A stretch of DNA of 38,754 nucleotides from Nanobdellota archaeon (GTDB lineage: Archaea > Nanobdellota > Nanobdellia > Woesearchaeales > GW2011-AR9), in the NCBI GenBank assembly GCA_018824365.1, contig JAHJGQ010000081.1, positions 1-38,754 on the forward strand. Direction: 5' to 3'. Positions 1 to 38,754 of the stretch are shown piece by piece. The notes beneath the pieces were generated by a model that was not told the DNA's origin, did no database searches, and saw nothing but the letters and a program-made list of their open reading frames with translations. The translations under genes and the position numbers were made by a program. Positions within the stretch are counted from its first letter, which is position 1. Each line of letters opens with the position of its first letter.

Positions 1-100
1 CTATATATTATTTTTTTCATTTAGTTAATTAGAATGTTTCATAAATACCTCAAGCATTTCCGTTATATTTATATAATTAAATATATTGATTATATCCAAT

Positions 101-622
101 ATGAAACTTCGGCAAGTTACTTTACGTTATAATGGACTTTTTGATTTTGATGGTTTATATTCAGCAGTTATTGATTGGGCAAAGAATTATGGTTATATGT
201 GGCAAGAAACGTCCTATAAACACAAAGTGCCTTCACCCAAAGGAGCTGAACAGGAACTTGATTGGATTTTAACGAAAAAAGTTACTGACTATATGAGTTA
301 TGAGCTTAAGCTTACGGTTCATGCTTGGGATATGATGGAAGTTAATGTAGACGTTGATGGACGTAAAAAGTCCTTAAGCAATGCTCGAATATATATCTTG
401 ATAAATGGTAAATTGACTACTGATTGGCAGAATAAGTTTAAAGGAGGTAAGATTGCAGAAATTATCGGTAAATGGTATGGGAAAGTGATGAAGAGAGACA
501 TAGAAACTGCATATTTTGATACATTATATTACCGTATGTGGAACTTGCACGCAATCATGAAAAAATATTTTGATATGCAATCTAAGAAATATGCATATAA
601 AGGATATCTCGGAGAAAACTAA
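101..622 (+). CDS. Uncharacterised protein, paralogue of 9973-10485 and 10488-11081
   Basis: ORF track 86-622; ATG at 101 lies 25 nt after TTTATATA (68-75), so a leaderless start is likely. Shares the YxGLF..lY..i......Gy...E pattern with the two paralogues. Confidence 0.8.
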   Translation: MKLRQVTLRYNGLFDFDGLYSAVIDWAKNYGYMWQETSYKHKVPSPKGAEQELDWILTKKVTDYMSYELKLTVHAWDMMEVNVDVDGRKKSLSNARIYILINGKLTTDWQNKFKGGKIAEIIGKWYGKVMKRDIETAYFDTLYYRMWNLHAIMKKYFDMQSKKYAYKGYLGEN

Positions 623-638
623 GCTTTAATTTTATGTT

Positions 639-738
639 GCTAGAGGTATCTTGCGAACAAGGAAGTTTCACAACCATAAAGATTAACCAGCTGGATTTTC
701 TAAGCTAAACTCCCAATAGTTATCGCATACTCTCTAGC
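639..738 (-). ncRNA. Candidate ~100-nt rod-like structured RNA
   Basis: Nested pairings GCTAGAG/CTCTAGC, GTAT/ATAC, GCGA/TCGC, GGAAGTTT/AAACTCCC. The A-C mismatch on + is a G-U pair on -. TTATATAG lies ~22 nt upstream on -. Confidence 0.35.
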
Positions 739-877
739 TTAATCTTGTAATAGTAAATAACTATATAATTATTTCTTACCACTAAATGTAGATAAAAATT
801 TAAAACAAACTTAATATCATTCTTTAGTAGTTACAAAAGCAACTTTTATAAACTAGATTATGAAGCAGATAATAACT

Positions 878-1762
878 ATGCTATTTAATCCAAAGATGGA
901 AAATTTTGGACTTGACAATTATATTATGTCTGAAGTAGATTCTACGTTTAAACCAGTGGTGGTTGAAATAGCAGATATGGTGGATATTCTAAGAACACAT
1001 AGAGTGTCTGAATTAAAATATTCTCTCAACGAAAACTTAGGAGACCTTTCAGCATCAAAATTTCCTACAGAATGTGAAGTAATCAATTATGAATTTGCAA
1101 AATTAGTTGTCTTAAATGAAATATATAAAGCACCTCAAAAAGTAAAAGTTGGAATGTTGTTATATCTTAAAAGTTTGTGTGTGGATAGTCTAAATAGTGA
1201 AAATTTACAAAAAGCAGAATCGGCTCTTAAACCAGTTGCAATTGAAGCTGCCGAGATGGTGGATATCTTAAGAAAATATGATTTATCTAGAGAAAATTAT
1301 TCATTGAGGGAAAGTTTAGATATTCAAATAAGTCCTAAAATACCTCTTGAACATGAAATAATTAACTATGAGTTAGCAAAAGGAAAAATATTGGGCAAAG
1401 TAAATAAAACTGCTTTAAATGTTGGAATTGAAATGCTGTTAATCCTAAAAGATTTATGTGTTAATGATTATAGTGAGAATGATTTGGATGAGTCAAAGAA
1501 AGCTCTCAAGAATGTTGTTGATAATGTCTTATATATTGCTAAAGTCTTTAGGAATTATAGGGTAGATGAATTAAGATATTGTCTAAATTCAAGTTTGACT
1601 GATATCTTAACTCCGAATATTCCATCAATGTCAGAAGTTCTAGAATTTAATATAGCAAGGAGTATGATATTAGGGGAAGCTGGTAAGAAGAATATCAAAA
1701 CCAGTGTAGGTATGTTTAGGCTGGTAAAAGATTTATGCTTTAATTTAAGGTATGATCTTTAG
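878..1762 (+). CDS. Hypothetical protein made of three ~93-aa helical repeats
   Basis: ORF 860-1762; ATG 878 lies 25 nt after TTTATAAA (845-852). Repeats of KPV..E.A.MVDILR...INYE.AK...LKDLC; the first two are 279 bp apart. Confidence 0.8.
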   Translation: MLFNPKMENFGLDNYIMSEVDSTFKPVVVEIADMVDILRTHRVSELKYSLNENLGDLSASKFPTECEVINYEFAKLVVLNEIYKAPQKVKVGMLLYLKSLCVDSLNSENLQKAESALKPVAIEAAEMVDILRKYDLSRENYSLRESLDIQISPKIPLEHEIINYELAKGKILGKVNKTALNVGIEMLLILKDLCVNDYSENDLDESKKALKNVVDNVLYIAKVFRNYRVDELRYCLNSSLTDILTPNIPSMSEVLEFNIARSMILGEAGKKNIKTSVGMFRLVKDLCFNLRYDL

Positions 1763-1792
1763 AATATGTTATAAGATGCCAGAAAGATAATG

Positions 1793-1897
1793 TGCACCGG
1801 CCGGGACCTTCGCAGACACGAAGAGAGTAGTAAACATAAACAATGTAGGAACACAGTTACTGTCTCTATCTTCTCCTCAACAGTCTATTCGAACCCG
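1793..1897 (-). tRNA. Isolated tRNA-Gly-like 3' fragment (positions 50-73) with an 81-nt BHB intron at 59/60
   Basis: Minus strand CGGGTTCGAA[intron 1887-1807]TCCCGGCCGGTGCA; the exons are identical to the 3' end of the full tRNA-Gly. BHB: GGG TTCG AA^T ... CGAA GG^T CCC. No 5' half adjacent. Confidence 0.8.
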
Positions 1898-1925
1898 ATA
1901 GGTTAAGTATCATATGTTTAACATC

Positions 1926-1940
1926 TTTATAAAAATTTTG
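1926..1940 (-). promoter_or_regulatory. Putative BRE/TATA promoter upstream of the tRNA 3' fragment
   Basis: Minus strand CAAAATT-TTTATAAA closely matches the rps13 promoter CAAAATC-TTTATAAA. Spacing to the fragment is similar to that of the full tRNA promoter. Confidence 0.5.
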
Positions 1941-2183
1941 TAAGTAGAAATACTCTTTTTAGAGAACATGTTTGTTGTTTCTTACACCACTCACCCACTG
2001 GACAAGTCCGGGTAGAGTTTATATATTAGCAAATTTACAGGATATTAAGAAAAAGAGGTTACACATAACAGCAATAAAATTCTTTTGACAAAGTAAAGAA
2101 GAAATTTAAACAGTGGTGCTTGGTCGCCTCTTTCTCTTGAAAACCCCGGGTTTTAGAATAATGCAAACTTGGAGGCGATAAGG

Positions 2184-2972
2184 ATGAATAAGAAAAGATT
2201 AAACAAAAGTGAACTTAAGCTTATTGGTACGTTAATTAAAAAAAATTACTCACTAAATGAAATTTCCAAAATATTAGGGAGGAGCAAAACTACAATATAC
2301 TATCATTTTAGAAAAATAAAAGGAAGATATGTTAAACCAGTAACTTTGATATCTGGTGATGAAGAATTAATTGGCGAGTTTATAGGCCTGTTTGCTGGTG
2401 ATGGCTCTTTCTACAAAATGCCTAATTACAAATACAATATTCGTTTACATTTTAATTCTACTGAAGCTAATTATGTTGATAATCTTATTCGAAATGTATT
2501 AATTAAGCTATTTGGCAAAAAACCAATGATGTTTAAACAAGAAAATAGGATAAATTTATGTTATTATTCTAAGAATATTTATGAGTTTGTTAAGGATTAT
2601 CTATGTTGGGATTTAAATGAACCTAAAACCTATTCTGTTAGGCTAAAGAAAGAGGATTATTCAAGTGCTTTTATGGTGGGTTTTATTAGAGGATCATTGG
2701 ATAGCGATGGGTATTTGTCTTCTAAAAAAGTCAGTTTTGCAACTGTTTCTCCAGGATTGAAAGAAAGTATTATAAGATGTTTAGATAGTTTAGATTTATC
2801 ATACAGTGTACGATTATACAAAGAAAAAAGAGAAAATCGTAGAGATATTTATCATGTTAATATTCTTAGAAAGGATTTCAACAAATTTTATCAAATTATT
2901 AAGCCAAGAAACATAAAAGGACTGAATGCACCGGCCGGGATTCGAATATCCGAACGTCCAGTCCAATTTTGA
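2184..2972 (+). CDS. Free-standing LAGLIDADG homing endonuclease with N-terminal HTH
   Basis: Two LAGLIDADG motifs (FIGLFAGDG, FIRGSLDSDG) and an HTH (SLNEISKILGRSKTTIYYH). SD GGAGG at 2171-2175 precedes ATG 2184. The 3' end overlaps tRNA-Gly antisense. Confidence 0.88.
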   Translation: MNKKRLNKSELKLIGTLIKKNYSLNEISKILGRSKTTIYYHFRKIKGRYVKPVTLISGDEELIGEFIGLFAGDGSFYKMPNYKYNIRLHFNSTEANYVDNLIRNVLIKLFGKKPMMFKQENRINLCYYSKNIYEFVKDYLCWDLNEPKTYSVRLKKEDYSSAFMVGFIRGSLDSDGYLSSKKVSFATVSPGLKESIIRCLDSLDLSYSVRLYKEKRENRRDIYHVNILRKDFNKFYQIIKPRNIKGLNAPAGIRISERPVQF

Positions 2973-3058
2973 CGTTTCCCGGATGACCGGCTTGGAAGGC
3001 CGGGATTCTTTACGGCGTGATAGGAAATTCTAACACGTAGCCATTAAACTACCGGTGC
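2927..3058 (-). tRNA. tRNA-Gly(TCC) with two non-canonical BHB introns (D-loop 20a/21, 29 nt; T-arm 53/54, 31 nt)
   Basis: The spliced 72-nt sequence GCACCGGTAGTTTAATGGCTAGAATCCCGGCCTTCCAAGCCGGTCATCCGGGTTCGAATCCCGGCCGGTGCA forms a full cloverleaf. Introns 3010-3038 (central helix ATGG/CCGT) and 2947-2977 (TCCG/CGGA). TTTATAAA lies 25 nt upstream. Confidence 0.93.
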
Positions 3059-3252
3059 ATAAAATAAGAAAATCGCACTTCTCTTTATAAAATTTCCTTT
3101 CTTGTTAAATAGATTCATCAAATAAACTTCTCAAATCTACGCTTTACCTAACTATTTCTAACTTAATTTATCTTCAATAAGACTTAAATACCAAATGATA
3201 GTAATTTTCTATCACAAAAAAGCATAATGCTTTGATTTTTTGGAGATAACTT

Positions 3253-3981
3253 ATGGTAAATTGTTCAGAGCTGATAATGAAAAGAAAAGAACTAGAGGAT
3301 TTGCTGGACAGATTAAGCCAAGACGAAACATTCACTTTATTAGATAAAAGTATTGAAATTAGAATATATGATTTAATGATTAACGCTAGAATAAAGTATA
3401 ATCAAGCAATGAATGAAGATTTAGATAATATAATTAAAGGCCTATTAGAAGTACCGAGTGATAAAATTGATAATCTTTCTGTTGGGTTCAGTGCTAAATC
3501 TACTCTTCTAAATTGGAAGGAAAAATATGGTCATGCACCAGCTTATATCTTTGTCTTGAACTTTGATCCAAATAATCCTCAACATAAAGAGCATAGTTTT
3601 GGTGCAATGTCTGGAAGATCTTTCCGCCCTTGCATTAATAGGAATATCAATGATCAAGATATAATTGAAGATATTGAAAAGATAGCTTATGAAGATAATG
3701 CAGTTATTATAGATAAAAAAGGATTAATTCTAGCAACAAATATACAGCTTGTTGATGTAAATCCTTCAGCAATACTTGGTGAATTCTCTAAAAATAGTGA
3801 TGATCATAAGAAGTTTGGTTTTGTTCATGAAGTGCATTCCAGACATTTTTCTTCTTTAGGAGCTTCTTATCATATTCCTGGTTCAGTAGTTTACACACTA
3901 GGGGAAGCTGGTTATATAAGGAGATTTGAAAAAGGTAAAATAACCTTCTCTACCGTCGAGCAAGAGATTAGGGCTTTGTAA
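3253..3981 (+). CDS. Diadenylate cyclase (DisA_N/DAC)-like domain protein with variant motifs
   Basis: EDNAVIID..G.I (cf. DGA motif), HSRHFSSLGAS (cf. GTRHRAA) and C-terminal TLGEAGYIRRFEKGK (cf. vSEe.G.i..f..G). Confidence 0.72.
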   Translation: MVNCSELIMKRKELEDLLDRLSQDETFTLLDKSIEIRIYDLMINARIKYNQAMNEDLDNIIKGLLEVPSDKIDNLSVGFSAKSTLLNWKEKYGHAPAYIFVLNFDPNNPQHKEHSFGAMSGRSFRPCINRNINDQDIIEDIEKIAYEDNAVIIDKKGLILATNIQLVDVNPSAILGEFSKNSDDHKKFGFVHEVHSRHFSSLGASYHIPGSVVYTLGEAGYIRRFEKGKITFSTVEQEIRAL

Positions 3982-4129
3982 GGAATTCTTTTGGTATGTC
4001 ATTTTTATTCTAAATAACATCTTTTTTTATACACTATTTTTTATACTCCAATATTCATACGTTAAAATAGGCTATGAGAACCGCTTTGTTTCCGATATAT
4101 TTTTAAACATAATTCTCTTTACAAAAATT

Positions 4130-4642
4130 ATGGTAGAACTTACTGGACAAAATTGTAATTTTTGTGGAGAAAATAAACTTACTTTACGTGAAGAGGAGAT
4201 AGAGATCCCTTACTTCGGGCGGGTTTTTGTCTTTTCTATGGAATGTACAGCTTGTGGTTATAGAAAGTCTGATGTAGAACCAGCAGAAAGCAAAGAACCA
4301 TGTAAATATACATTAGAAGTAAGTTCAGAAGATGATCTTAACATTAAGATAATCAAGTCAGGAGAAGCTATACTTAAAATACCGCACATCATAACTGTTG
4401 AACCAGGACCTGCTGCAAATGGTTATGTTACTAATGTTGAAGGTCTTCTTGAGCGGATTAAAAATAGGATCACCTCTTCAGTTGAAGGGGAAGAAGATCC
4501 TGCTGCAAAGAAAAAGGCTAAAAATCTTATTAAGAAATTAAATAAAGTTTTAGTTGGCAGAGAACCATTAAAGATAATTATTGAAGATCCTACCGGTCAT
4601 AGTGCAATCGTTTCTGATAAAGCGCAAAAGAGTAAACTTTAG
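4130..4642 (+). CDS. ZPR1 zinc finger domain protein (archaeal type)
   Basis: CxxC...IPYFG...CxxCGYR, PGP..GYVTNVEGLL and IIEDPTGHSAI motifs. Confidence 0.93.
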   Translation: MVELTGQNCNFCGENKLTLREEEIEIPYFGRVFVFSMECTACGYRKSDVEPAESKEPCKYTLEVSSEDDLNIKIIKSGEAILKIPHIITVEPGPAANGYVTNVEGLLERIKNRITSSVEGEEDPAAKKKAKNLIKKLNKVLVGREPLKIIIEDPTGHSAIVSDKAQKSKL

Positions 4643-4645
4643 ATT

Positions 4646-4912
4646 TTATTCTCTTTCGCTCATTATAACTCTTTCTAACTCTCTTAAAACTTCATTGTCA
4701 TCTGGAGTTATTTCTATAGTAAATCTATTTCTAGGACCTATCTCCATTTCAACAGTTCTTCCTTTGTAACTAAAAGAATCCTGGCGATATTCTTCTTCAC
4801 GTTGATGACATCCAAAAGTAAATTCCCTGCTAATAAACTGGGCTTCTTTTAGCAAATAATCCCTAAGATTCTCATAGCCATTAATGTTTGGTTCAAATTC
4901 TATCTTTGCCAT
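4646..4912 (-). CDS. Hypothetical protein
   Basis: 88-aa ORF with plausible composition, convergent with the ZPR1-like gene. Confidence 0.6.
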   Translation of the reverse strand: MAKIEFEPNINGYENLRDYLLKEAQFISREFTFGCHQREEEYRQDSFSYKGRTVEMEIGPRNRFTIEITPDDNEVLRELERVIMSERE

Positions 4913-5373
4913 TACTTATAATGATTAATTATCTTTTAAATATATTATGAATTATGGTATTTATCCAAGATCATTTGTTTAGAAATACTTTTTTTATATT
5001 ATCAGTGTAATGTTAAACTCAATAAATTTGGAGTCCTAAAAACGAAAAGGGCAATTTCTTCATAAGATTATTAAAACTCACTCATTTTTTAAATGTTTAA
5101 GAATTTTGATTTGGTTAAGTTTCAGATTAAATATTTGTTCCTGTGTTGTTAATTTGAAAAAAATTGGGTCTTCTGTATTTATGATCAAGAAATTGCTCAT
5201 TAATTCTTTTTCTAATGTATCACTTACGCTCTGTGAAAGACAGACTCCATATTTACTTTGCGGATGCAATTTTACCCCATTATGTAGGTAAAAGAGTTTA
5301 ACATGCTTTAGGGAATGTTATATGTAATGAAAACCATAAATAAATATAAATATACATTGTTCAATTTAATCTG

Positions 5374-5580
5374 ATGAAACACATGATTGGAGACAGTATT
5401 GATGTTCTTATTTGCCCAGAGGGGCATAGTGTGCCGTATGCACGTTGGAATTATGCAAAAGAATTATCTAAAACTGAAGTTGATGCAATGACATTATTAC
5501 CAGTATATGAATCCGGGCTATATTGTTCAAAATGTGATAAGCCTTACGGATTAAGTAAATTAACTAAACCACAAGTATAA
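5374..5580 (+). CDS. Small putative zinc-binding protein
   Basis: CPEGH and CSKC motifs; AT-rich TATA-like sequence upstream. Confidence 0.6.
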   Translation: MKHMIGDSIDVLICPEGHSVPYARWNYAKELSKTEVDAMTLLPVYESGLYCSKCDKPYGLSKLTKPQV

Positions 5581-5605
5581 TTGTTTGTAATCTTTTTTAA
5601 ATAAC

Positions 5606-6286
5606 TCACTGAAATATTTTTTCCCTTTCTTTATTAGTTAAGTATTTATATCCTTTTACTTCTAAAGTACCTAAACTTAGCTTTCCTATCCTTATCCTCT
5701 GTAAGTAAGATACTTTAAAATCCAAAGCATCAAAGATCCTTCTTATAATGCGGTTCTTTCCTTCATGGATAGTTATTTCAAGGAGATTATTTGTCTGCTT
5801 TCGAATCTTTGCAGGAGCGGTCTTTCCATCTTTAAGAACAATCCCTTTTTCAATCTGCTTAATCTCATTATCATTTATCGGCCTGTTAATTTCAACCAGG
5901 TATGTTTTCTTAATCTCATGGCTTGGATGCATTATCTTATTGGCAAAATCACCGTCATTTGTCAACAGAAGTAAACCTGTAGAATTATAATCTAATCTTC
6001 CTATGGGAAAGATTCTTTCTTTAACTCTAATATAATCCATCACTGTTTTATATTGTTTATCTCTTAAAGCTGTTACACAACCAAGCGGCTTATTGAATTT
6101 GATATAGACTTTTCTCTCTTTTCTTACTGATCTATTATCTACATAAATATTGTCATCTTCAGAAGCTTTATCGCCTAAAGAGATAACTTTATCATTAACT
6201 TTTACTCTGCCTTTCTCGATAAGTTCTTCAGCTTTCCTCCTTGAGCAATAGCCGTAATTGCTTAACAGTTTCTGTACTCTTTGCAT
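5606..6286 (-). CDS. RsuA/RluB/E/F-family pseudouridine synthase with S4 domain
   Basis: N-terminal S4 domain (SRRKAEELIEKGRVKVN), catalytic GRLD, GLLLLTNDG and EGKNRIIRR motifs. Confidence 0.95.
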   Translation of the reverse strand: MQRVQKLLSNYGYCSRRKAEELIEKGRVKVNDKVISLGDKASEDDNIYVDNRSVRKERKVYIKFNKPLGCVTALRDKQYKTVMDYIRVKERIFPIGRLDYNSTGLLLLTNDGDFANKIMHPSHEIKKTYLVEINRPINDNEIKQIEKGIVLKDGKTAPAKIRKQTNNLLEITIHEGKNRIIRRIFDALDFKVSYLQRIRIGKLSLGTLEVKGYKYLTNKEREKIFQ

Positions 6287-6584
6287 ATCTCTGGGTTGTC
6301 GGTTGTAAATATAAATTTTACTGCATGCAAAATAAATGTTTGAGAATTAATAAGGGATAATTTTGATTCTATTATTGGTTTGTTATTGGTGACTTATGAC
6401 CACCTCATAAAATAACTACCAACAACATAACTACTGGTTAGTGGTAATTTTAGAAAGATTTAAATAAAAGTAGGATATTATAGCTTAATATGAGGCATAA
6501 AATAAGCATTACATTAGACAAAGTGAAATATTAGATGAAAATACTAAAAAAAGCACGTAAATTGTCTTAAAAAACCACATTAAT

Positions 6585-8189
6585 ATGACAACCCCAATTG
6601 ACTTAGTTCGACAATATGGATCTGTACGAGAAATTCCAAATGCCGATTTGATAGCATTAGGATTTCAAAAGAAGATTATTGAAACAGATAGTGGAATATG
6701 CTATAAAATTGAGAAAGAAAGTGCTGCAAAGCAAATATCAGAAGCGCAGAAAGAAGCTCCTTTTGAAAAATTGGAAGTTATTTTGAGTAAAAATGATGTG
6801 TTTTGTTCTCTATCACAGGGATTATATTGCAAAGTAATGCAACTCATTAATAATTTAGAAAATGATATAGATATTTCTAATACTGATTTGACTAATTTTA
6901 AAAGGAAAACCCCTCCACGAACCTCATTAAAACAGTTTGGTACAGTTGCAGAAGAATATCTTGAAAAAAAGTTTGGTTCACATAAAGGTAAAGATTATTC
7001 AGAAGCAGACATACTAAAATCATATTGTAGATTATGGGAACTTCAGTGTGATGAAAGAGGCTGGATGATTGATATTGTACCTATAAGTAATCAAATCTTC
7101 TCAACTGTCCTAGATGAACTTGCACTTGAAGAATTGGTAATGCCAAAGAAACAAGTGGAAGCATTATATCGTGAATTAGAAAAAGTACGAAGTCAGCTTA
7201 CAGATGTTGACGAGTTAAAGCAATGGCAAGAACTAGGCGGTGGAATTTTTACTATTGAAGATACTGTTATGGCTTTTGGAGATGACTGGAGAGAGCTATG
7301 CAGCCCTGAATTCGTTAATTATATTACTGCAGATTTAGGCACGGTATATCAGAGATTAGTACGTGAAGTGTTAAAAGACAAAGGGTTTGATACAATTACA
7401 CAAAGTTTGGAACAATGTTTAGGAATAGATGAATATAGATTATTTTTACAATCTGTAAAAGGAGATCAATTGCCCTCATTTGAAAGAACAAAAGAAATAC
7501 AAAAGAAAATCAAAGACGCACCTCTTGAAGAAAGAAAAGTCTTAAGTCAAGAATTAAAACAAGCAAAAGAACAACAGAAATATGAAAGACAATTAGTAGA
7601 AGGCGCTCTTAACTTCCTGTCACCTGAAGTTTTATTTGCACAGCATATGAAAAGGGAGTTTAAAGAAATCCAACAAATCTTATATCGTCAAGGTAATGAT
7701 CAAGAACAACTTTATTTAGATGGAAGACCTAATAAAAAGTTAGATAAAGATCCTGGTGAAGTAAGTGGAGATTGCACAAGAGGAGCACCACTTCCATTTT
7801 ACGACTCTCGTGTCCATAATATCAAAGTACTCAAAGGGAGTGGACAACATATTGGGAACATCTATTTATTTGAGACTGCTGCTGAAGGGTATAGTAAAGT
7901 ATGGCATCTTGATGCAATTCAAGTTCCAGAACAAGCGGATTGGGATAAAAGTATCGAAGCATTAATATTTACCCTCGCAAAAGCGGCAGAAGCCAAAAAT
8001 GTTAGTTGTATTACTGTAAACAAAATAAAACACCTCATCTCAAACTTTGATTATATTGGTGAAGCAGTAGAAAAATATCACCGGGAACATGGTGGAGAGA
8101 TGACGATGGTTGATTTAGATATAAACATCAGACCTGATTATTCAGGATTCCAAGGTGATGGTGAAGCAAGAGTGTTATGGAAAAAATGA
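6585..8189 (+). CDS. Large hypothetical protein: helical/coiled-coil body plus alpha-beta C-terminal domain
   Basis: 534-aa ORF; C-terminal DPGEVSGDCT...HIGNIYL...WHLDAIQ region, possibly GNAT-like (inference). Confidence 0.75.
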   Translation: MTTPIDLVRQYGSVREIPNADLIALGFQKKIIETDSGICYKIEKESAAKQISEAQKEAPFEKLEVILSKNDVFCSLSQGLYCKVMQLINNLENDIDISNTDLTNFKRKTPPRTSLKQFGTVAEEYLEKKFGSHKGKDYSEADILKSYCRLWELQCDERGWMIDIVPISNQIFSTVLDELALEELVMPKKQVEALYRELEKVRSQLTDVDELKQWQELGGGIFTIEDTVMAFGDDWRELCSPEFVNYITADLGTVYQRLVREVLKDKGFDTITQSLEQCLGIDEYRLFLQSVKGDQLPSFERTKEIQKKIKDAPLEERKVLSQELKQAKEQQKYERQLVEGALNFLSPEVLFAQHMKREFKEIQQILYRQGNDQEQLYLDGRPNKKLDKDPGEVSGDCTRGAPLPFYDSRVHNIKVLKGSGQHIGNIYLFETAAEGYSKVWHLDAIQVPEQADWDKSIEALIFTLAKAAEAKNVSCITVNKIKHLISNFDYIGEAVEKYHREHGGEMTMVDLDINIRPDYSGFQGDGEARVLWKK

Positions 8190-8217
8190 CATCAAAAAAC
8201 ATTACCAGACAAATCAA

Positions 8218-8589
8218 TCATTTTTCTTTCTTAAAAGCCTGAGGAAGATCGATCATATACTTACCTTCTTCAAGTTTGATAATCAAAGGATCTTTTTTGA
8301 ATAAATGGACCAGATCAAGTTCATATTTGCCTGGTTTAAGCACTCTTATTGCTTCAATGTCAAGAACTACTGGATCGTTAGCTTCTTCTTTGATATTAAG
8401 TATTTCACCGATATCTTTTTCAATATTCTTTTTATCTTCTATTGAAAGATTGGTCAATAATTCCTTACCTTTATCAATATCCTTCTTTTTTATGTAAAAG
8501 AAAAGTCTGGCACCACAACTACAGCCTTTAAGAATTTCTTCAGCTCCATCTGGATAAAATTTACTGCAACGTACACATTGATGTGGCAT
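8218..8589 (-). CDS. oapC: Zn-ribbon protein OapC (DUF2072 family)
   Basis: MPHQCVRC...ILKGCSCG..FFY and IEAIRVLKPGKYELDL; third gene of the GTPase operon. Confidence 0.88.
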   Translation of the reverse strand: MPHQCVRCSKFYPDGAEEILKGCSCGARLFFYIKKKDIDKGKELLTNLSIEDKKNIEKDIGEILNIKEEANDPVVLDIEAIRVLKPGKYELDLVHLFKKDPLIIKLEEGKYMIDLPQAFKKEK

Positions 8590-8634
8590 AAGAATAAAAA
8601 TATAATATAGTATTTATTTGTTTCTATTGGAAAG

Positions 8635-9033
8635 TTACTTTTTTTTTCTTTTTCTGTATCTAATTGTGCTTTCTTTGGTAAATAGTTCAATCTTATCAGG
8701 ATCTTTCTCAATCTTGTTGACTATTGATGCTGGTCCAATAATAGTTAAACCTTGCCTATCTCCTAAAAGAACGTTTGCAAAAACACCTTTGAGCCTTTGC
8801 AGTGGATACTGCTTTTCTTTATCCGGATAGATTACACTTAATTCTATACCTTTAAATTTTGGAGAAATCTCTTCCATAGTAATCTCAATAAGATCTGCTT
8901 CTTCTTGCTTCTTAAGACGCCCTTCCATGATTACAATCTTTTCTTCTTTAACAATCTTCAGAAGTTTGTTTACTCTCTTAGTAGGAGTTAGATTTTCTAT
9001 ATCATGATAAGGGACAAACTGAAACGTAACCAT
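8635..9033 (-). CDS. oapB: OapB (DUF2073 family)
   Basis: IVIMEGRL..EEADLIE.TMEEI..FKGIE and GLTIIGPA motifs; lies between the GTPase and Zn-ribbon genes. Confidence 0.88.
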   Translation of the reverse strand: MVTFQFVPYHDIENLTPTKRVNKLLKIVKEEKIVIMEGRLKKQEEADLIEITMEEISPKFKGIELSVIYPDKEKQYPLQRLKGVFANVLLGDRQGLTIIGPASIVNKIEKDPDKIELFTKESTIRYRKRKKK

Positions 9034-9087
9034 TTATATGTAACCTCTTTTATTTTAATAGTAAATCTTTATAGTTTTTAAACTTAA

Positions 9088-9729
9088 TTATTTTGCTAAT
9101 TTAAAGAGCTGTTCATAAAACTCTTCTATATTTTTCCCGTATTTTGCAGATATGCCCACAATTCCATATTGTGGAAAAGCAGCTTTTATGATATCAAGAT
9201 TAGCTTTCTTCAGATCAATCTTGTTTGCTGCAATCAAAACAGGAATGTTTCTTGCCTGTAAATTTCCGATGATAGTAATATTTACCTGAGAATATGGATC
9301 TTTAGTTGCGTCTAAAGTTACAATCACGGAGTCCATGTCATCAAGCCATTTTATTGAGTCGATAACTCCTTTTGTAGCTTCTTTTGCTCTCTTCTTAGCA
9401 TCATTTTTCTTCATCCCTTTTTTTATGAAGTCTTCATAATCAATTTTTGTAGAAATTCCCGGTGTGTCTACCAGCGAAAAAGTAAGTTCTTTACCTTTAC
9501 TATTCTTGATTGTAACTTGTTCTTTAATCTTGATTTCCCTTGTTTCATGAGCGATATGTGAAACCGTAGACATCTCTTCTCCTAACCAGTCCTGACAAAT
9601 CCTGTTTGCTAATGTTGATTTTCCGCCATTTGGCGGTCCATATAATCCTAATTTGAAGTTGTTCCTTTTACTGAAAGGATTAAAAGACAATTTCTTAAGA
9701 AGATTCTTGAAAAATGTTCTGACGGCCAT
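9088..9729 (-). CDS. oapA: Era-like GTP-binding protein OapA
   Basis: G1 GPPNGGKST, G3 DTPG, G4 NKID, G5 ISA; family-typical EATKGV and DPYSQVN. Confidence 0.9.
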   Translation of the reverse strand: MAVRTFFKNLLKKLSFNPFSKRNNFKLGLYGPPNGGKSTLANRICQDWLGEEMSTVSHIAHETREIKIKEQVTIKNSKGKELTFSLVDTPGISTKIDYEDFIKKGMKKNDAKKRAKEATKGVIDSIKWLDDMDSVIVTLDATKDPYSQVNITIIGNLQARNIPVLIAANKIDLKKANLDIIKAAFPQYGIVGISAKYGKNIEEFYEQLFKLAK

Positions 9730-9972
9730 CTTTTTTTTGTACTCCCTCTAATAATAGATGAATTTTCGTAATGGTTATTAAAGTTTTTGGTAGTGGAAAC
9801 AACTCTTTATTATCATCATAACAGAATGATTTATAAGTGTGTTAGTTATTTTTAAGAACTATGGACACTGCATTACTGATTATTTTGATAGTAACAGGCA
9901 ACATCTGTTTATATTGGTTATTTTATGGAAAAAAAAAGTTTGAAGAGAAGCTGCAAAAGAGGTAAATAGAAA

Positions 9973-10485
9973 GTGGTGGAGAGGACACTGGTCATCGATC
10001 GTCTTAAGCTTAGTTATGATGGTCTATTTAACACTTCTGAATTATATAGCGTAATCTCTTCTTTTTTCTTTGAAAGGGGCTGGGATTGGTATGAGAAAAT
10101 GAACCAGGAGCAAGTAACTCCTGAAGGAAAACAAATCCATATTATTCTTGAACCATGGAAAAACATCAGTGATTACTATAAGATTACTGCGAGTATAAAG
10201 ATACATCTCACAGATATAAAAGATGTAGAGGTTGAGCACGATAAACAAATTTTAAATGTAAGCCAAGGATCTGTCAAAATCACTTTTGATGGTTTTGTTG
10301 TCAGTGATAGGGCAAATAACTGGAATGAAAAACCGTTCTACTGGTTCTTAAGTATAATTCTTGAGAAATATTTTTTCAAGAACCATTATGATAAAGCTGC
10401 AAGCTGGATAGAAAGTGATGTTGAAGATCTGCATCATCAAATAAAGTCTTATCTTAATACGTTTAAATATATGTATGGTCGTTGA
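9973..10485 (+). CDS. Uncharacterised protein (paralogue family)
   Basis: GTG start; similar to 101-622 and 10488-11081; divergent from oapA. Confidence 0.8.
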   Translation: MVERTLVIDRLKLSYDGLFNTSELYSVISSFFFERGWDWYEKMNQEQVTPEGKQIHIILEPWKNISDYYKITASIKIHLTDIKDVEVEHDKQILNVSQGSVKITFDGFVVSDRANNWNEKPFYWFLSIILEKYFFKNHYDKAASWIESDVEDLHHQIKSYLNTFKYMYGR

Positions 10486-10487
10486 AA

Positions 10488-11081
10488 ATGGCAGAAAATA
10501 TCTTTCACATGGAGAAGAACTTAATCGTAAACAATAAAGAGTTGAATCATGGCGGTTTTTTTATTGTCAACGAGATTTTTTCTACAATCAATAGAGCTAT
10601 CGAAGAGAGGGGTTATACTAAGAAAGAGAAACGAAGTGAGGAGACTGTAACCCCTTCCGGGAAATATTTATATCTTGAATTAAGGCCGTTTAAGGTAGTT
10701 ACCAATTATATCACTCTTATGATAAAGATTAAGATTAATTTAAACCATATTACTGAAACTGTCAAGGAGATTGACGGTAAAAAAACGATTTTTCAGAATG
10801 GAGAGGTTCATATTGCTTTTGATGCCTGGTCTTTGACGGATTATGAACATCGATGGGGAATGAAACCTTTTGTTTATTTCATGAAAGCTTTGATCAACAA
10901 GTTCATCTACAAGTTTCCTTTTGAAGCCGGAACTATAAGCATTGTAGGGGGAGATACTGCTTATATCTATGCGCAGGTGAAGAAATTATTAAATTCTTAT
11001 AAGAAAAAGGAAGAAAAAACGATTTCTGAAGAGGAAGTGAAGAAAGAAATAGAAGAAGAAGTTATGAAGGAAAAAGGTTGA
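10488..11081 (+). CDS. Uncharacterised protein (paralogue family) with acidic tail
   Basis: ATG 10488 directly after the upstream stop; shares TPxGK...PxK.vtdY...G.V.I.fd...D...W..KPF with its neighbour. Confidence 0.8.
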   Translation: MAENIFHMEKNLIVNNKELNHGGFFIVNEIFSTINRAIEERGYTKKEKRSEETVTPSGKYLYLELRPFKVVTNYITLMIKIKINLNHITETVKEIDGKKTIFQNGEVHIAFDAWSLTDYEHRWGMKPFVYFMKALINKFIYKFPFEAGTISIVGGDTAYIYAQVKKLLNSYKKKEEKTISEEEVKKEIEEEVMKEKG

Positions 11082-11117
11082 TAATTTTAACAAGTAAATT
11101 AATTTTTCTATTTTTCT

Positions 11118-11304
11118 TAAGTAATAGGTCTCCTTGAGAAAAATAGCAGTAGGCGAGTGAGGATGAGCGTTCGTTTTAAGGATTAAGATAAGATTCAATT
11201 GATATTGTTCTCTATAACGAATGCCATAGCTTGTCTTACGAATAGACCTGTCATCCTCACAACCTGACGCCAAACTGCTATTTTCCCACCCGACCTATTA
11301 CTTA
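11118..11304. mobile_element. 187-bp MITE with 13-bp TIRs and 10-bp TSD
   Basis: TIR TAAGTAATAGGTC / GACCTATTACTTA; flanking direct repeat CTATTTTTCT at 11108-11117 and 11305-11314; nested internal inverted repeats. Confidence 0.85.
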
Positions 11305-11374
11305 CTATTTTTCTGATGCGGGGAAAAATATTAAACATAAAATATAAGATGATTGTTTATCCAAGCGAATAATT

Positions 11375-11689
11375 TCAATTTATTTTCAGATGCTTATTGT
11401 TTTCTTTTTCATTATAGAACGTAGCAATATATACATAGTTAGAAAAGTCAAATTGGCTGCGATTTAGTTGAAGAGTATTGGATCCCAGAAGAACATAATC
11501 ACACTTGTATTCTTTTGCGAGTTGTATGGCTAAGATTCTAGCCCGCTCATCGGCTAAATTTTGGGGTGCATTGAACCAAATCAATTCACTGCCCATATGG
11601 ACAAGCTCTTCTAATCTTATCGGCTCAACTACTTTTTCATCATTGCGAATCCATGTTTTTCCTTTTACTCTTTCAATTAATTTAGGCAT
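11375..11689 (-). CDS. Hypothetical protein
   Basis: 104-aa ORF; TTTATATA ~22 nt upstream on -. Confidence 0.65.
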   Translation of the reverse strand: MPKLIERVKGKTWIRNDEKVVEPIRLEELVHMGSELIWFNAPQNLADERARILAIQLAKEYKCDYVLLGSNTLQLNRSQFDFSNYVYIATFYNEKENNKHLKIN

Positions 11690-11733
11690 TTATAATTTTT
11701 AAAAGCTAAATATATAAAAGAATTTAGTAACTC

Positions 11734-11882
11734 GGTTAATATGAAACCCTTGTAATTCTGATGAATATCAGAATTACTTCTTTTCCAATTCTTATCAGTC
11801 TATCAATGTTGTAAGCGATAACTCTTGTAATAATTTCTACTTTTTGTAGTTTGTCAATTCTTGATCAGGGCTTAGTTGAATA
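11734..11882 (-). mobile_element. IS5-family remnants: transposase C-terminal fragment plus two IR-like ends
   Basis: Minus 11864-11736 reads SRIDKLQKVEIITRVIAYNIDRLIR...; degenerate IR GGTTAATATGAAACCCT at 11734; GGCTTAGTTGAATA (11869-11882) resembles the recalled IS903 IR GGCTTTGTTGAATA. Confidence 0.6.
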
Positions 11883-12058
11883 TTAGAATTTTTTAGATAT
11901 TTCTCAGTCTGAACTTACATTAATATCTAATCATAAAAAAATTATTATTGCTTCTGAGAATTATTGATATATGAAATGTTTTATTTTTTTTAGTAATTTA
12001 TTTAAACGTAAGTTATTCTTCAGTACATATACATATTAAAAATAGGTGAAGATCAAAT

Positions 12059-12712
12059 ATGAAAAAAATAATTATCTTTTGTTTATTCTCTATTACTCTC
12101 TTTTTTTTAATAGGTTGTGTAATTGAAGAAGTTCCAGAAGAAAAAAAAGAAGAGATCATAATATGTACATCTGAATGGAAATGTATAAATTTTTCATTTA
12201 AAGCCTATCAAAATGAAAACTGTAATTTGACTGATGAAACAGAATGTACTTATGGCTGTGTGAACGGAAGTTGTACTGCTCCGACATGTACAACCGGTTT
12301 CAAATGTAAAGATAATTCTACTAAAGCTTTTCAAACAGAAAACTGTTCCTGGATTAATGAAAGTGATTGTGAATTAGGCTGTGAAGATGATGAATGTATG
12401 CCTCTACCTGAGGTTAATGAAAGTGAAGAAGAGATTGTTGAGGAAGTAGAAGAAGAGGAACCGGAACATGATATAATTGGGCAGCTTAGTATTGGTGAAA
12501 CAGAAGTTAGAGTGGTTGGCGGCATAGAACATAATATAAGTCTTTATTTTCTTCTGCCGGATCAAGCTAAGTTTGAAGTTGATGGAACACGAAGCGATTG
12601 GAAAGGGATAGGAGATAATTTCACGATTAAAAGTGTTGAAATTAATATTACTGACATACTTTACCAACATTATCTTGGTGGTATGCAGAAAGTTATTTAC
12701 AATATTAAATGA
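12059..12712 (+). CDS. Secreted/lipoprotein with two Cys-rich repeats and an acidic linker
   Basis: Signal peptide ending LIGC; two C..w/fKC....KAyQ.ENC......C..GC....C units; SD AGGTGA. Confidence 0.82.
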   Translation: MKKIIIFCLFSITLFFLIGCVIEEVPEEKKEEIIICTSEWKCINFSFKAYQNENCNLTDETECTYGCVNGSCTAPTCTTGFKCKDNSTKAFQTENCSWINESDCELGCEDDECMPLPEVNESEEEIVEEVEEEEPEHDIIGQLSIGETEVRVVGGIEHNISLYFLLPDQAKFEVDGTRSDWKGIGDNFTIKSVEINITDILYQHYLGGMQKVIYNIK

Positions 12713-12897
12713 TAAGTTTTAGAAATGTATTTAAATGAAAAAAAATATGGTTTGTTAAATATTAAAAACGAGATGTTTGTTTATCTAACTAAATAACAGA
12801 GATTAATTAAGTTCTCGCTTAATATGGATGGAATTTTCAATAAAATTTAAATAAGCTAATTCTTTTCTTATCATTAATAAAAAAAGGTGATAAAAAA

Positions 12898-13176
12898 ATG
12901 GTAACTCATGTACTTAAGAGAAATAAAAAAAAGCAGCAGTTTATGCCAATAAAGATTAGGCATTCAGTTGAAAAAGCGGCGAAAGAAGCAAAACTTTCTT
13001 CAGCGAGAGTTAAACAACTGGTTCTAGACGTTGCTGAACCAGTAATTGAACTGGCTAAAAAAAAGAAAGTTGTGAAAAGTACAGATCTTCGCAGAGCTAT
13101 CTTAGGCAGGTTAGACAGGAGAACTAAGAAAACATCAAAGGCTTGGAGAAAATTTGACATAAAAAGAAGAAGTTAA
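12898..13176 (+). CDS. Stand-alone ATP-cone domain protein
   Basis: VLKRNKKKQQFMPIKI..SV.KAA...VKSTDLR...L; SD AGGTGA. Confidence 0.8.
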   Translation: MVTHVLKRNKKKQQFMPIKIRHSVEKAAKEAKLSSARVKQLVLDVAEPVIELAKKKKVVKSTDLRRAILGRLDRRTKKTSKAWRKFDIKRRS

Positions 13177-13404
13177 AAATATTGTTGATAAATTATTTTT
13201 TTTGTTTTTATTCCTCGCTGAGTTTAATATCCCGCAGTTTGCTGTGATTGGGTAGCTGACTTTTAGGATTTCTCGTTTATTTTCGATTACACAAAAAGAT
13301 AATATAGTAAAATCTTTCGCGTGAGCGTGATGGTAGTCTAAGTATTCATTTGCATTTTCTAATGTTATGTTATCAATAGATGCAGCAAACTTTCCTTGAA
13401 TCAT
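13135..13404 (-). CDS. Possible small hypothetical protein coupled to the peptidase, 3' end uncertain
   Basis: ATGA overlap with the peptidase stop; the C-terminus is low-complexity and overlaps the ATP-cone gene. Confidence 0.35.
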   Translation of the reverse strand: MIQGKFAASIDNITLENANEYLDYHHAHAKDFTILSFCVIENKREILKVSYPITANCGILNSARNKNKKNNLSTIFLTSSFYVKFSPSL

Positions 13405-14030
13405 AAACCACGGACATTTTTTTGTAGATCAGCTTGACATTGCCCACAAAAAGTAGGGCTATTGCTTAAGTGTATCTGATGGGTATATCTTGCAGATTTT
13501 TCTACAGTGTCTTTTTGTTGCATTACACAATTATTATTTATGCAATGGCTGCCCAGAAATATTTCAGTATTACTCCTATTGCTTGGAGCTGCTCCATAAA
13601 GATGACCCAATTCGTGTGCTAAAATATACTGCAGATGGATGATATCCTGCATCCTTTTAGTTGAAACCGTAACAAAATCAAAATTTTTATAATGATGATA
13701 CCCTCCAAAACACCAGTTTAGATTTCCAGCGTAAAGGTCATGTTCTATTAAAATGATGTGCTGCTGGTCACGATTATTTTGGATGACACTTGTATTAGTA
13801 AGAATCTCTTCTAATCTATCTCTATTTACTTGTCTTCTGTTTTGATCAAATGAACGGCGTTCAATATCTTTAACAAAATTATAACTTGGTAAATGAATCT
13901 CGCCTGGTTTTGGTTTTACGGATTTTATAGGATGATATCTAGATAATTCAGTTAAAGCCCAGCTTAAAGCTCTTCCTGCCATTTGTGTTCTAGTCCCATC
14001 ATGTATCATTAATCTGGCCATAAATCTCAA
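13401..14030 (-). CDS. Zn-metallopeptidase, archaemetzincin-like
   Basis: HELGHLYG, then HC....CVM and FCGQC, resembling the M54 Cys4 site. Confidence 0.8.
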   Translation of the reverse strand: MRFMARLMIHDGTRTQMAGRALSWALTELSRYHPIKSVKPKPGEIHLPSYNFVKDIERRSFDQNRRQVNRDRLEEILTNTSVIQNNRDQQHIILIEHDLYAGNLNWCFGGYHHYKNFDFVTVSTKRMQDIIHLQYILAHELGHLYGAAPSNRSNTEIFLGSHCINNNCVMQQKDTVEKSARYTHQIHLSNSPTFCGQCQADLQKNVRGL

Positions 14031-14230
14031 CTTATCTGATTTAAATTAATACCCAAGAAACCACTTTAGTTCTAAGATATGTAATACTATAAAAACTTTT
14101 TTGTAAAAAATTTCCTTTTTCTCGCATGAATTAAGGATAACCCTATGAATAAGAAAGAAAGCGAAATTTATTTTCATTAAACTAATCATCTTCAGAAACT
14201 TTTATATCCCTTCTATAATTCTCTTACAAG

Positions 14231-15028
14231 ATGAACTTAGTAGACATCCACTGCCACTTGAACCATCAGTTATTCAAAGATGATCTAGATGAAGTCATCA
14301 AAAGGGCTAAAAAAGCCGGAGTAAAAGCAATCATCGTTTCCGGAGTCAATCCTCCTGCTAACAGAGAGGTATTGAAATTAGCCGAAAAAGATTCTATCAT
14401 TAAAGTTTCTTTAGGGATATATCCTATTGATGCTTTAGGACTTTCAGAAGGAGAGACTGGCCTTCCTAGACAGATAGTTCCAATAGATTTGGAAGAAGAG
14501 TTCAAATTCATTGAAAAGAATGAAGATAAAATTGTGGCTGTTGGAGAAGTAGGCATGGACTTTCATTGGGATAAAGAACATCATCAACAGCAGGAAGAGA
14601 ATTTTAGGAAAATAATCCGGTTTGTTAAAAAAATAAGAAAGCCTATAATTATACATTCTAGAAAAGCGGAAATAGAATGCATAGATGTTCTGGAAGAAGA
14701 GGTTCCAAATAAAGAAATTCCAATTATCATGCATTGTTTTTCCGGGAATAAAAAATTGATCAAAAGAGCTGCTGATTTTGGATGCTATTTTTCTATTCCG
14801 CCAATCATAACTAAACTACAACATTTCCAAACATTAACAGAGATCGCTCCGTTAACACAACTATTTACTGAAACTGATGCTCCCTGGTTATCTCCATTTA
14901 AAGATAAAAAGAATGAACCGGCTTTTGTAATTGAAAGTATCAAGAAGATAGCAGAAATCAAAGGTATTTCTCAGAGAGAAGTTGCAGAACAGATTTGGAA
15001 AAATTATGAAACGGTTTTTAAATCTTAA
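14231..15028 (+). CDS. tatD: TatD family nuclease
   Basis: DIHCH, GEVGMD, IIHSR, MHCF and ETDAPWL motifs. Confidence 0.95.
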   Translation: MNLVDIHCHLNHQLFKDDLDEVIKRAKKAGVKAIIVSGVNPPANREVLKLAEKDSIIKVSLGIYPIDALGLSEGETGLPRQIVPIDLEEEFKFIEKNEDKIVAVGEVGMDFHWDKEHHQQQEENFRKIIRFVKKIRKPIIIHSRKAEIECIDVLEEEVPNKEIPIIMHCFSGNKKLIKRAADFGCYFSIPPIITKLQHFQTLTEIAPLTQLFTETDAPWLSPFKDKKNEPAFVIESIKKIAEIKGISQREVAEQIWKNYETVFKS

Positions 15029-16209
15029 TTATCAATTCTTGCATTAAGATTCAATTCTGAACTTAGAAACTTAGAAAGGACATAATCAGGAAAGTATAAC
15101 AAGTTAGCAATTATTTCTTTCATTGCGTAAGCATCTTTATAATCAATTATGGCTCTTATTTGTTCTTCTGTGAATCTGAAATCTCCAAAAAAATTTCGGC
15201 AGTAATTACTTTCTACTTCTCTCATTCGGTTGAATTTTTCCCATTCATGATGAAGGCGGGCATCATATTTTCTGATGACTCCTTGAAACAGTTTTATCAA
15301 GTGTGTTTCATTTTTGTCTACTTTGGTCACTTCCCATACCCCTGATTTTTCCATAGCAAATTTTTTGAAAGCCAACTGGATCATTGACTGGGTATTCCCC
15401 ATCCCTTTCGCGAAACAAGTGTTACAGATGGTTAGAAAAGCATCATACGTTGATTTTGCACATCTTTTGAACAAGAGTTGAGTTGGAGATAATTCTTCAG
15501 ATTCTTTATTTTTATTCGCTTCTTCAAGCAGATAATTTTTAGTATTATTGAGGATAAAAAGATTCTTGAAACATTGGAAGATCCTTTTCTCCTCGCTGAA
15601 ACATTCAATACATTGGATGTTATGCATCCTGTCAGCCAGTTTAACTTGTATGGCAATCTCTTTGGCTTTTTCATCTTCACATTGAAAGATGTTAGAGATG
15701 GAGCGGTAGTAAAAGTCTCTTTTGTGTCTGGTAAGAAGCTTCAAAGTTTTTATGATTAGTTTAACTCTTTCTTCACATTCTTTGTCTTCATTTTCTATAT
15801 GGTTGCTTTTGTAGAATTCTCTCAGTTCTTTCTCTAATTTGTCAAGAACATTAATTTCATACTCATCTAGATATTTGATCCCTTCATCATCTTCTTCAAT
15901 TTCATGCGTAATCTTATATAAGTCAACATTATCTTCTATAAAATCATGAATCAAACCAACACAGAGGATGATCTCATCGTAAATTTTAGCATTTTTCAAA
16001 GCCAAAACAGTATTCAAAGGGTGGGTCAGGGTTTCCTGCCTGTTCTTACGTAAAGGAAGATGAGAATATAATTCTTCAACTTTTTTGTATAAGTAAGAAT
16101 AAAACAATCCATCATCTGAAACAGAGCTTTTTAGCTTTTCAAGATTGTCTTCTTTTTTCCAATGCTCTAAATATTTGAAAGAAGCATATTCTAATGATTC
16201 ATTGTCCAT
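15025..16209 (-). CDS. HD-domain protein, RelA/SpoT hydrolase-like, with long C-terminal extension
   Basis: THPLNTV, GLIHDFIED, LLTR and VKLADRMHN motifs; no synthetase motifs recognised. Confidence 0.8.
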   Translation of the reverse strand: MDNESLEYASFKYLEHWKKEDNLEKLKSSVSDDGLFYSYLYKKVEELYSHLPLRKNRQETLTHPLNTVLALKNAKIYDEIILCVGLIHDFIEDNVDLYKITHEIEEDDEGIKYLDEYEINVLDKLEKELREFYKSNHIENEDKECEERVKLIIKTLKLLTRHKRDFYYRSISNIFQCEDEKAKEIAIQVKLADRMHNIQCIECFSEEKRIFQCFKNLFILNNTKNYLLEEANKNKESEELSPTQLLFKRCAKSTYDAFLTICNTCFAKGMGNTQSMIQLAFKKFAMEKSGVWEVTKVDKNETHLIKLFQGVIRKYDARLHHEWEKFNRMREVESNYCRNFFGDFRFTEEQIRAIIDYKDAYAMKEIIANLLYFPDYVLSKFLSSELNLNARIDN

Positions 16210-16391
16210 TTGATATTAAAATTAAGATGATTATTTTAATTTTTTGGGAATTTTTTAATTATTTTAGCAATATTTATAGATTAATAGGGTTTGTTTTATG
16301 TGTGCAATCAAATTGTCAATCTCTTTTAACTAAGATTTCTTAAATTATTTTCAGAAACCTTTATAAACAAATCATCTTAAAATATTAAATC

Positions 16392-16664
16392 ATGGAATTC
16401 AATGTTCTAGAAGAGACAAAAAATAAACTTGTTTTTGAACTAAAAGGAGAAACGCATACATTTTGTAATATCCTAAAAGAAGAATTGCTTACAGTTAAAG
16501 GCGTTTCTTTGGCAATCTATAGGATCGACCATCCTTTAATTGGTGTTCCTCAGATGAGGATAGAGACTACTAAAGGAACAGAACCTAGAAAAGCACTTAA
16601 AGAAGCTTTGGCAAACATAAAGAAAAAAGCAATTGAATTTCAAAAAGAAGTAAATAAGTTTTAA
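16392..16664 (+). CDS. rpoL: DNA-directed RNA polymerase subunit L (Rpo11)
   Basis: GETHTFCNILK and YRIDHPL motifs; TTTATAAA at 16360-16367 (leaderless). Confidence 0.95.
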   Translation: MEFNVLEETKNKLVFELKGETHTFCNILKEELLTVKGVSLAIYRIDHPLIGVPQMRIETTKGTEPRKALKEALANIKKKAIEFQKEVNKF

Positions 16665-16772
16665 TTTGAGTTTCTTAGTTTAATGGATTTTCTAATAGAT
16701 TTTCTGTTTTTAATTAATTTTTATTGATTTTTTAGAAAAAAAATTTAAACCCCACCCCTCCTAAGTATCTTT

Positions 16773-18221
16773 ATGTCTCAACTTGATAAAGGTATTTGTC
16801 TAAGATTTTATAAACGTAGAGATGTTCAGGATGCTATAATAGTTCATGCACGGCAGAAAGAAATTGGGGTGAGATATGGGACTGATTTTGGCAAACGTCC
16901 AGATATCCTTTCTTATCCTCGTGAAATTTTGGAATTAGCTAAACAAGGGGTCACCTCATTTCATTGCAGTGAAGAACTATGGGAAAATCCTCTCTCTTTA
17001 GATAGTAATTTTAACCGGAAAGAACTGGATGAGCTGCGGATAGGATGGGACCTTGTATTAGATATAGATTGTAAATTTATTGATTATAGCAAAATAAGTG
17101 CAGATCTGATTGTCAGATTTCTTAAATATTGTGGAGTAAAAGATATATCGGTAAAGTTTAGTGGGAACAAAGGATTCCATATCGGCGTGCCTTTTGAAGC
17201 ATTTCCTAAAAAAGTAGGTGACTCACTCGTTAAAGATCTTTTTCCTGAGGCAGCTAAGAAAATAGCTTTTTATATTAAAGAGAACATCAAAGAAGAATTA
17301 GAAAAAAGAGTTCTTGAATTTGAGAAAAACGATTTTAATAAAGTAAAAGAAAAAGTTGAACTGCCTCAAGAAGAGATTATCCGTTATGAAGAAAATGAGT
17401 TTGGAGATAAGATCCCTAAATTAAGTGTTGATAAGTTTCTAGAAATAGATACTGTATTAATTTCTTCAAGACATTTGTATCGGGCACCTTACAGCCTGCA
17501 TGAAAAGTCCGGCTTAATAAGTCTACCAATCGATCCAGAAAAAGTGATGGGATTTGAAAAAAACATGGCCAGACCGGAAGATCTCATCATACCCAATTTT
17601 ATTTTTTTAGACAGGGATGTTAATGATGAGAGCGGCAGAAGATTGTTGATACAGGCTTTGGATTTTGAAGTTAAAGCCGAAGAAAAAGATTATAAGATCC
17701 ATCTTCATGGTAATGCTCAGGAATATGAAGAACTGGTGATTGAAAGCCCAATAAAAGAAGATTTCTTTCCCCCTTGCATTTTGAAGATCCTTGAAGGCGT
17801 AGAAGATGGTAAGAAAAGAGCAGTCTTTATCTTGATGAATTTCTTAGGTAAGATTGGTTGGAACAAGAATGAAATTGAGCTGTATATCCTTAAATGGAAC
17901 AAAGAAAAGAATAAAGAACCATTGCGTGAAAATTATGTCAAAGGGCAGTTAAGATATTTCAAGCCGGGAGATAAGCTGTCTCCTAATTGTGATAATGAAG
18001 CTTATTACAAAGATTTGGGAAATTGTTTACCAAATAAATTGTGTGGAAAGATCAAGAATCCCGTCAACTATACAATCTTAAGATGGAAGAGTCATTTAAG
18101 AGATAGAGAAGAGGAAAATGCAGGGAAAAAGATAGAAAAAAAAAGAGAGAAGAAAGATAAAAAAGAAGAAAAAGTCAAATTGTCTTCTGGTCAAGATCTT
18201 AACCCTCAAAATCCTAGCTAA
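16773..18221 (+). CDS. priS: Fused DNA primase PriS-PriL (DPANN type)
   Basis: PriS motifs DLVLDID, FSGNKGFH and HLYRAPYSLH; C-terminal PriL Fe-S region FPPC...PNC...C...C...NP. Confidence 0.92.
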   Translation: MSQLDKGICLRFYKRRDVQDAIIVHARQKEIGVRYGTDFGKRPDILSYPREILELAKQGVTSFHCSEELWENPLSLDSNFNRKELDELRIGWDLVLDIDCKFIDYSKISADLIVRFLKYCGVKDISVKFSGNKGFHIGVPFEAFPKKVGDSLVKDLFPEAAKKIAFYIKENIKEELEKRVLEFEKNDFNKVKEKVELPQEEIIRYEENEFGDKIPKLSVDKFLEIDTVLISSRHLYRAPYSLHEKSGLISLPIDPEKVMGFEKNMARPEDLIIPNFIFLDRDVNDESGRRLLIQALDFEVKAEEKDYKIHLHGNAQEYEELVIESPIKEDFFPPCILKILEGVEDGKKRAVFILMNFLGKIGWNKNEIELYILKWNKEKNKEPLRENYVKGQLRYFKPGDKLSPNCDNEAYYKDLGNCLPNKLCGKIKNPVNYTILRWKSHLRDREEENAGKKIEKKREKKDKKEEKVKLSSGQDLNPQNPS

Positions 18222-18334
18222 ATGTTTTGAACAACACAGATGCCATGCCAAACTTGATTTTCTTGCTAAAGCCTACGGCCATCTCAGCGAGCACTAATCT
18301 ACTCTGCTAATAAATCAATTAATACTTTCTTAAC

Positions 18335-18483
18335 CAAAATCTTTATAAACAAACCACCTCTTCAAGCATAAACTGGTCCGAGTTAACGCGCATAGGGCTA
18401 ACATTAAATGTTAATTCTAGCGTGTTATGTGCCGGTAGTCAGATTGCCGGTTCTGCTGGCAGATAATAAAGGAAACTAAGAAA
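18335..18483 (+). promoter_or_regulatory. rps13 operon promoter and structured ~110-nt 5' leader
   Basis: CAAAATC-TTTATAAA (TATA 18342-18349); hairpins at 18384-18427 and 18431-18451. Confidence 0.6.
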
Positions 18484-18972
18484 ATGGCTGAAAAACAAGC
18501 AAACTTTAGGCATATTGTACGTGTAGCTAATGTAGATTTGCCTGGAGAAAAACAAACAAGATTTGCACTTACAAAAATCAAAGGAATAGGCATAAATTTT
18601 GCTGATTCAATCTGTGCTGTGACTGGCGTAGATAAAAATGTTAAAGTTGGTATGCTTGGCGATGAAGATGTAAAGAAGCTCAACGACATCATTCAAACTC
18701 CGAAAGAGAATGGAGTGCCAGTATGGATGTTTAATAGAAGAAAAGATTATACAACTGGTGAAGATCAGCATTTAATCACAGGATCATTAGGATTTGTCAA
18801 AGAAAATGATCTTAAGCGTTTAAAGAAAATTAAAACCTTGCGTGGAATGAGACATCAGAAAGGTCTTCCAGTAAGAGGGCAAAGAACAAGATCAAATTTC
18901 AGAAAGAGTAAAGGTAAAGTAATAGGAGTTAAAAAGAAAGCAGCACCTGCAAAGGGTGGAGCTAAGAAATAA
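18484..18972 (+). CDS. rps13: 30S ribosomal protein S13
   Basis: ALTKIKGIG and RGMRHQKGLPVRGQRTRSN. Confidence 0.97.
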   Translation: MAEKQANFRHIVRVANVDLPGEKQTRFALTKIKGIGINFADSICAVTGVDKNVKVGMLGDEDVKKLNDIIQTPKENGVPVWMFNRRKDYTTGEDQHLITGSLGFVKENDLKRLKKIKTLRGMRHQKGLPVRGQRTRSNFRKSKGKVIGVKKKAAPAKGGAKK

Positions 18973-19030
18973 ATAAAATGGGACAACAAAAAACAAGTTT
19001 TTTGAGCCCGATTTTTAGAGGTGAATAAAA

Positions 19031-19723
19031 ATCGGAGACCCTAAAAAACAAAGGAAGAAGTACTCAACACCAATGCATCCTTGGATTCAAAGTAATATTG
19101 AGTCAGAGAAGAAGATAAAAGAAGAGTATGGTCTTAAGAATAAAACAGAGATCTTCATAGCAAATTCATTTCTGAAAAAATATAAAAATATAGCTAAAGC
19201 ACTTATTGCTAAGAAAACGGAACAGGGAGAGAAAGAAAAATTACAAATTCTTAAAAAATTGCAGCAATTGGGCTTGCTTTCTGTTGGTTCAGACCTTGAT
19301 CAGATTCTTGGGCTTGAGATGAAAGATGTTTTAGAAAGACGCCTGCAGAGTATTGTTTTTAGGAAAGGTTTAGCCAAATCAATTAATCAAGCACGACAGT
19401 TCATAGTTCATCGTCACATTATGGTTGGAGATAAAGAGATCTCAATGCCTTCTTACTTGGTTTCTCTCGAAGAAGAGAACAAGATTGGTTTTAAAATGAA
19501 TTCTTCACTTGCCAGCGAAGATCATCCTGAAAGGATTAATACCGAGGCAAAGGAAATAAAAGAAGAAGTGGAAGCAATAAAAGACCATCAAAAAAAATCT
19601 AATAGTAAAAGTAAAAAGAAAGAAGTTGAAGACACTGAAGATTTAGATGCAGATGTTTTAGATGCAGAGGTGTTAGAAGAATCTGAAAATTTAGGTCTTG
19701 TTGAGGAAGAAAATGAAAACTAA
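19031..19723 (+). CDS. rps4: 30S ribosomal protein S4, probable ATC start
   Basis: The conserved N-terminus [17 protein letters not shown] begins at ATC 19031, 6 nt after SD GAGGTGA; [24 protein letters not shown]; acidic tail. Confidence 0.93.
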
Positions 19724-20165
19724 TAATTATCATAAAGAATCGGGCAATCATGATGGAAGAGTTCCAAGAACAAACTTTAATATCAAATGGGGAATTGCTC
19801 ATATTTACTCATCTTATAATAATACTATCATTACTGTTACAGATATAACGGGAACAGAAACGATTGCACGTTCAAGTGGTGGTCAGATTGTAAAGTCTGA
19901 CAGATTAGAAAGTTCACCTACCGCTGCAATGGGTGCAGCAAAAAAAGTGTCTGAGATCTGTAGAGAAAAAGGCATTAATGGATTATATATTCGTGTAAGA
20001 GCTAAAGGCGGGCATAATGGTCCTAAAAATACCGGTCCAGGAGCTCAGGCTGCAATAAGAGCACTTTCAAGAGTTGGTATGAGGATAGGTAAGATTGAAG
20101 AAGTGACTCCAGAACCTCATAACGGCTGCAGAGCAAAGGGCGGTAGAAGAGGAAGAAGAGTATAA
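19713..20165 (+). CDS. rps11: 30S ribosomal protein S11
   Basis: [24 protein letters not shown] and GGRRGRRV; first ATG at 19713. Confidence 0.96.
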
Positions 20166-20231
20166 AGATAGTATAAATAAATTTATCATATAAATCTTAT
20201 AAATCTAAATGAAGATTAAAAAATAAAAAAA

Positions 20232-21008
20232 ATGAAATGCGAAAAAATTAAGGAAGAAAAAAAGAAAGGCAAGCTTACATTCCTGCTTAAAGGAAGCAAT
20301 GAAGTTTTCGCTAATACTATTAGAAGGTTAATTATTGAAGAAGTTCCTACTTTAGCTGTTGAAGATGTAGAAGTAAAAGACAATAGTTCATCTTTATCTG
20401 ATGAAATGCTTGCTCTACGTTTAGGTCTGATTCCAATAAAAACAGATCTTAAGAGCTATAGGCTGCCAAAAAACCAAGACGAAGTTGATGAAAAGGTTGC
20501 TAGTTGTACCTTGCAGCTGAAATTAAAGTCAAGTAAAAAAGGTTATGTTTATGCTAAAGACACAGAAAGTTCAGATCCAAAATGCAACTTTGTTTATGAG
20601 GAGATGCCTGTCGTAAAATTACTTTCAAAACAAAAGTTAGATGTTACCATGACTGCAGTGATGGGCATGGGAAAAGATCACACAAAATGGTCGCCTGGTT
20701 TGATTTTTTACAAAAAAGAACCTGTCCTAAAATTAGGTAAAGTTGAAAATCCTGCAAAAATAGCAGAAGTATGTACTGACGGATTATTCAAGATAAAAGA
20801 CGGAAAAGTAGAGTTAATCGATGAAAAAGTATATGATAGTAAGCTGCTTGAGATGTATGCTGAAATTGATAAAGGGATTACGCTTGAATATTCTAATAAT
20901 ATTGTCTTTAATATGGAAAGCTGGGGCCAGTTAACTTGTAAAGAGATGCTATCTAAAAGTGCTGAAATACTAATCGAAAAAACTGAAGAATTATCAAAAT
21001 TGATTTAA
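20232..21008 (+). CDS. rpoD: DNA-directed RNA polymerase subunit D (Rpo3)
   Basis: ANTIRR...EVPTLAVEDV..NSS...DEMLALRLGLIP and G.GKDH.KW.P. Confidence 0.96.
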   Translation: MKCEKIKEEKKKGKLTFLLKGSNEVFANTIRRLIIEEVPTLAVEDVEVKDNSSSLSDEMLALRLGLIPIKTDLKSYRLPKNQDEVDEKVASCTLQLKLKSSKKGYVYAKDTESSDPKCNFVYEEMPVVKLLSKQKLDVTMTAVMGMGKDHTKWSPGLIFYKKEPVLKLGKVENPAKIAEVCTDGLFKIKDGKVELIDEKVYDSKLLEMYAEIDKGITLEYSNNIVFNMESWGQLTCKEMLSKSAEILIEKTEELSKLI

Positions 21009-21009
21009 A

Positions 21010-21369
21010 ATGGTAAAAAGAACAGGTCCAACAAATTATCAACTGCAACAATTGCTTGTCGAACTAGAAAGTAAAGCAATGGAAAGCAAATTTTGGAGCA
21101 GGATAAAGAAAGATTTGTGTAAGCCGACCAGACAGAGAAGAGAAGTTAACATCTACAAGATCAATCAGTTTGCACGTGATGGTGAAACTGTTGTCATCCC
21201 TGGAAAAGTATTAAGTGTAGGAGAGATGAACAAGAAAGTTGATGTTGCTGCATTCAGTTTTTCACAGGAAGCTAAAGTAAAGATTGAAAGTGCTAAAGGA
21301 AAAGCATTATCAATCAAAGAATTGCTCAAATTAAATCCAGACGGAAAGAAAGTGAGGATATTAGGATGA
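21010..21369 (+). CDS. rpl18e: 50S ribosomal protein L18e
   Basis: RREVNIYKI, VVIPGKVLSVG and NP.G motifs; operon position. Confidence 0.95.
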   Translation: MVKRTGPTNYQLQQLLVELESKAMESKFWSRIKKDLCKPTRQRREVNIYKINQFARDGETVVIPGKVLSVGEMNKKVDVAAFSFSQEAKVKIESAKGKALSIKELLKLNPDGKKVRILG

Positions 21370-21788
21370 AGATTTACAACGGAGAAAGCATGATTCTAGG
21401 AAGACTAGCAGCTAGAGTTGCTAAAGATGCTCTTTTAGGCGAAGAAGTAAAAGTTGTGAATTGCGACAAAGTCATAATAAGTGGAAGAAAAACAAATACT
21501 TTTGCTAATGAGAAACAAAAAAGAGACAGGAAAGGTTATCCATTAAAAAGTGCAAAGTTTTCCCGCCTATCAGATAGATTTGTAAGAAGAACAATCAGGG
21601 GTATGCTTCCTTGGAAGTTGACAAGGGGAAAAGAAGCGTTTAAGCGTATCATGTGTCATGTTGGTGTTCCTTCAGAATTAGCCGGTAAAGATTTTATTAC
21701 TCTTGAAGATTCATCTGTGAAAAAATTACCCGATTTAAAGTATGTAACTATCGGAGATATCTGTAAACAATTAGGGAGAGAAGAATAA
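21366..21788 (+). CDS. rpl13: 50S ribosomal protein L13
   Basis: ILGRLAARVAK and RRTIRGMLP. Confidence 0.96.
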   Translation: MKIYNGESMILGRLAARVAKDALLGEEVKVVNCDKVIISGRKTNTFANEKQKRDRKGYPLKSAKFSRLSDRFVRRTIRGMLPWKLTRGKEAFKRIMCHVGVPSELAGKDFITLEDSSVKKLPDLKYVTIGDICKQLGREE

Positions 21789-21795
21789 TTAAAAA

Positions 21796-22194
21796 ATGAC
21801 AAAAAAAGTAATCCTGATGCGAGGTAAAAGGAAAAGAGCTATTGCTAGGGCCAGTGTTGGTGCTGGAACAGGTAAAGTGAAAATCAATGGACAGTTTCTC
21901 GATAATTTTTCAAATGATATGTCAAGACTTAGAATAAAAGAGCCGTTAACCTTGGCAAGTGATGTTGTTTCAAAAATTGATGTTAAAGTAAATGTAATTG
22001 GCGGCGGTATGAATGGACAAGCTGATGCAATAAGGTTAGCCATTGCTAGGGCGCTTGTACAACACGAACCTAAATTGAAAAAAATTTTTGAAGATTATGA
22101 TAGATTATTATTGGTTGCAGATGTTCGTAGGAAAGAAGTATGTAAACCTAACGATTCTAAAGCAAGAGCTAAAAGACAGAAGTCTTACAGATGA
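21796..22194 (+). CDS. rps9: 30S ribosomal protein S9
   Basis: GKRKRAIARA, GGGMNGQADA and ARAKRQKSYR. Confidence 0.97.
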   Translation: MTKKVILMRGKRKRAIARASVGAGTGKVKINGQFLDNFSNDMSRLRIKEPLTLASDVVSKIDVKVNVIGGGMNGQADAIRLAIARALVQHEPKLKKIFEDYDRLLLVADVRRKEVCKPNDSKARAKRQKSYR

Positions 22195-22206
22195 GGTTAT
22201 AAAAAA

Positions 22207-22404
22207 ATGATTATCCCTATTCGTTGTTTTAGTTGTGGTAAACCAGTTGGCCACTTATGGGAACAGTATAAAGAACGTGTTGAAAAAGGAGAAGAGCCGA
22301 AGAAAGTGATGGATTCTTTAGGTTTAGAGAGATATTGCTGCAGGGGTTTATTCTTAGGACATGTTGATTTGATCGATATTGCTGGTGAGTTTAAGCGATC
22401 TTGA
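22207..22404 (+). CDS. rpoN: DNA-directed RNA polymerase subunit N (Rpo10)
   Basis: [12 protein letters not shown] and RYCCR. Confidence 0.97.
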
Positions 22405-22537
22405 TTTTTTTTTTGTTCATCTTGATAATCATGATTTCTTCTATTTTGGACAAAGCCTTTTAAATCATAATTTTTATAAAGATTCTACATTATGCTAATT
22501 GTAATAGATGTTCTATAATTAAATCGGGGGTTTACTT

Positions 22538-23308
22538 ATGGCAAAAAAAATAGTAACAGTATTTTTGGTAATTCTTCTTGTCTTAATGCAAGTTGCTGCT
22601 GTTAGTGCTTTAACTGCCAGTGAAGCAAAAGAAGACTGGCGTGATGCAAAAGAGCTAAGCAAAGAAACGCAAGAGAAAAATCAGGATGCAAAGATAAAAT
22701 ATGCAGGAAATAAGACTGTTGAGAATAATCAGGAAGTAATTGATACCGGAAAAGAAGTTCTTCATGCAGCTTTGAATGAAGCAGAAGCATGGTTGATCTG
22801 GAAAGATCTGGAAGCTGATGAAAATCAAGATGTTCCAGATGATCTGAAAGATTCAATCAAAGAAGATGTTGATGCTAATTTAGCAAAGATTGATTCTTTA
22901 AGAACGGAAGTTGATGGTATACAAACCAGATTCGATTTAGGTGTAGTTTTTCTGAAGATGATTGGGAATTATTTTGAACTGCTCTCTGATGTGGCAAGGA
23001 ATTCTGGTAATGTTTGGGTTTATATTGCTGATACTCATGCTGATAAAATTGAGAGTTATGAACTTAAATTACGTGATGCAGCCAATCATAAAGAAGATGT
23101 CTTGGCTAAACTTGATTCCGCACATTTGGAATTAGAAACTGCTAGGAAAAACATTGATAATGCGGAATTAACTTACAAAGAAGTAAAGCTTCCTGGAACT
23201 CCTTTAGTTAAATTTGCAGAAGGGAATAATTACTTGAGAGCTGCTAGAGCAAACATGATTGCTGCAAATCAGAACTTAAATCAAGCCTATAGGATGTTGG
23301 TGAATTAA
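22538..23308 (+). CDS. Secreted all-helical hypothetical protein
   Basis: N-terminal signal peptide; Ala/Glu/Lys-rich helical body. Confidence 0.8.
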   Translation: MAKKIVTVFLVILLVLMQVAAVSALTASEAKEDWRDAKELSKETQEKNQDAKIKYAGNKTVENNQEVIDTGKEVLHAALNEAEAWLIWKDLEADENQDVPDDLKDSIKEDVDANLAKIDSLRTEVDGIQTRFDLGVVFLKMIGNYFELLSDVARNSGNVWVYIADTHADKIESYELKLRDAANHKEDVLAKLDSAHLELETARKNIDNAELTYKEVKLPGTPLVKFAEGNNYLRAARANMIAANQNLNQAYRMLVN

Positions 23309-23309
23309 A

Positions 23310-23672
23310 ATGAAAAGGATAATCTTTATTTTAGGTATTTTGTTAGTGTTAAGTTTAGTAGTTGGTTGTGCACCTTATGAGGATAAAGGGGTAATTACAA
23401 AGAAAACTACTACTGTTGATGATGGAGTGAAAACTAAGACAACAACTAAACCCATAGCTAAGACAAGTGATTCTGAAAAAGAAGTAGAGACTAAGACTGA
23501 AACTAAAACTGAAGTAGAAGATGACGACGATGACGATTTAATACTTGAAGAAGAAGAGGAAGTTGTAGTTGAAGAAAGTAACGATTTAGACTTAACAGAA
23601 GACGATCTTGATCAGTTAGAGAAAGACTTGGAAAGTTTAGAGTTTGATGACTTGGGTGGATTGTCTGAATAG
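23310..23672 (+). CDS. Putative lipoprotein with Thr/Lys-rich and acidic disordered tail
   Basis: Lipobox-like VVGC; starts 1 nt after the upstream stop. Confidence 0.78.
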   Translation: MKRIIFILGILLVLSLVVGCAPYEDKGVITKKTTTVDDGVKTKTTTKPIAKTSDSEKEVETKTETKTEVEDDDDDDLILEEEEEVVVEESNDLDLTEDDLDQLEKDLESLEFDDLGGLSE

Positions 23673-23741
23673 TTTTTTTTTATTTTTTTAATTTATTATT
23701 AATTTTTGTTCTATTAATGATTATATCTTTTATGGCTTTTC

Positions 23742-24017
23742 TCATTCATTCCAAAAAGTACTTTTAACTTCACCATCAACTATTCTTTCTATTCTAGTGG
23801 CACGGATTACTCCATCCACTTCTTTTCGCCAATGGTAAACTCTTATCGTATCTCCTTCATTAATAGCAGAAGGGTTGCTACCAAGTTGAACTTTAATTTC
23901 AGAACTATCTGTTGAAACAGTATACTCACAACAATTACCTGAGTTCCAATAACGATGTATGTTCATTATTGTACCTTCAAATGTAGTTGGATAATCGTCG
24001 TTTATCATTTTTATCAT
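23742..24017 (-). CDS. Small OB-fold-like hypothetical protein
   Basis: Beta-rich; FEGTI...INEGDTIRV...I.ATRIE pattern. Confidence 0.6.
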   Translation of the reverse strand: MIKMINDDYPTTFEGTIMNIHRYWNSGNCCEYTVSTDSSEIKVQLGSNPSAINEGDTIRVYHWRKEVDGVIRATRIERIVDGEVKSTFWNE

Positions 24018-24044
24018 TGAAAATATTTAATACTTTAGAAAATT

Positions 24045-24311
24045 TTACTTAAATTCATATTCTCTGCAGACTTCACTAGCAGCATAAAGAGTATAGAACT
24101 CTGTTGGATCTGTTGTCCTACATTTCTGATCATGGATTCTTTGAGCTGTTTCTTCAAACAATCTAACTTTATATAATGCCCCTTCAGCCAATTCTAATAC
24201 TCTTTCAGCTAAGCTTAACCCTTGTCTTTTAATGTGATCTTTCTTTTCAGTTAAGTCTAACCCCAGTCTTGTAATATAATCTCTCATATCCATTTCATTA
24301 TTGTGTTCCAT
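24045..24311 (-). CDS. Hypothetical protein
   Basis: 88-aa helical ORF, same orientation as its neighbour. Confidence 0.6.
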   Translation of the reverse strand: MEHNNEMDMRDYITRLGLDLTEKKDHIKRQGLSLAERVLELAEGALYKVRLFEETAQRIHDQKCRTTDPTEFYTLYAASEVCREYEFK

Positions 24312-24412
24312 TTATAAAATTTTCTGAAATGACTATCAATTAGTAACAAAGACAACTAACTACCAAATCTACTACAACAATCTTTAAAAAACACTTCCAT
24401 TTGTAAAATGAG

Positions 24413-26902
24413 GTGGATAATACAAATATTTTAGACATTCCTACAGAACAACTAACTCCGGGAATGAGACAGTATCAGGAAGCCAAACGTAACAATCCAG
24501 ACTGCCTGATAATGCTTAGGATGGGAGATTTCTATGAGATGTTCTATGAAGATGCAGTTACTTCTGCAAAAGAATTAGAAATAACTTTAACAGCAAGAGG
24601 CAAGGGAGATAAAAGAGCACCATTGGCTGGGATACCATATCATGCTTTAGAATCTTACTTAGCAAGATTAATCAAGAAAGGTTTCAAGGTTGCTATCATT
24701 GAACAACTTGAAGATCCAAAGAATGCCAAAGGTTTAGTAAAAAGAGGTTTGGTAAGAATCGTCACTCCTGGAACGGTAATTGAATCTTCAATGCTTAATG
24801 AGAAAGAAAATAATTATATCATGTCTTTAACTTCTTTTGCAGATGAATACGCAGCGGCTTTTTGCGATCTATCTACTGGAGAATTTTTTACTGCAAAAAT
24901 TAACTCTTTCCCACAATTAATCAACGAGATTATCCGTCTTAACCCTTCTGAATGCATTATTCCTGAAAGTCTTAAAGTAAATCATGAATTGATTGAAAAG
25001 ATAAAATCCAATGGTGTTTTTGTCAACTCTTTAGAAGATTATTATTTCAGAAAAGAAAATGCCAGAAAAATTTTACTTAACCACTTCAATCTTGCTTCTT
25101 TAGATCCATTTGGTTTAGAAGATAAAAAGAGTAATTTAGTGGTATCAGGAGCATTGTTAAAATATCTTTTAGAAACACAAAAAAATTCTTTATCACATAT
25201 AAAAAAGATTAGTCTGAGAAGCAATCAGAACAAAATGCTTCTTGATTCCAGTACCCTAAGAAATCTTGAATTAACAAAGAATATCAAAGATGGAACTACG
25301 CGTGGTTCACTTCTTTCAGTATTTGACAAGACAGTTACAGCTATGGGTGCCAGACTATTAAAGAAATGGATTAAAGAACCTTTACTAAAAAAAGAGATTA
25401 TCAAAAGAAGATTGAATGCAGTTGAAGCATTAGGTAAGAATATTATCGTCAGGGAAGAAATCATCAATTTACTTAATGAAGTCTATGATTTAGAAAGATT
25501 GATCAGCCGGGTTAATTATGGGAACGCAAGTCCTCGAGATTTATCAGCTTTAAAAAAATCGTTAGAAAATATTCCTCCAATTAAAGAAAAATTAAATCTT
25601 TTAGAAAGCGATCTGCTTCTGAACATTTCAAAAATACACAGCTTAAAAGAAATCGCTTCTTTAATCAACAAAGCGATCAAAGAAGATTCTCCTTTAACAA
25701 TAAGAGAAGGCAATATCATTAAAGCAGATTACAACGAAGAACTTGATCAATTAAGAGACATTAAACTTAATAGTAAAAAATACTTAAAACAGATAGAAGA
25801 AAGAGAAAAAGAAAAGACTGGAATACAGACATTAAGAATTGGTTTCACGAGGGTTTTTGGGTATTTTATTGAAGTGACAAAAAAAAATCTTCATCTTGTT
25901 CCAGAAACTTATATCCGGAAACAGACTACTGCAAATTCTGAAAGGTATATAACTGAAGAGTTGAAGATTGAAGAAGAAAAGATCTTAGGGGCAGAAGAAA
26001 AAATTAATGAATTAGAATATAACTTATTTCAGGATATATTGAAAAAGGTTTCAGAACAAACTCTTGAAGTACAGGAAACTGCCAGTAAACTTTCAGTTCT
26101 TGATGTTTTATGCTCTTTAGCAAAAGTTGCTATGGAAAATAATTATTCAAAGCCAGAATTTGTAGATCAGAAAGTTATCCAGATCAAAAACGGTCGTCAT
26201 CCAGTTGTAGAAATTATAGAAAAAAGTTTCATTGCCAATGATATTTTTCTTAACGAAAAGGAAATGATGATCATTACCGGTCCGAACATGGCAGGGAAAA
26301 GTACAGTGATGAGACAGACAGCTTTGATAGTTCTTATGGCACAAATGGGCAGTTTTGTTCCTGCTGAACAATGTGTGTTGGGAATTGTTGACAGAATCTT
26401 TACCAGGGTAGGAGCGTACGATGATTTAAGTTCAGGACAGTCAACTTTTATGGTTGAGATGAATGAAACCGCTTCAATTTTGAATAATGCTACTAAAGAT
26501 AGTTTGATAATATTGGATGAGATAGGCAGGGGCACTTCCACGTTTGATGGAGTGAGTATCGCCTGGAGTGTTGCTGAACATATCTATAATAAAGTGCAGG
26601 CAAAAACATTGTTTGCTACACATTATCATGTGATGAACAAGTTAGCAGAAAAATTTAGCAAGATTAAAAATTATAACATTGCTGCTAAAGAGGTAAAAGG
26701 AGAAGTTGTTTTTCTTCATAAATTATTAGAAGGTGGAACCGATCAAAGTTATGGGATACATGTAGCCAAGTTAGCCGGCCTTCCTGACGAAGTGATCGGA
26801 CGTGCTAAAGAAATTCAGGAAATCTTGGAAAAAGATGATGAGATGGTCAGGAAGATCAAAGCAAAAAAGTTGCAAGAGCAGATGTGTTTAGATAAGTTCT
26901 AA
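24413..26902 (+). CDS. mutS: DNA mismatch repair protein MutS (MutS1)
   Basis: GDFYEMF mismatch motif, TGPNMAGKST, STFMVEM and DEIGRGTST. Confidence 0.98.
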   Translation: MDNTNILDIPTEQLTPGMRQYQEAKRNNPDCLIMLRMGDFYEMFYEDAVTSAKELEITLTARGKGDKRAPLAGIPYHALESYLARLIKKGFKVAIIEQLEDPKNAKGLVKRGLVRIVTPGTVIESSMLNEKENNYIMSLTSFADEYAAAFCDLSTGEFFTAKINSFPQLINEIIRLNPSECIIPESLKVNHELIEKIKSNGVFVNSLEDYYFRKENARKILLNHFNLASLDPFGLEDKKSNLVVSGALLKYLLETQKNSLSHIKKISLRSNQNKMLLDSSTLRNLELTKNIKDGTTRGSLLSVFDKTVTAMGARLLKKWIKEPLLKKEIIKRRLNAVEALGKNIIVREEIINLLNEVYDLERLISRVNYGNASPRDLSALKKSLENIPPIKEKLNLLESDLLLNISKIHSLKEIASLINKAIKEDSPLTIREGNIIKADYNEELDQLRDIKLNSKKYLKQIEEREKEKTGIQTLRIGFTRVFGYFIEVTKKNLHLVPETYIRKQTTANSERYITEELKIEEEKILGAEEKINELEYNLFQDILKKVSEQTLEVQETASKLSVLDVLCSLAKVAMENNYSKPEFVDQKVIQIKNGRHPVVEIIEKSFIANDIFLNEKEMMIITGPNMAGKSTVMRQTALIVLMAQMGSFVPAEQCVLGIVDRIFTRVGAYDDLSSGQSTFMVEMNETASILNNATKDSLIILDEIGRGTSTFDGVSIAWSVAEHIYNKVQAKTLFATHYHVMNKLAEKFSKIKNYNIAAKEVKGEVVFLHKLLEGGTDQSYGIHVAKLAGLPDEVIGRAKEIQEILEKDDEMVRKIKAKKLQEQMCLDKF

Positions 26903-26941
26903 TTCATAACATTTTTAATACAAAACTAAACTTCTAATCTT

Positions 26942-27634
26942 ATGAGTATAGATCATATTGGTATTATTCTTGATGGTAATAGGAGGTTTGCTAAACGTCT
27001 GATGATGCAGCCTTGGAAAGGCCATGAATATGGTATAAATAAAGTTGAAAAGCTGTTCAACTGGGGTAAAGAACTGGGAATTAAAGAATTAACTTTATAC
27101 GTTTTCTCTATGCAGAATTTCAACCGTCCGCAAAAAGAATTTGATTATCTGATGAAATTATTCTTAGAATTCTTTAGTAATGAAATGATCAAAGAAAAAA
27201 TTTATGAAAATAAAATTAAAATAAGATTTATCGGCAGAACCCATCTTTTACCTGAAGAAGTTTATTCAAAAATCATTAAATTAATGGATGAAACAAAAGA
27301 TTATGATGATTATATTATTAACTTTGCCATGGCTTATGGAGGACAAGAAGAAGTTGTTGATGCTGTTAAAATGTTGATTAAAGACATAAAAAAGAATAAG
27401 ATAAATGAAGATATCATCGATGAGGAATTGTTTGAAAATTATCTTTATCTAAAAAGTAAACCTGATCTGATCATCCGTACAGGAGGAGATCATCGAACTT
27501 CTAATTTTTTGATCTGGCAGAGCAATTATTCTGAATGGTTTTTCTTAGATAAATTCTGGCCGGAGTTTGAGAAAGAAGATTTGATGAAAGTTATTGATGA
27601 ATTTAATAATAGGGAGAGAAGGTTTGGTAAGTGA
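26942..27634 (+). CDS. uppS: Polyprenyl diphosphate synthase (cis-prenyltransferase)
   Basis: HIGIILDGNRR, PDLIIRTGG..RTSNFL.WQ and RERRFG. Confidence 0.96.
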   Translation: MSIDHIGIILDGNRRFAKRLMMQPWKGHEYGINKVEKLFNWGKELGIKELTLYVFSMQNFNRPQKEFDYLMKLFLEFFSNEMIKEKIYENKIKIRFIGRTHLLPEEVYSKIIKLMDETKDYDDYIINFAMAYGGQEEVVDAVKMLIKDIKKNKINEDIIDEELFENYLYLKSKPDLIIRTGGDHRTSNFLIWQSNYSEWFFLDKFWPEFEKEDLMKVIDEFNNRERRFGK

Positions 27635-27635
27635 G

Positions 27636-28229
27636 TTATTCAGCATCTTCAAATCTATAAAGAGTCCTATACGTACAAAGATATTCCTTCTTTTGAGGTT
27701 TTTGATTTTTCTTTCTTATTTTTATGTATTGCTCTAATAATTTAATCTGGTTGCAAACATAATTTCTTCCTGTTGTTAGGTTATCTTTATTTATTTCTCC
27801 TTTACATATCTTTTGCATGCCTGAATAATATAAGACTAAATCACGCGAATCATTCTGACGAAATAGTACATCAATAGTGTTTTCATCATTTGGCACAAGA
27901 AGTACCGGTCCATAATCATGCAATAAAAGAGCATTAAAATTCACTTCACCACTAAATCCTAATCTTGATCCTTCGACTTCAAGCGCAGGTAAATCTATCT
28001 TTGTCTGCTGGACTTTGTAATCTCTTCTGTTTTCTTCTAACGAGCTAGTGATGAGGATGTGTGTTACTGGAACCAATTCAATTTTATCATAACTGGCAGT
28101 CATATCTAAGACATCATCAACAGGACTACGACCGATAGTAAAAAGATCTGATATACTAATCCCTAAATCATTTAATTCATAGACTGTTTGTTCATAAATC
28201 ATAATATCTACCTGCTTGGTATAAACCAA
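27636..28229 (-). CDS. Hypothetical protein
   Basis: 197-aa ORF; start codon uncertain. Confidence 0.65.
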   Translation of the reverse strand: MVYTKQVDIMIYEQTVYELNDLGISISDLFTIGRSPVDDVLDMTASYDKIELVPVTHILITSSLEENRRDYKVQQTKIDLPALEVEGSRLGFSGEVNFNALLLHDYGPVLLVPNDENTIDVLFRQNDSRDLVLYYSGMQKICKGEINKDNLTTGRNYVCNQIKLLEQYIKIRKKNQKPQKKEYLCTYRTLYRFEDAE

Positions 28230-28370
28230 TCTATCTCTTTAATTACACCTTTTAATAAACTTTTAATAAACCCAGAAAACCACTTGATTGATGATTTAGC
28301 TATGATTTTTTAAACTTTTCTACACCAAAGCATCAAAATGATTATAAAAAGAGAAATTGGAAAGCAATAA

Positions 28371-30260
28371 ATGTCAAAAATAACTGTTCTTGATGAGGAT
28401 CTTATTAATAAGATTGCTGCTGGTGAGGTGATTGAAAGGCCAGCTTCGGTAGTTAAAGAATTGATAGAAAATTCTTTGGATGCAAACTCAACTAAAATTA
28501 TAATAGAAATAAAAGATTCAGGTAAGAAATTAATCAAAATATCTGATAACGGAGAAGGGATGAGTGAAGATGATGCTAAAAAGTCTATACTAAGGCATGC
28601 TACCAGCAAGATCAGTTCATTAGATGATCTGTTTTCCATTAAAACTTTAGGTTTTAGGGGAGAAGCATTAGCCAGTATTGCTGCGGTTTCTCAGCTTTCT
28701 ATAACAACAAAACAGAAGGAAGGTGTTGGCGGTTTCAATCTTGTTGTGGAAGGAGGAAATGTTGTCAGTTCAGGGATTATAGCTGCAGAACAGGGAACAA
28801 CAATTGAAGTGCATAATCTATTCTTCAACACACCGGTAAGAAAAAAATTCTTGAAGACAGATACCGTTGAGCTGAGACATATTATTGATGTTGTTACACA
28901 GTATGCACTTGCTAATCCAGAAGTTTATTTTAAGCTTATTCACGAAAACCATTCTCTGATCAATTCACCGGCAGTTGAAGATCCGCGTAATAATATTGCT
29001 GCAATATATGGGATAACGATAGCTAAAGATTTGTTAGAAGTAAGATATGGTGGTAATAAAAAATTTAATGAACGGGACAATGAACTAGATAAAGAGCAAG
29101 ATCATGAGCAAGATTATGAATCGAGCAGTATAAATATAACCGGTTTTGTTGCCAAACCCCATCAAGCTAGGAATGATAAAAACCAGCAGGTTATTTTTGT
29201 CAATGGCAGGTGGGTAAAGAATAATGATATCACTAAAGCAGTATATGATGCTTTCCATTCTCTTCTTTTCGTCAATAAACATCCAATATTTGTCTTGAAT
29301 CTTGAATTAGATCCGGAGAAGATTGATGTCAATGTCCATCCTCAAAAGTATGAGATCAAGATTGAACAGAAAGAAAAAGTTATCAAAGCAGTTTTTACTG
29401 CAGTAAAAGAAACTTTAGAGAATAATAATCTTATTCCGATTGTTGACTTTGATTTTGAACAGCAATTAACTTTTGGCACACCTAAGAAAAAAGATGTTCC
29501 TAAACCGGAAGTAAAATATCGGTTTGAAAAAAGTCAACAATCCGTTTTTGCAGTTAGAGAAGAAAGTGAACAGTTAAAGAAAGAAGATGGGCAGTTAAAG
29601 GATGATGAACAATTTCATGAGAAATCATTTGTGTCAGAACAATCTCAAACTGAGGAAATTCCTGAGAGCGTAAAACTTCCGCCAATGAAGATACTTGGCC
29701 AGATACATAAAACTTTTTTCGTTGCAGAAACTCCCGGCGGAGTTTTATTTATTGATCAGCATGTTGTACAAGAAAGAGTTCTCTATGAAAAATTTATGAA
29801 TGAATTGATGGGTAAGAAGGTAAGTACACAGACACTTCTGCAAGAAGAAATCATCGATTTTACTCCAGTGCAGAGAATTGTTGTTGAAGAGAATAAAGAA
29901 ATTTTAGAAAAACTTGGATTTAAGCTGGAACATTTTGGAGAGAACACTTTTGTTCTTAAAACAATCCCTTCACTTTTTGGTCGCTTGCAATCAACTGAAT
30001 TGATTCATGAAATGATTGATTATTTTGATAATGGTAAAAATGAAAGAAAAACTAGGCTTGAAGAGATTCAAGAAGAGATTATTACCCGGATGGCCTGTAG
30101 AGCTTCTGTTAAAGCTGGGGACGATATGACTCTTCCGGAGATTCAGAAACTTTTAGCAGAACTAAGTGATTGTAAGCTTCCTTATACCTGTCCTCATGGA
30201 AGGGCAATCTTGATTAAAGTTGATGTAAATGAACTTGAAAAGAAGTTTAAGCGGAAATAA
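28371..30260 (+). CDS. mutL: DNA mismatch repair endonuclease MutL
   Basis: IAAGEVIERPASVVKELIENSLDA, GFRGEAL, endonuclease motif DQHVVQERVLYE, ACR and CPHGR. Confidence 0.98.
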   Translation: MSKITVLDEDLINKIAAGEVIERPASVVKELIENSLDANSTKIIIEIKDSGKKLIKISDNGEGMSEDDAKKSILRHATSKISSLDDLFSIKTLGFRGEALASIAAVSQLSITTKQKEGVGGFNLVVEGGNVVSSGIIAAEQGTTIEVHNLFFNTPVRKKFLKTDTVELRHIIDVVTQYALANPEVYFKLIHENHSLINSPAVEDPRNNIAAIYGITIAKDLLEVRYGGNKKFNERDNELDKEQDHEQDYESSSINITGFVAKPHQARNDKNQQVIFVNGRWVKNNDITKAVYDAFHSLLFVNKHPIFVLNLELDPEKIDVNVHPQKYEIKIEQKEKVIKAVFTAVKETLENNNLIPIVDFDFEQQLTFGTPKKKDVPKPEVKYRFEKSQQSVFAVREESEQLKKEDGQLKDDEQFHEKSFVSEQSQTEEIPESVKLPPMKILGQIHKTFFVAETPGGVLFIDQHVVQERVLYEKFMNELMGKKVSTQTLLQEEIIDFTPVQRIVVEENKEILEKLGFKLEHFGENTFVLKTIPSLFGRLQSTELIHEMIDYFDNGKNERKTRLEEIQEEIITRMACRASVKAGDDMTLPEIQKLLAELSDCKLPYTCPHGRAILIKVDVNELEKKFKRK

Positions 30261-30442
30261 GATTTCTTTGAGATTTAATCTTTAAAAGATCAGTCATGGA
30301 AGCATAATAAGAATCTTAAAAAAAGTTTATTAAAAAAACATATTCATTTAAAATTTAATCGATTAACAAACCTAATATATTCAACTAATATATTCAAAAA
30401 TTAACAAATTTAATAAGGGGGTGCTTAATATAAGTACAAAAG

Positions 30443-31384
30443 ATGGGTATCGAAAATATTTTGGCTTTTTTAAAGGATAGTGCTAAGAACATAATTATTG
30501 TAGCTGTAGTGCTTATTATAACAACAATATCTCAAAAAATCATAAAATATCTGATAGTTAGGGCATTCAGAAAATCTTCCAGAATTCTTAAAGTTGATGA
30601 GACTAACTACAAATTTTTTCAACATGTAGTTTCAGCGATAATATATCTTGTTGGGATTGGTGTGGCTATATATGTGATCCCTTCATTAAGAACTTTATCC
30701 GTCTCGCTTTTTGCAGGAGCCGGTATTCTGGCAGTAGTTATCGGTTTTGCTTCTCAGCAGGCTTTGAGTAATGTGATCAGTGGAATGCTTATTACAATCT
30801 ATAAGCCGTTTAGGGTTGGTGACAGGATAAAGATTGGAACTGATGAAAGTATGCTTGGAATTGTAGAAGATATAAATTTACGACATACAACAATTAAGAC
30901 ATTCGAAAATAGGAGAATAATTGTGCCTAACTCGATTATAAGTACTGAGAAGATTGAGAATTCTAATATGGGAGATGAAAAAATACGTAAATATATTGAT
31001 TTTAGTATTAGTTATGATTCAAATATAAATTTGGCAATGAAAATTATGCGTGAAGAAACGCTTAATCATTCTTTTTTAATAGATAATAGAACTGAAGAAG
31101 AGAAGAAAAAAAACGAGCCCATCGTTCCGGTAAGATTAATTGGATTTGCTGATTCATCTGTAAACCTAAGAGCGTGGGTTTGGACAAAAGATTCTGCATC
31201 TTCTTTCATCTTAGGCTGCGATCTTAGAAAAAGTATTAAAGAAAGATTTGATAAAGAAGGAATCGAAATTCCTTTTCCATACAGAACAATTGTTTATAAG
31301 AATGATTTAGATAAAGCTGGAAAAAAAGTAAAAGAAAGAAATAAAGTAAAAGAACTAAAAGAATCAATTCAGTTAGGCAAATGA
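30443..31384 (+). CDS. mscS: Small-conductance mechanosensitive channel
   Basis: GFASQQALSNVISG, PFRVGDRI and GIEIPFP; three TM segments. Confidence 0.94.
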   Translation: MGIENILAFLKDSAKNIIIVAVVLIITTISQKIIKYLIVRAFRKSSRILKVDETNYKFFQHVVSAIIYLVGIGVAIYVIPSLRTLSVSLFAGAGILAVVIGFASQQALSNVISGMLITIYKPFRVGDRIKIGTDESMLGIVEDINLRHTTIKTFENRRIIVPNSIISTEKIENSNMGDEKIRKYIDFSISYDSNINLAMKIMREETLNHSFLIDNRTEEEKKKNEPIVPVRLIGFADSSVNLRAWVWTKDSASSFILGCDLRKSIKERFDKEGIEIPFPYRTIVYKNDLDKAGKKVKERNKVKELKESIQLGK

Positions 31385-31674
31385 GAAAAGTAAATGAGTT
31401 AAGTAGATTAAGTATAATTTAACTTTTAATGATATTTCTTTTTTCTAAGAGCAAGGGCATTATAATAATCATTATAATTACTAAACAACTTTAATATAAC
31501 TACTAATATGACTACTAATTAGTGATGCAACTGACAACTAATAAATTAATCTGGCTCTTACAGTAACAATAAATTTTAAAATGATGAGATTCACCATTGT
31601 ATTGGGGATGGTGGCTTATTAAGGCTTTACTAGTAAAGCTTTATGTTTTTAAGCATTAAGTATGGTTTTTTAAG

Positions 31675-32541
31675 ATGGAAAATATAAAAATTACGCTGGA
31701 AACATTGTACGATATTCTTCGTAATGAGAAGAAAAAAGAAGATTTACAAAAGCTAGAAGACTCTTTTTTTATCGATGTTATAGGCTATCTTAGAGAAAAA
31801 AGATTTTTACTGGAACAAAAAAATGAAGAAGAAGAACTCTTTGCTGCCGGCGAAAGAGAAAAGGTTGAATATGAATTAAGAAGCATTAAGCGTATTCTTA
31901 AAGAGATCTATGAAAAAAGGGAGAAAAAGATAATTGATATTGCTTTGAATAAAAGCAGAACTGGTTCTGATATAATTGATACCAGTGCAATGTTAAGGGA
32001 AGAAAAAGAATTCTATAAAAATTTCTTAAAAACATTAGACTTTTATCGTAGAGGTGTTCTTTTAAATCTGTTTAAGGGAGAATTGCCAGATATCTCTGAA
32101 GGAGAGGTTAAAAGGGCCAATGTAGAGATAAGAGACAGGAAAAAGTATGATTATCATATCGGTTCTCAAATTAGCTCTCAAGCAGATGAAAAAGTAAATT
32201 CATTCAGTAAGTTTGAAGGTGCTCCACCGATGGCAGCGGATGATTTGGATGAAGATATGGAAGATGATGTGAAAGAAGATATTCTTGTGAAAGATCTTTC
32301 TGAAAAAAAAGAAAAATCTCTCGATAATGAAGAAAATGATGAGAAAAGATTAGCTGAGAAAAAGGATGAAGAATCAAAACCTAAATTAAAATTGAAAAAA
32401 ATACGTTTTGTTCATCCCATGCCCAGCTTTGTCTGGAAAAATATGAAAGTTTATGGCCCTTACGATGAAGGTGACGAAATAGACATCTTTCCCGAAGTAG
32501 CTGAGTTACTTATTAAAAAAGGTAGAGCCGAGATATTATGA
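31675..32541 (+). CDS. GINS complex protein (Gins51-like) with long acidic linker
   Basis: N-terminal A domain (E....LQKL...F, IYEKREKKII..AL) and C-terminal B domain (RFVHPMPSFV....YGPY.EGD......AELLIKKGRAE). Confidence 0.85.
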   Translation: MENIKITLETLYDILRNEKKKEDLQKLEDSFFIDVIGYLREKRFLLEQKNEEEELFAAGEREKVEYELRSIKRILKEIYEKREKKIIDIALNKSRTGSDIIDTSAMLREEKEFYKNFLKTLDFYRRGVLLNLFKGELPDISEGEVKRANVEIRDRKKYDYHIGSQISSQADEKVNSFSKFEGAPPMAADDLDEDMEDDVKEDILVKDLSEKKEKSLDNEENDEKRLAEKKDEESKPKLKLKKIRFVHPMPSFVWKNMKVYGPYDEGDEIDIFPEVAELLIKKGRAEIL

Positions 32542-32596
32542 ACTAAAGTATAAAAGAAAAAAAATATAAAATCAACCTATAATTTATTGAATAAAT

Positions 32597-33274
32597 ATGA
32601 TTAAAAAAATTCTTACGGCAGATAATACTGAAACTTTTCTTAATGAAGAAGTCGGAGAATCTTATCACTCACAAACTGGAGCAGTTGAAGAAGCCCTTAA
32701 GAAGTATGCAATTCCCTGTAAGATCAAAGAATTGGCTAAGACCGGAAATATAAAAATACTAGATGTTTGTTCAGGTTTGGGTTATAATTCTGCAATGGCT
32801 ATTGATGTTGCTCTAGAAGAAAATCTTAATTGTGAGATAGAAGTTGTTGCTTTGGAGTTTGATCCAGTTATTGTTAAGAAAGTTTTAGAAGTTAATCCTC
32901 CGATAAAAAGTATTGAGCTGTATAAAGAAATGGTAAAAGATAATGATCTTAAAAGTCGTAAAATAAATTTTAATAAGAACAACATAAAAATTAATTTAAT
33001 AATTGGTGATGCCCGGGAAACTTGTAAAGAACTTCCTGACAATTATTTTGATGCAATATTCTTTGATCCATTTTCTCCAAAAACTTCTCCTGAGATGTGG
33101 CAGGTTCCCTTCTTTTCAGAGATGTCAAGAGTTATGAAAAATTCTGCAATCTTAGCTACTTTTAGTTGTGCACGAATAGTAAGAGAAAATATCAGCAAAG
33201 CAGGATTATTTTATGATGACGGCCCTATTATTGGAAGAAGAGGCCCAGGTACGGTTGCTACTAAATGGGTTTAA
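32597..33274 (+). CDS. mnmD: MnmC/MnmD-like SAM-dependent tRNA methyltransferase
   Basis: TAD.T.T......ESYHS..GA.EEA, DVCSGLGYN and FFDPFSP...PEMW. Confidence 0.85.
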   Translation: MIKKILTADNTETFLNEEVGESYHSQTGAVEEALKKYAIPCKIKELAKTGNIKILDVCSGLGYNSAMAIDVALEENLNCEIEVVALEFDPVIVKKVLEVNPPIKSIELYKEMVKDNDLKSRKINFNKNNIKINLIIGDARETCKELPDNYFDAIFFDPFSPKTSPEMWQVPFFSEMSRVMKNSAILATFSCARIVRENISKAGLFYDDGPIIGRRGPGTVATKWV

Positions 33275-33288
33275 TTGATTGTTTATAA

Positions 33289-33624
33289 TCAATCTTTAAG
33301 AAGTTCATGTATTCTTTCTCTTGTCAAGACACATCCTCTTGCTCCATTACAATCATTTTTACATTCTTGTTCACATTGAGTGTAAATATCATATTTGTGG
33401 TCATCAAATCTTTTCCTGAATAGACCGGATGCAGGAGAACTTATCCAATCATTGAATGCCATTTCAAATCCAACATCATATCCTCTTTGTTCACTTAGAT
33501 ACTATTTATGTTCTTGAATCTCAACTACTTGAAAAGCCAGAGAACGTTTTAAGTATAACCTTCTTGTCATTATATCGTCTTGTTCAGTAATACTTGCTCT
33601 TGTTTCTTTAAAATTATGATTCAT
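33289..33624 (-). pseudogene. DUF4032-like small protein interrupted by an in-frame TAG
   Basis: Reads ...EIQEHK*YLSEQRGYDVGFEMAFNDW...C...C...C....C; the TAG (33504-33502) sits at the W of the recalled HKWYLSE motif. Confidence 0.7.
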
Positions 33625-33694
33625 AGTATTTTCCCTAAGTTAAACGTCTGGTTTGATCTATTCTGATTAACTAAAGGTAAATAAGAATGGGCTT

Positions 33695-34315
33695 TCATTT
33701 TCTTTTGTTTCTTCCCCTATTTCGAACTTCTTCAAACCGTTCAAGAATCTTTTTAAATTCTTCGGGATTTGACTTTTTATAACCTTCAATAGCACTTTTA
33801 AAAATGTCTGGATAAATATCATAATGCGTACTTTCCAAAGCTCTGTCGAGTAAGAATAAATCTACCGCTTTATCTTCAATTTTTTCTGAAAAGAATGATA
33901 ATCCAAAATCAATTATATTTATTTTGCCAGTTTCCTGATGTTGGATCATATTGGAAGTAGTCAAATCTCCATGAATAATATGTTTCTGATGTAATTTTCC
34001 TACTCTTTCTCCTATCTCTTCAGCTAACTGCTGAAATCCTTTTCCTTCTTTGAGAACATCTTTCAATTTTTCTCCAGGTATGAAGTCCATAACTACAGAC
34101 ATTCTTTTATCAGAAAATTCTTTTAATTTAGGTGCAGGAAAATCCATTTCTTCCAGTTTTTGCAATACTTTGGCTTCTCTTCTGGTCCTGAATTTTCTTA
34201 AAGATTCGTCCAGATGAGGAAGACGATACTCTTTACTAAATCTTTCTTTGATGATTTCGTTATTATCTTTGTAAAGGATTGCTTCTGCCCCTTGTGCTAT
34301 TTTTATCATAAACAT
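33695..34315 (-). CDS. bud32: KEOPS kinase Bud32
   Basis: GAEA, RTRREA, HGDLTTSN, IDFGL and EDKAVDL. Confidence 0.95.
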   Translation of the reverse strand: MFMIKIAQGAEAILYKDNNEIIKERFSKEYRLPHLDESLRKFRTRREAKVLQKLEEMDFPAPKLKEFSDKRMSVVMDFIPGEKLKDVLKEGKGFQQLAEEIGERVGKLHQKHIIHGDLTTSNMIQHQETGKINIIDFGLSFFSEKIEDKAVDLFLLDRALESTHYDIYPDIFKSAIEGYKKSNPEEFKKILERFEEVRNRGRNKRK

Positions 34316-34342
34316 TAGAAATAAGATGGTTGTTTAAAAATA

Positions 34343-35305
34343 TTACTCAAAATAAAATTGAGTTGGTTTACTTCTTTCATAACAATCTTGACATTCAGAA
34401 AGATGTTTTTTGGTGATATCTATCAATTCTGGATGCCTTAAATGTTGTTGATTAAGTGCGCTTATTAATCTGAAATCAAAAGTACAGGTTCTTTTTGCTA
34501 TGAGTTTTAAGCTTTTTCTTGTTAAATTGTCCAATGTATTCCCATAAGTATAATCTCTGGGAACAATATAATGTACAAAACCAGCTAAATCTCTCACACA
34601 TCTGTAATAATCTTCTTGGTCGCCTTTCTTGAATACGCCGATGGAAATACCACCTAACTCTTTAATGAAATTTAAAATTCTTTGATCAGATTGACCATCA
34701 CCAAAACCAACAACACAATCATAAAGAATTTCATAATCTTTTAGTCTTCTCCTTTTTTCAACTTTTTCTCCTTTACAAATTTCCTTAAGAGGATCTGTTT
34801 TCTTGTAGGGATCAACAATAGTTTTAACTCTTGTTAGTTTACCATTTTCTTGTTCATATTCTCCAGCTCTAATTGAAGAAAAATGATGAGCAATCTTTAG
34901 CCCTTCAATTAACGGTTTAGTACCGGCACTTATAGCATGAGAACTTAAATCTAAGTCCAAAAATTTTGCATCATCAGTAATAGAGGGAAGCCAGATTTCA
35001 AGCCCCTCAGCAAGTTTAACTTTTGGACCGAATTCTTCCCGCATTTTTTCATTAGTTAGACCTTCGAAGGTTCCATCACGAACATCTATTAATAATTGTT
35101 CCATAGAACCAATTCCAATATCAATGTTGGTATCATCACAAAGGACAGGAAAATACTCTTCTGGTTCAGTAACGATTTTCGGATTATTTTTGCCGTCATA
35201 TTTTTCTCTAATTTTTTCTAAATAAGCTCGAAAAATAGGCATCTGTTGATATTCTTCTGTTAAAGTGAGATCAACATCAAAAATGAGTGCAGCTTTTTTT
35301 CTCAT
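34343..35305 (-). CDS. HAD-superfamily hydrolase
   Basis: FDVDLTL, ISAG and GDGQSD motifs; C-terminal HxxxCxxC. Confidence 0.85.
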   Translation of the reverse strand: MRKKAALIFDVDLTLTEEYQQMPIFRAYLEKIREKYDGKNNPKIVTEPEEYFPVLCDDTNIDIGIGSMEQLLIDVRDGTFEGLTNEKMREEFGPKVKLAEGLEIWLPSITDDAKFLDLDLSSHAISAGTKPLIEGLKIAHHFSSIRAGEYEQENGKLTRVKTIVDPYKKTDPLKEICKGEKVEKRRRLKDYEILYDCVVGFGDGQSDQRILNFIKELGGISIGVFKKGDQEDYYRCVRDLAGFVHYIVPRDYTYGNTLDNLTRKSLKLIAKRTCTFDFRLISALNQQHLRHPELIDITKKHLSECQDCYERSKPTQFYFE

Positions 35306-35368
35306 ACAAATAAAAAATAATAAGAACTTTATTAAGTTTACTCCTCAAAAGTAAAAAAAATAATAAAA

Positions 35369-35695
35369 TCAAACTTTCTCCAAAATAGCATCAATTTTCT
35401 GTTTCAAAGCATCCTTCATGTTAAATCCAACAATCCTGTCAACTTCTTCTCCTTTATTAAAGATGATTAAACAGGGAATTCCCGTAATCATCTGCTCAGA
35501 AGCGATGTTAGGATAGTCTTCAGTAGAAATTTTAACAAATTTTAATCTTCCTTCATAATCTTTACTTACTTCTTCAAAAACAGGTGTAAGCATCCTACAG
35601 GGACCACACCACGTTGCCCAAAAATCCACTATTACGGGAATGTCAGATTCAATAACTTCTTTTTGAAAACTTTCTTCAGTTAATTCAAGTACCAT
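35369..35695 (-). CDS. trxA: Thioredoxin
   Basis: [10 protein letters not shown]. Confidence 0.97.
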
Positions 35696-35859
35696 TTTTA
35701 TAACCTCCTTGTATTTAGATAATTATTAAGATAATTATTCAGATTATTGTTTTGTGAATACAACTCCTATTAAAAAGTATTGTTTATAAACTTGATAACA
35801 CATTTATAAACTTAAAGAAAACCTTTATAAAATCTTTAACCATACTAGAATAAAAAAAA

Positions 35860-37059
35860 GTGGTGATTATGTCAAAAAAGAATCATTTAGTGATGTTGCT
35901 TTATGTTTTAATAATTTTATCTCTCACTTTATCAGTTACTGCTTTAGTAGAAAATTCTAAACAAGTTTCAGTAACAAAAAGCATTTCAGTAACTGCTGAA
36001 AAAGATTGTATCTACTATTTTTATGGACAGGAATGTGATGGTTGCCAACCTTTAGATTCATATTTTATTGGTCTGAAAAAAAAGTTTCCTGAATTAAAGA
36101 TTGAGATTTATGAGGTTTATCATAATGCAGAAAATTTTGCGTTATTACAAAGTCTTTTCAATGCTTATAATGTAGATAAAGATCGTAAATTTGTTCCTGT
36201 AGTATTTACACATAATAGTTATTTTATAGGTGCGCAATCAATAACTTCTTTGTTGGATGACTGGATCAAAGATAATAAAGATCTTTCATGTCCTTCTACC
36301 GAAGGAAATAAAGCCGTTGGAATTGTTGGTAAAGGTTCTCCGTACAATGTTCTTAATATTCTCAATTTTTTTAAAGTTACGGGGGAAGCAATAAGAAATG
36401 TTTTTACTCCGGGCATAATAGCTTTATCTTTGCTATTTTTAGTTGTAATTTCTATTCTGAAAGAAAGAGAAAATTTGCTAAAGGGCGGGGTTGCTTATAT
36501 CGCAGGTGTATATCTTGCTTATCTTTTATTTAGTATGGGTTTATTTACAGTATTATACCAATCAGAGATTTATCATCTATTTTATAGGGGTATTGGTTTA
36601 ATTGCTGTAATTTTTGGTCTGATGGGCGTAAACACTTTCTTTGGATGGAAGAAGTTTCTTAATAATTTACCAAATGATTTGCATAAGCTGTTAAAGAGCA
36701 TTTATAATTTCATTTTTTCATTTTTTGGTGTTTTGGTAATAGGTTTCTTAAGCGGTTTGCTTACTTTTGCAAGTGTTGGAGAAACATTTATCCTAATGAG
36801 AAGCTTATTTGTTGGTGGCTTTAGAAGATGGCAGGTCTTTCCATTGTTACTTTACTATATTTTAATCATCATCTTGATTTTTGTTGTGTTATTATTGCTG
36901 TTCCGTTGGATAAAAAGATTGTTGGAAGAGCATGCAAAAAAGATGAAAGATACTTCTGATAATGATCGAAAGAAATGGGAAAAGCATTATCTCAAAGTAT
37001 TTTATCTTTCAATAAGAATTATTATCCTGATTCTTGGTTTGATTCTGTTGTTTGTTTAG
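35860..37059 (+). CDS. Membrane protein: extracellular thioredoxin-like domain plus CcdA/DsbD-like TM domain
   Basis: Signal peptide, FYGQECDGC, cis-Pro VP, then multiple TM helices. Confidence 0.75.
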   Translation: MVIMSKKNHLVMLLYVLIILSLTLSVTALVENSKQVSVTKSISVTAEKDCIYYFYGQECDGCQPLDSYFIGLKKKFPELKIEIYEVYHNAENFALLQSLFNAYNVDKDRKFVPVVFTHNSYFIGAQSITSLLDDWIKDNKDLSCPSTEGNKAVGIVGKGSPYNVLNILNFFKVTGEAIRNVFTPGIIALSLLFLVVISILKERENLLKGGVAYIAGVYLAYLLFSMGLFTVLYQSEIYHLFYRGIGLIAVIFGLMGVNTFFGWKKFLNNLPNDLHKLLKSIYNFIFSFFGVLVIGFLSGLLTFASVGETFILMRSLFVGGFRRWQVFPLLLYYILIIILIFVVLLLLFRWIKRLLEEHAKKMKDTSDNDRKKWEKHYLKVFYLSIRIIILILGLILLFV

Positions 37060-37109
37060 TTAAAAAAATGAATTTTTATGATTAATATATTTATGATTGA
37101 TAAAATTAA

Positions 37110-37271
37110 GATAATGTCAAGTTATGTAAGTAAGTCGCAAAAGCACTACGCACGGCGCCAGAGATTTTTGTTCAGATAATGTTAATTGAGTTTATTAATT
37201 AGTTGAACCTAACAAAAATGCGCCTCTTTTGGCGGTAGTGCTTTTGCTAACACAGGTAACTTGACTTTATC
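37110..37271. mobile_element. 162-bp MITE, IS256/Mutator-like ends, 9-bp TSD
   Basis: TIR GATAATGTCAAGTTAT / GTAACTTGACTTTATC; flanking direct repeat TAAAATTAA at 37101-37109 and 37272-37280; nested internal inverted repeats. Confidence 0.85.
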
Positions 37272-37315
37272 TAAAATTAATAATTTATTTAAGTAAATCA
37301 CTATTTTTGAATTAA

Positions 37316-37915
37316 ATGAGTCTTGAAGATAAAGTCAAATGGGTAGAAAGAGAAGATAGAGAAATAAGTTCATTAGATTTCTATAGAGAGCATTATGATA
37401 GTTTGCCACGTAGGCAATTAAGAAATAAAGATCCTAATTTGTATAGACGTCTAAAGAAAGATGGATTTTTAGAATTTGTTCCAACAGTAAAAAGAGATTT
37501 TGGAGATAATCCTGTTGCCTATTATACTGAACGTTATAAAGGTTTGACACGCGGACAGTTAAAGAAAAAAGATCCAGGTTTATATGAACGTATAAAAAGA
37601 GACGGTTTTTTAAAATTTGTTCCAAAGATTATAAGAGATTTTGGAGATGATCCTGTTGTTTATTATACTGAACATTATAAAGGTTTAACACGTGGACAGT
37701 TAGAGAAAAAAGATCCTAGTTTGTATCAACATCTGCGAAAAAAGGGGTTGTTAGAACATATTCCTCTTGTTTGTAAGTATGAAGGTGATCCTTTGGCATA
37801 TTATAACAAATATTACAATAATCGTACACGTAGACAGTTAAGAAAAGAGAATGAGGCGTTATACAGGCGTTTGTGGAGAGATGGCTTGTTGAAACATGTA
37901 CCTTTGAAATTATAA
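37316..37915 (+). CDS. Basic protein of four ~47-aa tandem repeats
   Basis: Unit P..YY.E.Y.GLTRGQL.KKDP.LY..L.+DG.L..VP; DNA repeat period 141 bp. Confidence 0.85.
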   Translation: MSLEDKVKWVEREDREISSLDFYREHYDSLPRRQLRNKDPNLYRRLKKDGFLEFVPTVKRDFGDNPVAYYTERYKGLTRGQLKKKDPGLYERIKRDGFLKFVPKIIRDFGDDPVVYYTEHYKGLTRGQLEKKDPSLYQHLRKKGLLEHIPLVCKYEGDPLAYYNKYYNNRTRRQLRKENEALYRRLWRDGLLKHVPLKL

Positions 37916-37960
37916 CTTTTTTAAGAAAACTATAAAATAAAAAACATTTTTCTTAATTCA

Positions 37961-38590
37961 ATGATAAAAAAAATACTTTCCATTCTGGAAAAAGATCACA
38001 AAAAGACAATGTTAGAACAATTAAGCCATTATACTCATTTTCAAATGTTAATAGCAACTTTACTTAGTTCCAGGACTAAAGATTCAACTACGATTCCGAT
38101 AGTCAAAAAGATTTTTACAAAATATCCTGGTCCGGATGATCTTATCAAGATTGATCTTAAAGAATTGGAAAGCTTATTGTTTAGTATCGGTTTCTATAAA
38201 GTTAAAGCGAAGAATCTGAAAAAATTAAGTAGGATAATAATTGAGAGATATAATAGAAAAGTTCCTGAAACTTTTGAAGAACTGACTTCTTTGCCTGGTG
38301 TTGGCAGAAAAACTGCTAATTGCATATTAGCTTATACTTTCAATAAACCGGCCATAGCTGTAGATACTCATGTGCATCGAATATCTAACCGCTTAGAGTG
38401 GGTGAAGACAAAATATCCTGAAGAGACTGAAGAAGCACTTAAAAAAATAATTCCTAAAAGATTATGGATTGATGTAAATAGGTTATTTGTGAATCATGGT
38501 CAGACTACTTGTTTACCGGTGAATCCTAAATGTAAAATATGTCCTGTTTTAAAGTATTGTCGATTTGGTTTATCTAGAAAAGATTTATAA
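37961..38590 (+). CDS. nth: Endonuclease III
   Basis: HhH LPGVGRKTAN, AVDTHVHR and Fe-S motif C-X6-C-X2-C-X5-C. Confidence 0.96.
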   Translation: MIKKILSILEKDHKKTMLEQLSHYTHFQMLIATLLSSRTKDSTTIPIVKKIFTKYPGPDDLIKIDLKELESLLFSIGFYKVKAKNLKKLSRIIIERYNRKVPETFEELTSLPGVGRKTANCILAYTFNKPAIAVDTHVHRISNRLEWVKTKYPEETEEALKKIIPKRLWIDVNRLFVNHGQTTCLPVNPKCKICPVLKYCRFGLSRKDL

Positions 38591-38619
38591 TTTTTTTTAT
38601 CACGCCCATTGCACTCTAT

Positions 38620-38754
38620 TGTCCCGAAACTGGTTCGCATCACGAAACTAATTCGTCCCACACTTCTTTAGGAGTTTTATAATGAAGGCTCATGTGGAGC
38701 CTCTTTTCATTATAATGCTTAATGAAGTCATTAAGCGAAGAAAATGTGTTTGTA
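38620..38754 (-). mobile_element. End of an IS481-like element with transposase C-terminus (truncated by the window edge)
   Basis: Minus 38753-38640 reads TNTFSSLNDFIKHYNEKRLHMSLHYKTPKEVWDELVS*, matching the integrase-core YN..R.H.SL...TP motif; terminus starts TGT at 38620. Confidence 0.8.

What the first reader, a model, noticed from the sequence alone, without database searches (positions are those of the whole stretch)
1793..3058. tRNA-Gly / LAGLIDADG / duplicated tRNA 3' end: candidate tRNA-3'-end-replacing homing element
Seen: on the minus strand a complete tRNA-Gly(TCC) is followed by ~1 kb carrying an antisense HTH-LAGLIDADG gene, then by a second copy of tRNA positions 50-73. The two 3' ends have identical exons but different BHB introns (31 nt at 53/54; 81 nt at 59/60). 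There is no integrase, so a provirus att duplication is not supported. Known: free-standing homing endonucleases can invade a gene by supplying a new 3' end and displacing the old one, and insertions in the target give self-immunity. Inference: the nuclease cuts the T-arm region near position 49/50 and copies in a cassette with an intron-protected 3' end. This would link homing endonucleases to the spread of non-canonical tRNA introns in DPANN archaea.
Basis: partly seen in the sequence, partly recalled or inferred. Interest (0 to 1): 0.88.

Follow-up and report, generated by a model that had tools for sequence, protein, structure and literature searches.

The report
Homing nuclease cassette replacing tRNA-Gly end
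A selfish nuclease gene sits tail-to-tail with the only tRNA-Gly(UCC) gene of a tiny groundwater archaeon, beside a left-over copy of the tRNA's old 3' end, and its relatives in other genomes also sit beside tRNA genes, which suggests one way that odd tRNA introns may spread.

Summary
On the minus strand lie a tRNA-Gly(UCC) gene (3058-2927; a 29-nt D-loop intron and a 31-nt intron at 53/54), an antisense HTH-LAGLIDADG gene (2184-2972, I-DmoI-like fold) and a second copy of tRNA positions 50-73 (1897-1793) split by an 81-nt bulge-helix-bulge insert at 59/60.

In 35 of 36 evaluable homologous loci a tRNA gene abuts the nuclease gene's 3' end, and 27 of these are tRNA-Gly. Nucleases next to UCC and to GCC genes form separate clades. 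Across relatives, 18 of 20 nuclease-linked UCC genes carry the 53/54 intron, against 5 of 18 nuclease-free ones. Seven loci keep a second tRNA 3'-end piece beyond the nuclease, with different boundaries; none was found at nuclease-free loci.

I read it as a tRNA-targeting homing cassette coupled to an intron that splits its likely target, analogous to "collaborative homing". Cleavage, immunity and splicing are untested. Complications: two nuclease-linked genes lack the intron, the old fragment has its own tRNA-type promoter, and no empty allele of this strain was seen. Also found: the intron loop pairs with the tRNA 3' trailer and the two covary.

The parts
2927..3058 (-). tRNA-Gly(UCC) gene. 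Exons are 3058-3039, 3009-2978 and 2946-2927. It is the only UCC copy found in the genome.
   Evidence: Read. In-silico removal of the two inserts gives ARAGORN tRNA-Gly(tcc). The only Gly(TCC) anticodon arm in tRNA context in the genome is here.
3010..3038 (-). 29-nt BHB-type intron in the D loop (after position 20).
   Evidence: Central helix ATGG/CCGT is 4/4 paired and the inner helix has 4 bp. After removal the D arm equals the intron-less D arm of relative L066 (by eye).
2947..2977 (-). 31-nt BHB-type intron at 53/54, between the T stem and the T loop.
   Evidence: H helix TCCG/CGGA and inner helix AACGTC/GACGTT. In 19 loci 97.4% of cells are paired, 9 of 10 pairs have changes on both sides, and 0 of 500 shuffles reach this.
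2919..2924 (-). 3' trailer segment CAGTCC, complementary to intron loop GGACTG (2964-2959).
   Evidence: Loop-trailer complementarity covaries between loci: mean longest match 6.0 nt against 4.5 nt for mismatched locus pairs, and 0 of 5000 permutations reach it.
3082..3095 (-). BRE/TATA-like promoter of the tRNA gene (AAATTTTATAAAGA), ending about 24 nt before position 1.
   Evidence: Read. Repeat D6. The same motif stands before tRNA-Gly in relatives (by eye).
2184..2972 (+). Free-standing HTH-LAGLIDADG homing endonuclease gene (262 aa from the ATG; a TTG lies at 2169). The last ~46 nt are antisense to the tRNA 3' exon and intron.
   Evidence: Pfam. Invariant GDG and DG motifs in 6 homologues. 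AF2 model with pLDDT 78.5, with the tail 243-262 below 50. Best fold match is I-DmoI, TM 0.79 on the target.
2040..2183 (+). Conserved structured 5' leader of the nuclease mRNA, with a segment able to pair with the GGAGG ribosome-binding site.
   Evidence: RNAalifold on 6 loci gives 18 pairs, 9 with changes on both sides. The anti-SD pairing was seen by eye.
1985..2030 (-). TATA box of the nuclease gene plus a conserved upstream motif (tRNA strand TATATAAACTCTACCCGGAC-TTGTCCAGTGGGT-GAGTGG). Homology between nuclease loci ends here.
   Evidence: The motif is not nuclease-specific: at least 8 copies stand upstream of different ORFs in the own genome.
1898..1984 (-). Unique spacer. It holds a second tRNA-type promoter-like element (1924-1937) ending 27 nt before the old fragment.
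   Evidence: No homologue in the genome or the loci. TTTTATAAAG occurs only 9 times in 1.23 Mb, and two of them are in this locus.
1793..1897 (-). Displaced old 3' end of tRNA-Gly: positions 50-59 (1897-1888), an 81-nt BHB-type insert (1887-1807), and positions 60-73 (1806-1793).
   Evidence: 24 of 24 exon nt are identical to the working copy. H helix TTCG/CGAA is 4/4 paired and the outer helix is the T stem with 5 bp. Repeat D4.

Best explanation
The locus holds a selfish, tRNA-targeting homing-endonuclease cassette.

Shown:
- A free-standing, I-DmoI-like LAGLIDADG nuclease with an N-terminal HTH domain sits tail-to-tail with the genome's only tRNA-Gly(UCC) gene.
- It has its own promoter and a structured leader.
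- It belongs to a DPANN-wide family whose members sit next to tRNA gene ends, and its clades follow the tRNA isoacceptor.
- The intron has a covarying BHB, and the genome encodes a splicing-endonuclease catalytic domain.
- The genome contains no uninterrupted copy of the presumed target.

Inferred:
- The nuclease recognises the intron-less T-arm DNA of tRNA-Gly around positions 49-54 and cuts there.
- The working tRNA copy escapes because a 31-nt bulge-helix-bulge intron at 53/54 splits that site.
- The host splicing endonuclease and ligase remove the intron from the RNA, so the tRNA still works.
- Nuclease gene, trailer, 3' exon and intron travel together as one unit into sensitive alleles. 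This is "collaborative homing" with an archaeal BHB intron in place of a group I intron.
- The 105-bp piece at 1793-1897 is what is left of the allele that was hit. It keeps positions 50-73 and its own older 59/60 intron. It starts 4 nt before the 53/54 site, which fits the 4-nt 3' overhang that LAGLIDADG enzymes leave (recalled textbook knowledge).
- The piece is a decaying relic, not a working gene.
For: 1. The protein is a LAGLIDADG nuclease with intact motifs.
- Pfam LAGLIDADG_3 and HTH_38.
- G72-D73-G74 and D175-G176 are invariant in 6 homologues.
- Two alpha-beta-beta-alpha-beta-beta-alpha halves. The best PDB matches are I-DmoI chains (E 8e-10, TM 0.79 on the target).

2. The family is associated with tRNA genes.
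- Of 40 loci from public genomes, 36 can be judged at the 3' side. In 35 of these a tRNA gene abuts or overlaps the ORF end (six of them were seen by eye only).
- In 24 convergent loci the ORF end lies from 115 nt inside to 9 nt outside the tRNA 3' end.
- 27 of the tRNAs are Gly: UCC 19, GCC 6, CCC 2.

3. The nuclease tree follows the tRNA. UCC-linked genes form one clade of 20 rows (support 99/96) and GCC-linked genes form one of 6 rows (100/98).

4. The distribution at one orthologous locus is patchy.
- The ZPR1-like gene at 4130-4642 is the upstream neighbour of tRNA-Gly(UCC) in 11 other distinct loci (12 locus ids, two of them the same place), with or without the nuclease.
- 17 of 61 related genomes have a homologue. 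One at the same site (G022) has in-frame stops.

5. The intron goes with the nuclease: 18 of 20 nuclease-linked UCC genes have the 53/54 intron against 5 of 18 nuclease-free ones (Fisher p 1.6e-4, not corrected for relatedness).

6. Displaced tRNA ends recur.
- Exact direct repeats of 11 nt or more between the tRNA end and the region beyond the nuclease start occur in 9 of 39 loci, against 0 of 39 in a reversed control. Seven of the nine are tRNA 3' ends.
- By eye there are also L075 and L078.
- Boundaries and states differ: the window has 50-73 with a 59/60 intron, L076 has 54-73 with A57, L071 has 57-73, and L098 and L075 have intron-less T arms. These are therefore separate events.
- No second fragment was found at nuclease-free loci.

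7. Self-immunity is plausible.
- The 22-mer made of 11 nt on each side of 53/54 has no match with 3 or fewer mismatches in the own genome.
- 8 of 13 intron-less, nuclease-free relatives carry it with 2 or fewer mismatches.

8. The intron is a real, conserved BHB, and the genome encodes the splicing-endonuclease catalytic domain.

9. The fragment's exons are 24/24 identical although the nuclease is 62% identical or less to all sampled relatives. This suggests a recent event in this lineage.
Against: - No biochemical or expression data exist. No RNA run holds the locus, so cleavage site, immunity and splicing are all inferred.
- L084 and L086 (UCC) and L096, L099, L101 and L109 (GCC) have the nuclease but no T-arm intron. 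Their T arms differ from the window's site by 6 or more mismatches where this was tested (L084, L086).
- The L083 fragment carries a shrunken 53/54 insert, so it came from an allele that already had the intron.
- Fragment start points vary from about position 47 to 66. Only the window (50) and L076 (54) fit a cut at 49/50-53/54 directly.
- Old and new copies share lineage-specific acceptor bases in L070, L076, L080 and L098. This fits duplication within a lineage, or transfer between close kin, better than import from distant donors.
- The window's fragment has a strong tRNA-type promoter 27 nt upstream. A plain relic of a cut allele does not predict this.
- No nuclease-free allele of this strain was found in four other metagenomes.
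- A host-gene tree was unresolved, so repeated gain against ancestral presence with losses is not settled.
- Nuclease divergence (58-62%) is similar to or greater than that of the neighbouring host protein (62-81%). There is thus no sign of recent transfer among the sampled genomes.
Confidence: 0.58

Rival explanations
1. Decayed tandem copy. The lineage once had two complete tRNA-Gly(UCC) genes side by side, each with its own promoter. The downstream copy, which had a 59/60 intron, lost positions 1-49 by deletion. The nuclease gene is a free-standing selfish gene that landed between them. Its target need not be the T arm, and the 53/54 intron is unrelated to it.
For: - The fragment is preceded by a tRNA-type promoter element (AAATTTTTATAAAGA) ending 27 nt before position 50, against 24 nt before position 1 in the full gene.
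- TTTTATAAAG occurs only 9 times in the genome.
- Old and new copies share lineage-specific acceptor bases in other loci.
Against: - It needs a deletion that removes almost exactly positions 1-49.
- It does not explain why fragments of different extent recur beyond the nuclease in at least 6 other loci, nor why none was found at 18 nuclease-free loci.
- It does not explain why the intron goes with the nuclease, nor why nuclease clades follow the tRNA isoacceptor.
- No relative examined has two full tRNA-Gly(UCC) genes in tandem.
Confidence: 0.17
2. Domesticated protein. The HTH-LAGLIDADG protein is no longer a mobile nuclease but a host factor tied to tRNA-Gly genes, for example a regulator or an RNA-processing helper. 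It would be inherited vertically with occasional loss, and the fragments would be incidental.
For: - Intact ORFs persist in many lineages at 45-62% identity at the same site.
- Divergence is similar to that of a host neighbour.
- It shares a promoter-upstream motif with at least 7 unrelated genes of the same genome.
- WhiA, a LAGLIDADG-derived regulator, appears among the fold matches at rank 50.
- The intron loop pairs with the trailer, so the RNA has extra structure that a protein could use.
Against: - The acidic residues of both LAGLIDADG motifs are invariant.
- Only 17 of 61 relatives have any homologue, and 13 intron-less plus 5 intron-bearing orthologous loci do without it.
- Pseudogenes occur (G022).
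- The part of the ORF that overlaps the tRNA is predicted disordered and varies in length.
Confidence: 0.1
3. Working split or alternative 3' piece. The fragment is transcribed from its own promoter, its 81-nt intron is spliced out, and the product is used, either joined in trans to a 5' piece or as a small T-arm RNA.
For: - It has its own promoter-like element at the right distance.
- Its exons are 24/24 intact.
- It has a near-complete BHB whose outer helix is the T stem.
Against: - No other 5' acceptor strand able to pair with CCGGTGC stands in a tRNA-like context in the 96%-complete genome.
- The only other tRNA-Gly found (GCC) has a different acceptor stem.
- I found no leader that could form a BHB with the 5' part (by hand).
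- Equivalent fragments in relatives are truncated to different extents or degenerate.
- The working gene is complete in cis.
Confidence: 0.07
4. Remnant of an integrase-type integrated element. The two tRNA 3' ends would be attL and attR, as for SSV- or pNOB8-type elements, and everything but the nuclease gene would have been lost.
For: - Direct repeats of a tRNA 3' end that stop at the discriminator base are typical of such integrations (discussion of PMC3293823, read).
- Identity ends at or 1-3 nt after position 73 in all loci.
Against: - The 1.1 kb between the repeats holds only the LAGLIDADG gene and its leader.
- The flanking ORFs have no integrase domain.
- The same minimal layout recurs in at least 7 genomes.
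- The copies differ by introns, which simple att recombination does not produce without an intron-bearing attP.
Confidence: 0.05

Closest known systems
Collaborative homing of F-CphI and the psbA group I intron in cyanophage S-PM2 (Zeng, Bonocora and Shub 2009, as described in the background passages of PMC6083498)
   Same: A free-standing homing endonuclease gene lies next to an intron-containing gene. In the known case the nuclease cuts the intron-less allele at the intron insertion site, and the intron protects its own genome. Here I infer that intron and nuclease can spread together in the same way.
   Different: In the window the intron is an archaeal protein-spliced BHB intron in a tRNA, not a self-splicing group I intron in a protein gene. 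The nuclease is LAGLIDADG, not Endo VII-like. The host is a cellular genome. A displaced copy of the gene's 3' end is left behind. Cleavage and protection are not shown here.
tRNA-Thr(GGU) locus of Caldiarchaeum subterraneum (Sugahara et al. 2012, PMC3293823; abstract, Results part 1 and Discussion part 1 read)
   Same: A tRNA fragment, a 1.9-kb insertion with one 813-bp ORF directly beside the tRNA, and a new non-canonical intron at the junction. The authors propose that a mobile element brings the intron, leaves a tRNA fragment, and protects against further invasion.
   Different: The authors read the ORF as a recombinase or integrase by a machine-learning classifier and modelled att recombination. 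Here the ORF is demonstrably a LAGLIDADG nuclease. In the window the 3' end of the tRNA is duplicated, not the 5' end; relatives L028 and L030 show the 5' version. The layout recurs across many genomes. I could not test whether their ORF is also a LAGLIDADG. Their supplementary alignment (Figure S2) may bear on this and was not seen.
I-DmoI and other LAGLIDADG nucleases encoded inside archaeal rRNA BHB introns
   Same: Monomeric two-motif LAGLIDADG fold (best structural match), archaeal host, and association with BHB introns in stable-RNA genes.
   Different: Those genes lie inside the intron in sense orientation (recalled, not from a call). This one lies outside the tRNA, antisense and convergent. 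It has an extra N-terminal HTH domain and its own promoter.
Free-standing or fused homing endonuclease ORFs in fungal mitochondria that bring a duplicated 3' end of the invaded gene (for example atp6 of Allomyces). Recalled from memory, not checked in any call.
   Same: The invading unit supplies a new gene end and pushes the old end downstream as a non-functional remnant.
   Different: Those are protein-coding genes in organelles, the nuclease is often fused in frame, and no BHB intron is involved.
SSV1- and pNOB8-type integration into archaeal tRNA genes (as summarised in PMC3293823)
   Same: A direct repeat of a tRNA end flanks inserted DNA, and the tRNA gene is reconstituted.
   Different: No integrase is present. 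The element is 1.1 kb with a single nuclease gene, and the repeats differ by introns.

Membership tests
LAGLIDADG homing endonuclease (monomeric, two-motif) | Two LAGLIDADG motifs, each ending in a conserved acidic residue | tested here: met
   LIGEFIGLFAGDGSF and FMVGFIRGSLDSDGYL. G72 D73 G74 and D175 G176 are invariant in 6 homologues. Pfam LAGLIDADG_3 E 1.6e-12 with 2 stretches.
LAGLIDADG homing endonuclease (monomeric, two-motif) | Tandem alpha-beta-beta-alpha-beta-beta-alpha fold | tested here: met
   AF2 model with pLDDT 78.5. Foldseek top hits are I-DmoI chains, E 8e-10, TM 0.79 normalised to the target.
LAGLIDADG homing endonuclease (monomeric, two-motif) | Site-specific double-strand cleavage of a long target, leaving 4-nt 3' overhangs | not testable with these tools
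   Only indirect: the old fragment starts 4 nt before the 53/54 site.
LAGLIDADG homing endonuclease (monomeric, two-motif) | Optional (patchy) presence at a conserved site, with decayed copies | tested here: met
   17 of 61 relatives have a homologue. G022 has in-frame stops. The orthologous locus occurs with and without the gene.
Archaeal bulge-helix-bulge (BHB) intron | 4-bp central helix flanked by two 3-nt bulges that carry the splice sites, plus at least one flanking helix | tested here: met
   All three inserts have 4/4 central pairs at the expected register. The geometry rule was recalled and applied by script. The fragment's inner helix is offset by one G.
Archaeal bulge-helix-bulge (BHB) intron | The structure is kept by compensatory change in relatives | tested here: met
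   53/54 intron in 19 loci: 97.4% of cells paired, 9 of 10 pairs with changes on both sides, 0 of 500 shuffles as high, and 53% or less paired after sliding the partners.
Archaeal bulge-helix-bulge (BHB) intron | Removal restores a canonical tRNA | tested here: met
   ARAGORN calls tRNA-Gly(tcc) after in-silico removal of the 29-nt and 31-nt inserts and calls none before.
Archaeal bulge-helix-bulge (BHB) intron | Excision by the splicing endonuclease in vivo | not testable with these tools
   The EndA catalytic domain is present once in the genome. No RNA run holds the locus.
Collaborative homing (free-standing nuclease plus protective intron) | The nuclease gene lies outside the intron and adjacent to the intron-bearing gene | tested here: met
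   The ORF 2184-2972 is convergent with the tRNA. The intron is 31 nt and non-coding.
Collaborative homing (free-standing nuclease plus protective intron) | The nuclease cuts the intron-less allele at the intron insertion site, and the intron blocks cutting | not testable with these tools
   Indirect only: association of 18/20 against 5/18, and no intact 22-mer site in the own genome.
Collaborative homing (free-standing nuclease plus protective intron) | The intron is a self-splicing group I intron (as in the one described case) | tested here: not met
   The intron is 31 nt with BHB geometry.
Integrase-mediated integration into a tRNA gene (att duplication) | A tyrosine or serine recombinase is encoded by the inserted DNA | tested here: not met
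   The only ORF of 60 aa or more between the repeats is LAGLIDADG. The flanking ORFs have no Pfam hit.
Integrase-mediated integration into a tRNA gene (att duplication) | A direct repeat of a tRNA end flanks the insertion | tested here: met
   The 14-nt exact repeat and 24 nt of exon identity.
Split tRNA (separately transcribed 3' piece) | Own promoter | tested here: inconclusive
   A TATA-like element ends 27 nt upstream and the 10-mer is rare in the genome. There are no transcript data.
Split tRNA (separately transcribed 3' piece) | A matching 5' piece elsewhere, and a leader that pairs with its trailer | tested here: not met
   No other tRNA-like 5' acceptor partner in the genome. No complementary leader was found by hand.

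The most novel reading that the evidence does not exclude
A whole family of free-standing LAGLIDADG nucleases in DPANN archaea (211 sequence clusters at E 1e-30 or better) lives by homing into tRNA genes. Each invasion replaces one end of the tRNA gene, plants a BHB intron exactly where the nuclease would cut, and leaves a tRNA fragment behind. This would make homing nucleases a general engine for the gain of non-canonical tRNA introns and for scattered tRNA fragments, and a possible first step toward split tRNAs. It may also apply to the 'recombinase' element of Caldiarchaeum. The covarying pairing between the intron loop and the 3' trailer would then be a built-in device of the cassette that controls maturation of the hybrid pre-tRNA.
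Probability: 0.35. Interest if true: 0.9.

Novelty: new variant of a known kind. Interest (0 to 1): 0.8.

Why it matters
How non-canonical introns get into archaeal tRNA genes is an open question. [quoted passage not shown] The 2012 Caldiarchaeum study proposed a mobile element but could not name its enzyme.

This locus and its relatives offer a concrete candidate that can be tested:
- a compact nuclease gene of known enzymology;
- a defined 22-bp candidate target;
- natural intron-bearing and intron-less alleles;
- relics of invaded alleles in different stages of decay.

If the enzyme cuts the intron-less T arm and spares the 53/54 allele, this would be the first case of collaborative homing with a protein-spliced intron. 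It would also link selfish nucleases directly to tRNA gene disruption in DPANN archaea, where standard tools already miss most tRNA genes: only 8 pass the Rfam cut-off in this 96%-complete genome.

Tried and rejected
- ARAGORN and Rfam on the raw window find no tRNA. This is explained by the introns.
- Motif as transposon-like inverted repeat or nuclease-specific operator: rejected. I considered that the conserved motif upstream of the nuclease (TTGTCCAGTGGGT) plus a similar ACTGGAC in the intron loop marked such a feature. The motif has at least 8 copies upstream of unrelated ORFs in the own genome, and the intron-loop similarity is explained by the loop-trailer pairing.
- Motif as a tRNA D-arm relic: left open and unsupported.
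- Split-tRNA reading: no partner 5' piece was found.
- 4-bp CGGG as a target-site duplication: it fits the window but not the fragment boundaries of L098, L075 and L083. It is kept only as a hint.
- Host tree from the neighbouring ZPR1-like protein (12 rows): it was meant to decide between one gain and many. It had 0 starred branches of 9 and is uninformative.
- Sequencing runs: no RNA holder is listed.
- Contigs of runs X3, X4, X6 and X7: they confirm the arrangement but show no nuclease-free allele of this strain. The joints 2946>2978 (exactly the 31-nt intron) and 2954>3038 in X7 have sides of 21-25 nt at 85% likeness. They most likely come from tRNA genes of other organisms.
- Sequence search of the PDB: it gave only weak HTH hits, whereas the fold search was clear.
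- Spacer 1898-1992 and the 81-nt insert: no homologue in the genome or in the fetched loci.
- Not examined: 11 of the 44 places matched, because no locus was fetched for them. They could add tRNA-Gly loci to the counts.
- Caldiarchaeum ORF: I did not test whether it is a LAGLIDADG, because there was no route to its sequence. Supplements were not opened.
- No complex prediction was run.

Full report
WHAT IS THERE. The window is contig C93 of a 1.23-Mb genome with 32% G+C, estimated 96% complete. Public records that hold homologous loci are labelled Woesearchaeota/Nanoarchaeota, which are DPANN archaea.

On the minus strand, 3058-2927 is a tRNA-Gly(UCC) gene broken by two inserts: 29 nt in the D loop (3038-3010) and 31 nt between positions 53 and 54 (2977-2947). 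ARAGORN and Rfam miss it. After both inserts are removed by coordinates, ARAGORN calls tRNA-Gly(tcc). It is the only UCC copy I could find. The genome's other tRNA-Gly (GCC, contig C101) has a different acceptor stem.

Convergent with the tRNA, on the plus strand, is an ORF of 262 aa (ATG 2184; stop at 2970-2972). Its last 46 nt run antisense into the tRNA 3' exon and intron.

Beyond the ORF's start lie five things in order: a 150-nt leader, a TATA box with a conserved upstream motif, a unique spacer of about 90 nt, a second promoter-like element, and at 1897-1793 a second copy of tRNA positions 50-73. That copy is interrupted by 81 nt after position 59 or 60. Its 24 exon bases are identical to the working copy. 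Independent contigs from runs of four other studies are identical across all junctions, so this is not a mis-assembly.

THE PROTEIN. Pfam gives LAGLIDADG_3 (two stretches) and an N-terminal HTH_38. Six homologues keep the GDG and DG ends of both LAGLIDADG motifs. An AlphaFold model (pLDDT 78.5) shows a three-helix HTH and two alpha-beta-beta-alpha-beta-beta-alpha halves. The 20 residues encoded by the tRNA overlap are predicted disordered. The best structural matches are chains of I-DmoI, the nuclease of an archaeal rRNA intron. A profile of the six sequences finds 211 clusters at E 1e-30 or better among 1.84 billion representatives. This is therefore a sizeable family.

THE INTRONS. I applied the BHB geometry from memory: on each strand, 4 nt of central helix, then a 3-nt bulge cut after its second base, then a flanking helix. 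All three inserts have a fully paired central helix in the right register.

For the 53/54 intron I aligned 19 loci. The central and inner helices are paired in 97.4% of cells, and 9 of 10 pairs show changes on both sides. One of these pairs links an exon base of the T stem to the intron. No shuffle out of 500 reaches this, and sliding the partners drops pairing to 53% or less. The genome encodes one splicing-endonuclease catalytic domain. Passages of PMC5829648 link DPANN endonucleases that carry an extra loop with disrupted tRNA genes.

In 61 related genomes, including the window's own, 17 have a homologue at E 0.001 or better. The three closest are G009 at 62%, G052 at 61% and G022 at 50%, and G022 is broken by in-frame stops. 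All three lie in the same place: convergent with tRNA-Gly(UCC) that carries the same 53/54 intron. More distant homologues lie against other tRNA ends.

A scan of one genome per species returned 40 loci. Four are cut by a contig end at the 3' side (L085, L105, L106, L107). In 35 of the other 36 a tRNA gene abuts or overlaps the ORF's 3' end. The identifications came from three sources:
- ARAGORN found 8 of them.
- My T-arm/acceptor scan found most of the others.
- L082, L087, L094 and L096 were seen by eye only; L090 and L100 were found by the scan and read further by eye.

L106 and L108 instead have a tRNA-Ser 38 nt before the start. Twenty-seven of the 35 are tRNA-Gly: UCC 19, GCC 6 and CCC 2.

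In a maximum-likelihood tree of 38 proteins, the UCC-linked genes form one clade (20 rows, support 99/96) and the GCC-linked genes another (6 rows, 100/98).

The locus itself is orthologous. The ZPR1-like gene at 4130-4642 (Pfam) is the upstream neighbour of tRNA-Gly(UCC) in 11 other distinct loci, with and without the nuclease.

INTRON AND NUCLEASE GO TOGETHER. Among tRNA-Gly(UCC) genes found in the 61 relatives (pattern search; 30 loci parsed; 11 matched places not fetched), 9 have the 53/54 intron and 13 do not. The nuclease or its pseudogene stands beside 4 of the 9 and none of the 13.

I added the public-genome loci and removed duplicates (L074 = G052, L076 = G009). Then 18 of 20 nuclease-linked UCC genes have the intron, against 5 of 18 nuclease-free ones (Fisher p 1.6e-4; relatives are not independent). 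The exceptions are L084 and L086. Their T arms differ from the window's presumed site at 6 or more of 22 positions. Four of six GCC-linked loci also lack a T-arm intron.

DISPLACED ENDS RECUR. I searched for exact direct repeats of 11 nt or more between the tRNA-end region and the 900 nt beyond the nuclease start. Nine of 39 loci have one, against 0 of 39 in a reversed-sequence control. Seven of the nine are tRNA 3' ends: the window, L070, L071, L076, L080, L083 and L098. By eye, L075 has a degenerate T arm plus acceptor, and L078 has the last 8 nt.

The pieces differ from locus to locus:
- Window: 50-73 with a 59/60 insert.
- L076: 54-73, with A57 where the working copy has G57.
- L071: 57-73.
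- L098 (tRNA-Gly GCC) and L075: whole T arms without the 53/54 intron that their working copies carry.
- L083: a T arm with a shrunken 53/54 insert.
- L078 and L080: only the acceptor end.

An 81-nt BHB insert could hardly arise in a dead fragment. The window's event is therefore separate from the others, which means repeated invasions. No second fragment (2 or fewer mismatches in 13 nt, within about 1.5 kb) was found at nuclease-free UCC loci.

A mirror-image arrangement exists in a branch without the HTH. In L028 the nuclease gene lies directly upstream of a class II tRNA and in the same orientation, and a 16-nt copy of that tRNA's 5' end lies beyond the nuclease promoter.

SELF-IMMUNITY. 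The 22-mer made of 11 nt on each side of 53/54 has no match with 3 or fewer mismatches anywhere in the own genome. The nearest match, at 4 mismatches, is tRNA-Gly(GCC). Eight of 13 intron-less, nuclease-free relatives carry it with 2 or fewer mismatches. This fits a nuclease that can stay active without cutting its own genome while targets exist in related species. It is only a consistency check.

HOW IT MOST LIKELY WORKS. Shown:
- A LAGLIDADG nuclease family tied to tRNA gene ends.
- A conserved spliceable intron at 53/54 that goes with it.
- Recurrent displaced 3' ends.

Inferred:
- The enzyme cuts intron-less T-arm DNA near 49/50-53/54.
- The intron protects.
- The unit of intron, 3' exon, trailer and nuclease gene is copied into broken alleles.
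- The old end survives for a while downstream.

The closest described mechanism is collaborative homing of F-CphI with the psbA intron (passages of PMC6083498). The closest described anatomy is the Caldiarchaeum tRNA-Thr locus. There a 1.9-kb insertion with one 813-bp ORF, a tRNA fragment and a new junction intron were explained by an integrase model (PMC3293823). A 2026 preprint on Asgard tRNA introns found no general arrival route (passages). Literature searches for LAGLIDADG together with archaeal tRNA genes or introns listed no paper describing this arrangement among the results I looked at (15-20 titles and abstract starts per search).

WHAT DOES NOT FIT, OR IS UNEXPLAINED.
1. The window's fragment has a tRNA-type promoter element ending 27 nt upstream. 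The 10-mer TTTTATAAAG occurs 9 times in the genome, and two of them are here. This favours either a former complete second gene or an outward promoter.
2. Old and new copies share lineage-specific acceptor bases.
3. The nearest sampled nucleases are 58-62% identical, no closer than host proteins, and a host tree was unresolved.
4. The hairpin loop of the 53/54 intron is complementary to the tRNA 3' trailer, starting 0-4 nt after the discriminator base, and the two covary. Examples are GGACTG/CAGTCC here, TGAAGGGT/ACCCTTCA in L073, GAGGAGC/GCTCCTC in L075, AAGGCTA/TAGCCTT in L074, TGGGGACCT/AGGTCCCCA in L083, and GGGGTCGA/TCGACCCC in the nuclease-free L064. The mean longest match is 6.0 nt against 4.5 nt for mismatched locus pairs, and 0 of 5000 permutations reach it. 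In two loci (L072, L076, and possibly the window) the helix extends through U-G pairs only in the tRNA-sense RNA. This hints at a pre-tRNA pseudoknot, but its role is unknown.

VERDICT. This is a new variant of known kinds (free-standing homing nuclease, BHB intron, tRNA-end duplication). It bears directly on an open question.

Noticed in passing
window 2959-2964 with 2919-2924 (minus strand); the same feature in L064, L070-L078 and L083: The hairpin loop of the 53/54 intron is complementary to the tRNA 3' trailer, and the two covary between loci (0 of 5000 permutations reach the observed mean). It may be a pre-tRNA pseudoknot that couples splicing and 3' processing. Its function is unknown.
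   Followed up: partly
window 1985-2030; own genome C5:7083, C10:3759, C15:4335, C43:964, C65:10452, C86:11974, C96:7138: A conserved element of about 40 nt (TATA box, 10 nt, then ACTTGTCCAGTGGGT and nAGTGG) stands upstream of at least 8 different ORFs in this genome and upstream of nuclease genes in many relatives. By eye the ORFs include a second LAGLIDADG gene, an integrase-like N-terminus and a helicase-like N-terminus. It looks like a shared operator or regulon signal.
   Followed up: partly
window 2040-2183 (+); L070, L071, L079, L080, L084: The nuclease mRNA has a conserved structured leader (18 predicted pairs, 9 with changes on both sides). By eye it also has a segment that can pair with the GGAGG ribosome-binding site, which suggests translational control of the nuclease.
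   Followed up: partly
own genome contig C10, about 2650-2700 (minus strand), downstream of a second LAGLIDADG gene (C10 about 2880-3735): The RtcB-like RNA ligase gene is interrupted after ...MPDGH by about 31 nt that hold a hairpin and two stop codons. The reading frame then resumes with GYGFPIGGVAAFD. This is a candidate BHB intron in the mRNA of the tRNA ligase itself.
   Followed up: no
L028 (G031) 1290-2570: A nuclease gene without the HTH lies directly upstream of a class II tRNA, and a 16-nt copy of the tRNA 5' end lies beyond its promoter. Downstream there are at least four tandem copies of the tRNA's T arm plus acceptor end, each with a spacer of about 60 nt. The last copy is split by an insert in the T loop, and part of the array is masked by N.
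   Followed up: no
window 1924-1937: A second tRNA-type promoter element (AAATTTTTATAAAGA on the minus strand) ends 27 nt before the old tRNA fragment. The 10-mer TTTTATAAAG occurs only 9 times in the genome.
   Followed up: partly
whole genome G000: Only 8 tRNA genes pass the Rfam cut-off, and ARAGORN finds few, in a genome estimated 96% complete. Most tRNA genes must be heavily interrupted.
   Followed up: no
L082 and L087 (tRNA-Gly UCC beside the nuclease): These genes carry both the 53/54 intron and a second insert inside the T loop near 59/60, the position of the insert in the window's old fragment.
   Followed up: no
window 2946/2978, run X7: One contig joins 2946 to 2978 and so skips exactly the 31-nt intron. 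With a 21-nt side at 85% likeness it is most likely an intron-less tRNA-Gly of another organism in the same groundwater.
   Followed up: no
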